64,000 bases of DNA from Methanoregula sp. (GCA_052325125.1 JBKQWO010000028.1), one strand, 5' to 3'; counted from the stretch's first letter, positions 1 through 64,000 are shown. The notes: generated by a model not told the origin, from the letters alone. Numbers and translations: made by a program.

Positions 1-819
1 ATCCTCCCCGCATACCTGCTGGAGATTCACCATGCTCAGCGCGAGACGATCCGCAAGAAACGGCCGGAATTCCTCCATCATGTCCAGCGCAAGGCTTGCC
101 CTTCCGGGCCGGTCGGTATGGAAGAACCCGACATACGGATCGAGCCCTACGGTCTCCAGTGCCGATTCCACATCGTGGGCAAGGAGCGTGTAGAGAAATG
201 ATAGAAGGGCATTCATATTGTCGCGGGGCGGCCGTCGGTTTCTTTCCCGGACAAAGAACGTATCTTTCTGTTTGAGGATCAGTTCGTCCATTACATCGAA
301 ATAAAATTTCGCGCAGTTCCCTTCGATGCCCCGCAACGCATCGGCATTGGGGCACTCCTCAATCTTCGACAGGTTCTCTATCAGGAGATAATCTGCATTC
401 CTGATAGATTCGCACCGGATTGTATCGCCATGATCCCGGATGCTTCTCCCAAGAACCGTCCGGCAATTGACGATCTTCGCAGTGATGAAACATCTGGCGA
501 TATCCAGTGATGCCCCGGTGTCATCAGCAATACGGTACTGGGTACGCCTGAGCAGAACATTTCCCCGTACGCGGCCATTCACCCGGCCCATAAATTTTCC
601 ATAGGGTGTGAGAAACGAAAGCCCGACATTATTGTCCGTGCACAACTGCATCAGCTGAGGGCTCGCTCCCATGTAGCCAAAACAGACAATTCCTTCGATG
701 TTATGGATGGGGATCCGGAAACGCTCATCGCTGCCGACTTTCACGATAACATTCTCACCGTCGCGGTGCAGGAAGGATTCCGGGGTCGTGACATAGAGGG
801 TGTTGAGCAGTTTTCTCAT
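1..819 (-). CDS. cas1: CRISPR-associated endonuclease Cas1 (N-terminal 273 codons; the gene continues past the left window edge)
   Basis: Absent from the ORF track because it is open at the window edge. My reverse-complement translation from the ATG at 819-817 gives MRKLLNTLYVTTPESFLHRDGENVIVKV...RRPPRDNMNALLSFLYTLLAHDVESALETVGLDPYVGFFHTDRPGRASLALDMMEEFRP, 273 codons with no stop. These are Cas1 hallmark motifs, and the gene sits downstream of cas4. Confidence 0.9.
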   Translation of the reverse strand, partial: MRKLLNTLYVTTPESFLHRDGENVIVKVGSDERFRIPIHNIEGIVCFGYMGASPQLMQLCTDNNVGLSFLTPYGKFMGRVNGRVRGNVLLRRTQYRIADDTGASLDIARCFITAKIVNCRTVLGRSIRDHGDTIRCESIRNADYLLIENLSKIEECPNADALRGIEGNCAKFYFDVMDELILKQKDTFFVRERNRRPPRDNMNALLSFLYTLLAHDVESALETVGLDPYVGFFHTDRPGRASLALDMMEEFRPFLADRLALSMVNLQQVCGED

Positions 820-870
820 TGCATCCACACCCCTTGATGGCATCGAATTCCTACTGCAATAGGCAGGCAC

Positions 871-1557
871 TCACAGGTCAAGAGCACACGCCTCCCGGAT
901 ATGTCTCCCGATATAATTCCGTACCGGACTTTTCTTCTTTGTCAGTTTCGGAACACAGATATCGACAAGGGAGCAGAGGGCACAGTTCTTTCCGGCTTCC
1001 GCTTCCGGCGTAATCCCATTCCGGAAAATCGTATGCATTTCATCGGCAAGCGATCGTACCGTGCTGCGCAGATCATCCGTGATGGCAAGGTGTTGTCTCC
1101 TGCGGATCTCATTGTAATAGAAATCGGCTGAGTCAATCCGGATGCCAAACATCTCTTCAAGGCACATGACCTGTGCACAGAGCTGGACCTCGTCACGCTC
1201 ATCGATCTTCGGTTTTCCCCGTTTGTACTCCACGGGTTTCATCAGCCACAGCCCTTCATGATCGGGAATCGGGATTCCGTGATCAGATCGGGTGTACTCG
1301 ATCACATCCGCAATACCGGTAAGTCCGAGCGTGTACGAGACAAGAGGATATGCACGGGAGATAACAACATCTCCCCGTGACTCGTTGAAGAACGGATCAT
1401 CGACCCGCTCATGAACGAAATGCCCCTCCTGTGTGCGGAGATTTTCCTGCCACTGCTGTTCGACATGGATCAGCGCCCACTGCCGCCTGCAGAAACAAAA
1501 ATGCTGGATACCGGATAACGAGAGCAGCTCGTCATCGGTATATCGGGGTCCACTCAT
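871..1557 (-). CDS. cas4: CRISPR-associated exonuclease Cas4 (RecB-like, Fe-S cluster)
   Basis: ORF 871..1695 trimmed to the internal ATG (MSGPRYTDDELLSLSGIQHFCFCRRQW...), which overlaps the cas7 stop as ATGA at 1554-1557. It has the RecB nuclease core (PVEYKRGKP) and a C-terminal Cys cluster (CALCSLVDIC) plus an N-terminal Cys, as in Cas4. Confidence 0.85.
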   Translation of the reverse strand: MSGPRYTDDELLSLSGIQHFCFCRRQWALIHVEQQWQENLRTQEGHFVHERVDDPFFNESRGDVVISRAYPLVSYTLGLTGIADVIEYTRSDHGIPIPDHEGLWLMKPVEYKRGKPKIDERDEVQLCAQVMCLEEMFGIRIDSADFYYNEIRRRQHLAITDDLRSTVRSLADEMHTIFRNGITPEAEAGKNCALCSLVDICVPKLTKKKSPVRNYIGRHIREACALDL

Positions 1558-2435
1558 AACTTTTCGACAACCTCGACTCCCTTGGGAACATCTTTTGCTA
1601 CCGTGACTTTGTAATCCGCAAACGAACGCGGCGGAAGATCTTTTGATAACCGTTCGACTTTGATCTTGTCGAACAGGATATGCGACTGGCAGCACCCGAG
1701 TTCGCTGTCATGCTTGAAGACGATCAGTTTCCTTGCGGACATTTTCCCTCTCGCAGCGGAATGGTCGTGCTCGAACATGTTTACGAGGCTCTCCCAGAGA
1801 AGGGCAAGATCTTCTTCGGAGAAGCCGGTACCTACTGTTTTTTTACCTTTGTCAATTTTTGCCAAATTAGCAGAAATATAGCCCTCGGCACGATAGAGAC
1901 CATACGGTACGATCTGTTTCTTCCCCATTGTCTGATTTTTAGTATCAGTTTCCTTTTCATTGGTTACCGCACAGCGTGTGATCGTGACCTCCTGCTGAAA
2001 GATCGGATCCTGACTCCGAGCGAAATTTAGCTGTACTGGACCCCGTACTTGACCGAAATTCGCTTCCTTTCCAACCATTACAGCACCGAAGGTACGAACA
2101 TCAAAAAAGTTTTTACACATGAATTGGATCAATTCCAAAGCTTCTTCCTTTTTCGGATTTTTTGTATCCTTAACCTTAACTGCTGTATATGCCTTCTTAT
2201 TTTGATTGTCAAGAACAGATCCAGAACGGACATATATATCATATCCATCTGCGCCCTGTTTCACCAGATCAACATAATCGCGAATCTTCCGCTTAAGACA
2301 GACATCAGTTACGATTCCATATCCTGTCTGGGGATCAATTCGTGGCATATTTCCCATATCGGGATCTCCGTTCGGGTTTCCGTTTTCGACATCGAACAAT
2401 AATACAAACTCATAACGGTTTTTTATTTCACTCAT
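1554..2435 (-). CDS. cas7: Cas7 backbone subunit, type I-C (Csd2 family)
   Basis: 293 aa. The N-terminus MSEIKNRYEFVLLFDVENGNPNGDPDMGNMPRIDP and the FDVRTFGAV motif are typical of Csd2/Cas7. It lies between cas8c and cas4. Confidence 0.9.
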   Translation of the reverse strand: MSEIKNRYEFVLLFDVENGNPNGDPDMGNMPRIDPQTGYGIVTDVCLKRKIRDYVDLVKQGADGYDIYVRSGSVLDNQNKKAYTAVKVKDTKNPKKEEALELIQFMCKNFFDVRTFGAVMVGKEANFGQVRGPVQLNFARSQDPIFQQEVTITRCAVTNEKETDTKNQTMGKKQIVPYGLYRAEGYISANLAKIDKGKKTVGTGFSEEDLALLWESLVNMFEHDHSAARGKMSARKLIVFKHDSELGCCQSHILFDKIKVERLSKDLPPRSFADYKVTVAKDVPKGVEVVEKL

Positions 2436-4330
2436 GGTTTTTCCTCCTTTGAATTTTGATCGGTTTCCTCACTTTTCCTGAAGTGCCGCTGATGATAATA
2501 TCCCAACATGAACATACCTTGATCCTCAAGATTGAGATATGGTGGAACCTTATCAACTGATGAAATAATTTCACTGTTTAATTTTGAGAAATATGTCTCT
2601 AATTTGGGTTTTTCGGATTTTATTTTCGACAAATGATGTTGATTGAGTTTCATTAAAATTGGGAAAACAATTGCAGGCGATGATGATGCACTCGCAAAAT
2701 AACTATCTCGAATTGTTCTCTTTATCCCAGACTTAGGATTATCTGGATCTTTATGTGCTGTAATCTGTGCAAATTCCATGACTGCGAATAATCTTCCAAG
2801 ACGATACGGTATATTAGTACTTTCTTCGTTAAGACTCACGGTAATCAAATCCTCTTTCAAGTTAGTCAAGCCGGCTCGGCTCATTCTCAACAGGTAGGCT
2901 TTGATGAATCCTGCCTGAACGTAATCCGGGCGACTCAAAGATTTTTCATCATCGATCCGAGGAATTTTCACACGCTTCATAATCGAAGTATACATTTGAA
3001 TTGGGTACTGTCGATTGGTGAGGATCGCTCTGATGAGAGTATCTTCAAGCAATGGGGGGATCTTTTTAAGTTGTGATTCTGAAAAACCCGAATCTTGATT
3101 GTCCCCTTTTTTTGTCCGGGATTTATTTCCTTTTTGGTGGGGGAGAGTCGCTAATAACAACCTGAAAAATGAGATGTTCCTTGGGCCCCGATTGCCAATT
3201 TCCATATCGAGATGATGTCTGGCGATGTGGGTAATAAAATTCCCAAATGTATCCTGATACCAAAATTGAACGATATTTCTTCCTTTATTGGAAGAAAGGC
3301 CGATTATAAAAAAATTTGTTTTTTCTAGGTCAAATTTATCCTTCAAATTCTGGCCCGTCTTCACCTTGATGAGGATATCATTAATCAGCTGTTCCGTATC
3401 AAAATCTTCTTCTGTAGCAGAATTATTATTGATCAATCCCGTTACGAGACTTCCGATATTTTCTTTCGTTTCGGCCCAAAAGACAATTACTGTATCACCG
3501 ATTTGAATTTTGTTCTCGCTTTTCGGTCTCAAGAGATAATTGAGGGCTATCGTATATTTTACCATTGAGTTTTTTCCTACCGGGGCGTTCTCTCCCTGTT
3601 CCCTTCCGTACGAACAGAATGCCGGGTCGTTGAAACTTACAAGAGGTGCTTTGACTTTTGGATCCACATTGATCGGGTTATGTCTCCGAGCGATACTTTC
3701 AATTTTACCGGTAACAAGACATTGTCCATAGATTTGATTTTCTTCCGAACTTTCATTGAAATAATTCATCCAGACGTTTTGTGAAAATGGTTTTTCATGG
3801 AGATATCCCTCTCCTATTCTAAAAACAAAATTGGTATTGTTATCGAATAGTTCAAGATTTCTAATCACTAGAGGATTATCGTGAAAGGATTCGGGTCTCC
3901 AATTGTCGAGAAATTTTAAGAAACTGATGATTTCAGGCATACTGTTGTCGTTAAAAAGGTCATGATGAAATTTTTTAAAAGCCTCGAAACATGCCTTCGA
4001 ATTTTTGGTCACCCTATATTTCGATACTATATCCTCTTTCTGTTGTTTGTCGGTTTCTTGTGTTTTCTCTATTCCGAAAACGTACTTCAGATTATCACGT
4101 AGGAAGAAAGGAGTTTTATCCGATGAACGGGATTGCTTGAAGGGAACATTCATTGAAATCGGTTTTGGTTTTTTCCCCCCAGTTCTTTGGTCTATAATTC
4201 CTTCGAGCGATCCTTCGTCAGAAATTTCCAGAACGAATGATATCGGCACGCTGCTGTACCCGGGTCGCGGAAGATCAGGATTATTATCACTTAATATATC
4301 GTAATAACGACATAACGCTTGGAGGATCAT
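2432..4330 (-). CDS. cas8c: Cas8c large subunit, type I-C (Csd1 family)
   Basis: ORF 2432..4354. The preferred start is M9 (MILQALCRYYDIL..., the usual Csd1 N-terminus) because its ATG overlaps the cas5 stop as ATGA at 4327-4330. Its size (632 aa) and its position between cas5 and cas7 fit Cas8c. Confidence 0.8.
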   Translation of the reverse strand: MILQALCRYYDILSDNNPDLPRPGYSSVPISFVLEISDEGSLEGIIDQRTGGKKPKPISMNVPFKQSRSSDKTPFFLRDNLKYVFGIEKTQETDKQQKEDIVSKYRVTKNSKACFEAFKKFHHDLFNDNSMPEIISFLKFLDNWRPESFHDNPLVIRNLELFDNNTNFVFRIGEGYLHEKPFSQNVWMNYFNESSEENQIYGQCLVTGKIESIARRHNPINVDPKVKAPLVSFNDPAFCSYGREQGENAPVGKNSMVKYTIALNYLLRPKSENKIQIGDTVIVFWAETKENIGSLVTGLINNNSATEEDFDTEQLINDILIKVKTGQNLKDKFDLEKTNFFIIGLSSNKGRNIVQFWYQDTFGNFITHIARHHLDMEIGNRGPRNISFFRLLLATLPHQKGNKSRTKKGDNQDSGFSESQLKKIPPLLEDTLIRAILTNRQYPIQMYTSIMKRVKIPRIDDEKSLSRPDYVQAGFIKAYLLRMSRAGLTNLKEDLITVSLNEESTNIPYRLGRLFAVMEFAQITAHKDPDNPKSGIKRTIRDSYFASASSSPAIVFPILMKLNQHHLSKIKSEKPKLETYFSKLNSEIISSVDKVPPYLNLEDQGMFMLGYYHQRHFRKSEETDQNSKEEKP

Positions 4331-5013
4331 GAGAACGAACCCTCTTGTTTGCATTTGTTAATATCGATCACACCATCGATCATCTTGGCTCTGAAGAAAA
4401 CTGCACGAATATTATCGGTATTCGTAAAATCCAAGTCCCAAAGCATCACCCCGAAATCTTTGGTTCCTTCCTTCAATCCATGGTATTGTGATTTGGGAAC
4501 CTCTCCATCAATTAATTCAAAATTCGCCGGGAACTCCCTACATCCGAAATAGGGTTGATGAAAAAATTGACCTTTTCGCATCCTTCTAAGTGCGATATTA
4601 TAATGTTTCTCCACAGTTTCCTCTCGACCGGCCTTATTTGTCAGCTCAAAATGTGCTTCGATGTAATAGCAGATATCACGAAGAATTATCGATGCTCGTT
4701 GAACAGCTTCCTTATCGGGGTCTTGGGAAAGCATAACTTCTTCACCGTTCATCGCTTTTTTTATCTTATCTTTTGGGATTTTTCCCGGGCGTTCATTTCT
4801 TCGAATGTTATCAAATTTTATCGGATTCATAACGTGAATCTTATCGATAATCCAAACTATTTCCGGTTTCCAATAGATCGCTTCAAGAATCCCCCTTGCG
4901 GACGATGGAGTCATCACATCATAACTGACCCTTTCTGATTTTAATTCCGGTCGCGTAAAGCAAGCATAATCTCCCCAAACTTTAAGGATAATACCATATC
5001 CGATATCCATCAC
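4327..5013 (-). CDS. cas5: Cas5, type I-C (Cas5d-like, expected pre-crRNA endoribonuclease)
   Basis: 228 aa. LKVWGDYACFTRPELKSERVSYDVMTPSSARGILEAIYWKPE is the Cas5d-type N-terminus. It directly follows cas3, and no cas6 is present in the operon. Confidence 0.85.
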   Translation of the reverse strand: MMDIGYGIILKVWGDYACFTRPELKSERVSYDVMTPSSARGILEAIYWKPEIVWIIDKIHVMNPIKFDNIRRNERPGKIPKDKIKKAMNGEEVMLSQDPDKEAVQRASIILRDICYYIEAHFELTNKAGREETVEKHYNIALRRMRKGQFFHQPYFGCREFPANFELIDGEVPKSQYHGLKEGTKDFGVMLWDLDFTNTDNIRAVFFRAKMIDGVIDINKCKQEGSFS

Positions 5014-5018
5014 CTCCT

Positions 5019-7214
5019 TCAGTAATTTAAGAATGGCATTTCCATCCGATTATCTTTTGCATTTAATAATCCAACATTCATATCATACCATTTTTTGTCA
5101 TTCAGAATGTGGAAACGATCTTCAACAAAATCAACTAAGTGTAATCTCTCCAACTCGTTGAATTCTATCGGAAAGATGCTAATTGTATACCCTTGAATTT
5201 TCCGGATATTCTGCCAAAGATCTTTTCCTTGACGTAGATTAGTAATTGCTGATTTGGCTTCATCATCATATGGAATGATAAGCTCTTTCGTTCCATCTTC
5301 AATCAGTTTAAACGCAGCAGATATATCCTCAAAAGGAAATTTGTAGTTTTTCGATCGTTTCTCAATCATTTTTAGGATGCCCTCTTTATCAAGACCTTCG
5401 CCCTCATAGAAATATAGTTCTTTAAAGTAATATTCAACAGAATCTAGGGAAAGAATATCATCATCTTCAAATTTTTTTATCGTTTTTTCTCCAATTGATG
5501 CAATTCGTCTTTGCCAAGAGGTTTCAGATATGGCATCATCGTCATTAGACCTGAAAATGAAAACCTCCCCACATGGCAATTTCCCTTCACGGTTGCACCT
5601 GCCGGCAGCCTGTGCAACCGAATCGATACCGGTCATGGTCCGGTACACAACCGGGAAATCGATATCGACACCGGCCTCGATCAGCTGCGTTGAGATGACC
5701 CGGCAGTCCTTCCCCTCGCGAAGCCGGGTCTTGATCTCTGCGATCTTTTTCCTGCGATGAACCGGGCACATACGGGCACTGAGATGATAGCAATTTTCGG
5801 AGTCTTTGATCGCATCGTACAGTTTCTTTGCATGGTTTCGGGTATTCACAATACAGAGAACCTGCCGGTGACCGGTCAGCCGGGTAGAAAGTTCCGCATC
5901 GCTGAGCGGGCCAAGATTCGTCACGTTCACCCGCTTGAAAGTTTTATACAATCGATCCGGCGATTGCATGATCTCCCGGGGCCGGGCTTTTTCATCGAGC
6001 AGATCCCCCAGTCGCGGTTGTGTCGCGGTACAAATCACGACCGTTGCGCCAAAGTTGCGTACAAGTTCCGACAATGCCGCAAGACAGGGAAGCAGGTACC
6101 CGGTGGGGAGCATCTGCGCCTCGTCAAGGATGATGACGCTCTTTGCGAGATTGTGCAGTTTGCGGCAGCGGGAGCGTCGGTTGGAAAAGAGCGATTCAAA
6201 GAACTGGACATTGGTAGTGACAACGATAGGCATGTCCCAGTTTTCAGTTGAGAGCATGAGTGACTCGCATACAGGATCATCATTCCCATGCTTCACGGTT
6301 GCCGGATCAAAATTGCTGTGATGCTCCAGCACATTCCGGCTCCCAAAAATGTTCCGGAACACTTCCGCGTTCTGTTCGATGATGCTGGTATACGGGATAA
6401 TATAGAAGATCCGTTTCAGGTCATGGGTCCTGATATGTTCAAGCGCAAAGGCCATTGAGGAAAGTGTTTTTCCTCCGCCGGTCGGGACGGTCAGGCTGAA
6501 AATACCGGGTGGCAGCGAGCCGGCATTGACGCATTGCTCAAAAATTTCCTGCCGTTCGCGGTTGATGAGTGTATCTTTCGCATCGGAACGTATTTCCTGC
6601 ATGTGGGCTTCGAATTTCCTGTTCAGGATCGCAAACGATTCGTAATTCCCACGGGATGAAGATTTTCCAGGAGAACAGAATTTTTCTGTGTCGAGTGAAT
6701 CTGCATCCACAAGGCAGGAGTAAAGCATCCGCGTAAAGAATGAAACACAAAAGCCGGTTTTATGCGGAAATGGGTGTAACCTGAAAGGCCCGATTGCCTG
6801 CGTGTCAATCGAAATCTCCGTGTGGTACGCAGAATAATCCGGAATTTTCACCTTCTGCAATCGTTCGCAAAGTCCTCCTTCAGCGCTCCCGTAATTCAAA
6901 AGACCCCCGTGATGACCGGCAACAAGGTAGGCAAACATCAACCCTGCAGGGTACTGGTCATTTTTGAACAGCCGGGTTCCCTCAATCGCTCCGCCTGTTG
7001 AGTGATCAACGGAGATCTTCTCTCCTTCGAGACGTTTCTGGAATTCACGGGAATATTTTCCAAGATCGTGAAGGAGCCCGCTGGCATATGCAAGGTCGCC
7101 GGCAGAAAAATCATCCGCAAAAGTCCGGGACAAGTGCCCGACATTAATCAGATGATCCCGGAGGTTTTGCCAGTTGGATTTATCCGGGTTTTTGGTTGAG
7201 TGGGCGTAGTACAT
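5019..7214 (-). CDS. cas3: Cas3 HD nuclease / DEAH helicase
   Basis: 731 aa. It has an N-terminal HD domain (LLHDLGK, VAGHHGG) and helicase motifs PTGGGKT (I), ILDEAQ (II), CTATQP (III) and QAAGRCNR (VI). It is the first gene of the cas operon. Confidence 0.9.
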   Translation of the reverse strand: MYYAHSTKNPDKSNWQNLRDHLINVGHLSRTFADDFSAGDLAYASGLLHDLGKYSREFQKRLEGEKISVDHSTGGAIEGTRLFKNDQYPAGLMFAYLVAGHHGGLLNYGSAEGGLCERLQKVKIPDYSAYHTEISIDTQAIGPFRLHPFPHKTGFCVSFFTRMLYSCLVDADSLDTEKFCSPGKSSSRGNYESFAILNRKFEAHMQEIRSDAKDTLINRERQEIFEQCVNAGSLPPGIFSLTVPTGGGKTLSSMAFALEHIRTHDLKRIFYIIPYTSIIEQNAEVFRNIFGSRNVLEHHSNFDPATVKHGNDDPVCESLMLSTENWDMPIVVTTNVQFFESLFSNRRSRCRKLHNLAKSVIILDEAQMLPTGYLLPCLAALSELVRNFGATVVICTATQPRLGDLLDEKARPREIMQSPDRLYKTFKRVNVTNLGPLSDAELSTRLTGHRQVLCIVNTRNHAKKLYDAIKDSENCYHLSARMCPVHRRKKIAEIKTRLREGKDCRVISTQLIEAGVDIDFPVVYRTMTGIDSVAQAAGRCNREGKLPCGEVFIFRSNDDDAISETSWQRRIASIGEKTIKKFEDDDILSLDSVEYYFKELYFYEGEGLDKEGILKMIEKRSKNYKFPFEDISAAFKLIEDGTKELIIPYDDEAKSAITNLRQGKDLWQNIRKIQGYTISIFPIEFNELERLHLVDFVEDRFHILNDKKWYDMNVGLLNAKDNRMEMPFLNY

Positions 7215-8048
7215 GATTCATTCTTCTATGATGATGTGGTCGGATCATTCGCAGCAGATTATACTATGATGAATAATTTTTTGTGGCTATCCTTAACCTT
7301 TAATATTACTTCACGCACCGTGAAAGTAAAAATCATACCAAATGAGGTATCCCGGGAACGATCTCAAAACCCCCCCTTCTTTTCATTTCCCTGTGCCAGA
7401 GTCCGATCCGGAGGGAGATCCGCCTCCCAAAAGCGTACATTAGCGTTTAATCGGAGCACGTTTTACCCGTAAATATGGCAATCTGGGGACAATACGACCG
7501 AATCCCAAAATTTTGTGCAAAACTGCACCCGTTTTGTACACTTTTTCGCGTATCGCCGCACCGGCAGGGTGGGAGGAGGATCGATTCTCCGACGGAGACT
7601 GCCCCCCGGCACCGGTCTTGGTGATCCTGCATATTTCATGAGTCCGGGGCCCTTTTCCCGTTTCCACGTCCTCCAGCCCATCAGGAAAAAGATCGCCCCG
7701 CCATTTGGGCCTGTTTGGTCTCTTTTTTACGCCCGCCAACCCGATCAATCCATCAAACTGACGATATTTCGGGGTTTTTGCAAAACAATAGGCCCCCTTT
7801 TTCGCGATTTCGTCCCCCAAAATCCACCGGACTGCTTAATCCGGACCCTTTAGAGCCCCCGTTTCCCGGCATTCCCTGGTCGGGCACCGTAGGTTTTCAG
7901 GGAGCAGTAATCTGGGGACTGCCCTGGTTCAAACAAAATTCTCCGTTATGAAATCTCCCGGATACCTTTTGCGGCCTCATATCTTCGCTCTGGCGAATCC
8001 ACATCCAACCGGCACCTTTTAATAAGAAACGGCCGCTGGAAGGCTGCT

Positions 8049-8128
8049 ATTTAGTGCCTCACATCTCCGACGTGAGAATGCCCTTTTGATCCCGAATTAG
8101 TGCCTGTTTTTGGGGAATTAGTGTCTCC
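8049..8128. repeat. three copies of the short direct repeat AATTAGTGYCT; function unknown
   Basis: The copies are atttagtgcctc at 8049-8060, aattagtgcctg at 8095-8106 and aattagtgtctc at 8117-8128. They lie 190-270 nt upstream of the MNT start. Confidence 0.5.
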
Positions 8129-8318
8129 CGGCCGGAAAATGAGGGTGATCGGAATCCAAAACGGGCCCGGAATACTTCATGTCACAAGGGATCCGGCATT
8201 TCGGGATCCCTTCCCCGTTAGCTTCTCCCCTGGTGCCATCCATACCCTTATGTTGACCGGTTGCCCAACAACTACTCAATCACAGAAGATCCGCAGAGGG
8301 TTAAGGAAGGGAGTGCGA

Positions 8319-8657
8319 ATGACCGGGCAGCCCGTATCGCAACAAAAAAGAAACCGTGCAGGAACGAGTCGTGCCGTAAAGAGACTCGCAGCAGCAGCCC
8401 CGGCCATCCGCCAAAAATTCGGCGTGACAAAACTCGGCATGTTCGGCTCGTTTGCCCGGGGAGAGCAGACAGCCAGAAGTGATGTCGATGTACTCGTTTG
8501 CTTTGCACCGGGATGTGCTACGCTCCATAACTTCATTTGCCTCTCGGATTATCTTGAAGCGCTGTTTAAGCGCAATGTGGATCTCCTCACGGAAGATTCG
8601 CTCTCGGATCTGATCCGGCCTTATATCGAGCGGGATGTGATCTGGATTGAAGGATGA
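8319..8657 (+). CDS. MNT-type nucleotidyltransferase (antitoxin of a HepT/MNT module)
   Basis: ORF 8100..8657 trimmed to the ATG at 8319, which is preceded by aaggaaggga. It has the nucleotidyltransferase motif GMFGSFARGEQTARSDVDVLV (GSxxRGxxxxxSDxD). It overlaps the next gene by 11 nt. Confidence 0.8.
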   Translation: MTGQPVSQQKRNRAGTSRAVKRLAAAAPAIRQKFGVTKLGMFGSFARGEQTARSDVDVLVCFAPGCATLHNFICLSDYLEALFKRNVDLLTEDSLSDLIRPYIERDVIWIEG

Positions 8658-9003
8658 CAGGATTCTTCTTATCCACATTCACCGGGAGATCGTTTTTCTT
8701 ACCACAATTAGCACCGGTCGGAAGTATGAGGACCTCTTAAGCGACGAATATTATGCCCATGCGGTAATCCGGGCAGTCGAGGTGATTGGTGAAGCCGTAA
8801 AGAACCTCTCCGCACCGCTCAAAGAGCGTCATCCCGAAATTGAATGGCGGGAGATTGCCGGCATGAGAGACAAGGTGATCCACCGGTATTTCGAGATCAA
8901 CTGGCAGATTGTCTGGAATGTCATCAATGAGAATCTTCCGGCAATTGAACCGAAGATTGCCGATCTGATAGAGGAGACTGGTGCCGTTTCCGGTACGTCA
9001 TAG
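8647..9003 (+). CDS. HepT-like (DUF86/HEPN) RNase toxin
   Basis: 118 aa with the HEPN Rx4-6H motif in GMRDKVIHRYF. The start is TTG at 8647, with no in-frame ATG nearby. It is translationally coupled to the MNT gene. Confidence 0.75.
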   Translation: MKDDRILLIHIHREIVFLTTISTGRKYEDLLSDEYYAHAVIRAVEVIGEAVKNLSAPLKERHPEIEWREIAGMRDKVIHRYFEINWQIVWNVINENLPAIEPKIADLIEETGAVSGTS

Positions 9004-9063
9004 CCTACCCGCAGGATACTCAGATATGGTACTGCAATGACAAGCCCCTTTTAAAAAATATCA

Positions 9064-9101
9064 GAAACCTTACGCGGCGGGGGCGAAAGCCCAAGAAGAG
9101 C
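9064..9101. repeat. copy of a dispersed intergenic motif (core AGCCCARGAAGAGCGTYTTAT)
   Basis: gcggcgggggcgaaagcccaagaagagcgtcttattcc matches 23162-23202 at about 30 of 37 aligned positions (hand alignment). A weaker copy lies at 7422-7443. Confidence 0.5.
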
Positions 9102-9467
9102 GTCTTATTCCTGCGAGCCACCGTCGATCCACTCCCCTAGGGATCGGTTTCTCCGACGTAAAATTAAAAAACGCTCATAGCGGCCTCCGGGCGGTCGATC
9201 TCCCTATCAGATGACCAAATGGTCGATCCCAAAAACCCTGCCAACAGAAGCCCGCTATTGTGCAGGTTTAAGTGGCCTTTAAACCGGGGCTTTTTTAAAA
9301 ATAAGCGATTAAATCAGGATTTTCCCGGGGCGTGGACATCGGTTCCTGTGGAGATGGGATCCGGGGTCTGGAAACGGGAAATCAGAGACCAGATTGGGTC
9401 CGGATTTGGTGAGAGGGGGGTAGGATTGTGGGGTGGTGGTTTAGACTCAGGTTACTGAATAACACCG

Positions 9468-10943
9468 TTATTCTGTTTTCTTCTTCTCTGCCTGCCGGTC
9501 CTTCTCCCGGTACCCTTCGAGCAAAACCGTCATGATGTTTTTCACCGGCTTGTCCGAATGGCTCGCGATATGGAACTCGCAGAACGGGCAGGAGGTGATC
9601 ACGACATCCGCACCGGTCTTTCTGATCTCTTCGCGTCGCTTCTCCCCGAGGGCTGCCGCTTCTTCGGGAAGGCCGGACTTCACCCCGCCGCCGGACCCGC
9701 AGCAGATGGCCGGCATCTCGACAAGATCGACTACCTGCCGGATCAGCTGCCGGGGCTCGTCTTTGATGTCCTGGCCCCGCATCAGGTGGCAGGGGTCATG
9801 GTAGGTCGCTTTCACCGGGAGCCGGGCCGGGGGCTCGATCCCGTATTTCGTGAGCACCTCGTTAATATCCATGACCCTGAACGGGGTGACATAATCGTGC
9901 TTGAGCGTCGAGCCGCACCCGGCACACATCGTCATCACGGTGTCGATCCCCCGGGTCTGGAACGCATCGATGTTGCGTTTCCTGAGCGTATCGATATAAT
10001 CCAGCTGGCCGGTACGGATTAAGGGTGAACCACAGCAGATCTGTTCGCGGGGGATGATCACGCGGATGCCGTTTCTTTTGAGTACCTCGATCGCGTCGAG
10101 TGCAGACTGCTGCTGGCGCAGGTTGTACATGCAGCCGACAAAGAATCCCACGGTGGCTTTCACCGGCCCGTACGGTTCGATAATCGTGCCTACCTGCTCC
10201 ATGAAAGACGGTGCGGTCCGGACAACGCTGCGGCCGGTCTCTTTGATAAGGGCTGCGACTTGAAGATGACGGGGGAGCGCGAACCCCTCCTTGTTTGCGA
10301 GCGCCCGGAGTTTTTCGATCGCTTTTCCCGGGATCTGGATATTCTTGGGGCAGACCTTCCAGCAGGCCTGGCAGCTCGTGCAGGTGAACAGGCCGTCCCG
10401 CACCGCATCCGGCACCCGGCACCCGGTGTCCCGCGGGTCGAGGGCAAGGCGCATCTCCTGCCTCATCGCGGTGGGCCCGAGAAATTTTGTTACGTCCATC
10501 GCGGGGCAGACCGAGACGCATGCCATGCATTCGATACAGTCCCTGAGCGGTTTTATTTCATCGATCTCAGCCTTGGCAGGGAGGCGTATTTCCCTCCCGG
10601 CTGCGGCCGGTTTCAGCGAAGCGATCTGCTGGATCTTCGGGAGAAGATCAACGATGAGGTCCTGCCTGACCGGCAGGTTCAGCGGCGCAATCGTGATACC
10701 GTCTTTTGCCTCCTCCATGCAGGCAAGCACCGGTTCCCCGTTCACCCGCACGGCGCAGCTTCCGCACTGCCCGGAGCCGCAGCAGTACCGGTACGCGAGC
10801 GTGGGATCGATGGTGTCGTGGATCGCATGCAGGATGTGGAGGACCCGGGCGCCTTCATGTACGCTGACCGTGTAGGATTCTGGCCGGGGTGCTTTGTCCT
10901 TTTTCGGGTCAAACCGCTGGATCGTTACGTGCAGTTCCTTCAT
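9468..10943 (-). CDS. tfrB: thiol:fumarate reductase subunit B (SdhB-like Fe-S domain fused to an HdrD-like CCG domain)
   Basis: ORF 9468..11246 trimmed to MKELHVTIQRFDP, whose ATG overlaps the tfrA stop as ATGA (10940-10943). It has a 2Fe-2S motif (CCGSGQCGSCAV), 4Fe-4S motifs (CIECMACVSVCP, CTSCQACWKVCP) and two CCG motifs (ICCGSP, ICCGSGGG). Confidence 0.8.
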   Translation of the reverse strand: MKELHVTIQRFDPKKDKAPRPESYTVSVHEGARVLHILHAIHDTIDPTLAYRYCCGSGQCGSCAVRVNGEPVLACMEEAKDGITIAPLNLPVRQDLIVDLLPKIQQIASLKPAAAGREIRLPAKAEIDEIKPLRDCIECMACVSVCPAMDVTKFLGPTAMRQEMRLALDPRDTGCRVPDAVRDGLFTCTSCQACWKVCPKNIQIPGKAIEKLRALANKEGFALPRHLQVAALIKETGRSVVRTAPSFMEQVGTIIEPYGPVKATVGFFVGCMYNLRQQQSALDAIEVLKRNGIRVIIPREQICCGSPLIRTGQLDYIDTLRKRNIDAFQTRGIDTVMTMCAGCGSTLKHDYVTPFRVMDINEVLTKYGIEPPARLPVKATYHDPCHLMRGQDIKDEPRQLIRQVVDLVEMPAICCGSGGGVKSGLPEEAAALGEKRREEIRKTGADVVITSCPFCEFHIASHSDKPVKNIMTVLLEGYREKDRQAEKKKTE

Positions 10944-12568
10944 GCCGCCACCTTCCGCCCCTCGATCCCCTCGCGGTTTTTCGAGATGTACGTGTGGCCG
11001 TAGGGCGAATGCGCCGCGTCCCATTCCTGCACAATGTCGATCCGCATGTGGGCGCCCCGGGATTCGGGCCGGATCAGGGCCGAACGGCAGATGAGCGAGG
11101 CCGTCAGGCACATATTCTCCACGATACAGCAGTCCGCAAGGTTCTTTTGCGACACGGCTTTGAGCGGCGCCTGCATGAGCCGGTCTGCAGTTGCCAGCGC
11201 ATTTTTGAGCCCAGCCTCGTCCCGGAATATCCCGGCACCCTTCCACATCGCATGCTGGAGTTCATCCCGGGCCATGGCCGGGTTTTCCGTGCCGGAAAGG
11301 AACCGGTCGAGACGCTTTTCTGCTCCTGCGATCTGCGCCGGGTCGATCTTCTTTACCCGCTTTTCCGTTCGGGCTGCAGATTCCCCGGCGCGTTTCCCGA
11401 AGACCTGCGTGTCGGCAAGGGCATTCCCGCCAAGACGGTTCGCGCCCTGCACGCCCCCGGCCGATTCGCCGCAGGCAAAGAGTCCCGAGAGCGTTGTCCG
11501 GCATTCTGGCGTGATCTTTAGTCCGCCCATAATGTGGTGGGCGGTCGGGGCAACCTCCATGGGCTCGGTCCGGATGTCCACGCCAAACTTGAGGAACTGT
11601 TCGAGCATCACCGGCAGCCGGGTCTCAATCTGCTCTTTTGGCAGGTGGGTCACATCGAGCCAGACCCCGCCGCGTTCCGTGCCCCGGCCGTTTGCGATCT
11701 CGGTTGCAATCGCCCGGGCGACCACGTCCCGGGTCGAGAGCTCCATCCGGTCGGGGTCGTATCTTTTCATGAACCGTTCGCCGAGCCGGTTTACAAGGAT
11801 GCCCCCCTCACCCCGGACCGCTTCGGTGATGAGCCTGCCCCGGGCATCGTACGGGTACACCGCACCGGTCGGATGGAACTGGATCATCTCCATGTCGATG
11901 AGTTCTGCCCCCGCCCGGTACGCCATCGCAAACCCGTCCCCGGTCCCGCTCGATGAATTGGTCGAGACATCATACACCCGTGTCCCACCGCCGGTTGCAA
12001 GGATCGTGCTGTCGGCTTTGAGAACCACCAGCGCACCGTTCTCGTCCAGTGCCATCGCTCCTGCGACCCGGTCGCCATCTTTAAGGAGATCGATCACGGT
12101 CACCTCTTCCAGTTTTGGGACCTCCGCAGCATCGAGCTGCTCGACCAGTGTCGTCATCATCTCGTGACCGGTCCTGTCGCCGGCGTAGCAGGTCCGGGGG
12201 AACCGCTGGCCACCGAACGGGCGCTGGGCGACCTCGTTATTTTCCGTGAAGTCAAAAACCGCCCCCCACCGGATGAGGTCGTCCATGCGCAGCGGGGATT
12301 CCTTCACGAGAATCTTTACGAGCTCCGGGTCATTGAGGTAGGCCCCTCCCCTGAGCGTATCCTCGTAGTGGATCTCGCAGGAGTCCTCCTCGCGCAGCAC
12401 CGCGTTGTAGCCTCCTTCGGCCATGGTGGTGCATCCTCCCTTTCCCGCGATGGTTTTCGAAACAAGCACGGTGTCACCGTACGGTGCAGCCTCGATCGCC
12501 GCCCGTACTCCCGCACCACCGCTGCCGATCACCAGCACATGGCAGTCCACCACGTCATCTGCACGCAT
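10940..12568 (-). CDS. tfrA: thiol:fumarate reductase subunit A (fumarate reductase/succinate dehydrogenase flavoprotein family)
   Basis: 542 aa. It has an N-terminal FAD fold (VLVIGSGGAGVRAAIEA) and conserved FRD/SDH flavoprotein blocks (HPTG, HHIMGG). It is coupled to tfrB. Confidence 0.8.
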   Translation of the reverse strand: MRADDVVDCHVLVIGSGGAGVRAAIEAAPYGDTVLVSKTIAGKGGCTTMAEGGYNAVLREEDSCEIHYEDTLRGGAYLNDPELVKILVKESPLRMDDLIRWGAVFDFTENNEVAQRPFGGQRFPRTCYAGDRTGHEMMTTLVEQLDAAEVPKLEEVTVIDLLKDGDRVAGAMALDENGALVVLKADSTILATGGGTRVYDVSTNSSSGTGDGFAMAYRAGAELIDMEMIQFHPTGAVYPYDARGRLITEAVRGEGGILVNRLGERFMKRYDPDRMELSTRDVVARAIATEIANGRGTERGGVWLDVTHLPKEQIETRLPVMLEQFLKFGVDIRTEPMEVAPTAHHIMGGLKITPECRTTLSGLFACGESAGGVQGANRLGGNALADTQVFGKRAGESAARTEKRVKKIDPAQIAGAEKRLDRFLSGTENPAMARDELQHAMWKGAGIFRDEAGLKNALATADRLMQAPLKAVSQKNLADCCIVENMCLTASLICRSALIRPESRGAHMRIDIVQEWDAAHSPYGHTYISKNREGIEGRKVAA

Positions 12569-12629
12569 ATTATAATTCTTTGCGTCGTATAGTTACATAA
12601 ATAAATGGTACATGCCAGAGTGAACCGAT

Positions 12630-14027
12630 ATGAGATTTCTGATGAAATTCGGCGGAACTTCCGTTGCCGATGCACAATGTATCCGATGCGTTGTTGACAT
12701 CCTTGAAAAACACCACAAGGCAGGAGACGAAGTGGCAGTCGTGGTCTCCGCGCAGCGTGGCGTGACCGACCAGCTCATCGCGATCGCAGAAAAACTTCCC
12801 ACCGCAACGGACTGCTCGGAGGTTGCGCCGCTCGTTGCCGCGCTCCGCAAACGGCACATGACCACTCTTGAAGGGGCTGCACCGGATTACCTCGAAGAAG
12901 TGGGAGCAGTTATTGAAAAGCGCCTCGCGAGTCTCCAGCACATTCTCTCTGCCATCCACAACCTGCGGGAGCTCACGCCCCGGTCGAAGGATTACGTCAT
13001 CTCGTACGGCGAACGGTTGCTCGCCCCGATTATCGGTGCAGCTCTTCGCCAGCGGGGCATCCCGTCGACCGTGCTTGACGGCTGCGAGGCCGGTATCCTC
13101 ACGACCCCCCAGCATGGCGAGGCAACCGCGCTCTGTGAGAGCGACGGGCGGATCAAAAAGAGAATCGAACCGCTCTTAAAGGAAGGGATCCCGGTCATCA
13201 TGGGGTTCATGGGCTGCACCGGAAGCGGGATCATCACGACACTCGGGCGGAGCGGATCGGATTATTCCGCGTCCATCATCGGTGCCGGGATGGATGCGGA
13301 CGAGATCTGGATCTGGACGGATGTCGATGGCATCATGACATCAGATCCACGGGTGATTAACGACGCCCGGGTCCTCAAAAGCGTGTCGTACATCGAGGTC
13401 ATGGAGCTCTCGTACTTCGGCGCCAAGGTGATGCACCCGCGTTCGATCGACCCGGCGATGAGAAAGAATATCCTTGTGCGGGTGAAAAACACGTTCAACC
13501 CCGGCGCTCCCGGTACCATGATCGTGAGAAACGGCCACCGGGACAGCCGCGTTGTAAAAGCGCTCACGTATATCGATAAGGTGGCTTCTATCAATATCAA
13601 CGGCGCCCAGATGATCGGCAGACCGGGGGTTGCCAAGGCAATTTTTACTGCGCTCGCCGATAAGGAAGTGAACGTGATGATGATCTCGCAGGGCTCAAGC
13701 GAGGCGAACATCTCGCTTATTGTTGACGAGTCGCACATTGATGCTGCGGTAAACGCGCTTGCTGCTCTCGTTAAAGACGGGGTTGTGCGCGAGGTGACGC
13801 ACAACAAGGACGTCTGCGCTGTTGCCGTGGTCGGGGCCGGTATGGCCGGCGCCGCAGGAACGGGCGGGCGGATTTTTACCGCACTTGGCCTGGCCGGCGT
13901 GAACGTGATGATGATCTCGCAGGGGTCAAGCGAGGCGAATATCTCGTTTGTGGTCAGGCAGGAGGACGGCCCGCGTGCGGTCCGGGTACTGCACGACGAG
14001 TTCCGGCTCTCGGAGGAATGCAATTGA
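12630..14027 (+). CDS. ask: aspartate kinase with two C-terminal ACT domains
   Basis: 465 aa with MKFGGTSVAD at the N-terminus (alternative start at 12642), a kinase core, and two VNVMMISQGSSEANIS ACT motifs. Confidence 0.9.
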   Translation: MRFLMKFGGTSVADAQCIRCVVDILEKHHKAGDEVAVVVSAQRGVTDQLIAIAEKLPTATDCSEVAPLVAALRKRHMTTLEGAAPDYLEEVGAVIEKRLASLQHILSAIHNLRELTPRSKDYVISYGERLLAPIIGAALRQRGIPSTVLDGCEAGILTTPQHGEATALCESDGRIKKRIEPLLKEGIPVIMGFMGCTGSGIITTLGRSGSDYSASIIGAGMDADEIWIWTDVDGIMTSDPRVINDARVLKSVSYIEVMELSYFGAKVMHPRSIDPAMRKNILVRVKNTFNPGAPGTMIVRNGHRDSRVVKALTYIDKVASININGAQMIGRPGVAKAIFTALADKEVNVMMISQGSSEANISLIVDESHIDAAVNALAALVKDGVVREVTHNKDVCAVAVVGAGMAGAAGTGGRIFTALGLAGVNVMMISQGSSEANISFVVRQEDGPRAVRVLHDEFRLSEECN

Positions 14028-15016
14028 CTGAGAATGAGTACCGCAACGCGGGAGTCGATATCGACCTTGAAGCGACCGCGATAAAAGCCCTGATAAAGAA
14101 CCTGAGTTTCCACAGGAAGGGCAATTATACGATGCTCGGGAGCGTCGGGCATTTTGCCGGCCTGATCGATTTTGGCCCCAAAGCCCTTGCCCTCACCACC
14201 GATGGCGTGGGAACCAAGATGCTTGTCGCCGACCGGCTGCAGGACTGGAGCACGGTCGGGATCGACTGCATCGCGATGAACGTGAACGACCTCTACGTGA
14301 TGCACGTGGAGCCGATCGCGTTTGTGGACTATATCGCAACCGACCGGCTCTCGGTGGAAAAGATGGCGCAGATCGGCCTTGGCCTTAACGAGGGAGCCCG
14401 GCAGGCAAATATCGACATCGTGGGTGGCGAGACTGCGTCGCTCAAGGGTCTGGTAAACGGCCTCGACCTTGCCGGTACCTGCATGGGGGTTCAGGCCAAG
14501 GACAGGATCGTGACCGGGGAGAAGATCCGGCCCGGTGACATGATCGTCGGCGTTCCCTCCACGGGGATTCACAGCAACGGCCTCTCGCTTGCACGAAACG
14601 TTGTGGAGAAATACGCGGACTACGATGAAAAGCTGTCCAATGGAAAGACACTTGGCCGGGAACTTCTTACACCAACCCGGATCTACCATGAGAGCCTTAA
14701 CATCGCCGATACCTGCACGGTGCATGGGATGTGCCACATCACGGGCGGAGGCCTGCTGAACTTCCTGCGGCTCTCAAAATTCGGGTTCCGGTTCGACGCC
14801 CCGCTCCAGCCGCCCGGGATCTTCCGGTGGATCCAAGAAACCGGCAGGATTTCCACGGTCGAGATGTACCGCACCTTCAACATGGGGATGGGGTATGCCT
14901 ATGTCGTGCCACCGGCGTCGGTGGAAACGGTGACAAAGGCAGTCGACGGCGCCCGGGTGGTCGGGGAAGTTATCGAGAAACCCGGTGCGTGGCTCGGGGA
15001 TGTGCAGGTTACATAA
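14018..15016 (+). CDS. purM: phosphoribosylformylglycinamidine cyclo-ligase (AIR synthetase)
   Basis: 332 aa with YRNAGVDIDLE, GHFAGLIDFG and LALTTDGVGTKMLVA, typical of PurM. It overlaps the aspartate kinase stop by 10 nt. Confidence 0.9.
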   Translation: MQLTENEYRNAGVDIDLEATAIKALIKNLSFHRKGNYTMLGSVGHFAGLIDFGPKALALTTDGVGTKMLVADRLQDWSTVGIDCIAMNVNDLYVMHVEPIAFVDYIATDRLSVEKMAQIGLGLNEGARQANIDIVGGETASLKGLVNGLDLAGTCMGVQAKDRIVTGEKIRPGDMIVGVPSTGIHSNGLSLARNVVEKYADYDEKLSNGKTLGRELLTPTRIYHESLNIADTCTVHGMCHITGGGLLNFLRLSKFGFRFDAPLQPPGIFRWIQETGRISTVEMYRTFNMGMGYAYVVPPASVETVTKAVDGARVVGEVIEKPGAWLGDVQVT

Positions 15017-15428
15017 ACGGGCAGGTTTTTTCGCCGGAATTTCCCTAAAAAACGTTTTTTTGTCCTTTTCCTGACAAGAGAATTCCCCAAAAGAACTTCC
15101 TGTTTTAATTCTCTCTCATTTGTGTCTCCGGAATGCGCTTTTCTCCAGGATCGAAGGTAATTTAATTAACCAATATCATCAAGCCACTAGTATTCAGGTC
15201 TGCCCCGGTGAGTACTTCAGGATCCTGATATGGTTGGTTTCGCAGCAGGATCCATTTACCTAGCGCAAATTGTGGTTCGGATAAAAGATTTTGCAGATCT
15301 GAACAGGTAAATACGCAATGCTGCACGGAACAATCCTGCAGAGGATGTGTCTGATTGTATCTGGTATTACAAATTCCGCAAACGACCGGCCGGGCAGGCC
15401 GTAGGTACCAATTGCACCGGAGTGGATT

Positions 15429-17774
15429 ATGACAGAAGTTCTCAACCCAAAAGAGCAGATGCTGGTCGCGGTTGTCGATGATATGCACATGACCGACACC
15501 CCGCAGGGCCGTGCCATCAGGAGGATCATGGACGGGATCCGGCAGTTCGGGATTCGGGTGGGTGACGTTTCCTCTCCGAACGATGCCCGTGCGGCATATT
15601 CCGCCCTTGCCGAGATCGATTGTATCCTCATTAACTGGAACGTAGGTGGCGGTTCGCCGAAAAGGCATGCCGAGACAACACGGCTCATTCGGGAAATCAG
15701 GGAAAGAAATGAGAAGGTGCCTATCTTTCTCCTGGGGGAACCGACCAATGCCGCCCCGACTGACATGACCATCGACATGGTAAAAGAGATCAATGAGTAT
15801 ATCTGGGTGATGGAGGATACGCCGGCGTTTATCGCAGGCCGGATCACCGCAGCGGCGAAACGGTACCGCGAACATCTGCTTCCACCCTTCTTTGGGGAAC
15901 TGGTGAAGTTTTCAAAGGACTTTGAATATTCCTGGCATACCCCGGGCCATGCCGGCGGCACCGCGTTCATGAAGTCCCCGGCCGGGCGTGTGTTCCACGA
16001 TTTCTTCGGGGAGCAGCTCTTCCGCTCGGACCTCTCGATATCGGTCGGCGAACTGGGATCGCTGCTTGACCACTCCGGGCCGGTGGGCGAAGCGGAAAGA
16101 TACGCAGCGAAGGTCTTTGGCGCCGATCAGACATATTTTGTAACAAACGGCACATCCACTGCAAACAAGATCGTCTTTTTTGGCCGGGTGACCAAAGACG
16201 ATGTCGTTCTTGTCGACAGGAACTGCCATAAGTCAAGCGAGCACGCGCTCACGATGACCCACTCGGTGGCAGTCTACCTCCAGCCGACCCGGAACCGGTA
16301 CGGGATCATCGGACCTATCCCTCCTCATGAAATGACACCAGCGGCCATCAAAACAAAAATTGCCGCATGCCCGCTCGCCAGGGGTCTCCCGAGTACAAAG
16401 CCCGTCCATGTGATCATCACCAATTCCACGTACGACGGTCTCTGCTACCATGCAAAGCAGGTCGAGGAAATGCTCGGGAAAAGCGTGGACAGCATTCACT
16501 TTGACGAGGCGTGGTATGCCTACGCACGGTTCAACCCGCTTTACAAGGACCGGTTTGCGATGCGGGATGGGGCAAAAGACAAAAACGGCCCGACCGTCTT
16601 TGCCACCCAGTCCACCCACAAGCTGCTTGCGGCCCTTTCCCAGGCCTCGATGGTACATATCAGGAACGGGAGGATCCCCATCGACCATAACCGGTTCAAC
16701 GAGGGATTCATGATGCACAGCTCCACCTCGCCGCTGTACACCATCATAGCATCCCTTGATGTCTCCTCAAAGATGATGGAAGGTGCATCCGGCAGGGTGC
16801 TCACGACAGAGTCCATTGAAGAGGCGATCCGGTTCCGGCGCACGATGGCACGGGTCAGTCACGAAATCGAAGGGAGCGCGAAAGGAAAGGGTGGCAAGCG
16901 AAAGGACTGGTGGTTCGGCATATGGCAGCCGGATATGGTTGTCGATCCAAAAACCAGAAAGAAGATTGCATTCCAGGATGCCCCCATTGATGTGCTCCGG
17001 GACAATCCCTCAGCGTGGGTACTCCACCCGGGCGAGAAGTGGCACGGCTTTTCCGGCCTCCCGGACAACTACTGCATGCTTGACCCGATCAAGGTTACGG
17101 TGCTCATGCCCGGTGTCAATGATGACGGGTCGCTTGCTGACTGGGGCATCCCGGCGGCAATCGTGGTCAAGTTCCTCGACACCCGGGGAATCGTCAACGA
17201 GAAGTCCGGGGACTACTGCATCCTGTTCCTTTTCTCCATGGGGATCACCAAGGGGAAGTGGGGCACGCTCGTCACTGAACTCTTCGAGTTCAAGCAGAAG
17301 TATTCGGAAAATGTTTTGCTTGAAGAGATGTTTCCCGACCTTACCGGCGGGTATCCCGATCGTTACACGGGCATGACCATCCAGGATCTTACCAGGGAAA
17401 TGCACGCATTCAAGAAGGAGCACAAGATGTGCGACCTGCTCCAGCAGGCATATGCCGTCCAGCCGGAACCGGTCGTTACCTATGCTGAATCGTTCTCAAA
17501 ACTGGTCAGAAACGAGGTCGATTACCTGCCCATTGAAAAGGCGGGAGATCGTATCGCGGCAACCGGCATCGTCCCGTATCCGCCCGGTATCCCCCTGCTG
17601 GCGCCCGGAGAAAAGACCGGGAAACTCAAAGAGCCGGTCCTCCAGTATCTCAAGTCCCTCCAGGACTTTGACAATGCCTTCCCGGGTTTTTCGCACGATA
17701 CCCATGGGGTCGAGAATGTGAACGGGAAGTACATGATGTACTGTATTAAAGATAAAAAGGGGAGAAAAGCATGA
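15429..17774 (+). CDS. large PLP-dependent Orn/Lys/Arg decarboxylase (AdiA/CadA/SpeF-type, fold I) with an N-terminal wing domain
   Basis: 781 aa. It has an N-terminal receiver-like wing (MLVAVVDDMHM...CILINWN), the PLP lysine motif ATQSTHKLLAALSQ and a long C-terminal domain. The substrate cannot be assigned from sequence alone. Confidence 0.85.
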   Translation: MTEVLNPKEQMLVAVVDDMHMTDTPQGRAIRRIMDGIRQFGIRVGDVSSPNDARAAYSALAEIDCILINWNVGGGSPKRHAETTRLIREIRERNEKVPIFLLGEPTNAAPTDMTIDMVKEINEYIWVMEDTPAFIAGRITAAAKRYREHLLPPFFGELVKFSKDFEYSWHTPGHAGGTAFMKSPAGRVFHDFFGEQLFRSDLSISVGELGSLLDHSGPVGEAERYAAKVFGADQTYFVTNGTSTANKIVFFGRVTKDDVVLVDRNCHKSSEHALTMTHSVAVYLQPTRNRYGIIGPIPPHEMTPAAIKTKIAACPLARGLPSTKPVHVIITNSTYDGLCYHAKQVEEMLGKSVDSIHFDEAWYAYARFNPLYKDRFAMRDGAKDKNGPTVFATQSTHKLLAALSQASMVHIRNGRIPIDHNRFNEGFMMHSSTSPLYTIIASLDVSSKMMEGASGRVLTTESIEEAIRFRRTMARVSHEIEGSAKGKGGKRKDWWFGIWQPDMVVDPKTRKKIAFQDAPIDVLRDNPSAWVLHPGEKWHGFSGLPDNYCMLDPIKVTVLMPGVNDDGSLADWGIPAAIVVKFLDTRGIVNEKSGDYCILFLFSMGITKGKWGTLVTELFEFKQKYSENVLLEEMFPDLTGGYPDRYTGMTIQDLTREMHAFKKEHKMCDLLQQAYAVQPEPVVTYAESFSKLVRNEVDYLPIEKAGDRIAATGIVPYPPGIPLLAPGEKTGKLKEPVLQYLKSLQDFDNAFPGFSHDTHGVENVNGKYMMYCIKDKKGRKA

Positions 17775-19204
17775 GCGAAACGACAAAAGAAGCAACCACC
17801 GCCTTACCCCCGAAGAAGATCCTCGGGGTCTTTGCCCTGGCCATGATCAACGTGGCAGCGGTCTTAAGCATCAGAAATTTCCCCTCCATGGCGGAGTACG
17901 GATGGTCCAGTATCGGCTGGTACGTTATCGGGACGATCCTCTTTTTGATCCCGATCTCGCTTGCCGGTGCAGAACTGGCGACCGGCTGGCCTGTAGGCGG
18001 GGGTATCTATGCGTGGGTGAAACAGGCGTTTGGCGACAAGGGCGGGTTTACCGCAATCTTCTGCGAGTGGTCCAACAACCTCGTCTGGTTCCCGACCGTG
18101 CTTGCCTTTATCGCCGCAACGCTTGCGTATGCCCTCACCCCGACGCTCGCGAACAACCCGCACTATATGTTTGTCGTCATGATGGCCGCTTTCTGGGGCA
18201 CGACCCTTATCGCGCTCGCAGGTCCCGAAGTCACGAGCAGGTTTTCAAATATCGGTGTTATCCTCGGGGGCATCATCCCGTCGATCCTGATTATCATCCT
18301 TGGTGTCGTGTGGGTCCTTGACGGTACAAAAACCGTGCTGCCCCCCTTTTCGCTGGGTGCGGTGCTCCCGACGATCAACATTTCGACCCTGCCCTTCTTT
18401 GCAACCATCGTCCTGCTCTTCTCGGGTATGGAAATGGCGGGTTTCCACGCCCTTTCGACAAGGAATCCCCAGAAGGACTACCCCAAGGCCATGGCGTTCT
18501 CCGCAATCATCATCTTTTTCTGCACCGTGCTTGCCACGCTTGCGATCGCTTTTGTGATCCCGGCCGACAAGCTCAACCTCGCATCCGGCGTGATGCAGGC
18601 CATCCAGTACTTCTTTGTCTCTTTTGGCCTGCCCGGTTTTGTCGCACCGATGGCCCTCCTGATTACGGTTGGCGGTATCGTTTCGCTCGCAGCATGGCTG
18701 ATCGGCCCGGCGCAGGGCCTTGGCGTTGTTGCAGAAGACGGCAACATGCCGCCGCTGTTCAACCGGACCAACAGGCACGGTGCCCCGGTGGCGATCCTGC
18801 TCATCCAGGCGATCATCGGCTCGGTCATCGCCCTCCTGTACGTATTCCTGCCCTCGGTGAATGCCGCGTACTGGCTCCTCTCGGCGGTGACGACGGAACT
18901 GCTGGCCATCGTGTACCTTCTCGTCTTTGCCGCGCTTATCAAGCTCCGGTACAGCCAGCCTGACGCACCCCGTCCGTTTAAAATCCCCGGGGGAATGCCG
19001 GGGGTCTGGCTCGTTGGCGGCCTTGGTGCATTCGGGGTTATTTTTACCTTTATCGTGGGACTGCTCCCCCCGGCTTTCTATTCGAGCGGTCCGCTCTATG
19101 TCGGGGCTGTTCTGTTTGGGACATTTGTCCTTGCTGTCCCGCCGCTGGTGTTCCTGAAGTTCAGGAAGCCCTCATGGAAGAAGGGTGCAACAGAGCAGGA
19201 ATAA
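17771..19204 (+). CDS. APC-superfamily amino acid/polyamine antiporter (GadC/AGT-like)
   Basis: 477 aa with about 12 predicted TM segments. The N-terminal region (LAGAELATGWPVGGGIYAWVKQAFG) resembles GadC-type exchangers. Its ATG overlaps the decarboxylase stop as ATGA. Confidence 0.8.
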   Translation: MSETTKEATTALPPKKILGVFALAMINVAAVLSIRNFPSMAEYGWSSIGWYVIGTILFLIPISLAGAELATGWPVGGGIYAWVKQAFGDKGGFTAIFCEWSNNLVWFPTVLAFIAATLAYALTPTLANNPHYMFVVMMAAFWGTTLIALAGPEVTSRFSNIGVILGGIIPSILIIILGVVWVLDGTKTVLPPFSLGAVLPTINISTLPFFATIVLLFSGMEMAGFHALSTRNPQKDYPKAMAFSAIIIFFCTVLATLAIAFVIPADKLNLASGVMQAIQYFFVSFGLPGFVAPMALLITVGGIVSLAAWLIGPAQGLGVVAEDGNMPPLFNRTNRHGAPVAILLIQAIIGSVIALLYVFLPSVNAAYWLLSAVTTELLAIVYLLVFAALIKLRYSQPDAPRPFKIPGGMPGVWLVGGLGAFGVIFTFIVGLLPPAFYSSGPLYVGAVLFGTFVLAVPPLVFLKFRKPSWKKGATEQE

Positions 19205-19385
19205 GATCTACTTTTTCAGTATACCTCAATGAAATACAGACAAATCATAAGTATCCGTACCCGATTTTTTGTCAGGGCACCTCGTTTCCGTTTTGGGATA
19301 TGACGGGATCCTGGCATGGGTGGTGCCAGGGAATAACCTGTATCCAGGATCCGACCGGCCGGAAACAATAGGAAAAAGCCCGGTC

Positions 19386-19943
19386 TTATTCTCCGCATGC
19401 ATCCGGCTCATCTGCTACATAGACCGTTTTCTCTGCCTTATCCGATACAAGCGCGCTGTTCCCCATCGGATCCTGCAGGATCAGCGTGACTGGCAGCCCG
19501 CCGGCTTTGACACTTTCGATCTTTTCGAAGAGCAATCGACCGTTCTCTTTTTCCGTCTCGTCCCCGTCCCTCACTGCGGCCCTGACGGCCTGGGCGATCC
19601 GGTCAAGCACACCTTCAACATTGGTCACGAATCCTTCACAGGCCGGGCCCGGGTCGATACGGACGCCAAGCTCCGGGATCTCGATGACACCGGTCATGCT
19701 CCGCACCACCCGCACGTCGAGATCCTCCCTGGTCGTCACCGGGAGTTCGTACCGCACCGGCTCGGTGTTTTTCAGGAGCTGGGTATCCACGTACCGGTAC
19801 CCGCAGGACGGGCATATGGCAGAGATAATAAGAATATCAGAAAAATAGGGAATATTTTCCGTCTGGTAGAGATATTCTATTTCGGTATTGCAGTATGGAC
19901 ACGGTCCCGGAACGATCGTGCGCAAAGGGTTATGCCCCGCCAA
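19386..19943 (-). CDS. ZPR1-type zinc-finger protein
   Basis: 185 aa with two CxxC pairs (CPYC ... CPSC) and a ZPR1-like beta-rich domain. The track start is a TTG overlapping the sepF 3' end; an alternative TTG lies at 19925, so the start is uncertain. Confidence 0.7.
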   Translation of the reverse strand: MAGHNPLRTIVPGPCPYCNTEIEYLYQTENIPYFSDILIISAICPSCGYRYVDTQLLKNTEPVRYELPVTTREDLDVRVVRSMTGVIEIPELGVRIDPGPACEGFVTNVEGVLDRIAQAVRAAVRDGDETEKENGRLLFEKIESVKAGGLPVTLILQDPMGNSALVSDKAEKTVYVADEPDACGE

Positions 19944-20298
19944 TCTTGTCGCGCGAGATCTTCACGGACATCGGAGTAAGGACGACGTACCGCTGGTCGC
20001 CGAGGCCGATGATATCCCCGTTAACGTCTTTTGCAACTTCCTTTAAGTCCTTTAAGACCCGCTCGTAGGAAATCTTGTCCATCTTCAGGCGCGAGATATC
20101 GACGATCACGATGTTCCCGTTGTAGACCTCGTCCTTGACACGGGGCGTATCCTTGAGATCTGCAATAGTTGCGATCTTTACCAGGAGCGCAGGTGAACCG
20201 CTTCCGTGCTCCTCGTAGGAACTGAGGTCCAGATCCATGTAATCATCGTCGGAACTGGTGGCATTTTTCCCTAAAAGTGTGTCTATGATCTTAACCAT
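19930..20298 (-). CDS. sepF: archaeal SepF-like cell division protein
   Basis: 122 aa with an acidic linker followed by the SepF core (LVKIATIADLKDTPRVKDEVYNGNIVIVDISRL...DIIGLGDQRYVVLTP). Confidence 0.75.
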   Translation of the reverse strand: MVKIIDTLLGKNATSSDDDYMDLDLSSYEEHGSGSPALLVKIATIADLKDTPRVKDEVYNGNIVIVDISRLKMDKISYERVLKDLKEVAKDVNGDIIGLGDQRYVVLTPMSVKISRDKIGGA

Positions 20299-20390
20299 AA
20301 AAAAACTGTACGAAGAAACTTATTTAATAGTATCGATGTAAAAGGCAGAAATGGCCTGATTTTCCAGCCGTATTCATCGTTTTGGAAATG

Positions 20391-21338
<948 letters not shown>

Positions 21339-21349
21339 GGTGAAATACT

Positions 21350-21532
21350 ATGTCAAAAGGCACTCCGTCAATGGGAAAGATGAACAAGATGACCCACATC
21401 GCCTGCAGGCGCTGTGGCAGGATCTCGTTTCACGCCCAGAAGAAAGTCTGCTCTTCCTGCGGGTTTGGCAGAAGCACCAAGATGCAAAGTTACAAGTGGC
21501 ACAGCAAGAGACCAAAAACTCCGACGCATTAG
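21350..21532 (+). CDS. rpl37e: ribosomal protein L37e (eL37)
   Basis: 60 aa. [39 protein letters not shown] carries the zinc-ribbon CxxC...CxxC. Confidence 0.9.
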
Positions 21533-21541
21533 AGCAGTACC

Positions 21542-22972
21542 ATGTGTGGTATCGTTGGCATCGTCGATGCTGGCGGTGTTTCCATCCAGCTCTACTATGC
21601 CCTGTATGCGCTCCAGCATCGTGGCCAGGAGAGCGCCGGGATATCCACGTTTGACGGGACAAGCCTCTGTAAGTTCAAGGGGCAGGGACTTGTCGCTGAT
21701 GTTTTTTCCCCTTCTGTTTTAAACGATCTTAAAGGCACGGCCGGCATCGGCCATGTGCGGTACCCGACGACCGGTGCGAACCTGCCGGAGAATATCCAGC
21801 CCCTGAATTTCCAGTTCAAGGATCGGTTTATCTCGGTCGCCCACAACGGGAACCTGGTCAACACCTGCGAACTCCGGCGGGAGTACGAACAGGCGGGCCA
21901 GATCTTTACCACAACGACCGATACGGAGATCATCGCGAAGATCTTAATCGATGAAATCAGTACCTCAGGCTGCGTTGAGGACGCAGTACACCTCTGTATG
22001 AAGCGGATGCAGGGCTCATACTCGGTTGTAATCATGATTGATGGTGTCATCTACGCGTTCCGCGACCCTCTTGGCATCAAACCGTTCTGCCTCGGGAAAA
22101 TTGAGAAAGGATACATCGTGGCGTCCGAGAGCGTGGCGATTGATGCACTGGGGGGAAAGTTCCTCCGCGATATAAAACCCGGGGAACTGATCCGGATGGA
22201 TGCTGACGGTGTCCGGTGTACGCAGATCGCGGTGGCAGGCAGGCGGGCCCATTGTATATTCGAATACATCTATTTCGCCCGGGCGGACGCGATCATCGAC
22301 GGAGTACTCGTGTACGATGTGCGCCGGGCTATCGGCCAGAAACTCCACGAAGAGGCACCGGTCAAGGCGGATTCGGTCTGTTCGGTACCGGACTCCGGTA
22401 CTGCCTACGCGATTGGGTATGCAGAACGATCCCGGGTCCCGTTCGTGGAGAGCCTCATGAAGAACCGGTATATGGGCCGGACGTTTATCATGCCGACGCA
22501 AAAAGAGCGTGAGCGGGCCGTCCGGATCAAGCTCAACCCCATCCCGGCGCACCTCAGGGACAAGTCGGTTGTCCTCGTCGATGACAGTATCGTGCGGGGG
22601 ACGACCTCAAAACGGATTATCGAGATGATGCGGGATGCGGGTGCACGTGAAGTGCACATGCGGATAGGATCGCCGGCGATTAAGGCCCCCTGTTATCTTG
22701 GTGTGGATATGCCGACCAGGAAAGAGCTGATCGCAAGCGACAAGGCGGAAGACGATGTCCGGCGTTGCATTACCTCAACCTCGCTCCATCATATCTCACT
22801 CGATGCGCTCGTAAAAGCTATCGGGTTTGATCGCGACGATCTCTGCACGGGATGCCTCACCGGCTGCTACCCGCTGCCCATCGATGGCGAGACCGCGAAC
22901 CCCCGCCAGGTGGATTTTGTTGACGGCACGTTCCAGTCAAAACTTGAGTCCTTCGAAGCGGAGACCACGTAA
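21542..22972 (+). CDS. purF: amidophosphoribosyltransferase
   Basis: 476 aa with the N-terminal nucleophile MCGIVGI, a glutamine amidotransferase class II domain and a PRTase motif (VVLVDDSIVRGTT). Confidence 0.9.
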   Translation: MCGIVGIVDAGGVSIQLYYALYALQHRGQESAGISTFDGTSLCKFKGQGLVADVFSPSVLNDLKGTAGIGHVRYPTTGANLPENIQPLNFQFKDRFISVAHNGNLVNTCELRREYEQAGQIFTTTTDTEIIAKILIDEISTSGCVEDAVHLCMKRMQGSYSVVIMIDGVIYAFRDPLGIKPFCLGKIEKGYIVASESVAIDALGGKFLRDIKPGELIRMDADGVRCTQIAVAGRRAHCIFEYIYFARADAIIDGVLVYDVRRAIGQKLHEEAPVKADSVCSVPDSGTAYAIGYAERSRVPFVESLMKNRYMGRTFIMPTQKERERAVRIKLNPIPAHLRDKSVVLVDDSIVRGTTSKRIIEMMRDAGAREVHMRIGSPAIKAPCYLGVDMPTRKELIASDKAEDDVRRCITSTSLHHISLDALVKAIGFDRDDLCTGCLTGCYPLPIDGETANPRQVDFVDGTFQSKLESFEAETT

Positions 22973-23161
22973 CCTTTTTCTTTTTCATCTTCTGGTGAAA
23001 GCCACATTTTTTAAATGCAGCCCCCTTTACGCCAACCCTGCCCCGGGGGGGCGGGGGCGTATGCGATGGACCCGGGATTACCTGTAACAAACGGAAACGT
23101 CCCCTGGAGCACATCTGCATACTGGTAATACGGCGTCGTCGCTAGCCGGGGGAGGCCTCTG

Positions 23162-23202
23162 GCGTGCGGGGGAGGCAGCCCAGGAAGAGCGTTTTATAAT
23201 CC
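23162..23202. repeat. second copy of the dispersed intergenic motif (core AGCCCARGAAGAGCGTYTTAT)
   Basis: gcgtgcgggggaggcagcccaggaagagcgttttataatcc aligns with 9064-9101. Confidence 0.5.
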
Positions 23203-23330
23203 TCTTTTGGGAGTTCTCCAGAGCATTTTGTTACCTCCATTCAGGCAAACTCATATTTTTGTCCTGGCGCAGACAACCCGGAATACTACAGAACCAATGG
23301 AATTTTTCCCGACTAAGGAGGGAGTGTTGT

Positions 23331-24029
23331 ATGGAGCATATCAGGAAGGCCTTTGATGCGGTGGCCGCGGAATATGATGCACAGCGCGAACATGTCATCC
23401 CTGACATGCGGAACTACTACAGCGCTGCTGTCTGGGCAGCGGAGAGCCCGTCGCATACTCCTGCGATCCTTGATATTGGGGCGGGAACCGGCCTGTTAAC
23501 CGCGCTCCTGCTTGAAAAATACCCGGCCGCGAACGTCACCCTGCTCGATATCGCGGAGAAGATGCTTGCCGTCGCACGGGAGCGCTTTTACGGCCGGGAG
23601 AATGTTTGTTTCCGGGCCGGGGATTATGCACAGGTGGACCTTGGCGGGCCTTACGACCTTGCCTGTTCCGCACTCTCGATCCATCACCTCGATCCCGGCG
23701 ACAAGCGCCGGCTCTTCGGGCGGGTGTACCGGGCCCTCGTCCCGGGCGGGATTTTTGTCAATGCCGACCAGACCGAAGGAGAGACGCCTTACTTCACGGA
23801 AAGGTACCGCGAGTACTGGAATGATTTCCTGAAAAGCGGGCCGCTTACCTCAGAAGAGCGGACAGAGATCCTGACGCGCCGGGACACGCTGGACAGGAAT
23901 GAGAAACTATCCGTGCAGCTCCAGTGGCTTCACGAGGCCGGGTTCACCGATGTCGATGTGGTCTACAGGAACCGGACGTTTATCGTGACCGTGGCGAGGA
24001 AAGAAAATACGGCAGAAACAGGCCAGTAG
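23331..24029 (+). CDS. class I SAM-dependent methyltransferase
   Basis: ORF 23259..24029 trimmed to the ATG at 23331, which is preceded by taaggaggga. It has the SAM motif ILDIGAGTGLLT and post-I/II motifs (LDIAEKML, DLACSALSIHHL). Confidence 0.8.
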   Translation: MEHIRKAFDAVAAEYDAQREHVIPDMRNYYSAAVWAAESPSHTPAILDIGAGTGLLTALLLEKYPAANVTLLDIAEKMLAVARERFYGRENVCFRAGDYAQVDLGGPYDLACSALSIHHLDPGDKRRLFGRVYRALVPGGIFVNADQTEGETPYFTERYREYWNDFLKSGPLTSEERTEILTRRDTLDRNEKLSVQLQWLHEAGFTDVDVVYRNRTFIVTVARKENTAETGQ

Positions 24030-24101
24030 CGAGGGATGGATTTGAACCATCGATCTACGGGTTATGAGCCCGTCGGGATATCCTGACTACCCTACCTCGC
24101 T
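24027..24101 (-). tRNA. tRNA-Met (anticodon CAT), initiator-like
   Basis: The reverse complement AGCGAGGTAGGGTAGTCAGGATATCCCGACGGGCTCATAACCCGTAGATCGATGGTTCAAATCCATCCCTCGCTA folds as a cloverleaf. It has a 7-bp acceptor stem with an A1:U72 pair, anticodon loop CUCAUAA with three G:C pairs next to it, and T-arm GATGG-TTCAAAT-CCATC. No CCA is encoded. The A1:U72 pair and the GGG/CCC stem are archaeal initiator features. Confidence 0.85.
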
Positions 24102-24116
24102 TCCGATTAATCAGGG

Positions 24117-24127
24117 TTATAATATAG
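24117..24127 (-). promoter_or_regulatory. candidate TATA box for tRNA-Met
   Basis: The minus-sense sequence ctatattataa lies about 16-26 nt upstream of tRNA position 1. Confidence 0.35.
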
Positions 24128-24219
24128 ACGGCGGGCGCTGATATACTTTACTCACTTGACAGTCGGGGCAGCATCCCTGTTCGCTAGATTCAATTAGCAG
24201 CGATGCCCTATTCACAGGT

Positions 24220-24621
24220 ATGGACGATAACGAGCTCAACGAGGTCCGAGAAAAAAGGATGGCGGCACTAAAAGAGAAGCTGGAGCACCAGAGCGTTGCA
24301 GGTGGCGTGATCCAGGTCGATCAACTGCACATCAACGACCTGCTCCAGAAACATCCGGCGCTTGTGGTTGATTTCTGGGCCGAATGGTGCGGGCCGTGCC
24401 GGAGGGTGGGACCTGTCATAGAAGAACTTGCACAGGAGTTTTCCGGGAAGGTCACGTTCGGGAAGTGCAACACAGACGAGAACCAGCAGCTGGCACTGCA
24501 GCTCAATATATCAGCGATCCCGAATATTGTCTTCTTCTCGCATGGCAAGATGGTGGACCGGGTGATCGGGGCATACCCGAAGGAAGCAATCCGGGAAAAA
24601 ATTATACGGAATTTCCCGTGA
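24220..24621 (+). CDS. trx: thioredoxin
   Basis: 133 aa with active site VVDFWAEWCGPCRRV and a thioredoxin fold after a ~35-aa N-terminal helical extension. Confidence 0.9.
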   Translation: MDDNELNEVREKRMAALKEKLEHQSVAGGVIQVDQLHINDLLQKHPALVVDFWAEWCGPCRRVGPVIEELAQEFSGKVTFGKCNTDENQQLALQLNISAIPNIVFFSHGKMVDRVIGAYPKEAIREKIIRNFP

Positions 24622-24707
24622 GCGGTACGAGCGGGTTTTTTGCGGGAGGGCACTCCTGCCGGATCCCCCTCCATTCCTGATTAAAAAAAAATATTCCTGA
24701 TCCCGCG

Positions 24708-24971
24708 TTATTCGCAGTACGGATCGTTTAAGAATTCTTCGTAGACTTTCTTTGGCTGCCTGCCGCCGCGGTGACTCCCGTGCGACCGGTGCTGGGATTC
24801 CGCATGTTCTTCCTCGTTCTCTGCCGCATCGAGATTATCCCCGACCGGTTCCTGCGGCCGCTGTTCCGCTGCCGGATGGGGCGGCTGGTTAGGGTGATCC
24901 CGCTGACGGTGATAGGTGCCCCGGTCATGGTGCTGGCGGGGTGGTTGTTCCTGATGCGTTTCCTCAGCCAT
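24708..24971 (-). CDS. hypothetical small His/Gln/Pro/Glu-rich protein
   Basis: 87-aa ORF starting with ATG. It is low complexity (10 His) and ends KKVYEEFLNDPYCE. No family was recognised, and coding status is uncertain. Confidence 0.35.
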   Translation of the reverse strand: MAEETHQEQPPRQHHDRGTYHRQRDHPNQPPHPAAEQRPQEPVGDNLDAAENEEEHAESQHRSHGSHRGGRQPKKVYEEFLNDPYCE

Positions 24972-25101
24972 AGATATCAGATATCATACGGGTCAGGATA
25001 CAGAAAAAACTTATCATTCCCGGTCTGGTCCGGGGATGCGAGGACCGCGGTTCCGTTGAACGCATACTCAGACCCCAATGCTGGTGGATCGAGGGGGAGG
25101 C

Positions 25102-25662
25102 TCATTCTCCTGAATACAGCGTCCCTTCCTGGATTTCGATGATGAGGGCACCCAGCTCCTCGACAACCTTGAGCAGGTTCGGGCCGGCCGTGATTACCGG
25201 CCGGGCATTGTCGAATTCGCCAATCGACAGAATCCAGGTATTTCCCCAGATCTCAAACCGGAACAGGCGCTTTTTCCAGAAAATGCCTGCCGGTATCAAG
25301 ATAACACCGAGAACGCTGCACGTAATTCCGCCGAGCAGGAGTGGTGTGTTCCCGCCCAGACCCAAGAACGCGGTCAGTATCCCCGCGAGCAGGATGACGA
25401 TCCCAAAAGCGATAAGGCCGGGGCGGTACCGCCCGGACTGCACGATACCGACACCCCGGATGTCTGCGATGCTGACCTGCTGGTAGAGAGATTCTGTTTT
25501 CACATCAAAAAAATTCCTGACGGACGAGTAGGCGATAAGCCGTTTGCTGGTCACGGCAATGCCGATCTTTGCCCTGACCGGATAATACATCCGCAGACTG
25601 TCATACTCCTTAACCAGGTTCTCATTCTGTGCAAACCCGATAAAATTACGAATATCTGTCAT
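25102..25662 (-). CDS. hypothetical membrane protein (two central TM helices)
   Basis: 186 aa with an ATG start and a hydrophobic core (LIAFGIVILLAGILTAFLGLGG...LLLGGITCSVLGVILIPAGIFW) flanked by soluble segments. No family was recognised. Confidence 0.6.
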   Translation of the reverse strand: MTDIRNFIGFAQNENLVKEYDSLRMYYPVRAKIGIAVTSKRLIAYSSVRNFFDVKTESLYQQVSIADIRGVGIVQSGRYRPGLIAFGIVILLAGILTAFLGLGGNTPLLLGGITCSVLGVILIPAGIFWKKRLFRFEIWGNTWILSIGEFDNARPVITAGPNLLKVVEELGALIIEIQEGTLYSGE

Positions 25663-25818
25663 GCCCGCACTGATCCTTTACGGTAATTTTGGTATCCAAT
25701 TATTACAAAATTGCGGTTGGGAGTTCGATTATCGTTTATCCCACTCCGGCCGGATCCATAAAATGAACACGTATATACATCAACGTCCCATTCGTATCAT
25801 CAGATCATTCCGGTGGCC

Positions 25819-27372
25819 ATGTCCAACGTTACCACGCTTCTCGATGCAAAAAGCGTTCCCGAGGCCAAGGCAGCGCTCGTCTGCCCTTCGCGAAACGAGA
25901 CCTACAGTTATAAAAAACTCCGCGAGGAGATGAACCGGGTCGGGAGCGGCCTTTGCAGTCTGGGCATCAGGAAAGGTGACCGGGTCTGCATTTATCTCGA
26001 TAGTTCGCCTGAGTACCTGATCAGCTATTTTGCGATCTGGCGGATCGGTGCCGTCGCGGTCCCGACCAATATCGTATACCAGGCAGAGGAGCTGCTGCAT
26101 GCGGCGAGCGACGCCGGCGCCCGTGCGGTCATTACGGATGTGCGGGGTGCCCGTATTGTCGCTGAAGTACAAAAGAAGGCCCCGGCCCTTGCCCATATCA
26201 TCTGTGTGGGTGGAAACGGCACCGGCAGCGGCGCCGATATCGTCGAATGGGAATCGTTTCCTCCGGCACCGGCATCCATGCGTGCGGTCAACTGCGCGAT
26301 GGATGACCTCTGCCACATCCAGTACACGGCCGGTACGACCGGCAAGCCCAAGGGTGCAATGCTCTCTCACGGCAACTGGATGACGGCACTCGATGCGGAG
26401 CGGGAAGCCCTCCGGCTCCGGCCGGACGATGTGTATCTCGGGATTTACCCCATGGGGCATGTCGGCTTCTCGTGGGGGCTTGCCGTCCTGCGGGCCGGGG
26501 GGACCTTTGTGATGATGGAACGTTTCGACCCCGACCGGTATCTCGCTTTGGCCAAACGGCATAAGGTAACCGTCCTTGCCGGCATGCCGCCGGTCATCCA
26601 TACGCTCGTTCACAGCGCCCCGGCTACAGAGGACTATCTTCGCACAGCCCGGCTCATTATATCGGGAGGGGGGCAGCTGCTGCCTGCGATCTGGGAGGCG
26701 TTCGACCGTCGCTACCACATCCCGGTCGCAAACTCGTACGGGCTTTCCGAGACGATCGTGATCGGTTCGGGCACGACCACCCTGCCCGAATACCCGGCAC
26801 TTACCCGGAACTACCAGAGCGTGGGAGTCGCAGCAGGGTATACGGAGGTCAGGATCGTCGATGTGGACGATCCGGAAAAGGAGATGCCCCCGGAGGAGAC
26901 CGGGGAGATCGCGCTTCGGGGACCGTCCGTTGCACAGGGGTACTGGAACCAGCCGGAAGCGACAGCCGCCGTGTTCCGCCATGACGGCTGGTTCTTGACC
27001 GGGGATATCGGGAACATGGACCGGGACGGTGTCCTTTTCATCACCGATCGGAAAAAGGACATGATCATCATGTCGGGCTGGAAGATCTATCCGACCGAAG
27101 TGGAGAACGTGATTATCCAGCATCTGGCAGTTGCGGATGTGGCAGTTTTTGGTATTCCCGATGAGCGCAAAGGGGAAGTGCCGGTAGCCGCGATCGTTTT
27201 ACGCGCCGGATCCACACTTTCGGAAACGGAATTTGATTCGTTCTGCCGCATGCACCTTGCCGGCTACAAGGTTCCGCGCAAACTCGTGTTCACAGACGAG
27301 CTCCCCCGCGTCCACGGCTGGAAACTCCTGCGCCGCACCCTGCGGGAAAAATTCGGACAAATCGGGTCCTGA
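25819..27372 (+). CDS. AMP-dependent synthetase/ligase (acyl-CoA synthetase family)
   Basis: It has the AMP-binding motif IQYTAGTTGKPKGAMLSHGN, then YGLSET, TGDIG and the DRKKDMII core. The track start is GTG at 25813; the first ATG is at 25819. Confidence 0.85.
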   Translation: MSNVTTLLDAKSVPEAKAALVCPSRNETYSYKKLREEMNRVGSGLCSLGIRKGDRVCIYLDSSPEYLISYFAIWRIGAVAVPTNIVYQAEELLHAASDAGARAVITDVRGARIVAEVQKKAPALAHIICVGGNGTGSGADIVEWESFPPAPASMRAVNCAMDDLCHIQYTAGTTGKPKGAMLSHGNWMTALDAEREALRLRPDDVYLGIYPMGHVGFSWGLAVLRAGGTFVMMERFDPDRYLALAKRHKVTVLAGMPPVIHTLVHSAPATEDYLRTARLIISGGGQLLPAIWEAFDRRYHIPVANSYGLSETIVIGSGTTTLPEYPALTRNYQSVGVAAGYTEVRIVDVDDPEKEMPPEETGEIALRGPSVAQGYWNQPEATAAVFRHDGWFLTGDIGNMDRDGVLFITDRKKDMIIMSGWKIYPTEVENVIIQHLAVADVAVFGIPDERKGEVPVAAIVLRAGSTLSETEFDSFCRMHLAGYKVPRKLVFTDELPRVHGWKLLRRTLREKFGQIGS

Positions 27373-27465
27373 TACAGAATTACGGGAATATTCTGCGACA
27401 AAATGCTGCAATCCCCGGAAACTTTTTAAATTCACGGCCGATACTATTAGCCGGAGCATCCCGGC

Positions 27466-28086
27466 GTGGATACAAAAAGTCAGATTGCAGACGTTCCTGT
27501 CACCGGCAGGCCAAAGAAGCGATCGACCGGCATTGTGGGCCTCAACCTCCTTCTGGACGGGGGATTTCCCGAAGGATCCGTTATCATGGTGTACGGGACG
27601 CCGCTCGCCGGCGTCGATCTCGCGGCGATGCAGTTCTGGAAGGTGGAAGGCGAAGAAGGCACGTACCTGATGAACGACGGGGAGGTTGAGACGGATATGG
27701 TGGACGCAGCTGACCTTCACCCCGAAATGTACCTCACCCAGATGGTGGGGGGCAGGATTGTCATCGATTCTCTCTCCACGATTATCATCAAATACGGCAT
27801 CGACAGCGCGCTGAAATTTATGAAGCTCGCACGCGAGGAAATGCGCAAGCGCCGTGCGAACCTGCTGTTCATCGTCTATACCAACGTACATACTCCCGTC
27901 GAGATGACACGGATCATGCGGGCAGCAGATCTTGTCATAGAACTCAAAACGGAGGTACACCAGAGCGAGATCGAGCGGACGCTTGCGGTGCACAAGATCC
28001 GCGATGCCGCCGCCCCCCAGCGTCTCCTGCCGTTTATTATTACCGAGCGGGGGATCGAGGCTTCGACGACGTCGAGAGTGGTGTAA
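27466..28086 (+). CDS. KaiC/RecA-superfamily domain protein with a degenerate Walker A
   Basis: 206 aa with a GTG start. It has a KaiC-like N-terminus (STGIVGLNLLLDGGFPEGSVIMVYG), but the P-loop reads GTPLAGVD instead of GxxGxGKT. A Walker B-like RIVIDSLS motif is retained. Confidence 0.65.
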   Translation: MDTKSQIADVPVTGRPKKRSTGIVGLNLLLDGGFPEGSVIMVYGTPLAGVDLAAMQFWKVEGEEGTYLMNDGEVETDMVDAADLHPEMYLTQMVGGRIVIDSLSTIIIKYGIDSALKFMKLAREEMRKRRANLLFIVYTNVHTPVEMTRIMRAADLVIELKTEVHQSEIERTLAVHKIRDAAAPQRLLPFIITERGIEASTTSRVV

Positions 28087-28224
28087 GGGTTTTCTTCTCC
28101 TTTTTTCGTGGCTGTTGTTGTGATTTGGGGAGCCGGATTTTTTCATGCGATCTTCCATGGCTACGGAGGACTGCGGAAAGCGATTCACATGCAACTGCGG
28201 TAAAATGTAAAATCTAAAGTCCAA

Positions 28225-28467
28225 TCACATACGCAGGAAAATAAAACCGGAAATGATCACGATTAAACACACTATGAGGAGACCTGCAAAATACGTCAAA
28301 AACATTTTCTTTAATCTTTTTCCAAGGATGAATTTATCAACATAAGTTGATTCGATTTTTTCAATCTCGACAGCAATTCCCGCAAGGATTCCACCAATAA
28401 AACCCCCTATAGTTGATCCCCCTGCAACTATGAGAGCAATACCCCAGTCACTTGGTTGGATGGTCAT
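28225..28467 (-). CDS. hypothetical small membrane protein (two TM helices) in a low-GC patch
   Basis: 80 aa with an ATG start, a Gly-rich first TM (GIALIVAGGSTIGGFIGGILAGIAV) and a second TM at the C-terminus. Local GC is clearly lower than in the flanks. Confidence 0.5.
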   Translation of the reverse strand: MTIQPSDWGIALIVAGGSTIGGFIGGILAGIAVEIEKIESTYVDKFILGKRLKKMFLTYFAGLLIVCLIVIISGFIFLRM

Positions 28468-28822
28468 AATAAAGTGGATTGATTTATAGGAACTAAAAAT
28501 ATTGTTGAATAAATTCCACAGACCAGCATTGGAATGTAGCCCGCCGTGACCAAACGAGCACTCGCCCCCTCCGCCCCCTCGCGCTCGACGGGTGGCACGG
28601 CCACACCCGTCTCGCTAGGGGGAACAACCGGAGATCCCAATTCCCAGTTTTCTCAGCTGACACGTTGACCATCGGAAAGCCGCCCTGCCCCGCGAAGCGG
28701 GGAACTCTCACAATACGACCGAGCCCCATTCCGCCGACCGTGTGGGTCTAGCGGTGCGACCCGCGAAAGGGAGGCGGTGGTGGCGAAGGGCGGGATCGGC
28801 CACCTCGACCTCTCAAAAAATG

Positions 28823-29100
28823 GGTGGCCCCCCTCCCCCCACTGTGTGGTCCGCAAAAAAAGTGATCGGACCGATCAAATTCAAAACCGGTCGGGGTGAC
28901 CACTCTTGTTCCAGTATCCCGGCATGCGCTTCCACTGGAGGTTCAGACGAGACAGGGTGGTCGGACCGATCAAATTCAAAATCGATCGGTCTGACCGGTT
29001 TCAAAAATGATCGGGGCGACCCTCCGCACAAACGGATCAAAGGTAGCCCCCCATCCCCCACTTTGCATTCCGCAAAAAAAGTGATCGGACCGACCGATCA
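28823..29100. repeat. patchwork of direct repeats in a non-coding island
   Basis: 28823-28872 and 29042-29091 match at 43 of 50 positions, including the identical 20-mer gcaaaaaaagtgatcggacc. TCGGACCGATCAAATTCAAAA occurs at both 28865-28885 and 28960-28980. GATCGGGGYGACC occurs at about 28889 and 29009. Confidence 0.7.
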
Positions 29101-29154
29101 CAAAAGAGATCGCCCCGGCCCTGTATTCATGCGGGTAGGTGGTCCGGGTTTCCT

Positions 29155-29260
29155 AAAAAAATCTCCGGCTCAGTGATGGAAGATTAAAAAAAAAGATCCG
29201 GTCATGAGCTGAGGATTTTCAAAAAAAATCCGGTTGCGATCCGGCGGTTCCGGGAAAATT
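29155..29260. repeat. degenerate tandem units of ~32-35 nt, each starting with an A7-9 run followed by (G)ATC(T)CCGG
   Basis: The units start at 29155, 29186 and 29221. A fourth, close copy of unit 1 lies at 29791-29820 (aaaaaaatccggctcagcagctgatgagat). Confidence 0.6.
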
Positions 29261-29270
29261 CCTGTCCATC

Positions 29271-29525
29271 CCATGGGAGGGGGGTGTACTAACCCCCCAT
29301 GGACCCTGATCTGAGATATGCTATTCCGGGCCCGTATTGAGCCCGGATTCACCCTTTCGGGATCCAAACGGAGCCCGTATCGGGCTCCGTTTAAAAACAA
29401 GCCCATATTGGCCGTATTTCGGCAATCGGACGAAATAAAAAGTTCGCGTATTCGCGTTTGGAGGCCCGATCTCAGGCCCGGATGGGTTTTTGGTTGATCC
29501 CGGAAAAAGTGGCCCGTAATGGGCC
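29271..29525. repeat. array of six short GC-stem hairpins whose loops all contain GTAT/GTAA/GTAC
   Basis: Hairpins are at 29271-29302 (GGGGGG/CCCCCC stem, loop tgtactaa), 29326-29346 (CCGGGC/GCCCGG, loop ccgtattga), 29367-29391 (perfect 11-bp stem, loop tat), 29411-29423 (GCCG/CGGC, loop tattt), 29445-29456 (CGCG/CGCG, loop tatt) and 29511-29525 (GGCCC/GGGCC, loop gtaat). Confidence 0.6.
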
Positions 29526-29901
29526 TCTACGGGCCGTTTACGGGCATTATATGGGGCTCAATTTTGGCGTATTTTGGCAAACGGGGCAATTAAAACACGT
29601 ATTTTCCATGCGAACCAAAAAGGAGCGTTTTACGGGCGTATTTTTCGGGTATTACCAGGGAAAAGCATAAGCAATTCCGGCATGTGCCATCATCGATCGG
29701 TTCCCGCTCGTACGGGAACACCGATCAGCAGTACGTCGATTCTTTTCTTTTTTTTTAGAATAGATCGGATCGCAAGCCCGCAAATTCCGGAAAAAAATCC
29801 GGCTCAGCAGCTGATGAGATGGGCGTGATATGCAGAAAGGATGGTGGAAATACCCGGGAATTTTTTTTACCGGCCAGCAAATCTTAAGCTGCTAACCAAA
29901 G

Positions 29902-30804
29902 TTACAGAGCGAGCCGCACTTCCCGGGCAGCCTCAGCCATGTTCTTGAGTTTCCAGAACGCGGACTCCCGGGACCGCATCCGCAGGCCGCAGTCGGGGTC
30001 CACGAGCAGGGATTTCGCCCCGAAGATTTCGACTCCTTTCTCAATCCGCTTTTTGATCTCTGCAACCGGCTCAACCGCCTCGACACCTGAATCCACGCAG
30101 CCGTAGCCGATCATCCGGCCCGCAAGGTCCCGGGAGCCAAAGAGGGCGAGGTTCGCGGGGTTCTTCGAGAACTCGAAGTCCAGAACGTTCACGTTGATTT
30201 TGAGGATATCGTCGATGACGGTTTCGAGCCCGCCGCAGACATGCATGCAGGTCGGGATTTTTACCGCGCCCGCGATCAGTTCCACGGCTTGCTTTCCCAC
30301 GGCAAGATCGGCGACCCCGGTCGAGAAGATCGGCTCGTCGATCTGGATGAGCGTGGCGCCGGCCGCTTCGAGGTACCGGGCCTCAACGGCAAGGGCCGCC
30401 GCGAGGTCGAGGGCCAGCTCTTCCTTGTTCCGGTACATCGGCGTGCTGATGTGGAGGCCATGGGCGAGCGTGGACGGGCCGGTGATGATGCCCTTGACGT
30501 ACGGCGATTTGGACCGGGCGTATTTTGTGTCCGCTGCGGTGATCGCCCCCGAGGCCGGCTGGATCTTCCCCACCACATCCTGGCCTTTGATCCCGGGCAG
30601 TTTACCGGAGAATGCCTGGATCATGTCGCCCCGGACCTGGCCGTCAGAGATAATGTCGATGCCGGCTGCGAGCTGGTCGGCAACAGCGGTCTCGACCGCA
30701 GGTTTCAGGGTATCAAAAAGGGCTTTGAGTCCGGTGCCTTTGACCACCGGGTAACTCCCCACCACCGTTGTCGCAAGGACCTTGTTGATGAAATACGCTT
30801 TCAT
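29902..30804 (-). CDS. metE: archaeal short MetE-like methionine synthase (methylcobalamin:homocysteine methyltransferase family)
   Basis: 300 aa corresponding to the MetE C-terminal catalytic domain (TTVVGSYP, DGQVRGDM, IQIDEP, HVCGG, VDPDCGL). Confidence 0.75.
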   Translation of the reverse strand: MKAYFINKVLATTVVGSYPVVKGTGLKALFDTLKPAVETAVADQLAAGIDIISDGQVRGDMIQAFSGKLPGIKGQDVVGKIQPASGAITAADTKYARSKSPYVKGIITGPSTLAHGLHISTPMYRNKEELALDLAAALAVEARYLEAAGATLIQIDEPIFSTGVADLAVGKQAVELIAGAVKIPTCMHVCGGLETVIDDILKINVNVLDFEFSKNPANLALFGSRDLAGRMIGYGCVDSGVEAVEPVAEIKKRIEKGVEIFGAKSLLVDPDCGLRMRSRESAFWKLKNMAEAAREVRLAL

Positions 30805-32093
30805 GGCACGAGCCGGTGCATGTCTCGCGGGAAGAGGACTGCTTCACGGACGTTTGACAGCCCGAGCATGGTCATGATCAGCCGTTCAGCGCCAAGCCCC
30901 CATCCCGCGTGGGGCGGCATCCCGTACCGGAACGGGCGCAGGTAGAACTCGAAACTCTCGGGGTTGAGGCCCTTCTTTTTGATCTGCTGCACGAGCAGGT
31001 CGTACTGGTGGATGCGCTCTGCGCCGCTCGAGAGTTCCATCCTCGGGTGCATGAGGTCGAATGCCTTGCAGACGGACGGGTCGTCCTCATACGGCATCGC
31101 GTAGTAGGGCCGTATTTCGGTCGGCCAGTCGGTGATGAAGTAGTGGGCGCCCATCTCGTCGCCGATCGCGTGTTCTGCGGCGGCGGAAATGTCATCGCCA
31201 TACTTGATCGGTTCGCTGCACGATCTCTGTGCGATCCCGATCGCCTCACTGTAGGGCAGCCGTGTGAACGGGGCTTTGGGCACGGCAAAGTCAGTGCATT
31301 CGAGGTTTGCCAGCTGGTCGCTGCAGGACCGGTTCACGTACTCGTAAATCTTCACGATCAGATCTTCGAGAATCTTCATGACCTCGTTATGATCTGCGTA
31401 CGAGACCTCGATGTCGATACTTGTTGCCTCGTTGAGGTGCTTGGTGGTGTTGTGCTCTTCTGCCCTGAAAATCGGCCCAATCTCGCAGACCTTCTCAAAG
31501 CCGCCCGCCATCATCATCTGCTTGTAGAGCTGCGGGCTCTGGTTCAAAAACGCCTCTTTGTCGAAGTACGCGATGGGGAAGAGCTCGGTGCCGCCCTCGG
31601 TTGCGGCGGCCACGATCTTCGGGGTGGTGATGCTGATGTAGCCTTCCTTGTGGAAGAAATTGTGGGCCGCGTGCATCGCAGCGCTCCGGATCTGGAAGAC
31701 TGCGGCTACCCGGGGCCGGCGCACATCGAGGAACCGGGCATCCAGCCGGGTATCGAGCTCCGCCCCGACTTTCTCAGAGACATCAAGGGGCAGCGGGGTT
31801 TCGGCAAGGCTGATGATCTCGAACGAGTCCGGAACGATCTCCCTGCCACCCGGCGCTTTTTCTACGGCTTTTACCGTGCCGGCAATCCTGACCACGGATT
31901 CCCGGGACACTTTCTTTGCAGCGTCAAGAACCGCTTCTGATACTTTCTTTTTCGGGATAGTCACCTGGATGATACCGGTCCGGTCGCGGATCAAAAAGAA
32001 TGCGAGTCCCCCGAGGTCTCTCTCCTCATGGACCCATCCGCAGACTTCTGCATGGCCGGTATCGGGCGTGACTGATTGTATGGGTATACGCAT
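30801..32093 (-). CDS. aspS: aspartyl-tRNA synthetase (archaeal type)
   Basis: It has an OB anticodon-binding domain ([17 protein letters not shown]) and class II motifs ([23 protein letters not shown]). The first ATG is at 32093; the track start at 32096 is TTG. Its stop overlaps the metE start as ATGA. Confidence 0.9.
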
Positions 32094-32280
32094 CAAAATC
32101 GTAGTACAATAGGAAGGGAGGGATAATGGATTTTATGGGAAAGAGCCGGGTTCGATCGTTTGCGTACGTATGCCAAAGGGGAGCGATCCGGGACGCAGGG
32201 AGCGTGTGCGCTTCTGGCCGGAACAGGCTCCGGCCGACCTATCCTCCATGTTTATCGCCCGTCCCGGAGAACATGATAGT

Positions 32281-32790
32281 ATGACGGACCGATCTCCCCA
32301 CCCGGCCGGCCGCAGCGATGGCGGTTTGCAGAACAGAACGAAGATCATCCTGGGCATTCTTGCCGGCCTCGTGATCGTGATCGCTGTTGCCGCGGTCCTG
32401 ACATTCACGATGACCGTCACCACCGGCACCTCCGGGGTGTCGCTCCCGTTTGAGACGCACTATGCGGTCTCCTTCCCGGACGGGAATGCGGTCACGATCG
32501 GGAGCAGCCGGATCGCGGTGATGGCATACAACGGCTCGGTCATCACCGAGGCAGATGGCAACCGCGAGCAGCTGGCCGTTGGCCAAACCCGAATCATCAG
32601 CCCGCGGCACGCGACGATCTCGATCTTCGGTATTCCCCTCTATAGCGCCGATTTCCAGATCACGCTGCAGTACCTGGGCTCGACCGGCACGAAGGATAAT
32701 TTCGACCTGACCGTGGCGGCATCGCAGAAGATCCCGTCCTTCCTGCTTGACCGGCTGGTGCCATCGACCGTAAAGGCAACGCCGGTCTGA
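32281..32790 (+). CDS. hypothetical membrane-anchored protein
   Basis: ORF 32170..32790 trimmed to the ATG at 32281. It has a single N-terminal TM (IILGILAGLVIVIAVAAVLTF) followed by a beta-rich extracellular region. No family was recognised. Confidence 0.55.
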   Translation: MTDRSPHPAGRSDGGLQNRTKIILGILAGLVIVIAVAAVLTFTMTVTTGTSGVSLPFETHYAVSFPDGNAVTIGSSRIAVMAYNGSVITEADGNREQLAVGQTRIISPRHATISIFGIPLYSADFQITLQYLGSTGTKDNFDLTVAASQKIPSFLLDRLVPSTVKATPV

Positions 32791-32930
32791 AGGTGTTTGC
32801 GTAAAAAAACGATCCGATATTTTTGATCTGTTCGTGGATGCCGGGACACCTCTTTTTTGGGATGTTCTTACCCATACGAGGACCGGTTCAGGCAGGCCTG
32901 GGGGAGGGACCGGGGGGACTTTAAGTCCGG

Positions 32931-33845
32931 CTATTCCTTCTCCAGGGTCTCCTTTGCGTCCATCAGGTGCCGGATCTGCTCATCAGAGTACTTCGGATAC
33001 GAAAGATTCAGCCCTTCGATGGCCGAAGTGATAGCCTCGGCGACAATAGTGCGGGCCATCCACTTGTGATCGGCAGGCACGATAAACCACGGGGCATATT
33101 TTGTTGAAGTGGCGGCGAGCATCTCCTCGTAGGCAACCAGGTAATCGTTCCAGTACTCGCGCTCTGCGATATCCGAGACCGAGAATTTCCAGTATTTTTC
33201 CTTGTGGTCGAGCCGGTCGAGCAGCCTGAGTTTCTGCTCGTCTTTTGAGATGTGAAGGAAGAATTTCAGGACTATCGTACCGTTACGCACCAGGTGCTTT
33301 TCAAAGGCGTTGATATCCTTGTAACGGTCGTCCCAGAACCCTTCCGCATCCGGGCCGATCGTTTCCGGGAGTTCTTCCATGCGTTCAGGATGCACGTGGA
33401 CGACGAGCACGTCCTCGTAGTAGGAACGGTTGAAGATGCCAATCATCCCGCGTTCGGGCAGCGCCCTCTCGTACCGCCAGAGGAAATCGTGCAGGTGATC
33501 TTCGACATCCGGCACCTTGAACGAATGCACATCGCACCCCTGGGGGTTCACACCGGACATCACGTGCCGGATCGTGCCGTCTTTTCCTGCCGTGTCCATC
33601 CCCTGGAGCACGATCAGGATGCCGTACTTGTGGGATGCGGCAAGGAGCTCCTGTGCTGCAAAGAGCTCTTTTTGATCTTTTTCCAGGACCTCTTTGAGGA
33701 GATCGTCTACCACCTCTTCAGGCTTGTTCCTGAACGATTCGTGCTGCACCCAGCCGGTTTCAAAATTTTTCAACCGGATTTTCTTTTCCGGCCCGACGAT
33801 GAATTTTTTCAGGTACTTTCTGACCGCTGGCCCGCTGATGTCCAT
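32931..33845 (-). CDS. ppk2: polyphosphate kinase 2 family protein (single PPK2 domain)
   Basis: 304 aa with the PPK2 Walker A (VLQGMDTAGKDGTIRHV), FNRSYYEDVLVVHVH and lid-region motifs. Confidence 0.85.
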   Translation of the reverse strand: MDISGPAVRKYLKKFIVGPEKKIRLKNFETGWVQHESFRNKPEEVVDDLLKEVLEKDQKELFAAQELLAASHKYGILIVLQGMDTAGKDGTIRHVMSGVNPQGCDVHSFKVPDVEDHLHDFLWRYERALPERGMIGIFNRSYYEDVLVVHVHPERMEELPETIGPDAEGFWDDRYKDINAFEKHLVRNGTIVLKFFLHISKDEQKLRLLDRLDHKEKYWKFSVSDIAEREYWNDYLVAYEEMLAATSTKYAPWFIVPADHKWMARTIVAEAITSAIEGLNLSYPKYSDEQIRHLMDAKETLEKE

Positions 33846-34080
33846 ATCCCGATACCCCGGTCATCTGTTGTCTGTGAAGGTTCAAAGGATTTCTTATGCG
33901 ATCCGCCTGGTGCACGTACGCACGCCCCATGGTGCCGGTGATCGGGATGAACGACCCAAAGGACAGATTAAAAAAAAAAGCCGCAAACCGGTCCGGTAAT
34001 TTTTTTAAAAGTTCATGTGTGGTTCCGGCATTTTTTTTATCCCGGTTCTGACGTGACACTGGTCGTAATTGTTTGTAACC

Positions 34081-34118
34081 TTACCGCTGGTCGGTAAAGT
34101 TACCGCTGGGCTGCAAAG
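34081..34118. repeat. tandem 19-nt direct repeat (2 copies plus a partial third)
   Basis: ttaccgctggtcggtaaag (34081-34099) and ttaccgctgggctgcaaag (34100-34118) match at 16 of 19 positions, followed by ttaag. It lies between the ruvB stop and the ppk2 start. Confidence 0.6.
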
Positions 34119-34153
34119 TTAAGTAGTGTGGATTTGGGGTTTTTCAGAAAACT

Positions 34154-34177
34154 CCGGGACCCATCCCGGGCTTTTTT
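34154..34177. terminator. hairpin plus T-run downstream of ruvB (candidate terminator; strand ambiguous)
   Basis: CCGGGA-ccca-TCCCGG (34154-34169) is followed on the plus strand by cttttttg. On the minus strand it is followed by gttttctg, 45 nt after the ruvB stop. Confidence 0.3.
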
Positions 34178-34221
34178 GCCAAGCTGGCCCGGAACAAAAC
34201 GATGGATCTCCCATCCCCCTT

Positions 34222-35229
34222 TCAGAACAGGGTTTTCTGGGTGTGGTTCAGCCTGAGGTGCTGTTGTGCGGCGGGCGTGGTCTCCCGGCCCTGCGGTGTC
34301 CGTTTTACAAACCCGATCTGGATGAGATAGGGTTCATAGACCTCTTCTATCGTCCTGACTTCTTCACCTACAGAGATTGCGATCGTCTTCGCCCCGACCG
34401 GGCCGCCACCGAAATCCTCTGCAATGACCGAAATGATGCGCCGGTCGATATCGTCCAGCCCGAGTTCGTCGATCTGGAGCAGTTCAAGCCCGTCCTTTGC
34501 AATATCAGCGGTGATCGTCCCGTCACCTTTTACCACGGCAAAGTCCCTCACCCTCCGCAGGAGCCGGTTACCGATTCGAGGCGTGCCCCGGCTCCGGGCG
34601 GCGATCTCTGCCGCCCCTTCCGGCGTGATCGGGATTTTTAAGATCGCCGCGCTCCGGGTCACGATCCTGACAAGGTCTTCAGGAGAATACAGGTTCAGGC
34701 GCACGATGATCCCGAACCGGTCCCGGAATGGCGAACTTAAGAGGCCCTGGCGGGTCGTCGCGCCGATCAGCGTGAAGTGTTCGAGCGTCAGCTTGATCGA
34801 GCGGGCGCTGGGCCCCTCCCCAATCATCACATCGATAAAGAAATCCTCCATTGCAGGGTAGAGGATCTCCTCGACGACCGGGTTCATGCGATGGATTTCG
34901 TCGATGAAGAGCACATCGCCCCTCTTGAGCGCGGTGAGAAGAGCTGCCATGTCCCCGGGTTTTTCGAGCACAGGGCCGGTGGTGGCCCGTATCGCCGCGC
35001 CCATCTCGCGGGCGATGATATGGGCAAGGGTGGTCTTCCCCAGGCCCGGCGGCCCGGCAAACAGGATGTGATCGATCGGCTCGCCCCGCTGCCGCGCGGC
35101 CGCGATCGCGATCCGCAGCGCATTCTTCGCCGGTTCCTGCCCGACGAATGCATCGAGCGTTGCCGGCCGTAACGTAATGTCCTCCGGATCGTCGGTGACC
35201 GGTTCCGGGGAGATCACCCGTTCGCTCAC
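34222..35229 (-). CDS. ruvB: Holliday junction branch-migration ATPase RuvB (bacterial type)
   Basis: 335 aa with [16 protein letters not shown], Walker [15 protein letters not shown], Walker [10 protein letters not shown], sensor motifs and a C-terminal winged helix. The GTG start overlaps the ruvA stop (GTGA). Confidence 0.9.
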
Positions 35230-35834
35230 CGCTGTCCTCCCTCCCTGAGGCGCAGGAGTGCCGCCTTGATGAGGTCCTGTATCGGGGGTGAGGAGGCGAG
35301 CCCTTTGGCCGCATCCTTTACCGCATCATATGAGGCGTTCTCCTCAAACCCGAGCGAGACAAGGGCACTGGCCGCGTCCCGGATGGCCTGCTCGTTTTTC
35401 CCGGTCATGGTCGGTGCCATGGCGGCCTGCACTTTTTTCATCTTATCCCTCAGTTCGAGGATCAGCCGTTTCGCCCCCTTTTGTCCGATGCCCGAAATCC
35501 TCGTCAGGCTTTTTTCATCTTCGGAAAGGATGGCAAGGACGAAGCCCTCAAGCGTGATCTGGGAGAGGATGTTGAGGGCAATCTGCGGGCCGATGCCGGA
35601 GACACCCAGAAGGACGGCAAACATCTCGCGCTCGCTCTCGTACAAAAACCCGTACAGCGTTATTGCGTCTTCGCGTACGGCCATGTACGTGTGAAGTTTT
35701 ACCGTCCCGGGCGCATGGGCGATCTCGCGGACCTCCGGTTCCGGCACGTTTACCCTATAGCCGATACCATTGACTTCCAGCACTACCCACCGGTCACCGG
35801 CCATGACAGGTTTTCCGTCCAGGTACGCGATCAT
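35226..35834 (-). CDS. ruvA: Holliday junction DNA-binding protein RuvA (bacterial type)
   Basis: 202 aa with an N-terminal OB ([31 protein letters not shown]), HhH motifs ([25 protein letters not shown]) and a C-terminal domain III. Confidence 0.85.
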
Positions 35835-35838
35835 TGTA

Positions 35839-36309
35839 CTATCTCATGACGTGGATATGACATAAGGCAATCGAAAGGCCGTCTGCGGCGTCGTCAGGCT
35901 GCGGGACCTCGTCAAGGTGGAGGAGCCGGGTAATCATCTGTTGCACCTGGGCTTTGTCCGCACGGCCCGATCCGGTGACAGCCTGCTTGATCTGATTGGG
36001 CGTATACTCCGTTACCGGGATCTGCCGCTGCTCCGCTGCAAGGAGGACAATCCCCCGCACTTCGCTGACACCCATGGCCGAAGTGATATTTCTGGAAAAA
36101 AAGAGTTTCTCCATCGCAAGAGCATCCGGTGGATAGCGATCGAACAGGGACTGGAGGCCGGTGTAGATCGCGAGCAGGCGCTCTGCCGGGCGGGTCCCGG
36201 CCGGTGTCTCGATACACCCGTAGCAGACCGGAACGGTACTGCCCCGGTCCACCCGGATCACACCGTACCCGAGTCGTGCAAGCCCGGGATCGATCCCTGT
36301 GACGATCAT
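35839..36309 (-). CDS. ruvC: crossover junction endodeoxyribonuclease RuvC (bacterial type)
   Basis: 156 aa. MIVTGIDPGLARLGYGVI, AMEKLFF and PQPDDAADGLSIALCH supply the RuvC acidic catalytic residues. Confidence 0.85.
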   Translation of the reverse strand: MIVTGIDPGLARLGYGVIRVDRGSTVPVCYGCIETPAGTRPAERLLAIYTGLQSLFDRYPPDALAMEKLFFSRNITSAMGVSEVRGIVLLAAEQRQIPVTEYTPNQIKQAVTGSGRADKAQVQQMITRLLHLDEVPQPDDAADGLSIALCHIHVMR

Positions 36310-36484
36310 GAACCAACGATCTCCTGGTAGTACCTAGTGTTACGACACCCGCCCATAAAACATTCTGTACGGTCACCCGTTGTAAAAGGATGGCGTTGGG
36401 CGCAGTCCCGGGGATGTGCACCGGGACATGATGAAGGATAAATTCTATCTAGGGTGGAGTATAACAGGGGAATAGTGGTGATTT

Positions 36485-37078
36485 ATGAAGAATATCAGGC
36501 GTCCGACCTATTCATTCCTCCTCCTTGTGATCGGGCTTATCCTCGTCAACACGCTGCTGGCATGGTTTTCCCTTAAGGTTTCCCGTTTCATCAGTCCCTC
36601 TCTTCCCACCGGTGTCGCGGCAATCTATATTGCCGCCGCTTTCATGCTGATCTTTGCGCTCTGGTTTGGCATGTACGGCGTGATTGCCGCGTACGTGGGA
36701 TGCTTCTTTGGCTCCGGGCTCCTTGCCGGGATGCCGGCGAGTGTAGCAGTCTACTTCTCGCTTGCAAACCTCTGGCAGGTCCTTATCCCCCTTGCCGCAT
36801 TCCGCATTTTTGACGTGAATGTGGGCATTGAGTCCCGCCGCGACCTCTTCCATCTCGTCCTGTTCGGGGTGGTTCTCAACAACATTATCGGGGCGGCGTG
36901 GGGTTCGGCAGCGCTGGCAATCGGAGGGCTTATTGCATGGTCCCAGGTTGGGTCCGCGTTCACCTCATGGCTGGTGGGAAATGCTCTCATAACGATCATC
37001 ATCGTCCCGCTGGTGCTCCACTATGGTACATCAGGGGTCGGGAAATCGAAAGTCTTTGTAAAAAATTACTGGTTTTAA
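36485..37078 (+). CDS. hypothetical polytopic membrane protein (about 6 TM)
   Basis: 197 aa, ATG start, hydrophobic throughout. No family was recognised. Confidence 0.6.
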   Translation: MKNIRRPTYSFLLLVIGLILVNTLLAWFSLKVSRFISPSLPTGVAAIYIAAAFMLIFALWFGMYGVIAAYVGCFFGSGLLAGMPASVAVYFSLANLWQVLIPLAAFRIFDVNVGIESRRDLFHLVLFGVVLNNIIGAAWGSAALAIGGLIAWSQVGSAFTSWLVGNALITIIIVPLVLHYGTSGVGKSKVFVKNYWF

Positions 37079-37296
37079 CCAGTCTTTTTGTTTTTAATAT
37101 AACTGCCACGGGAACCTTGTCCGGGTGCAGGAGTTCGCAGAGCATGGAGTGGTCCATGACGCGGGTGTGCGGGCAGGCAGAACTGTCCCGTATGAGCATG
37201 ATCAGATCTCAATCTGATGGTTTTTAGTGCTATCCCGATCCGGCCCCCACCTCGTGACTCATAACTTTATGTAGCCCCGGGCAGACCATTAATCCG

Positions 37297-37974
37297 GTGA
37301 AAACCCCTGTGAAGATTATCGGTATTAACGGGAGCCCCAAAGGAGAAAAGAGCCAGACACGCCGGCTGGTCCTGGCTGTGCTTGAAGGGGCACGGGCAGC
37401 GGGTGCTGATGTGATGTTTGTCGATATCTGCGCCCTGAAGATCCGGTATTGCACGGCGTGTGCAACCTGCTATGCAAAAGGCGAGTGTGTCCATGATGAC
37501 GATATGCCGGCCCTGTACGAGAAACTGCTCGATGCCGATGGTATCGTGCTCGGCTCGCCGGTGTATATCAATTCGGTCACAGCGCAGCTCAAGACCATGC
37601 TCGACCGGATGGCAGACAGCGTCCACTGCCTGCACTTTACCGGGAAGTACGGCTGCGCGGTTTCCACTGCAGGCGGAGCGATGGCGGATGAGACTGCAGA
37701 CTACATGAACTCAGCAATGCGGATGCTTGGAGCAACAACGGTTGGCACCGTGGGAGTCAACTTCATGGGAAACCCCGACCTGATTGTTCCGGCCGGGAAG
37801 AAGGCAAAGGATCTGGGCAGGAAACTGGCCGAAGCCATCCGGACTGAGTGGAAGGATCCGGCCCAGCAGGCATATTATGCAGACAGGAAAGCCCGCATGA
37901 AGCAGCTCGTGCTTGCAAACAAGGACGTGTGGACGCACGAGTTCGATCACTGGAAGGCGATGGGCTGGATCTGA
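37297..37974 (+). CDS. isf: iron-sulfur flavoprotein (NADPH-dependent FMN reductase/flavodoxin-like fold)
   Basis: 225 aa with a GTG start. It has IIGINGSPKGEKSQT, the compact cluster motif CTACATCYAKGEC (Cx2Cx2Cx5C) and LGSPVYINSVTAQLK. Confidence 0.75.
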   Translation: MKTPVKIIGINGSPKGEKSQTRRLVLAVLEGARAAGADVMFVDICALKIRYCTACATCYAKGECVHDDDMPALYEKLLDADGIVLGSPVYINSVTAQLKTMLDRMADSVHCLHFTGKYGCAVSTAGGAMADETADYMNSAMRMLGATTVGTVGVNFMGNPDLIVPAGKKAKDLGRKLAEAIRTEWKDPAQQAYYADRKARMKQLVLANKDVWTHEFDHWKAMGWI

Positions 37975-38035
37975 TATTTTCTTTTTTTATGGTATCAATA
38001 AAAATCCGGCAGGAGGAAAAAGGAAAAATTGCGAT

Positions 38036-39223
38036 TTATGGGGGATTTCGCTTCTTGATCATTTCCAGTGCTTCGAACGCTTCGCGTCTCACGGAGACAT
38101 TCTCATCAGATAAAAGGCCGGTCAGGTGGTCGGCAGCTTTCTGGTCGCCGATTTCCCCGAGAAGAAGGGCCGCCCGTTTCCTCACGTCACTCTGATCGTC
38201 CTTGAGCACCATGATGAGCGGTGTTGTTGCCGGCTGGCCAAGCATCCAGAGCGCTTCCATTGCTCCCGTTCTTGTACGGACATCCCCGTCACGGAAGACC
38301 TGCATAAGCGGGGCAATTGCAGGCACGCCAAGCGCTGCCAGTGCCTTGACTACCTCTATCCGGACTATCCGATCGGGGTCCGCAAGCGTCTCAATGAGTG
38401 AGGGAATGGCCTTCGTATTCCCTATCTGGCCCAGCACCGCCGCGGCCTCCCTGCGGATGCCCGGGTTCTGGCTGGTCAGGGAAGCGATAAGCGGCTCGAC
38501 CGATGCCTCGCCAATGGTGACAAGCGCCAGTGAAGCACGGCGGGAAATATCCTCGTTTTTATCGACAAGGGCCTGGATAAGGGAAGGGATCGATGCCTGC
38601 CCCAGCGAGCAGAGTGTTGCCATCGCCGCCATCCGCACATGCTCCAGAGGATCGTTAAGACTCTCGATCAAGGGTGCTACCGCACGCTGGTCGCAAATCC
38701 TGCCCAAAGCGACGGCGGCTTCATGGCGGACCCATGGGTCGGCATCTTTAAGCGCTTCAATGATGTTGGGCACTGCATGATCCACTCCCATGACGCCGAG
38801 AGCCTGCACGGCTCCCCGGCGGATGAACGGATGGTTGTGCTTGAGCGACTGGATAAGCGGATTGACTGCAGGTTCGCTGATGAGCTGGAGTGCCCGGATG
38901 GTCTCCTGCCGGACATCCTCGCCCGGATCGGAAAGCGCCCCGATCAGCGGTACCACCGCAGGTGAACCTATCTTACCCAGAGTGTCCGCGGAGCCCCTTC
39001 TTATGATCCAGAATTCGTCTTTAAGTCCGTTGATAAGCGGCTCGATAAATGGTTCCCCGAGGTCGCCGACCGAACGGACTGCATTCCAGCGGGTGTCAAG
39101 ATCACCGCTGGTGAGCGCCTTGAGGAAATTTTCGTAGCGTTCCCGCTGGGCGCGCAGTCGTGCTTCTTCCTCCTCGCGGCTTCCGGACTTGAATATGTTA
39201 AGAATTTTTTTTATGATCGCCAT
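38036..39223 (-). CDS. HEAT-repeat protein (PBS-lyase HEAT-like repeats)
   Basis: 395 aa made of about 11 tandem ~31-aa repeats of the form D.d..VR..Aa.aLG.ig...AvpaLi.aL. Confidence 0.8.
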   Translation of the reverse strand: MAIIKKILNIFKSGSREEEEARLRAQRERYENFLKALTSGDLDTRWNAVRSVGDLGEPFIEPLINGLKDEFWIIRRGSADTLGKIGSPAVVPLIGALSDPGEDVRQETIRALQLISEPAVNPLIQSLKHNHPFIRRGAVQALGVMGVDHAVPNIIEALKDADPWVRHEAAVALGRICDQRAVAPLIESLNDPLEHVRMAAMATLCSLGQASIPSLIQALVDKNEDISRRASLALVTIGEASVEPLIASLTSQNPGIRREAAAVLGQIGNTKAIPSLIETLADPDRIVRIEVVKALAALGVPAIAPLMQVFRDGDVRTRTGAMEALWMLGQPATTPLIMVLKDDQSDVRKRAALLLGEIGDQKAADHLTGLLSDENVSVRREAFEALEMIKKRNPP

Positions 39224-39414
39224 GGATTATCTCCCACGGGTTCAGTGTTTGTATAAAATCCTTCAAATAGGTATCGCATGCCCATTTTAAAGCCAGATCT
39301 CCCGAACCGGGTAAAAATACCCAAGTGAAACCTCGTTTACACGATTTTTGTAAATTTTTTTACGATCAAAAGCAGAAGATTTTTTTTTATAATCCCTGCG
39401 ATGCACATTAACCG

Positions 39415-40356
39415 CTATCCACCGGTCAGCGAGATTAGCACTGAAGCAGATGCCGTGTTCTGAGCATCAGTGACAAACATAGTATAGGAGCCGGCAGGTT
39501 TTGACGGATCGAACGTATATTTATACGACCAGGTATTGTCCGCATTCAAAGGCAGGGTCGCGACACTCGCACCATTGGTATATTGTTGAGGCCCGTATAA
39601 TGTCAGGCTGACACTTGTCGCGCCGGTTGTACACATCCCGGAAAACGTTACCGTGCCTCCCGGGTTTACTACAGGTGTGCTTGCAACGATGCTGACCGTC
39701 CCACCACCGACGACGGAGAATGTCGCTGTAGCTGAGGTTATTTTCTGCTGGTCGTACGCGATCATGGTATACGCCCCGGAGATCACTTTATACCCGGGGT
39801 TCCACGTGTAATTCCATGCATTCATCGCGCGGACCGGCACCTGGGCCACTTGTACGCCGTTTGTGTAGGCACCCGGCCCATAGAGCACCAGCAGGACAGA
39901 ATTGCTTCCCGTACAGGTTCCGGAGAAGGCCTGTGAACCGCCAATGACGAGAAGGGTCTGGCTTTCCAGGATCGTCACGGTCGGCTGGGATACCGGGGCG
40001 GTTGTCGCGGATGCCTGTCCCTGTGAGGTTGTTCCCCCCGGGCTTTGGGCAGGCTGGACTGTCTGGGAGGCAAGTGGCGTCAGCGCGGCATAATATGTCG
40101 ATGTTGCTGTTGAAACGGTGATATTTGCAGACCAGCTCTGGTAGCCGGGATCGCGGAATTCCAGCGTATGTGCCCCCACTGCTATCCCCGAGAGGGTACT
40201 TGGCGTGGTCCCCTGGTACTGGTTGTCGAGATATATCTGGGCACCTTCCGGCGAGGTTGAAAACTGGAGTGTGCCTTTACCGGATGTCTGGCCCGATGTG
40301 CACCCGGCGATGAGGATGCAGACAATTAACGCTGAAATAATGAGAATCCGCTTCAT
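39415..40356 (-). CDS. secreted/lipid-anchored PEGA-domain surface protein
   Basis: 313 aa with a signal peptide and lipobox-like LIAGC, a PEGA-like block (STSPEGAQIYLDNQYQGTTPSTLSGIAVGAHTLEF) and two similar Thr/Ser-rich Ig-like repeats. Confidence 0.7.
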   Translation of the reverse strand: MKRILIISALIVCILIAGCTSGQTSGKGTLQFSTSPEGAQIYLDNQYQGTTPSTLSGIAVGAHTLEFRDPGYQSWSANITVSTATSTYYAALTPLASQTVQPAQSPGGTTSQGQASATTAPVSQPTVTILESQTLLVIGGSQAFSGTCTGSNSVLLVLYGPGAYTNGVQVAQVPVRAMNAWNYTWNPGYKVISGAYTMIAYDQQKITSATATFSVVGGGTVSIVASTPVVNPGGTVTFSGMCTTGATSVSLTLYGPQQYTNGASVATLPLNADNTWSYKYTFDPSKPAGSYTMFVTDAQNTASASVLISLTGG

Positions 40357-40476
40357 TCCGTCTCCCTTATAGTGGAGAGGTTATCATGATTATCAATTAA
40401 AATACTTGTGCAATGGTTTTTGGCCGGGATGACGGGTGGATGCGGGTGATTTTTGAAAAAATTTTCAGAAGAACGA

Positions 40477-41379
40477 TCAGCTCTTTTGTGCCAGGTGCAG
40501 GATTTTATCCGCAAGTTCGATACTTTTTTCTTCCCCGGTCATCAGCGTATCCAGACGGATCGCGCCGTCCACCTCAACGGGATCACGGATATCATGGATA
40601 AAAAGGTCGACAAGGTCCTTGTAGCACGCCGCAGTGCCTGCTGAGGTCGCTTCAAAGCCCGAGGCTTTCATCAGGGCCGCAGCGGGACCGCTCACCGGGG
40701 CGTCCCCGATAAACGGACTTACGGCAATGACAAATTTGTCCATGAGTGCGTCTTTGATCCCCCTGCATTCAAGGATGGGCGTGATACTTGTAATAGGATT
40801 TGAAGGCCCGATAATCACGGTCCTGCTTGCTTCAAGCGCCTGCAATACCTCTTCTGAACTTGCCGGGGGCTCCTTTGAGCAGCGGACGATGTCCTGGATC
40901 GGGATATTGCCCTTGCCCCGCACCCAGTATTCCTGGTAGTGTATGAGCCCCAATTCCGTTTTTACCCGGGTAGTAACTTCGGTATCCGACATCGGAAGGA
41001 CATTCTCCCGTACACCGAAACGATCGCAGAGGTTTTTGGTAATATTGGTCAGCCTCATGCCGTCACGGAGCATATCCCCCCGCACGATATGCACCGCCCG
41101 GTCCCGGTCCCCGATCCTGATAAACTCCTCAAGGCCCATCCGGGTGATCTCCTCGTGGGTGGTAAACGTGTCGTTCCTGATCCCCCACCAGGTGTCGGTG
41201 TTAAGCACACCGGCAAAGAGATACATAACGGTATCAAGATCCGGCGATATGTGGTTACCGGAGATCCAGATGTCCTCGGCAGTGTTTACCACCACCGAGA
41301 TCTCGTGCCTGTCCATCACTTTCTGCATCCCGCGCAGCAGCTTCGGGGTGCCGGTCCCGCCAGAAAGGAACGTAATCAT
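40477..41379 (-). CDS. cofD: 2-phospho-L-lactate transferase (F420 biosynthesis)
   Basis: 300 aa with [17 protein letters not shown] and CofD family blocks along the whole length. Confidence 0.85.
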
Positions 41380-41418
41380 TACTCAATACTTTTATGCGAT
41401 GTATATGAAGATTCTTTA

Positions 41419-42624
41419 GTGAATCCCAAGATCATCAAGGATCCTGTCCATGGCTATGTGGAAGTGGATGAGGAGATCCTGCCGCTCCTTGACTCTCCAG
41501 CGGTTCAGCGGCTGCGGTACATCCGCCAGCTTGGATTCTCCTACCTGGTGTATCCCGGTGCTAACCACACTCGTTTTGAACATTCGGTAGGAACGATGCA
41601 TCTGGCCGGTGTCGCCTGCCGGCAGTTCGGGCTCTGCACGGAAGACCGGCAGCTGGTGCTGGTCGCGGCTCTCCTCCATGACGTGGGTCACGGCCCGTTT
41701 TCCCATGCAAGCGAACCGCTGATGGAAGCCCGGCTCGGCCGAACCCACGATGATATCGCGGAGATCGTAACTGCGCAGTTCGGCACGCAGCTGGATATGC
41801 TGGGAATTAATACATCCGATCTGTGCGCAATTGTGAAAGGAAGCCATCGTCTCTCGGGAATCATCCACGGCGATCTCGATGTAGACCGGATGGATTACCT
41901 GCTCCGCGATGCGTACTATACCGGGGCACCGTACGGCACGGTCGATGCACATCGCCTGATCAGGAACATCCACCTGACACCGGAGGGGATCGTTCTTGAC
42001 GAGAACGGCATCAATGCAGCAGAATCGCTGCTCATCGCAAGGACCCTGATGCGCCCGACTGTCTACTTCCACCATGTGAGCCGGATCGGTGAATGCATGT
42101 TCCAGGTTGCAATGCTTGATCATCTGGCTACCGATCCGGCCGGCGGTCTTGAGCGGATCTGTACGCTCGATGATGCGGAATGCCTGCACGAGCTCAAACA
42201 CTCAAAAAGCCCCGTTACCTGTGAGATAGCCGACCGGCTTTACAGCCGGCGGCTCTACAAGCGGGCCGTTTATGCCGGGCAGGACCAGATCAATGTGGCG
42301 GTGTTTCAGTCCGGCTGGTCGGTTGAACAGTCACGGCAGGTTGCAGAGGATATTGCCGGAATGGCAGGGTGCCGGGCGACCGATGTGCTTGTTGATATTC
42401 CTCCGGTGCCCGGGGATATGTCCCTGGAAGTTCAGGTAAAAAACCGGCATGCCATTGTGGGTTTTGCCGAGTTATCCCCCCGGCTCCGGACCCTCAACCA
42501 GACCCGGCGCGAGCAGTGGCGGTTAGGTGTGTACACCCTTCCGGCGCACCGCGATGCGGTTGCCGATGCAGCGGCCGAAATACTGCATATAAAAAAGCCT
42601 ACCCGGCAGGATACCCTTTTCTGA
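41419..42624 (+). CDS. HD-domain phosphohydrolase (SAMHD1/dNTPase-like family, COG1078-type)
   Basis: The ORF track gives 40939..42624, but the first 480 nt are antisense to cofD. The likely start is GTG at 41419 (VNPKIIKDPVHGYVEV). HD motifs are RFEHSVGTMHLA, LLHDVGHGPFSH and DVDRMDYLLRD. Confidence 0.75.
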   Translation: MNPKIIKDPVHGYVEVDEEILPLLDSPAVQRLRYIRQLGFSYLVYPGANHTRFEHSVGTMHLAGVACRQFGLCTEDRQLVLVAALLHDVGHGPFSHASEPLMEARLGRTHDDIAEIVTAQFGTQLDMLGINTSDLCAIVKGSHRLSGIIHGDLDVDRMDYLLRDAYYTGAPYGTVDAHRLIRNIHLTPEGIVLDENGINAAESLLIARTLMRPTVYFHHVSRIGECMFQVAMLDHLATDPAGGLERICTLDDAECLHELKHSKSPVTCEIADRLYSRRLYKRAVYAGQDQINVAVFQSGWSVEQSRQVAEDIAGMAGCRATDVLVDIPPVPGDMSLEVQVKNRHAIVGFAELSPRLRTLNQTRREQWRLGVYTLPAHRDAVADAAAEILHIKKPTRQDTLF

Positions 42625-42715
42625 TCACCTCCTCTCGGTGCCTGACGGAGGGTCCTGTCAAATCCTTTTGCAAAACAAGAAACTCTAATACCCGGCATTT
42701 CCAACACTTTCCGTT

Positions 42716-43201
42716 ATGAAAATATACCTGGTCTCTGGCATGTTTCTTGTCATCATGGGCGTTATGGTTGCAGGGTGCACGACCGGCAGCCCGGGCGGGC
42801 AGAGCATGCCGGTAACCCCGGTACCGTCTGTCCGGGTTGAAGAGACAACAGCGGCCTTAACCGCAACTCAGCCTACCTTTGCCCTCGGGGATCACTACCT
42901 CCAGAAAACCTATAATTTTCAGAATGAGAGCGATACTGTTACCGAGCAGGTACGGATTGACAATCAGTCGTGGGGTATCGGGTTTAACATTACCGCACTC
43001 AGCAAAGATCCCAAGTCTTGCTGGTTCGAAATGACCGTGACCAGTATTGATTCCCGGAAGAACCAGACATTCGGCTATGGCCGGACATATCCTTATGATA
43101 CCCTCCAACAATATCCGATGTACAATCCCGGTCTCTACAAAATTGAGATGACGGGAAACCTTGTCAATGTGAAACTGGATGTGGCAAAAAGGCTCCCCTG
43201 A
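42716..43201 (+). CDS. hypothetical lipoprotein-like protein
   Basis: 161 aa with a signal peptide ending in a lipobox-like VAGC. No family was recognised. Confidence 0.6.
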   Translation: MKIYLVSGMFLVIMGVMVAGCTTGSPGGQSMPVTPVPSVRVEETTAALTATQPTFALGDHYLQKTYNFQNESDTVTEQVRIDNQSWGIGFNITALSKDPKSCWFEMTVTSIDSRKNQTFGYGRTYPYDTLQQYPMYNPGLYKIEMTGNLVNVKLDVAKRLP

Positions 43202-43212
43202 GGTGAAGTGAA

Positions 43213-43665
43213 ATGGTTGATAGTAGCGGCGACTTGTTTGTTATTACTGGCGGTGTAGTCATCGTCATTGTCGTACTGGTGGTATCCTTTCTCAAGCTCC
43301 GTACTGCGGAACGCAGGATGCATGAAAGCAGCTACAAACTTAAGGCTTATACGGATCTGTTGAATGCCGTGACCGAGATCAACCTTTCCGGTGGGGACAG
43401 CTACAAGATGGATATCGCGAAAAAGAACCTGGCACTCACGCTCAACCGGCTCAACCTGATCGCAAGTTCCGGCGTGCTCAAAAGCGTCAATGACCTTCTT
43501 GACTTCCTCAACGAGCACAAGGAAAAGGACTTTGATACCCTCCGGCTCCATAATATCCTTAATACCCTCGTTATTGAAGCCCGGCGGGATCTCAATCCAT
43601 CACATGCCCGCAGGGTAGAGGAGTCCCGGGTACGGTACCGCTTCTTTGCGCCGGTGCGGAAGTAA
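43213..43665 (+). CDS. hypothetical membrane-anchored helical protein
   Basis: 150 aa with an N-terminal TM (VITGGVVIVIVVLVVSF) followed by predicted helices. No family was recognised. Confidence 0.55.
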   Translation: MVDSSGDLFVITGGVVIVIVVLVVSFLKLRTAERRMHESSYKLKAYTDLLNAVTEINLSGGDSYKMDIAKKNLALTLNRLNLIASSGVLKSVNDLLDFLNEHKEKDFDTLRLHNILNTLVIEARRDLNPSHARRVEESRVRYRFFAPVRK

Positions 43666-43762
43666 ATTCACCTTTTTTTCGGATTTTCTCCAGCCATTTT
43701 GGCATAAACACTTTTTACTTCAGGCTCCGACATTGGTATCACAGGAGAGCCCGGAGGAACAT

Positions 43763-44317
43763 ATGAAAAAAGAATACGTGGTCGCGGTGACCGGTGCAAG
43801 CGGGATCTGCTATGCCCGGCGCCTGCTCGAGGTATTGTGCCGGGATGCCCGTGTGCATCTCATCATCTCTGATGTTGCGCAGGAGCTGGCGCATCATGAG
43901 GGGGTTGACCTTTCAGGTTTTGATGCAACATACCACGATATCGGTGCGATCAGCGCGGAGATTGCCAGCGGATCGCACCGGCACGACGGGATGGTCATTA
44001 TACCCTGCAGCGCAAAGACCCTTGCAGCGCTTGCATCCGGCTACGCGGATAACCTGATCACGCGAACCGCGGATGTCTGCCTGAAGGAGCGCCGGAAATG
44101 CATCCTTGTCACCCGTGAGATGCCACTCTCAAAGATTCACCTGACAAACATGCTTGCGGCGCACGAAGCCGGGGCGACCATCATGCCCGCATGCCCGGGG
44201 TTCTATAACCACCCGGAAAAGATTGACGATCTCGTGGACATGGTGGTGGCCCGGGTGCTCGACCACCTCGGGGTCGATCATACGCTCGCCCGGCGCTGGA
44301 GTGGTTACGATGCGTGA
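43763..44317 (+). CDS. ubiX: flavin prenyltransferase UbiX (prenyl-FMN synthase)
   Basis: ORF 43646..44317 trimmed to the ATG at 43763, which follows ggagg. It has MKKEYVVAVTGASGICYARRLLEVL, IIPCSAKTLAA and REMPLS motifs. Confidence 0.85.
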   Translation: MKKEYVVAVTGASGICYARRLLEVLCRDARVHLIISDVAQELAHHEGVDLSGFDATYHDIGAISAEIASGSHRHDGMVIIPCSAKTLAALASGYADNLITRTADVCLKERRKCILVTREMPLSKIHLTNMLAAHEAGATIMPACPGFYNHPEKIDDLVDMVVARVLDHLGVDHTLARRWSGYDA

Positions 44318-45548
44318 ATTTATTGAAAAGATGCGAAAAGAGGGTTTTGTCATCGATGTGGACGAGCCGTGCTCCCCGGGTATGCAGGCGGCAAAGCTGG
44401 CGGCTTCCACGGACAGGATCCTGTTCTTCCACAACATGGACGGCGCACGGGCGGTCATGAACCTGACTGCAAACCGCCACGCGCTTTCACGGGCGCTTGG
44501 CATCGATGAGAGAGAACTGGTAAAAAAACTTGCAGATCCAGCCTTTGACGGGAAGATCGTAAACGAAGGGAAATTCGTGATGAAAAAGCCGGATCTCTCC
44601 TGTATCCCGGTCATGCATTTTTTCCCGAAAGATGCAGGGAAATACTTTACCGCCGGCATTGTATTCTCGAAATGGGACGGGGTGGAGAATGCGTCCATCC
44701 ACCGCATGCTGGTCCTTGACGACACCAGAGTTGCCGCCCGGCTCGTGGAAGGACGGCACACCCATGTGATGCTCAAAAAAGCCCTGGCCTGCGGGGAGCG
44801 CCTGCCTGTTGCTATAGTCATAGGGGCGCACCCGGCAGTGATTTTTGCCAGCTGTACCCGTGTCCCGGCCGGCAAAGAACTGGCGTACGCGGCAGAGCTG
44901 CTGGGCGGGAAGATCCGGGTCAGGGAGTGCAGCAACGGCGTGCTCGCCCCTGCCGACGCAGAGATTGTCCTTGAAGGATACATTGGCGCCGATGTCACCG
45001 ATGAGGGCCCGTTTGTCGACATTACGGGTACCTACGATCCGGTGCGACTCCAGCCGGTGATCGAGTTCACCGGTATGTATACAAAACCGGATTTCATCTA
45101 CCACAGCATCCTGCCCGGGGGAGACGAGCACAAGATCCTGATGGGTTGCCCCTATGAGCCCAAGATCTATCGCGCGGTTGCCGGTGTGACCGAAGTGAAA
45201 AATGTCGTGCTCACCAAGGGTGGCTGCGGGTATCTCCACGCGGTGATCCAGATCAAAAAGAGCACGCAGGGGGACGGGAAAAATGCGATCATGGCGGCAT
45301 TTGCCGCCCATACATCGCTCAAGCATGTAGTGGTCGTGGACGAAGACATCGATCCGTCAGATCCGTACGATGTCGAGTATGCGGTCGCGACCCGGGTGAG
45401 CGGCGACCGGGACGTTATGGTGATCACCGGGGTCCGGGGATCTTCGCTTGATCCCTGCCAGAAAGAGGATGGCACGAATGTCAAAATCGGGGTCGACGCG
45501 ACCATGGTGCTGGGGCATGAGGACGGGTTCCGGCGTGCCACATGGTGA
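44310..45548 (+). CDS. UbiD-family decarboxylase (candidate anhydromevalonate phosphate decarboxylase)
   Basis: ORF 44154..45548 trimmed to the ATG at 44310 (MREFIEKMRKEGFV), giving 412 aa. It has UbiD family blocks (NASIHRM, EGRHTH). The specific function is inferred from context with ubiX and aconitase X. Confidence 0.75.
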   Translation: MREFIEKMRKEGFVIDVDEPCSPGMQAAKLAASTDRILFFHNMDGARAVMNLTANRHALSRALGIDERELVKKLADPAFDGKIVNEGKFVMKKPDLSCIPVMHFFPKDAGKYFTAGIVFSKWDGVENASIHRMLVLDDTRVAARLVEGRHTHVMLKKALACGERLPVAIVIGAHPAVIFASCTRVPAGKELAYAAELLGGKIRVRECSNGVLAPADAEIVLEGYIGADVTDEGPFVDITGTYDPVRLQPVIEFTGMYTKPDFIYHSILPGGDEHKILMGCPYEPKIYRAVAGVTEVKNVVLTKGGCGYLHAVIQIKKSTQGDGKNAIMAAFAAHTSLKHVVVVDEDIDPSDPYDVEYAVATRVSGDRDVMVITGVRGSSLDPCQKEDGTNVKIGVDATMVLGHEDGFRRATW

Positions 45549-46717
45549 CCGGCATGCAGCTTGAGCCGGAAGACGAGCGGATCCTTGCCGGCGAAGAGGG
45601 CGAGACCCGGCAGAAGATGCTCGAACTCCTCGTTGCACTCGGGAAAGTGTTTGGCGCAGAACGGCTGGTCGAAATCAAAAGTGCGCAGGTAAGCGGGGCG
45701 TCCTATAAGACGATCGGAAAATACGGTCTCGAATGGCTTACGAGTCTCGATGCAAAGGCGGTCGTTCCCGCTATCCTCAACCCGATCGGCATGCCCCGGG
45801 GCCGGTGGGAAGAGATGGGGATCGATCCGGACTTTGCAGAAAAACAGCAGGCTGTCGTCGCCGCATACGAACGGCTGGGCATCAGGCTTGACTGCACCTG
45901 CACTCCCTACTACCTGTACGAGACCCGGTACGGCGATCACCTTGCATGGTCGGAATCGTCCGCGGTCAGCTATGCAAATTCAGTCCTTGGTGCCCGCACC
46001 AACCGCGAGGGCGGCCCGAGTGCTCTTGCCGCAGCTCTCGTGGGAAAAACTCCCTGCTATGGCCTGCATCTGGCAAAGAACCGCGTGCCGCAGATGGTGA
46101 TCGATGTCCATGCCGACACCTCCGGCTGGGGTATCGCCGAATACGGCGCCCTCGGGTTTTACGCAGGCAAACTCGCAGGCAACCGGATCCCGTACTTCAG
46201 GAGTATCCGGCCGGAGCCCGACCAGCTCAAGGCGATCGGCGCTGCGATGGCGGCAACCGGGGCGGTTGCGCTCTACCATGTCGAGGGAACGACTCCTGAG
46301 GCGCAGAAAAACCGGTTCGATCTTTCCGGACTTGATACCGTCCCGGTCGAACAGGCCGAGATCGCGGGCCTGTTTTCAGATATCCCGGTGGACGCCGTGG
46401 CGGTCGGCTGCCCGCACTGCTCTCCCGCGGAACTTGCAGAGATCGCCCGGCTCCTCACCGGGAAAGTCGTGACAAAACCCTTCTACGTCTTTGCAGCGCA
46501 GGGCGTGATCGACCGGAACGCGAGAGTGGTCGATTCCATTGAAAAGAGCGGGGCCCGGGTCTTTGCCGACACCTGCATGGTCGTCTCGCCGGCAATGGAG
46601 CAGTACCGTTCGATCATGGTAAACTCCGGCAAAGCCCTTGCCTACGTACCCAATATGTGCGGCGGACATGCACGGATCGGGACGATCGCCGATTGTATCC
46701 GGGTCGCAACAGAATAA
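45542..46717 (+). CDS. aconitase X catalytic (large) subunit, DUF521 family (candidate phosphomevalonate dehydratase large subunit)
   Basis: 391 aa with AWSESSAVSYANSVLGARTNREGGPSALAAALVGKTPCYGLHL, typical of DUF521/AcnX. It overlaps the UbiD-like stop by 7 nt. Confidence 0.8.
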   Translation: MVTGMQLEPEDERILAGEEGETRQKMLELLVALGKVFGAERLVEIKSAQVSGASYKTIGKYGLEWLTSLDAKAVVPAILNPIGMPRGRWEEMGIDPDFAEKQQAVVAAYERLGIRLDCTCTPYYLYETRYGDHLAWSESSAVSYANSVLGARTNREGGPSALAAALVGKTPCYGLHLAKNRVPQMVIDVHADTSGWGIAEYGALGFYAGKLAGNRIPYFRSIRPEPDQLKAIGAAMAATGAVALYHVEGTTPEAQKNRFDLSGLDTVPVEQAEIAGLFSDIPVDAVAVGCPHCSPAELAEIARLLTGKVVTKPFYVFAAQGVIDRNARVVDSIEKSGARVFADTCMVVSPAMEQYRSIMVNSGKALAYVPNMCGGHARIGTIADCIRVATE

Positions 46718-46735
46718 CCTCCCGGGTCCCTGCCG

Positions 46736-46993
46736 TTAGAAAAGCAGACTGCTGGTGATCTCCCTCACCCAATCCTTCCGGTCTGCCCAGCTCTCCCAGA
46801 CCGCCACCATCCACCGATGGATCATACTCTCCCTTTCTGCCCCGGTTTTTGTCTGGAGGATCTCCCTCACGGTCAGGTCTGCCGGGTGCACGGGTGGCTC
46901 CAGCCGGGGCCAGTCTTTTCTGGCTTTTGCAATCCTCGTATGCGCCCGCTGTACCTGCCTGCCGGTGTGCCCTTTTTCCAATGCCAGGTACAT
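46736..46993 (-). CDS. hypothetical small Trp-rich protein (possible truncated relative of the two ORFs at 47183 and 47694)
   Basis: ORF 46736..47092 trimmed to the ATG at 46993 (MYLALEKGHTGRQVQRAHTRIAKARKDWPRLE...). It shares GR..., DWP.L, REIL and W-x7-W elements with the neighbours, but only if indels are allowed. Confidence 0.35.
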   Translation of the reverse strand: MYLALEKGHTGRQVQRAHTRIAKARKDWPRLEPPVHPADLTVREILQTKTGAERESMIHRWMVAVWESWADRKDWVREITSSLLF

Positions 46994-47182
46994 CCCGATC
47001 AGAAACCGAAAGCGACTGCACTGTTTTTTGCCAGCCCGGCGGCTCGCAGCAGCGATCCGGCATTCCGGATTGCAGCCGGGGCATACGCTCATAACTCCTC
47101 ATATATCATACAACATCGCCACAAAAAATGCATCCTCCTTCCCGTTCCGGTATAACCGGAACCCGGGTAAAAAGAAAAAAAT

Positions 47183-47512
47183 TCAGGAGATCCCCAGCAG
47201 GATCTTTTTAATCTCTTCAACCGCTTCCGGTGTTGGGTTGCGTCTCGGCCTGACCCCTTCCCCGTACGAAAGGATCTGCCGGACATCACTCATCTTTATG
47301 CTGGCAAAGGGAATCTTATCCCACCTGTCCTGGTCGATGACATTCCAGGTGCACTGCAGCAGATGGGACAGGAGGCGGATATCCTCCTCGGAGAACGACT
47401 TCCACTCAGGCCCTGTCCCCTGCTGCATATGCTTGATTGCACGTTCGACTTTCTTTTCACGGTGGACATGGTACAGGCGCCGTCCCACCTCGGACTGGGT
47501 TGCTTCCGGCAT
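47183..47512 (-). CDS. hypothetical small protein, paralog of 47694..48035
   Basis: This is the C-terminal 109 aa of ORF 47183..47923, starting at the ATG at 47512 (MPEATQSEVGRRLYHVHREKKVERAIKHM...). An ungapped hand alignment with the divergent neighbour gives 24 identities in 105 positions, including three invariant Trp. Confidence 0.55.
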   Translation of the reverse strand: MPEATQSEVGRRLYHVHREKKVERAIKHMQQGTGPEWKSFSEEDIRLLSHLLQCTWNVIDQDRWDKIPFASIKMSDVRQILSYGEGVRPRRNPTPEAVEEIKKILLGIS

Positions 47513-47693
47513 TAATAATCCTCCCTCCCCATGAGGGGGATGATGAGTGAATCCCGCTGTGCACCCATATACTTTGTGGTGCTCTGAAAGCACCAAGGGA
47601 GAACCTCTTTTCCTGTCAGATGCTGTTTCGGGCCGGTCCTGGTGGGGGAAAATTCTATAAACCGGAACAGAATAATTGCGATACACTACACGT

Positions 47694-48035
47694 ATGTCCC
47701 GTACCAGTAAAGAGGAGCTGGGCCGGAGGCGGTTCCAGCTCGGCAGGGAACAGGCGGTCGAAAACGCCGTGGAGAAAATACGACGCGCCCCGGCTGTCGA
47801 CTGGCCTGCTCTGGGTGTGGCGGAATGCATGCTGCTCCGTGATATCCTCGGCGAACTCTGGACCTGCCTTGAACGGGAGAGATGGGAACAGTATACTTTT
47901 TCCATCCTCACGCAGCAGGACATCCTCGATCTCCTTGCCCTCGGGGCAGGAATGCGAGGCCATACGCTGTCCTGTGCAACCCTCGAAGAGATGGACGCGA
48001 TCCTCTCCCATAAAAAACATAACCCTCCGGCATAA
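47694..48035 (+). CDS. hypothetical small protein, paralog of 47183..47512
   Basis: 113 aa from the first ATG (MSRTSKEELGRRRFQLGREQAVENAVEKIRR...). A TATA-like tctataaa lies at 47653-47661, 33-41 nt upstream. The protein has a normal amino acid composition. Confidence 0.6.
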   Translation: MSRTSKEELGRRRFQLGREQAVENAVEKIRRAPAVDWPALGVAECMLLRDILGELWTCLERERWEQYTFSILTQQDILDLLALGAGMRGHTLSCATLEEMDAILSHKKHNPPA

Positions 48036-48094
48036 TGATCGCATTGCCCGTGATCAGGTAGAAAAAATCTTCCACCTGCCGAATGCGCAATACC

Positions 48095-48103
48095 TTAATA
48101 TAT
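48095..48103 (+). promoter_or_regulatory. candidate TATA box of the atpK-D operon
   Basis: ttaatatat lies 42-50 nt upstream of the atpK ATG, with the SD-like ggaggaggt in between. Confidence 0.35.
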
Positions 48104-48144
48104 CAGCGCTTGTTTAGGTTCTATTATTGGGAGGAGGTATCGAC

Positions 48145-48363
48145 ATGGTTGGTTGGGAAGTTCCGATAGGTGCTGCCATTGCATTTGCCGGTGGTGCCAT
48201 AGGCACCGGATGGGCGCAGTCCCGGATTGGTGCAGCAGGGGCGGGAGCGATCGCTGAACGGCCCGAGACTGTAGGATCCATCATCATTCTTGAGGCCATA
48301 CCCGAGACACTGGTCATCCTCGGTTTTGTCGTAGCCGCGATGATCATCCTGATGGTCACGTAA
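48145..48363 (+). CDS. atpK: A1Ao ATP synthase subunit K (proteolipid c, single hairpin)
   Basis: The track ORF starts at TTG 48127. The ATG at 48145 follows ggaggaggt and gives 72 aa with two TM helices, a Gly-rich helix 1 (GAAGAGAIA) and the carboxylate motif LEAIPETLVILG in helix 2. Confidence 0.85.
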   Translation: MVGWEVPIGAAIAFAGGAIGTGWAQSRIGAAGAGAIAERPETVGSIIILEAIPETLVILGFVVAAMIILMVT

Positions 48364-48518
48364 TCCGGGCCGCGCATACTACGTGCAGGGGATTGCCGAA
48401 AGAATACTCTTTGTTCCCCCGGCATTATTCTTCAGTCCCTCTCCCGGATCGGGAACATCCGGGTAAGGCGGGCCGTACGTATCGTTTCACTGGCTGTACA
48501 AGAGAGGATGATATTGCC

Positions 48519-49103
48519 ATGCCCTATGAAAATCTTTTGAAATCCGTGGAGGAGAGTGCCGAGGAAAAGGAGCGGGAGCTCCGGGAGGGTGCGCAAAAAC
48601 AGGCAGACGCGATACGGTCGGAAGCAAAGAAACTGGCGGAAGAGATTCAGGTGCGCACCGTACAGGAAGCAGAAAACGCCGCCCAGATCGAGAGGAACAA
48701 GCAGCTGTACCTCGCGAGAGGCAGGATCAGGGAGCAGGCTCTCCTGAACCGGGAGAAGATGTTCGAGGCCGCCTTTAAAGCGGCAGGGCAGCGCCTTGCT
48801 GGATTGCGCGAGGACGATACCTACCCCGCCATTTTCAGGCGGCTTGCGGAAGAGACGATCAGGGCAATGGGGGACCGACCGTTTGTCATCCATGTTGACA
48901 AGCGGGACATTGATCTCTGCAAAAAAACGCTGGCGACTCTGAAATCCGGCTGCGAGATCGTTCCTGATCTGGAGTGCATGGGGGGACTTGTGGCCAGCTC
49001 AACGGAGGGACTCATCATCATCTCCAATACAATCGAGTCCCGGCTTGAACGGGTGCGGGAGCACAAGAGACTCGAGATCCACGCCACACTCTCCGGTGGT
49101 TGA
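48519..49103 (+). CDS. atpE: A1Ao ATP synthase subunit E
   Basis: ORF 48393..49103 trimmed to the ATG at 48519 (MPYENLLKSVEESAEEKERELREGAQKQADAIRSEAKK), giving 194 aa. It has a long N-terminal helix and a globular C-terminus, and its position in the operon fits. Confidence 0.8.
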   Translation: MPYENLLKSVEESAEEKERELREGAQKQADAIRSEAKKLAEEIQVRTVQEAENAAQIERNKQLYLARGRIREQALLNREKMFEAAFKAAGQRLAGLREDDTYPAIFRRLAEETIRAMGDRPFVIHVDKRDIDLCKKTLATLKSGCEIVPDLECMGGLVASSTEGLIIISNTIESRLERVREHKRLEIHATLSGG

Positions 49104-49104
49104 T

Positions 49105-50154
49105 ATGGACTGGGGGTACATCAATGCCAGGATGCGGGGGATGAAGAGCCGCCTGCTGGACCACCGCACGCTCGACAACCTGATTCTCCAGCCGGACCTC
49201 GACTCCCTGATCGGGGAGCTTGAGAAAACTCCCTACCGCGACGATATTATCGAGGCCCGGGGCAGGTATACCGGAATTTCCTGTATCGAGTATGCCCTGC
49301 GGAAGAATTTTGTCCGGACGTTCCGGAAGATCCTTGCCTTTGCCGGAAAAGAGGAAGCGGAACAGTTCATTAGGATCTTCCTCCACCGCTGGGATGTCCA
49401 GAACATCAAGACGATCCTCCGCGGGAAAAATATTCATGTGACAAACGAGGAGATCCTCGACTGCCTTGTACCCGTGGGCGAACTCGACGAGGTGACATTA
49501 ACCGAGCTCGTGCGGCAACAGGACCCCAAGGCAGTAATCGATCTGCTTGGCACGTGGCGCATCCCCTGGGCAAAACCACTCACCACGGCATTCCCGGAGT
49601 TTGCCCGGAGCGGAGATCTCGGCACACTCGAGTGTGCCCTCGACCGGTATTATTACGGGGAAGCACTCCGTGCGGTTAAAGCCCCTGATGCCAACCACAC
49701 GATGATCCGGAACATCCTTTCCATCGAGATCGATGTCGTGAACATCAAGACGGTGCTGCGGATGATCCGGGACCACGTCGATCCTGAAGAGGCGAAGAAA
49801 TTCCTGCTCGCCGGGGGGTCTGAGTTCGATCTCAAAAATCTCGTCCGGATGCTCACCCTGAATACGATCGACGACGCGCTTGTGCAGATGTCCGCATCCC
49901 GGTACCGCATCCTCTCCGGCATACCCGAGGCCGCCGTGAAGGCACAAAAGATCTCGGTGATCGAGAAAGAACTGGAGCGGTATCTTGTCATGCAGGGCAC
50001 CAAGGCGTTTCGTGGGGATCCCCTGAGCGTCGCCTCCCTCATCGGGTACTTCTGGGCGAAGTACAACGAGATCACTAATATACGGGTCATCTCGCGCTGC
50101 AAGACCGCTGATTTCCCTGTGGAACACCTACGGGAGGAACTCGTGTATGTATAA
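49105..50154 (+). CDS. atpC: A1Ao ATP synthase subunit C
   Basis: ORF 48988..50154 trimmed to the ATG at 49105 (MDWGYINARMRGMKSRLL), giving 349 aa. It matches the V-ATPase d/C family, and its position in the operon fits. Confidence 0.85.
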   Translation: MDWGYINARMRGMKSRLLDHRTLDNLILQPDLDSLIGELEKTPYRDDIIEARGRYTGISCIEYALRKNFVRTFRKILAFAGKEEAEQFIRIFLHRWDVQNIKTILRGKNIHVTNEEILDCLVPVGELDEVTLTELVRQQDPKAVIDLLGTWRIPWAKPLTTAFPEFARSGDLGTLECALDRYYYGEALRAVKAPDANHTMIRNILSIEIDVVNIKTVLRMIRDHVDPEEAKKFLLAGGSEFDLKNLVRMLTLNTIDDALVQMSASRYRILSGIPEAAVKAQKISVIEKELERYLVMQGTKAFRGDPLSVASLIGYFWAKYNEITNIRVISRCKTADFPVEHLREELVYV

Positions 50155-50467
50155 GTTTGTCATCGTCACGGACAGCGACCGGGCATCGGGTTTCCGGCTT
50201 GCGGGAGCCGAAGTGTTCGAAGCGAAGGATATCGAGGAAGCAAAGGCCATCATCCCACCTCTGCTCCACAAGGACGACATCGGGATCGTTGCAGTGAACG
50301 AGGAATACATGCTTTCGCTCGATGAAAAACTCATGGACCGGATCGAAAAGATGCACCGCCCGCTCATCATCCCGATCCCCGCAAAGAAAAAGGAACTTGA
50401 CCGGCGGACCTACATCGAGCGGCTGCTCAGGAAGGCGATCGGGTACAACATCGTCTTGAAGAGGTGA
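50147..50467 (+). CDS. atpF: A1Ao ATP synthase subunit F
   Basis: 106 aa. [26 protein letters not shown] is typical of subunit F. Confidence 0.85.
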
Positions 50468-50471
50468 TGGT

Positions 50472-52211
50472 ATGATTACGGGAACAATCTCACGGGTGTC
50501 GGGCCCGGTGATCATCGCAAAGGGCATGATCGGGTCCAGGATGTATGACGTAGTGAATGTCGGGACCGAGGCGCTTCGCGGCGAGATCATCCGGCTCGAA
50601 GGTGATGAGGCGGTTATCCAGGTATACGAGGACACCACCGGCCTTACGCTGGGGGAGAATGTAGAAAACACCGGGAAACCGCTTTCCGTTGAGCTGGGCC
50701 CCGGGCTCCTCACCTCAATCTATGACGGGGTCCAGCGCCCGCTGCCGGTCCTTCTCAGAAAAAGCGGGGACTTTATCGGCCGGGGCATCAGCGCCCCTGG
50801 TCTCGACCGGTCGAAGAAATGGAAGTTTGTTCCTGCAGTAAAGATCGGGGATGAGCTTTCCTCCGGGGACATCATCGGGACTGTCGCGGAGTTCCAGTTC
50901 GAGCACCGGATCCTCGTTCCCCCGAAGGTATCCGGGAAGGTCTCGGATATCGGTGCAGGCGAATTCCGGGTCGATGAAATTGTCTGTACGCTCGATAACG
51001 CAGTACAACTCACCCTGATGCACACCTGGCCGGTGCGGATCCCCCGCCCCTCTCAAAAGAAGCTCGATCCTGTCCAGCCGCTCATCACGGGACAGCGGGT
51101 TTTCGACTGCATGTTCCCGGTAACAAAAGGCGGGACGGCGATGATCCCGGGGGGCTTCGGGACCGGGAAGACCGTCTCCGAACAGACGCTTGCCAAGTGG
51201 TCGGACACCCAGATCGTCGTCTATATCGGGTGCGGGGAGCGGGGGAACGAGATGACGGACGTGCTCGCGGAATTCCCCGAGCTCATCGATCCCCGGACGA
51301 ATCTTCCCCTCATCCAGCGGACAGTCCTTATTGCCAACACCTCCAACATGCCGGTCGCAGCCCGGGAGGCCTCGATCTACACCGGGATCACCATTGCCGA
51401 ATACTTCCGGGACATGGGATACGATGTAGCACTGATGGCAGATTCAACATCCCGCTGGGGCGAGGCGTTGAGAGAAGTCTCCGGCAGGCTCGAAGAGATG
51501 CCGGGTGAGGAAGGCTATCCTGCCTACCTTGCGACCCGGCTCGCGGCATTCTACGAGCGGGCCGGCCGGGTTATCTGCCTCGGCGCCGGTGAGCGGACAG
51601 GGTCGGTTACGGTAGTCGGTGCGGTCTCGCCGCCCGGCGGGGACTTCTCCGAGCCAATAACCCAGAACACGCTCCGCGTGGTCGGGACATTCTGGGCGCT
51701 GGATACAAACCTTGCCTACCGCCGGCATTTTCCCTCGGTAAACTGGATCAAGAGCTACTCGCTCTACCTTGACAGCATTGCCGACTGGTACAGCCGGACA
51801 ATTGCCCGTGACTGGCGGGAACTCCGTGACCGGGTGATCTACCTGCTCCAGAAGGAGGTGGAATTACAGGAGATTGTCCAGCTGGTGGGTCCGGATGCGC
51901 TGCCCGACAGCGAGAAAGCGATTCTCGAAGTGACCCGGATGGTTCGCGAGGACTTCCTCCAGCAGAGCGCATATTCCGACACCGACTCTTTCTGCCCGGT
52001 CGAGAAGCAGTACCTGATGCTCAGGGCGATCATGTCGTACTACGAACAGGTGAACCTCGCGATGAACCGGGGTGTCAGCCTGCGTCAGATCCAGGCACTC
52101 CCGCTCAGGGCGGCCATCGGGAGGATGAAGGAGGCCGGGGACCTGGATACGATCAGGAGCCTGACCGGCGAGATCAGTGATAAGCTGACTGCACTGGAGG
52201 TGGAGAAATGA
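50472..52211 (+). CDS. atpA: A1Ao ATP synthase catalytic subunit A
   Basis: 579 aa with the P-loop [11 protein letters not shown] and Walker B, plus the non-homologous region typical of A/V-type A subunits. No intein is present. Confidence 0.95.
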
Positions 52212-53626
52212 GAGAGAGATCACTGCTTACGAGGGAATACCGGACGATCGGGTACGTATCCGGCCCGCTAATCTTCGTCACCGGCGTGAAGGGGGCCTCC
52301 TTCGGCGAAATCGTAAAAATAACGCTCCGTGACGGGGAGAAGCGGAACGGGCAGGTGCTTGATATCTCGGAAGACCACGCCGTTGTCCAGGTATTTGAGG
52401 GCACGCGGGGGATCGATCTCACCGGTACCACAGTCCGGTTCACCGGTGAGCCCGCCCGGATCCAGGTGTCGAAGGACATGCTGGGCCGGATATTTTCCGG
52501 GGTGGGGACTGCCCGGGACGGCGGCCCCGACATCATTCCGGAAGCTGTGCTCGACATCGCCGGCATGCCCATCAACCCATCCGCACGGGACAAGCCTGCC
52601 GATTTCATCCAGACCGGCATGTCGGCAATCGACGGCCTCAACACGCTCGTGCGGGGGCAAAAGCTGCCTATCTTCTCCGGGTCAGGTCTTCCGGCAAGCA
52701 AACTTGCCGCCCAGATCGCGCGGCAGGCAAAGGTCAGGGGAGAGGATGAGCAATTCGCGGTCGTCTTCGTCGCGATGGGAATCACCCACAAGGAGGCCTC
52801 GTTCTTTATGCGGGATTTCGAGCGGACCGGGGCGCTCGACCGCGTGGTCTTCTTTATGAATCTCGCTGACGATCCAACCGTCGAGCGTCTGGCGGCCCCG
52901 CGATGCGGGCTTTCTGCAGCGGAGTTCCTCGCGTTTACCCACAACCTCCACGTTCTTGTAATCCTGACCGATATGATCAATTATTGCGAGGCCCTGCGCG
53001 AGATCTCGACTGCCCGCGAAGAGGTGCCCGGCCGGCGCGGATATCCGGGGTATATGTATACCGACCTCGCCTCTATCTACGAACGGGCCGGCCGGCTGAA
53101 GGGCAAGCGCGGGTCGATCACCCAGATCCCGATCCTGACCATGCCGGACGATGATATCACTCACCCGGTGCCCGACCTGACCGGTTATATCACCGAAGGC
53201 CAGATCGTTCTCTCGCGGGATATCTTCCGGCGCGGTGGCGACCCGCCGGTCGACGCCCTTCCCTGCCTGTCCCGGCTCATGAACCTCGGTATCGGCCCGG
53301 GCAAGACCCGGGAGGATCACCGCGGGGTGGCAGACCAGCTGTACGCCTCGTACGCGTACGGGCGCGACCTGCGCAGGCTCGTCTCTATTGTTGGCGAAGA
53401 GGCGCTGACCGACCTTGACCGGAAATACCTGAAGTTCGCTGATGTCTTTGAGCGGCAGTTCATCACGCAGGGTAATGAAGACCGGCCGATCGAAAAGACC
53501 CTCTCCATTGCGTGGGACCTCTTTAGTATGCTGCCAGAGGACGAGCTGAAGCGGATAAAACGGGAGTACATCCGGAAATACCATCCGGCAGCGCAGGAAG
53601 CGGCAGGAAACAACGCAGGGAGCTGA
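52208..53626 (+). CDS. atpB: A1Ao ATP synthase subunit B
   Basis: 472 aa from the B-subunit family ([39 protein letters not shown]). It overlaps the atpA stop by 4 nt. Confidence 0.95.
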
Positions 53627-53632
53627 AAAGAT

Positions 53633-54292
53633 ATGGAGCAGGTCCGGCCGACGCGGATGGAGCTGATGAAGTTGAAGGCCCAGATCAGGCTTGCAGAGCA
53701 GGGCCGGGACCTTTTGCGGCAGAAGATGGACGCCCTGATCCAGGAATTCTTCAGGATCTTAAGCACGGTTTCGGAGTCCCGCGACGAGCTGGAGCAGGTC
53801 TCCCGGGCAGCAGACCTCGCCCTGATGATCGCGGAGGCCGTCGATGACCCGGTCACGCTGCGGTCCGCATCGTTTGCCACCCGGCGGTCCATCACGGTCG
53901 ATATCAGCGGGAAGAACATTATGGGCGTGCCCGTCCCGGTGATCGAGAAGAAACGCGTCTCCAAGACCATGCTGGAGCGGGGCTACGGTATCATCACCAC
54001 GAGCGCCCGGATCGACGAGACTGCCGAGCGGTACGAGCTGGAGCTGGACCTCCTCATCAAGCTCGCCGAGATCGAAACCGCAATGCGGCGCCTCGGGACC
54101 GAGATCCAGATGAACCGCCGGCGGGTGAATGCGCTTGAGCAGATCCTGATCCCGGAGCTCAAAAGCCAGGCGAAATACATCAAGAACGCGATTGAGGAAC
54201 GGGAACGGGAGGACCTGTTCCGGCTCAAGAAAGTCAAGAGCATCATAGAAAGGAAGAAAAAGAAAGCGAAGGAGAAGAAGCAGGGATTGTGA
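53633..54292 (+). CDS. atpD: A1Ao ATP synthase subunit D (central stalk)
   Basis: 219 aa. VRPTRMELMKLKAQIRLAEQGRDLL and a coiled-coil C-terminus with a Lys-rich tail. Confidence 0.9.
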   Translation: MEQVRPTRMELMKLKAQIRLAEQGRDLLRQKMDALIQEFFRILSTVSESRDELEQVSRAADLALMIAEAVDDPVTLRSASFATRRSITVDISGKNIMGVPVPVIEKKRVSKTMLERGYGIITTSARIDETAERYELELDLLIKLAEIETAMRRLGTEIQMNRRRVNALEQILIPELKSQAKYIKNAIEEREREDLFRLKKVKSIIERKKKKAKEKKQGL

Positions 54293-54304
54293 TCTCCCGG
54301 GCCG

Positions 54305-54514
54305 GTGAAGGGAATAAAGGTGTCGGCGCGATCGCAGGTGCAAGACCCCTCTATTGCGCCCGGGCACTTCCTCAACGGCGCAAAGTCGCCCGGTTTTGAT
54401 TCCTGCCCGATGGGCGGCTTTGACCCGGATGCCTGTGCGCAGATCCTTGGGGCATCCCGGCAGATCCTGCACCGGGCGATACGCTTCACGGTCGGGTACA
54501 CAGCGGACCGGTGA
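54305..54514 (+). pseudogene. remnant of the C-terminal third of a nitroreductase-family gene
   Basis: The 69-aa ORF reads ...QDPSIAPGHFLNGAKSPGFDSCPMGGFDPDACAQILGASRQILHRAIRFTVGYTADR. This resembles the nitroreductase C-terminus (loop, GLGSC.MGGFD....lLg.p......l.vGYp). The N-terminal two thirds are missing, as atpD ends 12 nt upstream. Confidence 0.45.
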
Positions 54515-54642
54515 CAAATTCTGCGCGGCTTCCCAGCCCCTCCATGACGCAAGGGGCCCTGAGGCTTTGCGAGTTCTCGCACTATTTCCCGATTATTTTT
54601 GTAGAGCCGGGAGCATGAATCAGGTTTTCTAAAAAAAACGCA

Positions 54643-54677
54643 GGGGTCGTACCCTATCATGGTGCGACCCCCCCCCC
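54643..54677 (+). terminator. 11-bp GC-rich hairpin, fully paired only in plus-sense RNA (candidate 3'-end element of the atpK-D transcript)
   Basis: GGGGTCGTACC-ctatcat-GGTGCGACCCC has a single T:G pair, which is a U:G wobble in plus-sense RNA and an A:C mismatch in minus-sense RNA. T4 and T5 runs follow at 54685 and 54703. Confidence 0.35.
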
Positions 54678-54742
54678 TCAGGGATTTTGCCATTATGACC
54701 GATTTTTATGCCGGAACTTTTACATTTTCAGGATCTTGAGGT

Positions 54743-54756
54743 GGGGGGGTCGCACC
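54743..54756. repeat. half-site gggggggtcgcacc, the exact complement of 54661-54674
   Basis: It could pair at long range (14 bp) with the right arm of the first hairpin. It belongs to the same sequence family as the arms at 54643 and 54793. Confidence 0.5.
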
Positions 54757-54792
54757 TGTCAAAGACCGACTATCATAACTTCTCAAAAGAGA

Positions 54793-54825
54793 GGGGGTCA
54801 TACCCGGATAAGGTACGACCCCCCC
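54793..54825 (-). terminator. 12-bp GC-rich hairpin, fully paired only in minus-sense RNA (candidate 3'-end element of the atpHI transcript)
   Basis: GGGGGTCATACC-cggataa-GGTACGACCCCC has a single A:C mismatch on the plus strand, which becomes a U:G wobble in minus-sense RNA. It lies about 55 nt after the atpI stop and is followed in minus sense by tctcttttg. Confidence 0.35.
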
Positions 54826-54877
54826 ATATGCCATACATCCCCTGCCCCTGTCCACACCGCAGGTCGCATGCACCCGC

Positions 54878-56794
54878 TTACGGCACTTCTCTCTTGAACG
54901 GCTTGTACGGTGTCCCTCCCCCCTCGTAGAACTTCGAGAAGAACTCGACAAGGTGGAGACGCACCGCGTGGATAGAAGGGGAAAACATGGCAAGCACGAC
55001 ATTGAGCGCGTGCAGCAGGAGTGCGACGATAATCCCGATGACGGCAAATGCAAACGCACCACTGAGCCGGTTTGCCACCATCGCGAGGATCACCGAAGCC
55101 ATGCCGATCGCCATGAGACGGGAATACGAGAGGATGTTTCCGACCGTGCTCATCACCTCGATGGTGCCAAACACCCCGGCCCCCATCAGGATGAGGGGAA
55201 GGGCGACAACGATGAGGACAACCGCCGGGTAGACCGAGAACGCCGGCACAACCTTCGCGAGCATGGCGACGAGGACGATGATCGCGGTGATCATCAGCAG
55301 CATACCGGTCTTCTCGTAGAGGTGCTTGCGTTTCTTCGTGATGATCGCGTTCCGTATGCCAATGAACAGTCCAAGAAAGACATGGATGATCCCGATGGTG
55401 ATCGCTAAGATGAGCATCGGGATCATCGCGTCCACCCGGTTCCAGGTGATGCCGAGCACCTGCACCGGGTGGAGCCAGCCGAGATTCTCCCCTAGGTCCC
55501 CGAAAAACTCGCCGAAAAGGAACCCGAAAATGATAGCCGGGATCGATGAGATGATCAGGATATTGGCAAGGTTCTTTGCAAAACCGATTGCCTGGAACCG
55601 GTGCCGGATCACGAGTGCGAAAGCCAGTATGACCAGACCGTACCCGACATCCCCGACCATGATCCCGAAGAAGAGCGGGAAGAAGATGGCGAGGATAGGT
55701 GTGGGGTCGACCTCGCGGTATCGTGGCGGTGCGACGAGCTGCATGATGAATTCGAAAGGTTTGACCCACGGGGGATTGTCATAAAAGACCGGGGCGTTCT
55801 CCATGTCTTTTTCCGTTACCGGCAGCTCGTGGATGATCACCCTGTCCGAGAACCTGTTCTCAATCATTTTCCGGGTTTTGTTCAGGTTTTTCTTCGGGAT
55901 CCAGCCCATAATCACGAACATGTAGTCCGATACCCCGAAGTTCCGGTATGCGCCCAGCTGGCTGTTGATCGTCTCAAGCAGCTTTTTTATGACAACGAGC
56001 TCCTGGTACCAGGTATTCGAGAGAGCGAGCAGGTCCCGGTCTATGCGGGCGATCTCATCCTGCGCACGGAGCCGGTTCTCTTCAATCAGGGCATATATTT
56101 CGTAAAAAGGCCTGCCGGCATACTCCTTCGGGAGCCGGACCTCGTTCACGTTCACGGAATAAACAAATGAGTGGATTTCATCGGAATATTTTTTCGGGAA
56201 TACCATGATGGCGGCGCGGGTATCGGCATCGACCGTAGTTGCGATCATTTCGAACCGGTTGCCGGTGATGGTATCGAGTTCCTTTTTTATTAATTCGAGA
56301 ACTTCACGATGCTCTTCCTGGACAAGGAGGATCGTGACCTCGAACCCTTCGAGTGCCGGCAGCTCCTTTTCTACCGGCTGGATGATATCGAGGACTTTTG
56401 CGTACCGGTTCAGAGTCGTGATTGAAAGGGTGAGTTCGGTTTTCTTTGCCGCGAGCTCCCGTGTCGTCGTTTCGAGGGTGCTGATGATCTCCCTGGCCCG
56501 GGCGACCAGCTCTGCGTGGTTTTTTCTCTCAAGAGAGGTATGGATTTCGGCCTGAACGCGAGGATCGTCCGCAATCACGGGCAGCGTGGAGAAGATCGCG
56601 CTGATCGTTCCAAGGACCCCGGTAATCTCGTCCGCCTCCTCCTGCCGCACACCATTAAGGCAGATCTCGTCCTTTGGTATGATTTCCGTTGCGCTCTCGA
56701 GGTGGATGGTACCGGCCTCGTACAGCTGGTCGACTACATGGCCCAGCTCCGCTTTTGGCCCGATCACCTGGATGCGTTTCATTGCCTGGAGCAT
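54878..56794 (-). CDS. atpI: A1Ao ATP synthase subunit I (membrane a-subunit)
   Basis: The track ORF is 54878..56806 with a GTG start. I prefer the ATG at 56794 (MLQAMKRIQVIGPK), which is preceded by ggag. The protein is about 638 aa, with a cytoplasmic N-terminal half and a C-terminal polytopic half. Confidence 0.9.
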   Translation of the reverse strand: MLQAMKRIQVIGPKAELGHVVDQLYEAGTIHLESATEIIPKDEICLNGVRQEEADEITGVLGTISAIFSTLPVIADDPRVQAEIHTSLERKNHAELVARAREIISTLETTTRELAAKKTELTLSITTLNRYAKVLDIIQPVEKELPALEGFEVTILLVQEEHREVLELIKKELDTITGNRFEMIATTVDADTRAAIMVFPKKYSDEIHSFVYSVNVNEVRLPKEYAGRPFYEIYALIEENRLRAQDEIARIDRDLLALSNTWYQELVVIKKLLETINSQLGAYRNFGVSDYMFVIMGWIPKKNLNKTRKMIENRFSDRVIIHELPVTEKDMENAPVFYDNPPWVKPFEFIMQLVAPPRYREVDPTPILAIFFPLFFGIMVGDVGYGLVILAFALVIRHRFQAIGFAKNLANILIISSIPAIIFGFLFGEFFGDLGENLGWLHPVQVLGITWNRVDAMIPMLILAITIGIIHVFLGLFIGIRNAIITKKRKHLYEKTGMLLMITAIIVLVAMLAKVVPAFSVYPAVVLIVVALPLILMGAGVFGTIEVMSTVGNILSYSRLMAIGMASVILAMVANRLSGAFAFAVIGIIVALLLHALNVVLAMFSPSIHAVRLHLVEFFSKFYEGGGTPYKPFKREVP

Positions 56795-56821
56795 ACAACT
56801 CCACACCGGGCGTGCCCGGCA

Positions 56822-57142
56822 TTATTCCATGGTCACGTACCTGACGATTCGCTCCGCCGCTTCATGGATGTTTTTCTCTCCCCGTACCCTTGCAGCCTCC
56901 TGATCAAGATTGGCTGCTGTGTTCAGGGACTCAATCTCGATAGCAGTTTTCCCCTGCACATTCCAGTAGACCTGTTCGGCACTTGCTTTTCCTGCTTTGT
57001 CCGCAGTGCAGAGCAGGTCTTCAGCCTCGGTCCGTGCAGCGGCAACCGTGGCCTCTGCATCGGCCCGGGCCGTGTCAATCTTCCGTGAGAACTCCTGTTC
57101 CTTGTCACGTATCTGCTGCAGGAGCGTCTTTTCTGTATCCAT
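56822..57142 (-). CDS. atpH: A1Ao ATP synthase subunit H (peripheral stalk)
   Basis: ORF 56822..57211 trimmed to the ATG at 57142 (MDTEKTLLQQIRDKEQEFSRKIDTARADAEATVAAARTEAE), giving 106 aa, all helical. It lies immediately upstream of atpI. Confidence 0.75.
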   Translation of the reverse strand: MDTEKTLLQQIRDKEQEFSRKIDTARADAEATVAAARTEAEDLLCTADKAGKASAEQVYWNVQGKTAIEIESLNTAANLDQEAARVRGEKNIHEAAERIVRYVTME

Positions 57143-57153
57143 GCCGTATCCCT

Positions 57154-57360
57154 TCAGAGCCCGTGTTTCCCCTTGAGGACCGAGGTCACCCCGCGCGAAG
57201 GCTTTTCGCATTTGCGCTGTTCATCTGCATCCCGTGGATCGCTTCCGAGGATCTTCTTCGTTTTTGCCGCCGCGTCCTCTATCCGTTTCCGGCAGTTCCC
57301 GATGGCCGTATTCTGCAGAGCACTGATGGTTTCGAGGAGATCCTGCGCCATAGTCCGCAT
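57154..57360 (-). CDS. possible small helical ORF upstream of atpH
   Basis: 68-aa ATG ORF (MRTMAQDLLETISALQNTAIGNCRKRIEDAAAKTKKIL...) ending 12 nt before the atpH start. No family was recognised, and it may simply be 5' leader. Confidence 0.3.
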   Translation of the reverse strand: MRTMAQDLLETISALQNTAIGNCRKRIEDAAAKTKKILGSDPRDADEQRKCEKPSRGVTSVLKGKHGL

Positions 57361-57531
57361 GCCCCGGAGGAGATGATCACTTGCACTATACCTCAGAAGT
57401 TAGATATATACTTTATTTAGCCGAAAAGTGAGATGCCCTTTGAAATGGAAGATCTTTTCCCCATCAACGCCAAAATTGTTTTTTAAGAAATTCAAAAATA
57501 GCAAAGCGATACATCTTCGGGGAGAGTTTGC

Positions 57532-58650
57532 GTGGATATTCTTGTGACCCTTGGCCTTTTTATCATCTTCTGTGCCGTTCTGGTCCTTCCCTTTTCGGTC
57601 CGGAAGATCGAAGATAATCTTGAATTTTTCCTGTTCTGTTGCGGGGTCATTGCGCTCACACTTTCAGGGTTTACGACACTGTCGGGTGAGACCACGGGCT
57701 GGAACATGGCGATCGTTATCGAAGCCCTCACGAGCCCCTTAAACATTACATCAGTGGGAGGGATCCCGGTAGGGATCGTGCAGATCGTCCTTATCGTGGG
57801 CCTTCTCATCTACTGTTTCCATCACCACCTGGAACGGGCCATCAACGGAATTGTCGAGTCTTTTTCCCTCAAACTTACCGTACCACTCCTGATCATCGTA
57901 CTTGGCCTGGTCTCCAGTGTCATATCGGCGATTCTCGCAGCGATTATCCTTGTGGAGATTATCAACGCCCTCCCTCTCGTAAAAGAGGCAAAGATCGAGA
58001 TCACGGTCATTGCCTGCTTCTCGATCGGTCTTGGTGCGGGTCTCACCCCTCTTGGCGAACCGCTCACCACAATCGTTGTCTCCAAACTGGCGGGAGACCC
58101 GTATCATGCCGGTTTCCTGTTTCTCGTCGATAAAATCGGGATTTATATCGTTCCCGCAGTGGTCTTCCTGGGAATCCTCGGCCTTGTTGCACTCAAAAAA
58201 CGGCAGACCGATGAGACGAACCTGAAATGCATTGTCGAGCGCGAGGAATTGCGTGAAGTCATCATCCGGGCAGGCAAAGTTTATCTCTTTATCATGGCCC
58301 TCGTATTCCTCGGGGAGGGATTCAAACCCCTGATACTCGGTTATGTGGTTCTTATCCCGCCGGAAGCCCTCTACTGGGCCAACATGGTTTCCGCTGTGCT
58401 TGACAACGCGACCCTTGCCGCAGCCGAGATCAGCCCGGTGCTTTCCTTAAACCAGATCACCACTGCGCTTGTCGCCCTTCTCGTCTCAGGTGGCATGCTT
58501 ATCCCGGGGAATATCCCCAACATTATCGCGGCAGGCAAGACGGGGATCACCAGCAGGGAATGGGCAAGGCTGGGCATTCCTTTAGGGCTTGTCATGATGG
58601 TCGGGTTCTTCTGTATTCTCTTTATCCCCTCCTATCTCGGGCTTGCATGA
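57532..58650 (+). CDS. polytopic membrane protein, putative cation transporter (DUF1646-like, from memory of the family)
   Basis: 372 aa with a GTG start after ggggagag and about 10-11 TM segments. The family assignment is tentative. Confidence 0.65.
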   Translation: MDILVTLGLFIIFCAVLVLPFSVRKIEDNLEFFLFCCGVIALTLSGFTTLSGETTGWNMAIVIEALTSPLNITSVGGIPVGIVQIVLIVGLLIYCFHHHLERAINGIVESFSLKLTVPLLIIVLGLVSSVISAILAAIILVEIINALPLVKEAKIEITVIACFSIGLGAGLTPLGEPLTTIVVSKLAGDPYHAGFLFLVDKIGIYIVPAVVFLGILGLVALKKRQTDETNLKCIVEREELREVIIRAGKVYLFIMALVFLGEGFKPLILGYVVLIPPEALYWANMVSAVLDNATLAAAEISPVLSLNQITTALVALLVSGGMLIPGNIPNIIAAGKTGITSREWARLGIPLGLVMMVGFFCILFIPSYLGLA

Positions 58651-58727
58651 CACAGGGAGCGTTGCGCACAAAACCCCGGCTCCAGGGCCGATCCCGATAA
58701 CAACACACATGAGATGTCACGCACAAT

Positions 58728-59285
58728 ATGGACAGTACTGGTGTTCCTATGACTCCTGATAACCAGAAAGACGGTAATGAGACTATTGCCTTCCTGATCA
58801 GCCAGCTCGACGACCCCTCGATTGATAACCGCCACCATGCAGTTCTCGTGTTATCAGAGAGCGGGGATGCTGCGGTACAACCCCTGATTAACGCCCTTGC
58901 GGCCGCGGGGGACAATGATCGCCGGTGGTACCGTGCGATCTCCCTCTCAAAACTGGGAGTGCCGGCGATCTCACCTCTTATCGCGGCGATGGAAAAAAAT
59001 CCCGACCGCGAGTTTAGACGCTACGCGGCGGCAGTGCTTGGTGAGATGGGGGAACCTGCCGTGGAACCGCTCATTGACGCGATGACGACTGAGGACAAGG
59101 AGCTGCGGGGGTTTTTGTCACGGGCGCTCTGCCGGATCGGGAAACCCGCGGTGGCATCGCTCACCCTGCGGCTTTCCGATGCCAATGAGATCCTCCGCTC
59201 CTGCGCCACGCTCACCCTGTGGCAGATGGGCGAGACCGGCCTGCCGTCCGTGATCGAGCAGATCCGGAAAGAGAAACAGCCCTGA
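58728..59285 (+). CDS. HEAT-repeat protein (PBS-lyase HEAT-like repeats)
   Basis: 185 aa with about 5 repeats of the same type as 38036..39223 (R..Aa..LGe.Gd.AV.PLI.AL). Confidence 0.75.
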   Translation: MDSTGVPMTPDNQKDGNETIAFLISQLDDPSIDNRHHAVLVLSESGDAAVQPLINALAAAGDNDRRWYRAISLSKLGVPAISPLIAAMEKNPDREFRRYAAAVLGEMGEPAVEPLIDAMTTEDKELRGFLSRALCRIGKPAVASLTLRLSDANEILRSCATLTLWQMGETGLPSVIEQIRKEKQP

Positions 59286-59369
59286 TCCCCGTCCTGCAGA
59301 TACATTTTTACTGACGGCAGAACCGCCAAATACTATGGTATAAATTTTCAGCCGCCGGATCATACCACT

Positions 59370-62300
59370 ATGCTCAAACTCTCTCCTGAGATGGAAAAGT
59401 ACGGGAACACCCTGATGGACGGGCTTTCCCGTGCGATTGCACGTGCTCAGGAGGCGCGTTCCCGCGGCCTCGACCCGGCTACGGATGTCGAGATCCCGAT
59501 TGCAAGCGACCTTGCAGACCGGGTCGAAGTGCTTGTCGGGATCAAAGGGGTGGCGGCCCGGATCCGGGAACTCGAAGCGCAGATGTCCCGTGAGGAGGCG
59601 GCACTCAGGATCGGCGACGATTTTGTCGCAAAGATGTTCGGGGAGAAGAACAGCGATGAGATCCTCGACCATGCCATACGGACCGCGATGGCACTGTTGA
59701 CCGAAGGCGTGGTTTCGGCCCCGACCGAAGGGATTGCGAAAGTCGGAACCGGCAAGAACGATGATGGCAGCCTGTACCTGAAAATCTACTACGCTGGTCC
59801 GATCCGAAGCGCTGGAGGGACGGCGCAGGCGCTCTCGGTGCTTGTCGGCGATTACGTGCGGGCCCGGCTCGGGATAGGCCGTTACCGCCCCCGCCAGGAT
59901 GAGGTCGAGCGGTATATCGAGGAGATCCGCCAGTACAACAGCATCATGAACCTCCAGTACCTCCCCAGTGAAGCGGAAATCCGGCTGATCGTGGAAAACT
60001 GCCCGGTCTGCATCGATGGCGAAGCGACGGAGAAAGAGGAGGTCTCGGGACACAGGAACCTTGAGCGCGTCGAGACAAATGCCGTGCGGGGCGGAATGGC
60101 GCTGGTCCTTGCAGAAGGTATCGCCGGCAAAGCCCGCAAGCTCAAGAGCAAGGTCGAGAAGATGAACATGAACGACTGGGACTGGCTGGACAAGCTCATC
60201 GCCGGCGCAGCAAAACCGGGTGCGGAAGAGGATGCCCCCGGCATAAAACCGCTGGACAAGTACCTCCGGGATCTCATCGGCGGAAGGCCGGTCTTTTCCT
60301 ACCCTATGCGGAAAGGGGGCTTCAGGCTCAGGTACGGCCGCTCCCGCAATACCGGCTTTGCAACGGCCGGGTTCAACCCGGCGACGCTCCACCTGCTCGG
60401 GGGATTTCTTGCGGTCGGTACCCAGATGAAACTCGAACGCCCGGGCAAGGCCTGCGGTGTCGTATCCGTGGATTCCATTGAAGGACCGACCGTGCGGCTG
60501 ATCGGCGGCGAAGTCATCAGGGTGGACGATGAAAAGACTGCTCTTGCACTGACTAAAAAGGTCGAACGAATCCTTGATGTTGGCGAGATCCTGATCGCGT
60601 ATGGGGATTTCCTGGAAAACAACCATCCGCTGGTGCCCGCCGGCTACTGCGAGGAATGGTGGCTGCTTGACCAGGCACCCGGTACAAAACCGCCGCAGGA
60701 TGAAACAGAGGCGCTCGCGCTCGCGGGGCCCGGGGGTTACCTTTACCCGGCCTATACCTGGTATTGGGATGATATCAGCAACGACCAGATCCGTCATCTT
60801 GCCGATACTGTTTCGGGTACTGGTAAAATTGAGGCGGATGCGCTGGTCATCCCTCTTGACCCGAACATAAAAGAATCGCTCGAAACCCTGCTTCTCCCCC
60901 ACGAGGTGAGCGGGGGAACCATAAGGATCCGGACCTACCGGGCATTTGTCGCAGGCCTCGGTCTTGACGAGCACTTAAAAAAACGCGATACGTGGAACAC
61001 GGTGCCTGCCGATGCCACACCGCTCGCGCTTGTTATGCACCTGAGCGGGCTTAATCTCCGTTCCCGGTCCGGGATACGGATTGGCGGACGGATGGGCCGG
61101 CCCGGCAAGTCCAAGCCACGGAAGATGAGCCCGCCGCCGCACGCCCTCTTCCCGCTCGGGGAATCCGGAGGTGCCCGGCGCTCGTTCCAGGAAGCCTCGA
61201 TCCATACCGAGGAATCGGATGCACACGCAACCGAGATTGACTTCCAGAAAGAAGGAGGTATCATCGAGATCGAAGTCGGCCGCCGGCGCTGTACCGGCTG
61301 CGGCGGAATTACCTACCTTAACCGGTGCCCGAAGTGCGGGGCGCATACGATGCCGGTATACACCTGCCCTAAGTGCGGGCACGAGGTGGCGACAGAACGT
61401 TGCCCGAACTGCGATGTCCCGGCTACGTGCAGCCAGCGGATCGCCTTAAACGTGAAAGCGGAATATGCACAGGCGATGGAGCGCCTCGGGATCAAAAAAG
61501 ACAGCATTGCACTCGTAAAAGGCGTAAAAGGTGTGATTTCCCGGGAAAAGACGGTCGAGGCGATGGAAAAGGGGATTCTCCGCGCCCAACAGGACATCTA
61601 TGTCTTCAAAGACGGGACAACCCGTTTCGATATGATCGATCTCCCGCTCACGCACATACGCCCGGACGAGGTGCGGGTCCCGGTTGAAAAGATGCGGGAG
61701 CTTGGATATATAAAAGATGTCAACGGCTACGATCTCCAGAACGGGACGCAGGTGATCGAAATGCACCCGCAGGATCTCCTCCTCTCGGATTCGTGCGCGG
61801 ACTATATGGTCAAGGTCGCACAGTTCATCGATGACGAGCTGACCCGGCTTTACGGTCTTCCTGCATTTTACCAGATAAAGACGCGGGACGATCTGGTCGG
61901 CCACCTTGTCATCGGCCTTGCTCCCCACACAAGCGCCGGGGTTCTTGCCCGGGTCATCGGGTTTACCCGGGCAAATGTCGGGTACGCCCACCCGTTCTTC
62001 CATGCGGCTAAGCGCCGCAACTGTTTCTACGGCGATACCGAAATCGAAGTCTATGACGGCAGGACATGGTCACGCACGCCAATCCGGAAATTCGTGCTGG
62101 AAAATTTCGATATCAGCCAGCCGGGGCTCGACCGGCTGGGCACGTATTATTCTGATCCGGTGCATGCATATTACACCCGTACCGTAGATACCTCCGGTAT
62201 GATGCACCTGCGCAGGATCACTTCGGTTTCCATCCACCGGGCGCCTGCCGATCTGATCCGCTTCACCACCTCCCGGAACCGGCAGCTGATGGTCACCCCG

Positions 62301-63287
62301 GACCACGCGATGCTTATATGGGATGTCCAGTACTTAAGGAAGATCAAGGCACTCGAAATCAAAGCCGGGGATGCCGTGCCCGTATATGAAGGTGGGGCGG
62401 TGATCACCGACCGGATCGCAGCGGTCGAAACCGTGACATCTCTCGAAGACCGGGTGTACTGCCTGACGGTCGCTGACGATCACACGCTGGTCGCAAACGG
62501 CATCTTCACCGGGCAGTGCGACGGCGATGAGGACTGCATCATGCTTCTCATGGACGGGTTGTTGAACTTCTCGCGCTCGTTCCTGCCCCAGAATCGTGGC
62601 GGCACGATGGATGCTCCCTTAGTGCTCACGAGCCGCATCGACCCGGCAGAGATCGACAAGGAGGCCCTGAACGTGGATGTCGGGCGAGGTTATCCGCTTG
62701 AACTGTACGAGGCAGGGCTCAGGTACGCAAAGGCAAAGGATGTCGAGCCGCTGATCGACCGGGTCGAGCGGAGGGTGGGAACCCCGCAGCAGCTGGAAGG
62801 ATTTTTCTTCACGCACGATACCTCGGATATATCGGCAGGGCCCTTAGAGTCCACCTATACGCAACTCAAGACCATGGCCGAAAAACTTGAGGCGGAACTC
62901 GATCTGGCCGAGAAGATCCGGGCTGTCGATGCGGATGATGTGGCGGAGCGTGTCCTCAACACGCATTTCATCCGCGACCTGATGGGCAACCTCTCCGCAT
63001 TCTCCAAGCAGAAGTTCCGGTGCACCAAGTGCAATACGAGTTACCGGAGGATGCCGCTTGCCGGCAAGTGCACGAAGTTCAAAGGGAAGGGGATCTGCAA
63101 TGGCAATATTATCCCGACCGTGCACGAAGGGTCGGTCAAAAAATACCTTGAGGTTTCCCGTGCGATGGTGAAAAAATACAAGGTATCTGAATATTGCCGG
63201 CAGCGGGTCGAAGTGCTCGACCTTGCCATCGAATCGACGTTTGGCGAGGAGAAGCAGGAGCAGCTGGGCCTCGCGGATTTTATGTGA
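59370..63287 (+). CDS. polC: DNA polymerase II (PolD) large subunit DP2, interrupted by a mini-intein
   Basis: 1305 aa with DP2 blocks along the whole length, a Zn-finger cluster (CTGCGG...CPKCG...CPKCG...CPNC) and the catalytic motif AAKRRN / CDGDEDC split by 165 extra residues. Confidence 0.95.
62022..62516 (+). mobile_element. mini-intein (165 aa, no homing endonuclease domain) in the PolD DP2 active-site motif
   Basis: It occupies codons 885-1049 of polC. It starts at Cys ([10 protein letters not shown], block A), has TxxH block B (VTPDHAML) and block [23 protein letters not shown], and is followed by the +1 Cys of CDGDEDC. The C-terminal residue is Gln, not Asn. Confidence 0.85.
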
Positions 63288-63440
63288 TCCCTGTCGATCA
63301 GGCACCTCTGGCAGTACCCCCGCTTGCCGTTATCCACGCCTTTCCCATAAAATCTGGACTTCGAGATTTATGCCGCCTCATGGCATACGTGTCTTGATTG
63401 TCAAAGCCTTTTACTATCCAAAAATCAATAGTACTTTCAA

Positions 63441-63523
63441 GCGAGAATAACCAAGTGGTCAACGGTGATCGACTCAAGATCGATTCGCGCAGGCGTTCGC
63501 AGGTTCGACTCCTGCTTCTCGCA
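63441..63523 (+). tRNA. tRNA-Leu (anticodon CAA)
   Basis: GCGAGAATAACCAAGTGGTCAACGGTGATCGACTCAAGATCGATTCGCGCAGGCGTTCGCAGGTTCGACTCCTGCTTCTCGCA. It has acceptor stem GCGAGAA/TTCTCGC, anticodon arm ATCGA-CTCAAGA-TCGAT, a long variable arm and T-arm GCAGG-TTCGACT-CCTGC. No CCA is encoded. Confidence 0.85.
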
Positions 63524-64000
63524 TGGCATAAATGGGTTACCGGAATCTCGCATTTTAAAAACCCATCACTTCTGATATCACAGTTCTTAGATCGCACAAC
63601 TTAGAAAAAGCCGCATTTGTTTTTATGGGCTCCCGCTTTTAAAAACGATATTCCTCTTTTGATTAGTCGTAGTGCACCACATTTAATGTCCATTTTGTTG
63701 ACAGAATTTCTGTTCGGTGTTGCGATATTTTCGGTTCTGGAGAAATCCTAGTTTTTCAACAGAAACACTGGCACGCTACAAGTCTCCTCCCAGGAAGGTG
63801 CTGCCCCCCCGAAGTGAACGGAATAAAGCAGGGACGGCTTCACTGTTTCACTTCTGCATTGACCTATTATGGGAAGGAGAAATCTGCTGCACTGAGAATT
63901 TCTTTGGCAAATTCCATTGCTGCAAGATCGAGAATTGTCTCTGTCTAATGTCTAAAAATGACAATAGTGGCAAAAAATGCGCTTTATTTTTTAAAACAGG

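What the first reader, a model, noticed from the sequence alone, without database searches (positions are those of the whole stretch)
2095..5580. Abrupt low-GC cassette inside the type I-C cas operon, with both breakpoints inside intact ORFs (cas7 and cas3)
I counted G+C by hand on printed 60-nt lines. The counts are: 61-120 (cas1) 39/60; 1681-1740 (cas7 3' part) 34/60; 2041-2100 30/60; 2101-2160 18/60; 2161-2220 19/60; 2581-2640 16/60; 4741-4800 23/60; 5401-5460 17/60; 5461-5520 19/60; 5521-5580 25/60; 5581-5640 36/60; 5641-5700 34/60; 5701-5760 35/60. About 3.5 kb is therefore roughly 30-40% GC: the first ~113 codons of cas7, all of cas8c and cas5, and the last ~185 codons of cas3. The rest of the same operon and the window are about 47-65% GC. 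The amino acid composition follows the same shift: K/N/I/Y/F-rich inside the block and A/G/R-rich outside. In cas3 the switch occurs within about 40 nt, right after helicase motif VI (QAAGRCNREG, residues ~535-545). That is the boundary between the RecA2 domain and the C-terminal domain. In cas7 the switch falls at the conserved FDVRTFGAV motif (residues ~111-119). All frames stay open and the ATGA couplings are preserved. My interpretation is that homologous recombination replaced the Cascade module, together with the Cas3 C-terminal domain, with an allele from a low-GC donor. The crossovers would lie in the two most conserved sequence patches. The resident helicase core and the adaptation genes (cas4, cas1) would have been kept.
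Basis: partly seen in the sequence, partly recalled or inferred. Interest (0 to 1): 0.7.

Follow-up and report, generated by a model that had tools for sequence, protein, structure and literature searches.

The report
Swapped AT-rich Cascade cassette in cas operon
A methanogen's type I-C CRISPR operon carries a 3.7-kb AT-rich replacement of its Cascade genes, joined inside intact cas3 and cas7 genes by recombination; this is a clear archaeal example of a known kind of CRISPR module exchange.

Summary
All 13 hand GC counts are exact. Window 1828-5565 is 38.5% GC, against 52-53% in the rest of the operon and 56% in the rest of the window (z about -10).

The recombination reading is strongly supported. 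The backbone is Cas3 HD-helicase, the Cas7 C-terminus, Cas4, Cas1 and the CRISPR repeat. It is 84-99% identical to Methanoregula relatives that carry a GC-normal cassette only 44-50% identical in the Cas3 C-terminal domain (CTD) and Cas8c. An informative-site test puts the breakpoints at 5560-5574 and 1824-1831. Three other assemblies contain the same mosaic, so it is not an assembly chimera.

Two corrections:
- The cas7 junction lies near residue 202, not at FDVRTFGAV (residue ~113).
- No low-GC donor genome was found. The closest cassettes (Cas8c 64-70% identical) all sit in similar mosaic operons of 50-55% GC Methanoregulaceae, on different backbones, and three other carriers' Cas3 proteins lose identity at the same cas3 site.

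Synonymous sites among these cassettes are near saturation, yet all remain AT-rich. The low GC is therefore a stable property of a rare, recurrently exchanged effector haplotype.

Precedent exists (E. coli I-E Cascade exchange), so this is a new member of a known kind.

The parts
1828..5565 (-). AT-rich effector cassette (38.5% GC). It holds the Cas3 C-terminal domain (residues ~551-731), cas5c, cas8c and Cas7 residues 1-~202.
   Evidence: GC change-point at 1835/5565. Max-chi-square breakpoints at 5560-5574 and 1824-1831. GC value.
5552..5574 (-). Recombination junction inside cas3, just after helicase motif VI (codons ~547-555).
   Evidence: The window is identical to L004/L003 up to codon 547 and matches L001 up to codon 554; identity then collapses. 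blastn matches to all five backbone relatives (L001, L003, L004, L010, L020) end at 5552 or 5548.
1780..1831 (-). Recombination junction inside cas7 (codons ~202-219).
   Evidence: A 21-nt insertion is shared with cassette relatives L040/L002 but not with L004. Downstream of 1780 there is 1 mismatch in 80 nt against L004. Sliding identity is; max-chi-square.
5019..7214 (-). cas3 (731 aa), a chimeric gene. The HD and helicase core belong to the backbone; the C-terminal domain belongs to the cassette.
   Evidence: NCBIfam cas3_HD matches residues 18-176 and cas3_core residues 241-561.
4327..5013 (-). cas5c (228 aa), inside the cassette.
   Evidence: TIGR01876, E=7.7e-50. 65-67% identical to backbone relatives and 76-81% to cassette relatives.
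2432..4354 (-). cas8c/csd1. The ORF is 640 aa; the likely start is M9 at 4330, in an ATGA overlap with the cas5 stop. It is the core of the cassette.
   Evidence: TIGR01863, E=1e-116. 59-70% identity within its own clade and 44-50% to the standard type.
1554..2435 (-). cas7/csd2 (293 aa), a chimeric gene. Residues 1-~202 belong to the cassette; residues ~203-293 belong to the backbone and are 99% identical to L004.
   Evidence: TIGR02589.
871..1557 (-). cas4 (backbone). It contains a further backbone mosaic junction near 1100-1200, where the closest relative changes from L004 to L010.
   Evidence: TIGR00372; sliding nucleotide identity.
1..870 (-). cas1c, which runs off the window start (backbone; 90-98% nucleotide identity to L010). 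cas2 and the CRISPR array lie just beyond coordinate 1.
   Evidence: TIGR03640. The array is seen in the co-linear contig L123.
1836..1856 (-). 21-nt insertion in cas7 (IDKGKKT) that marks the cassette haplotype.
   Evidence: Present in the window, L040 and L002; absent from L004, L010 and L039.
3059..3139 (-). Lys/Ser/Asn-rich insertion in Cas8c (residues 406-432), ahead of the C-terminal Cas11-like region. It is shared by the rare AT-rich Cas8c types.
   Evidence: Cas8c alignment; coordinates.

Best explanation
The window holds a type I-C CRISPR-Cas operon of a Methanoregula-like methanogen that is a recombinant mosaic.

A 3.7-kb divergent, AT-rich effector cassette sits in a GC-normal backbone. 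The cassette comprises the Cas3 C-terminal domain, Cas5c, Cas8c (with its embedded small-subunit region) and the first ~202 residues of Cas7. The backbone comprises the Cas3 HD-helicase core, the Cas7 C-terminus, Cas4, Cas1 and the repeat array. The backbone itself recombines freely among related strains.

The cassette was installed by homologous recombination. The crossovers resolved in the first stretches of adequate similarity on either side of the divergent block. One lies just after helicase motif VI in cas3 and the other at codons ~202-219 of cas7. This produced in-frame chimeric Cas3 and Cas7 proteins.

The event is not unique to this window. The same cassette clade sits on at least four different backbones, and the three other carriers' Cas3 proteins lose identity at the same cas3 site. 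At least two further rare AT-rich cassette types exist in this family.

Shown: the mosaic structure, the breakpoints, the recurrence and the shared CRISPR repeats. Inferred: the cassettes are interchangeable effector alleles, and exchange is favoured because it changes the surfaces (Cas8c, Cas7, the Cas3 C-terminus) that anti-CRISPRs are known to target in bacterial I-C systems. The immediate donor was most likely another Methanoregulaceae strain that already carried this haplotype. The ultimate reason for its low GC is unresolved.
For: Composition
- The GC step is confirmed.

Cas3 discordance
- The Cas3 N-terminal part is 89% identical to P0002 but the C-terminal part only 44%. Among 119 homologues, pairs with 85-90% N-terminal identity average 82% in the C-terminal part.

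Flanks and breakpoints
- Nucleotide identity to L004 is 96-99% up to codon 547 of cas3 and 97-100% from window 1780 down to ~1170. Within the cassette, amino-acid identity to L004 is 44-50% for the Cas3 CTD and Cas8c, 65-67% for Cas5 and 76-79% for the Cas7 N-terminal part.
- blastn matches to all five backbone relatives stop at 5552/5548, whereas cassette relatives align end to end.
- Max-chi-square breakpoints are 5560-5574 and 1824-1831, reached by 0 of 100 permutations.

GC of relatives
- The closest backbone relatives (L001, L003, L004, L010, L043, L047, L050) have cassettes at 47-53% GC.

Recurrence
- P0001, P0006, P0019 and P0020 share the CTD clade. Each has a different 85-90% identical N-terminal neighbour, and identity collapses after GEVF[IV]F[RK]S in all four pairs.
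- L040 versus L006 repeats the whole-operon pattern: Cas1 96%, Cas4 92%, Cas7 C-terminus 96%, but Cas8 50%.

Interchangeability
- This strain's repeat is identical to L010's (standard cassette), and L040's repeat is identical to L006's.

Not an artefact
- The same locus occurs at 99.3-99.9% identity in three other assemblies.

Junction position
- The junctions coincide with the outermost conserved patches between cassette types.

Anti-CRISPR link
- AcrIC3 probably binds the Cas3 C-terminus, and most AcrIC proteins block Cascade (PMC7913775). AcrIC8 and AcrIC9 contact Cas8 and Cas7 (bioRxiv 10.1101/2023.08.05.552134).
Against: - No near-identical donor cassette exists in the databases. The best Cas8c is 69% identical, and the best CTD representative is 47%. 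Direction and source of the transfer are therefore inferred, not observed.
- The L004-like near-identity is confined to about 335 nt and 630 nt next to the cassette. The fragment imported into this lineage may therefore have been larger than the cassette, and the cassette-edge joints may be older than that import.
- Alignment inside the most divergent part of cas8c is uncertain, which affects the informative-site counts but not the flank-defined breakpoints.
- The I-C Cas3-Cascade structure shows contacts through the HD and helicase domains, not the CTD. Co-transfer of the CTD may therefore be hitch-hiking rather than functional linkage. L042 and L127 show cassettes exchanged without the CTD.
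- The anti-CRISPR rationale rests on bacterial systems only.
Confidence: 0.85

Rival explanations
1. The low GC reflects direct import from a low-GC donor organism outside the family. A foreign I-C Cascade allele from an AT-rich genome recombined into a high-GC resident operon.
For: GC3 is 29-39% in the cassette and 59-62% in the backbone. The amino-acid composition is shifted. Horizontally acquired DNA is typically AT-rich (established knowledge). Uniformly lower-GC I-C operons do exist among related archaea, for example L052-L054 at 41-47% GC across the operon.
Against: No uniformly low-GC genome carries a close relative. All Cas8c clusters at 64-69% identity whose contig was examined (L002, L039, L040/L041) lie in similar mosaic loci with 50-55% GC flanks. 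The low-GC archaeal operons are only 42-43% identical in Cas8c, and bacterial I-C Cas8c proteins are 28-36% identical. Nothing was found in viral, plasmid or phage collections. Four-fold sites among cassette-A members are near saturation (50-70% different), yet GC4 stays at 0.29-0.50 in each. This scenario would therefore need several independent recent imports from an unsampled reservoir.
Confidence: 0.35
2. The cassette is an old, balanced effector haplotype native to Methanoregulaceae. Its AT-richness arose in place. It is too divergent to recombine with the common allele, so it is excluded from the homogenising (and possibly GC-biased) recombination that maintains the backbone, and it drifts to the AT-biased mutational equilibrium. 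It still moves between strains as a unit through its conserved flanks.
For: All three rare Cas8c types (clade A, the L009/L126 type, and the L042 type, which L127 resembles in GC but was not compared with directly) are at 35-40% GC, while the common type is at 45-53%. The low GC is stable across saturated synonymous divergence. The backbone is a fine patchwork of segments 85-99% identical to different relatives, which indicates frequent recombination. The GC edges coincide with the edges of alignable similarity. No external donor was found.
Against: GC-biased gene conversion has not been shown for these archaea. No substitution-direction test was run. The common cassette type is also quite divergent internally (Cas8c 63-97%) without being AT-rich. 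The idea is indistinguishable, with the present data, from repeated import from an unsampled AT-rich reservoir.
Confidence: 0.3
3. No exchange occurred. The Cascade genes and the Cas3 CTD simply evolved faster and drifted towards AT in this lineage (selection or relaxed constraint rather than recombination).
For: The CTD and Cas8c are the least conserved parts of I-C operons generally. Standard loci show a slight dip of about 3 GC points there.
Against: The flanks are 96-100% identical to L004 while the cassette is 44-50% identical in the CTD and Cas8c (65-79% in Cas5 and the Cas7 N-terminal part), with steps sharper than 25 nt. The cassette phylogeny is incongruent with the backbone on four backbones. 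The 21-nt insertion is shared only with cassette relatives.
Confidence: 0.03
4. The mosaic is a metagenome-assembly chimera that joins two strains at conserved sequence.
For: The window comes from a metagenomic contig. The junctions lie next to conserved stretches, where assembly graphs can cross over.
Against: The same arrangement, with both junctions, is found at 99.3-99.9% identity in contigs from two other ENA assemblies. Their naming and frameshift pattern suggest long-read assemblies, although this was not verified. A Logan short-read contig from a further run spans the cas7 junction. Analogous mosaics occur in unrelated samples (L002, L040, L041).
Confidence: 0.02

Closest known systems
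[quoted passage not shown] 2014, mBio, PMC3903273)
   Same: The Cascade-encoding genes have a phylogeny incongruent with cas1-cas2-cas3. GENECONV detected recombination concentrated in the Cascade region, with 'partial gene substitutions'. Codon-usage and GC differences mark the exchanged genes.
   Different: This case is archaeal and type I-C. The breakpoints are resolved to about 20-50 nt inside cas3 and cas7, giving chimeric proteins. cas3 is split between the modules. Identity is lost at the same cas3 site on four backbones. The exchanged haplotypes are persistently AT-rich.
Modular evolution of CRISPR-Cas loci: shuffling of adaptation and effector modules (the Makarova/Koonin classification papers and archaeal module-exchange work, cited from my own knowledge and not re-read here)
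   Same: The adaptation module (cas4-cas1-cas2 plus repeats) and the effector module have separate histories.
   Different: The exchange here is within one subtype and between close relatives, by homologous recombination. The module boundaries fall inside genes rather than between operons.
Allelic cassette switching at surface-antigen and specificity loci by recombination in conserved flanks, such as capsule, O-antigen or hsdS loci (analogy, from my own knowledge)
   Same: A divergent, often AT-rich central cassette is flanked by conserved sequence that provides the homology for replacement. Several discrete types are maintained in the population.
   Different: The cassette here encodes the effector complex of an immune system, not a surface structure. 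Frequency-dependent selection is hypothesised, not shown.
Type I-C Cascade-Cas3 of Neisseria lactamica and Pseudomonas aeruginosa (bioRxiv 10.1101/2023.08.05.552134; PMC7913775)
   Same: The gene set and order are the same (cas3-cas5-cas8-cas7-cas4-cas1). Cas8c recruits Cas3. Anti-CRISPRs target Cas8, Cas7 and probably the Cas3 C-terminus, which are the parts contained in the cassette.
   Different: Those papers do not describe natural chimeric operons. The structural Cas3-Cas8 contacts involve the HD and helicase domains, which here belong to the backbone.

Membership tests
Type I-C CRISPR-Cas system | Signature genes cas8c/csd1, cas7/csd2 and cas5c (the Cas5 that replaces Cas6), with cas3, cas4 and cas1c in a single operon | tested here: met
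   NCBIfam matches: TIGR01863 (391 bits), TIGR02589 (345 bits), TIGR01876 (170 bits), cas3_core and cas3_HD, TIGR00372. cas1_DVULG scores 374 bits, just under its cut-off because the gene is cut by the window end. The order cas3-cas5-cas8-cas7-cas4-cas1 is on the minus strand.
Type I-C CRISPR-Cas system | An associated CRISPR array with a I-C type repeat | tested here: met
   The array is not inside the window. The co-linear contig L123 (99.9% identical) shows cas2 followed by repeats GTCGTACCCCGTGCGGGTACGTGGATTGAAAT at about 65-nt spacing.
Recombinant (mosaic) locus produced by homologous recombination | Statistically supported breakpoints from informative sites | tested here: met
   Max-chi-square of 315-453 for three parent pairs. 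Breakpoints are at 5560-5574 and 1824-1831, and 0 of 100 permutations reach the observed value.
Recombinant (mosaic) locus produced by homologous recombination | Phylogenetic incongruence between segments, measured against a control for unequal evolutionary rates | tested here: met
   The query's CTD identity (41-44%) lies far below the 82% mean for other pairs with equal N-terminal identity. Four backbones carry one CTD clade.
Recombinant (mosaic) locus produced by homologous recombination | Contiguity confirmed independently of one assembly | tested here: met
   L123, L124 and L125, from three other samples or runs, are 99.3-99.9% identical across the junctions.
Horizontally acquired island from a compositionally different donor | Atypical base composition and codon usage relative to the host | tested here: met
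   38.5% against 56% GC. GC3 is 29-39% against 59-62%.
Horizontally acquired island from a compositionally different donor | Close relatives resident in a genome of matching (low) GC | tested here: not met
   The best relatives (64-70% in Cas8c) all lie in mosaic loci of 50-55% GC archaea. An exhaustive CTD search gave a best representative of 47%. There are no viral, plasmid or phage relatives above 34%.
Horizontally acquired island from a compositionally different donor | Mobility hallmarks (integrase, transposase, att repeats, tRNA target) at the borders | tested here: not met
   Both borders lie inside cas3 and cas7 reading frames. The block contains only cas genes. The nearest tRNA is at 24026.
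Cascade-module exchange as described for E. coli I-E (PMC3903273) | Cascade genes are exchanged while cas1/cas2 (and there cas3) follow the strain backbone | tested here: met
   Cas1 and Cas4 are 94% identical to L010, and the Cas7 C-terminus is 99% identical to L004, whereas Cas8c is 47-49% identical to them. Here, unlike in E. coli, only the Cas3 HD-helicase part follows the backbone.
Co-adapted Cas3-CTD/Cascade interaction module | The CTD always co-varies with the Cas8c/Cas5 type, and the CTD forms the Cascade interface | tested here: not met
   L042 (cas8 only) and L127 (cas5-cas8-cas7N) carry rare cassettes with a standard CTD. The published I-C structure places the interface on the HD and helicase domains.

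The most novel reading that the evidence does not exclude
Methanoregulaceae type I-C loci hold a trans-strain, possibly trans-species, balanced polymorphism of discrete effector haplotypes (Cas3 C-terminus, Cas5, Cas8c, Cas7 N-terminal part). These are swapped through fixed intragenic joints and are maintained by anti-CRISPR-driven frequency-dependent selection. The rare haplotypes are AT-rich not because they are foreign, but because they are excluded from the recombination (and any GC-biased conversion) that keeps the backbone GC-rich. On this reading the GC dip would mark a recombination cold spot.
Probability: 0.25. Interest if true: 0.7.

Novelty: new member of a known kind. Interest (0 to 1): 0.45.

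Why it matters
It gives a nucleotide-resolved natural example of in-frame chimeric Cas3 and Cas7 proteins in an operon whose genes are all intact. The Cas3 HD-helicase core, the adaptation genes and the same CRISPR repeat are found with Cascade sets only 44-50% identical in Cas8c.

That is useful for two purposes. First, it suggests that I-C Cas3 and Cascade components may be more interchangeable than their sequence divergence implies, and it points to candidate junction sites (after motif VI in Cas3, near residue 200 in Cas7) for engineering hybrids. Second, it suggests that hosts may change the anti-CRISPR-exposed surfaces of an immune effector while keeping their spacer memory.

The persistent AT-richness of all rare cassette types across saturated synonymous divergence is a small, testable puzzle. 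It bears on whether low GC marks foreign origin or suppressed recombination.

Tried and rejected
1. CTD-only search of the 5.8-billion-protein index returned only fragments of the same protein. The exhaustive representative search gave nothing closer than 47%. No donor was identified.

2. The Cas8c query against viral contigs, plasmids and phages gave no relative above 34% identity. I found no evidence for a mobile-element-borne source.

3. I expected the CTD to be the Cascade-binding surface, which would explain its co-transfer. The I-C cryo-EM paper instead assigns the contacts to the HD and helicase domains. Loci L042 and L127 break the CTD-Cas8 linkage. I therefore treat co-transfer of the CTD as mainly positional: it is the divergent stretch between motif VI and cas5. 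Anti-CRISPR pressure on the Cas3 C-terminus remains a possible extra factor.

4. A different locus (L009/L126) does recover its GC at that position.

5. Assembly chimera is rejected.

6. A single clean double crossover with L004 as recipient is too simple. The L004-like tracts are short, and the rest of the backbone is a patchwork.

7. The Cas8c PAM-loop comparison shows variation both between and within cassette types. No conclusion about PAM specificity could be drawn.

8. Rfam and tRNA scans found nothing relevant in the block.


Full report
OBSERVATION

A sliding profile and a two-breakpoint likelihood scan show a block of 38.4-38.5% GC between about 1835 and 5565. The rest of the operon is 52-53% GC and the rest of the 64-kb window is 56.4%. 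No other 3.7-kb stretch of the window falls below 53.6%, and the block's z-score is about -10.

The genes, all on the minus strand, are:
- cas3 (7214-5019)
- cas5c (5013-4327)
- cas8c (4354/4330-2432)
- cas7/csd2 (2435-1554)
- cas4 (1557-871)
- cas1c, which is cut by the window start

All are confirmed with NCBIfam. The frames are intact, and the ATGA overlaps at cas5/cas8, cas8/cas7 and cas7/cas4 are present. GC3 is 29-39% inside the block and 59-62% outside. FYMINK residues are 36% inside and 25% outside.

WHO AND WHERE

The Cas3 homologues are from Methanoregula, Methanoregulaceae and other Methanomicrobiales. The neighbouring genes include a fumarate-reductase/CCG-domain iron-sulfur protein. 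I take this to be the thiol:fumarate reductase typical of methanogens. Calling the organism a Methanoregula-like archaeon is therefore an inference from these neighbours and homologue names.

IS IT A RECOMBINANT?

Cas3 residues 1-545 are 89% identical to the nearest homologue (P0002), but residues 546-731 are only 44% identical. This is not just a fast-evolving domain. Among 119 homologues, pairs with 85-90% N-terminal identity average 82% in the C-terminal part, while the query's pairs sit at 41-44%.

Full operons of the closest backbone relatives have GC-normal cassettes (47-53% GC). These are L004 (Methanoregula sp. OWC_0058), L010, L043, L047 and L050; L001 and L003 agree as far as they are covered. 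Against these relatives the window scores as follows:

| Segment | Identity to these relatives |
|---|---|
| Cas1, Cas4 | 86-94% (94% to L010) |
| Cas7 C-terminus | 85-99% (99% to L004) |
| Cas8c | 47-49% |
| Cas3 CTD | 40-45% |

At nucleotide level:
- The window is identical to L004 through Cas3 codon 547, and to L001 through codon 554, after which identity collapses.
- blastn matches to all five backbone relatives end at 5552/5548, whereas cassette relatives align end to end.
- On the other side, a 21-nt insertion (1856-1836) is shared with the cassette relatives L040 and L002 but not with L004. From 1780 downward the window matches L004 at 97-100%.

A max-chi-square test on informative sites, using three different parent pairs, puts the breakpoints at 5560-5574 and 1824-1831. 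None of 100 permutations reaches the observed value. These positions agree with the composition-only change points.

The cas7 junction is near residue 202, not at FDVRTFGAV (residues 111-119). The interval 2095-1830 belongs to the cassette but has intermediate GC.

NOT AN ARTEFACT

The same locus, with both junctions, occurs at 99.3-99.9% identity in three other assemblies:
- a 386-kb contig (L123);
- a 20-kb contig from another ENA assembly (L124); the naming and frameshift pattern of both suggest long-read assemblies, though this was not verified;
- a Logan short-read contig from another run (L125), which spans the cas7 junction.

WHERE DID THE CASSETTE COME FROM?

A search with Cas8c finds, apart from the organism's own sequence, only four clusters at 64-69% identity. 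Everything else is at 49% or below. I examined three of the four clusters' loci, which are L002, L039 and L040/L041. Each shows the same kind of dip: the Cas3 CTD, cas5, cas8 and, except in L039, the first part of cas7 are at 35-44% GC, inside flanks of 50-55% GC.

The backbones of these loci are not each other's closest relatives. The four Cas3 proteins that share this CTD clade (P0001, P0006, P0019, P0020) each have a different N-terminal neighbour at 85-90% identity whose CTD is only 41-58% identical. In all four pairs identity collapses at the same place, after GEVF[IV]F[RK]S. L040 versus L006 repeats the pattern across the whole operon: Cas1 96%, Cas4 92%, Cas7 C-terminus 96% and Cas3 N-terminal part 87%, but Cas8c 50%.

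Further rare cassette types exist:
- The L009/L126 type is at 40-44% GC from the CTD to about residue 110 of Cas7.
- In L042 only cas8 is AT-rich (36% GC).
- L127 carries an AT-rich cas5-cas8-cas7N stretch with a standard CTD.

These are documented. The edges therefore vary between loci, which is expected for recombination between diverged alleles.

No donor was found:
- A CTD-only search found no closer relative.
- Viral, plasmid and phage collections hold nothing above 34% identity.
- Uniformly low-GC archaeal I-C operons (L052-L054) are only 42-43% identical in Cas8c.

Four-fold degenerate sites among cassette-A members differ at 50-70%, which is near saturation. Even so, GC4 stays at 0.29-0.50 in each of them, against 0.55-0.73 in their backbones. 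Low GC is therefore a stable property of this haplotype lineage, not a fresh foreign signature that is being ameliorated.

The immediate donor for this window was most likely another Methanoregulaceae strain that already carried the haplotype. Two explanations for the persistent AT-richness remain open:
- repeated import from an unsampled AT-rich reservoir (about 0.35);
- in-place drift of a recombination-excluded haplotype (about 0.3).

MECHANISM

Between the cassette-A and standard operons, the last patch of at least 80% nucleotide identity before the cassette is 5714-5625 (helicase motifs up to VI). The first such patch after it is 1814-1665. The junctions sit at these outer edges. This fits homologous recombination that can resolve only where similarity resumes.

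The backbone itself is a fine patchwork. Cas3 N-terminal segments are closest in turn to L001, L043, L004 and L010. Window 1800-1170 is L004-like, and 1170-1 is L010-like. Recombination among related strains is therefore pervasive. The tract imported into this lineage may have been larger than the cassette.

INTERCHANGEABILITY

This strain's CRISPR repeat, read from L123, is identical to that of L010, which has a standard cassette. The repeat of L040 (cassette A) is identical to that of L006 (standard). Both cassette types thus occur next to identical repeat arrays and closely similar adaptation modules.

WHY THE Cas3 CTD TRAVELS WITH CASCADE

The published I-C Cascade-Cas3 structure places the Cas3-Cas8 contacts on the HD and helicase domains and on an anchor loop, not on the CTD. 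L042 and L127 also show Cascade parts exchanged without the CTD. The simplest reading is positional hitch-hiking: the CTD is the divergent stretch between motif VI and cas5.

An adaptive contribution remains possible. In Pseudomonas I-C, AcrIC3 appears to bind the Cas3 C-terminus and most AcrIC proteins block Cascade. AcrIC8 and AcrIC9 contact Cas8 and Cas7 residues 73-163 in N. lactamica numbering, which would probably fall inside the cassette part of Cas7 if positions correspond (not aligned here). Exchange would replace exactly these surfaces while keeping the spacers. This is inference from bacterial systems.

COMPARISON WITH KNOWN CASES AND VERDICT

Almendros et al. 2014 (PMC3903273) described the same principle in E. 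coli I-E. There, the Cascade genes are incongruent with cas1-cas2-cas3, recombination is concentrated in the Cascade region with partial gene substitutions, and codon usage differs.

This window is a well-resolved archaeal type I-C member of that kind. Its added details are the intragenic joints that create chimeric Cas3 and Cas7, the loss of identity at the same cas3 site on four backbones, and the persistently AT-rich rare haplotypes.

- Interest: moderate (0.45).
Recombination, the cas3 joint and the retained backbone are right. The cas7 joint is misplaced, and the low-GC donor is unproven.

Noticed in passing
window 8100-9003 (+ strand): A nucleotidyltransferase (PF01909) and HepT-like RNase (PF01934) pair, i.e. 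an MNT/HepT toxin-antitoxin module, sits directly upstream of cas3. In contig L124 the similarity to the window ends at 8615, inside the MNT gene, so the upstream context differs between otherwise identical loci.
   Followed up: partly
window ~1100-1200 (inside cas4): A second mosaic junction in the backbone. Window 1800-1170 is 93-99% identical to L004, and 1150-1 is 79-98% (mostly 90-98%) identical to L010. The CRISPR repeat also matches L010.
   Followed up: partly
window 3059-3139 (Cas8c residues 406-432): A Lys/Ser/Asn-rich insertion just before the C-terminal Cas11-like region of Cas8c. It is present in all rare AT-rich Cas8c types (clade A, L009, L042) and absent from the common type. 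Its effect on internal Cas11c translation is unknown.
   Followed up: no
L123 12380-12618 (beyond window coordinate 1): The CRISPR array of this locus starts about 230 nt after cas2. The repeat is GTCGTACCCCGTGCGGGTACGTGGATTGAAAT. Related loci carry stem variants with compensatory changes (GTCACACCC...GGGTGTG, GTCGCACCC...GGGTGCG) and an invariant GTGGATTGAAAT 3' end.
   Followed up: partly
L002 16335-17009; L128 9311-9985: An AT-rich (about 39% GC) Exo_endo_phos family gene is inserted on the opposite strand between cas4 and cas1 in two related operons. It is absent from the window.
   Followed up: no
L039, L123, L124, L126 (several cas genes): cas3, cas7 and cas1 are split into fragments by frameshifts in these contigs, while the window copy is intact. 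This is most likely long-read assembly error rather than pseudogenisation, but it was not verified.
   Followed up: no
window 9468-11246 (- strand): A fusion-like protein with 2Fe-2S, 4Fe-4S and two CCG domains, resembling thiol:fumarate reductase subunit B. The listed ORF has a long N-terminal extension from a GTG start that is probably not translated.
   Followed up: no
window 63001-64000: The second-lowest GC in the window (46%), next to tRNA-Leu(CAA) at 63441-63523. It could be an intergenic region or the start of an integrated element. Not examined.
   Followed up: no
That motif may therefore be a junction in other loci.
   Followed up: partly
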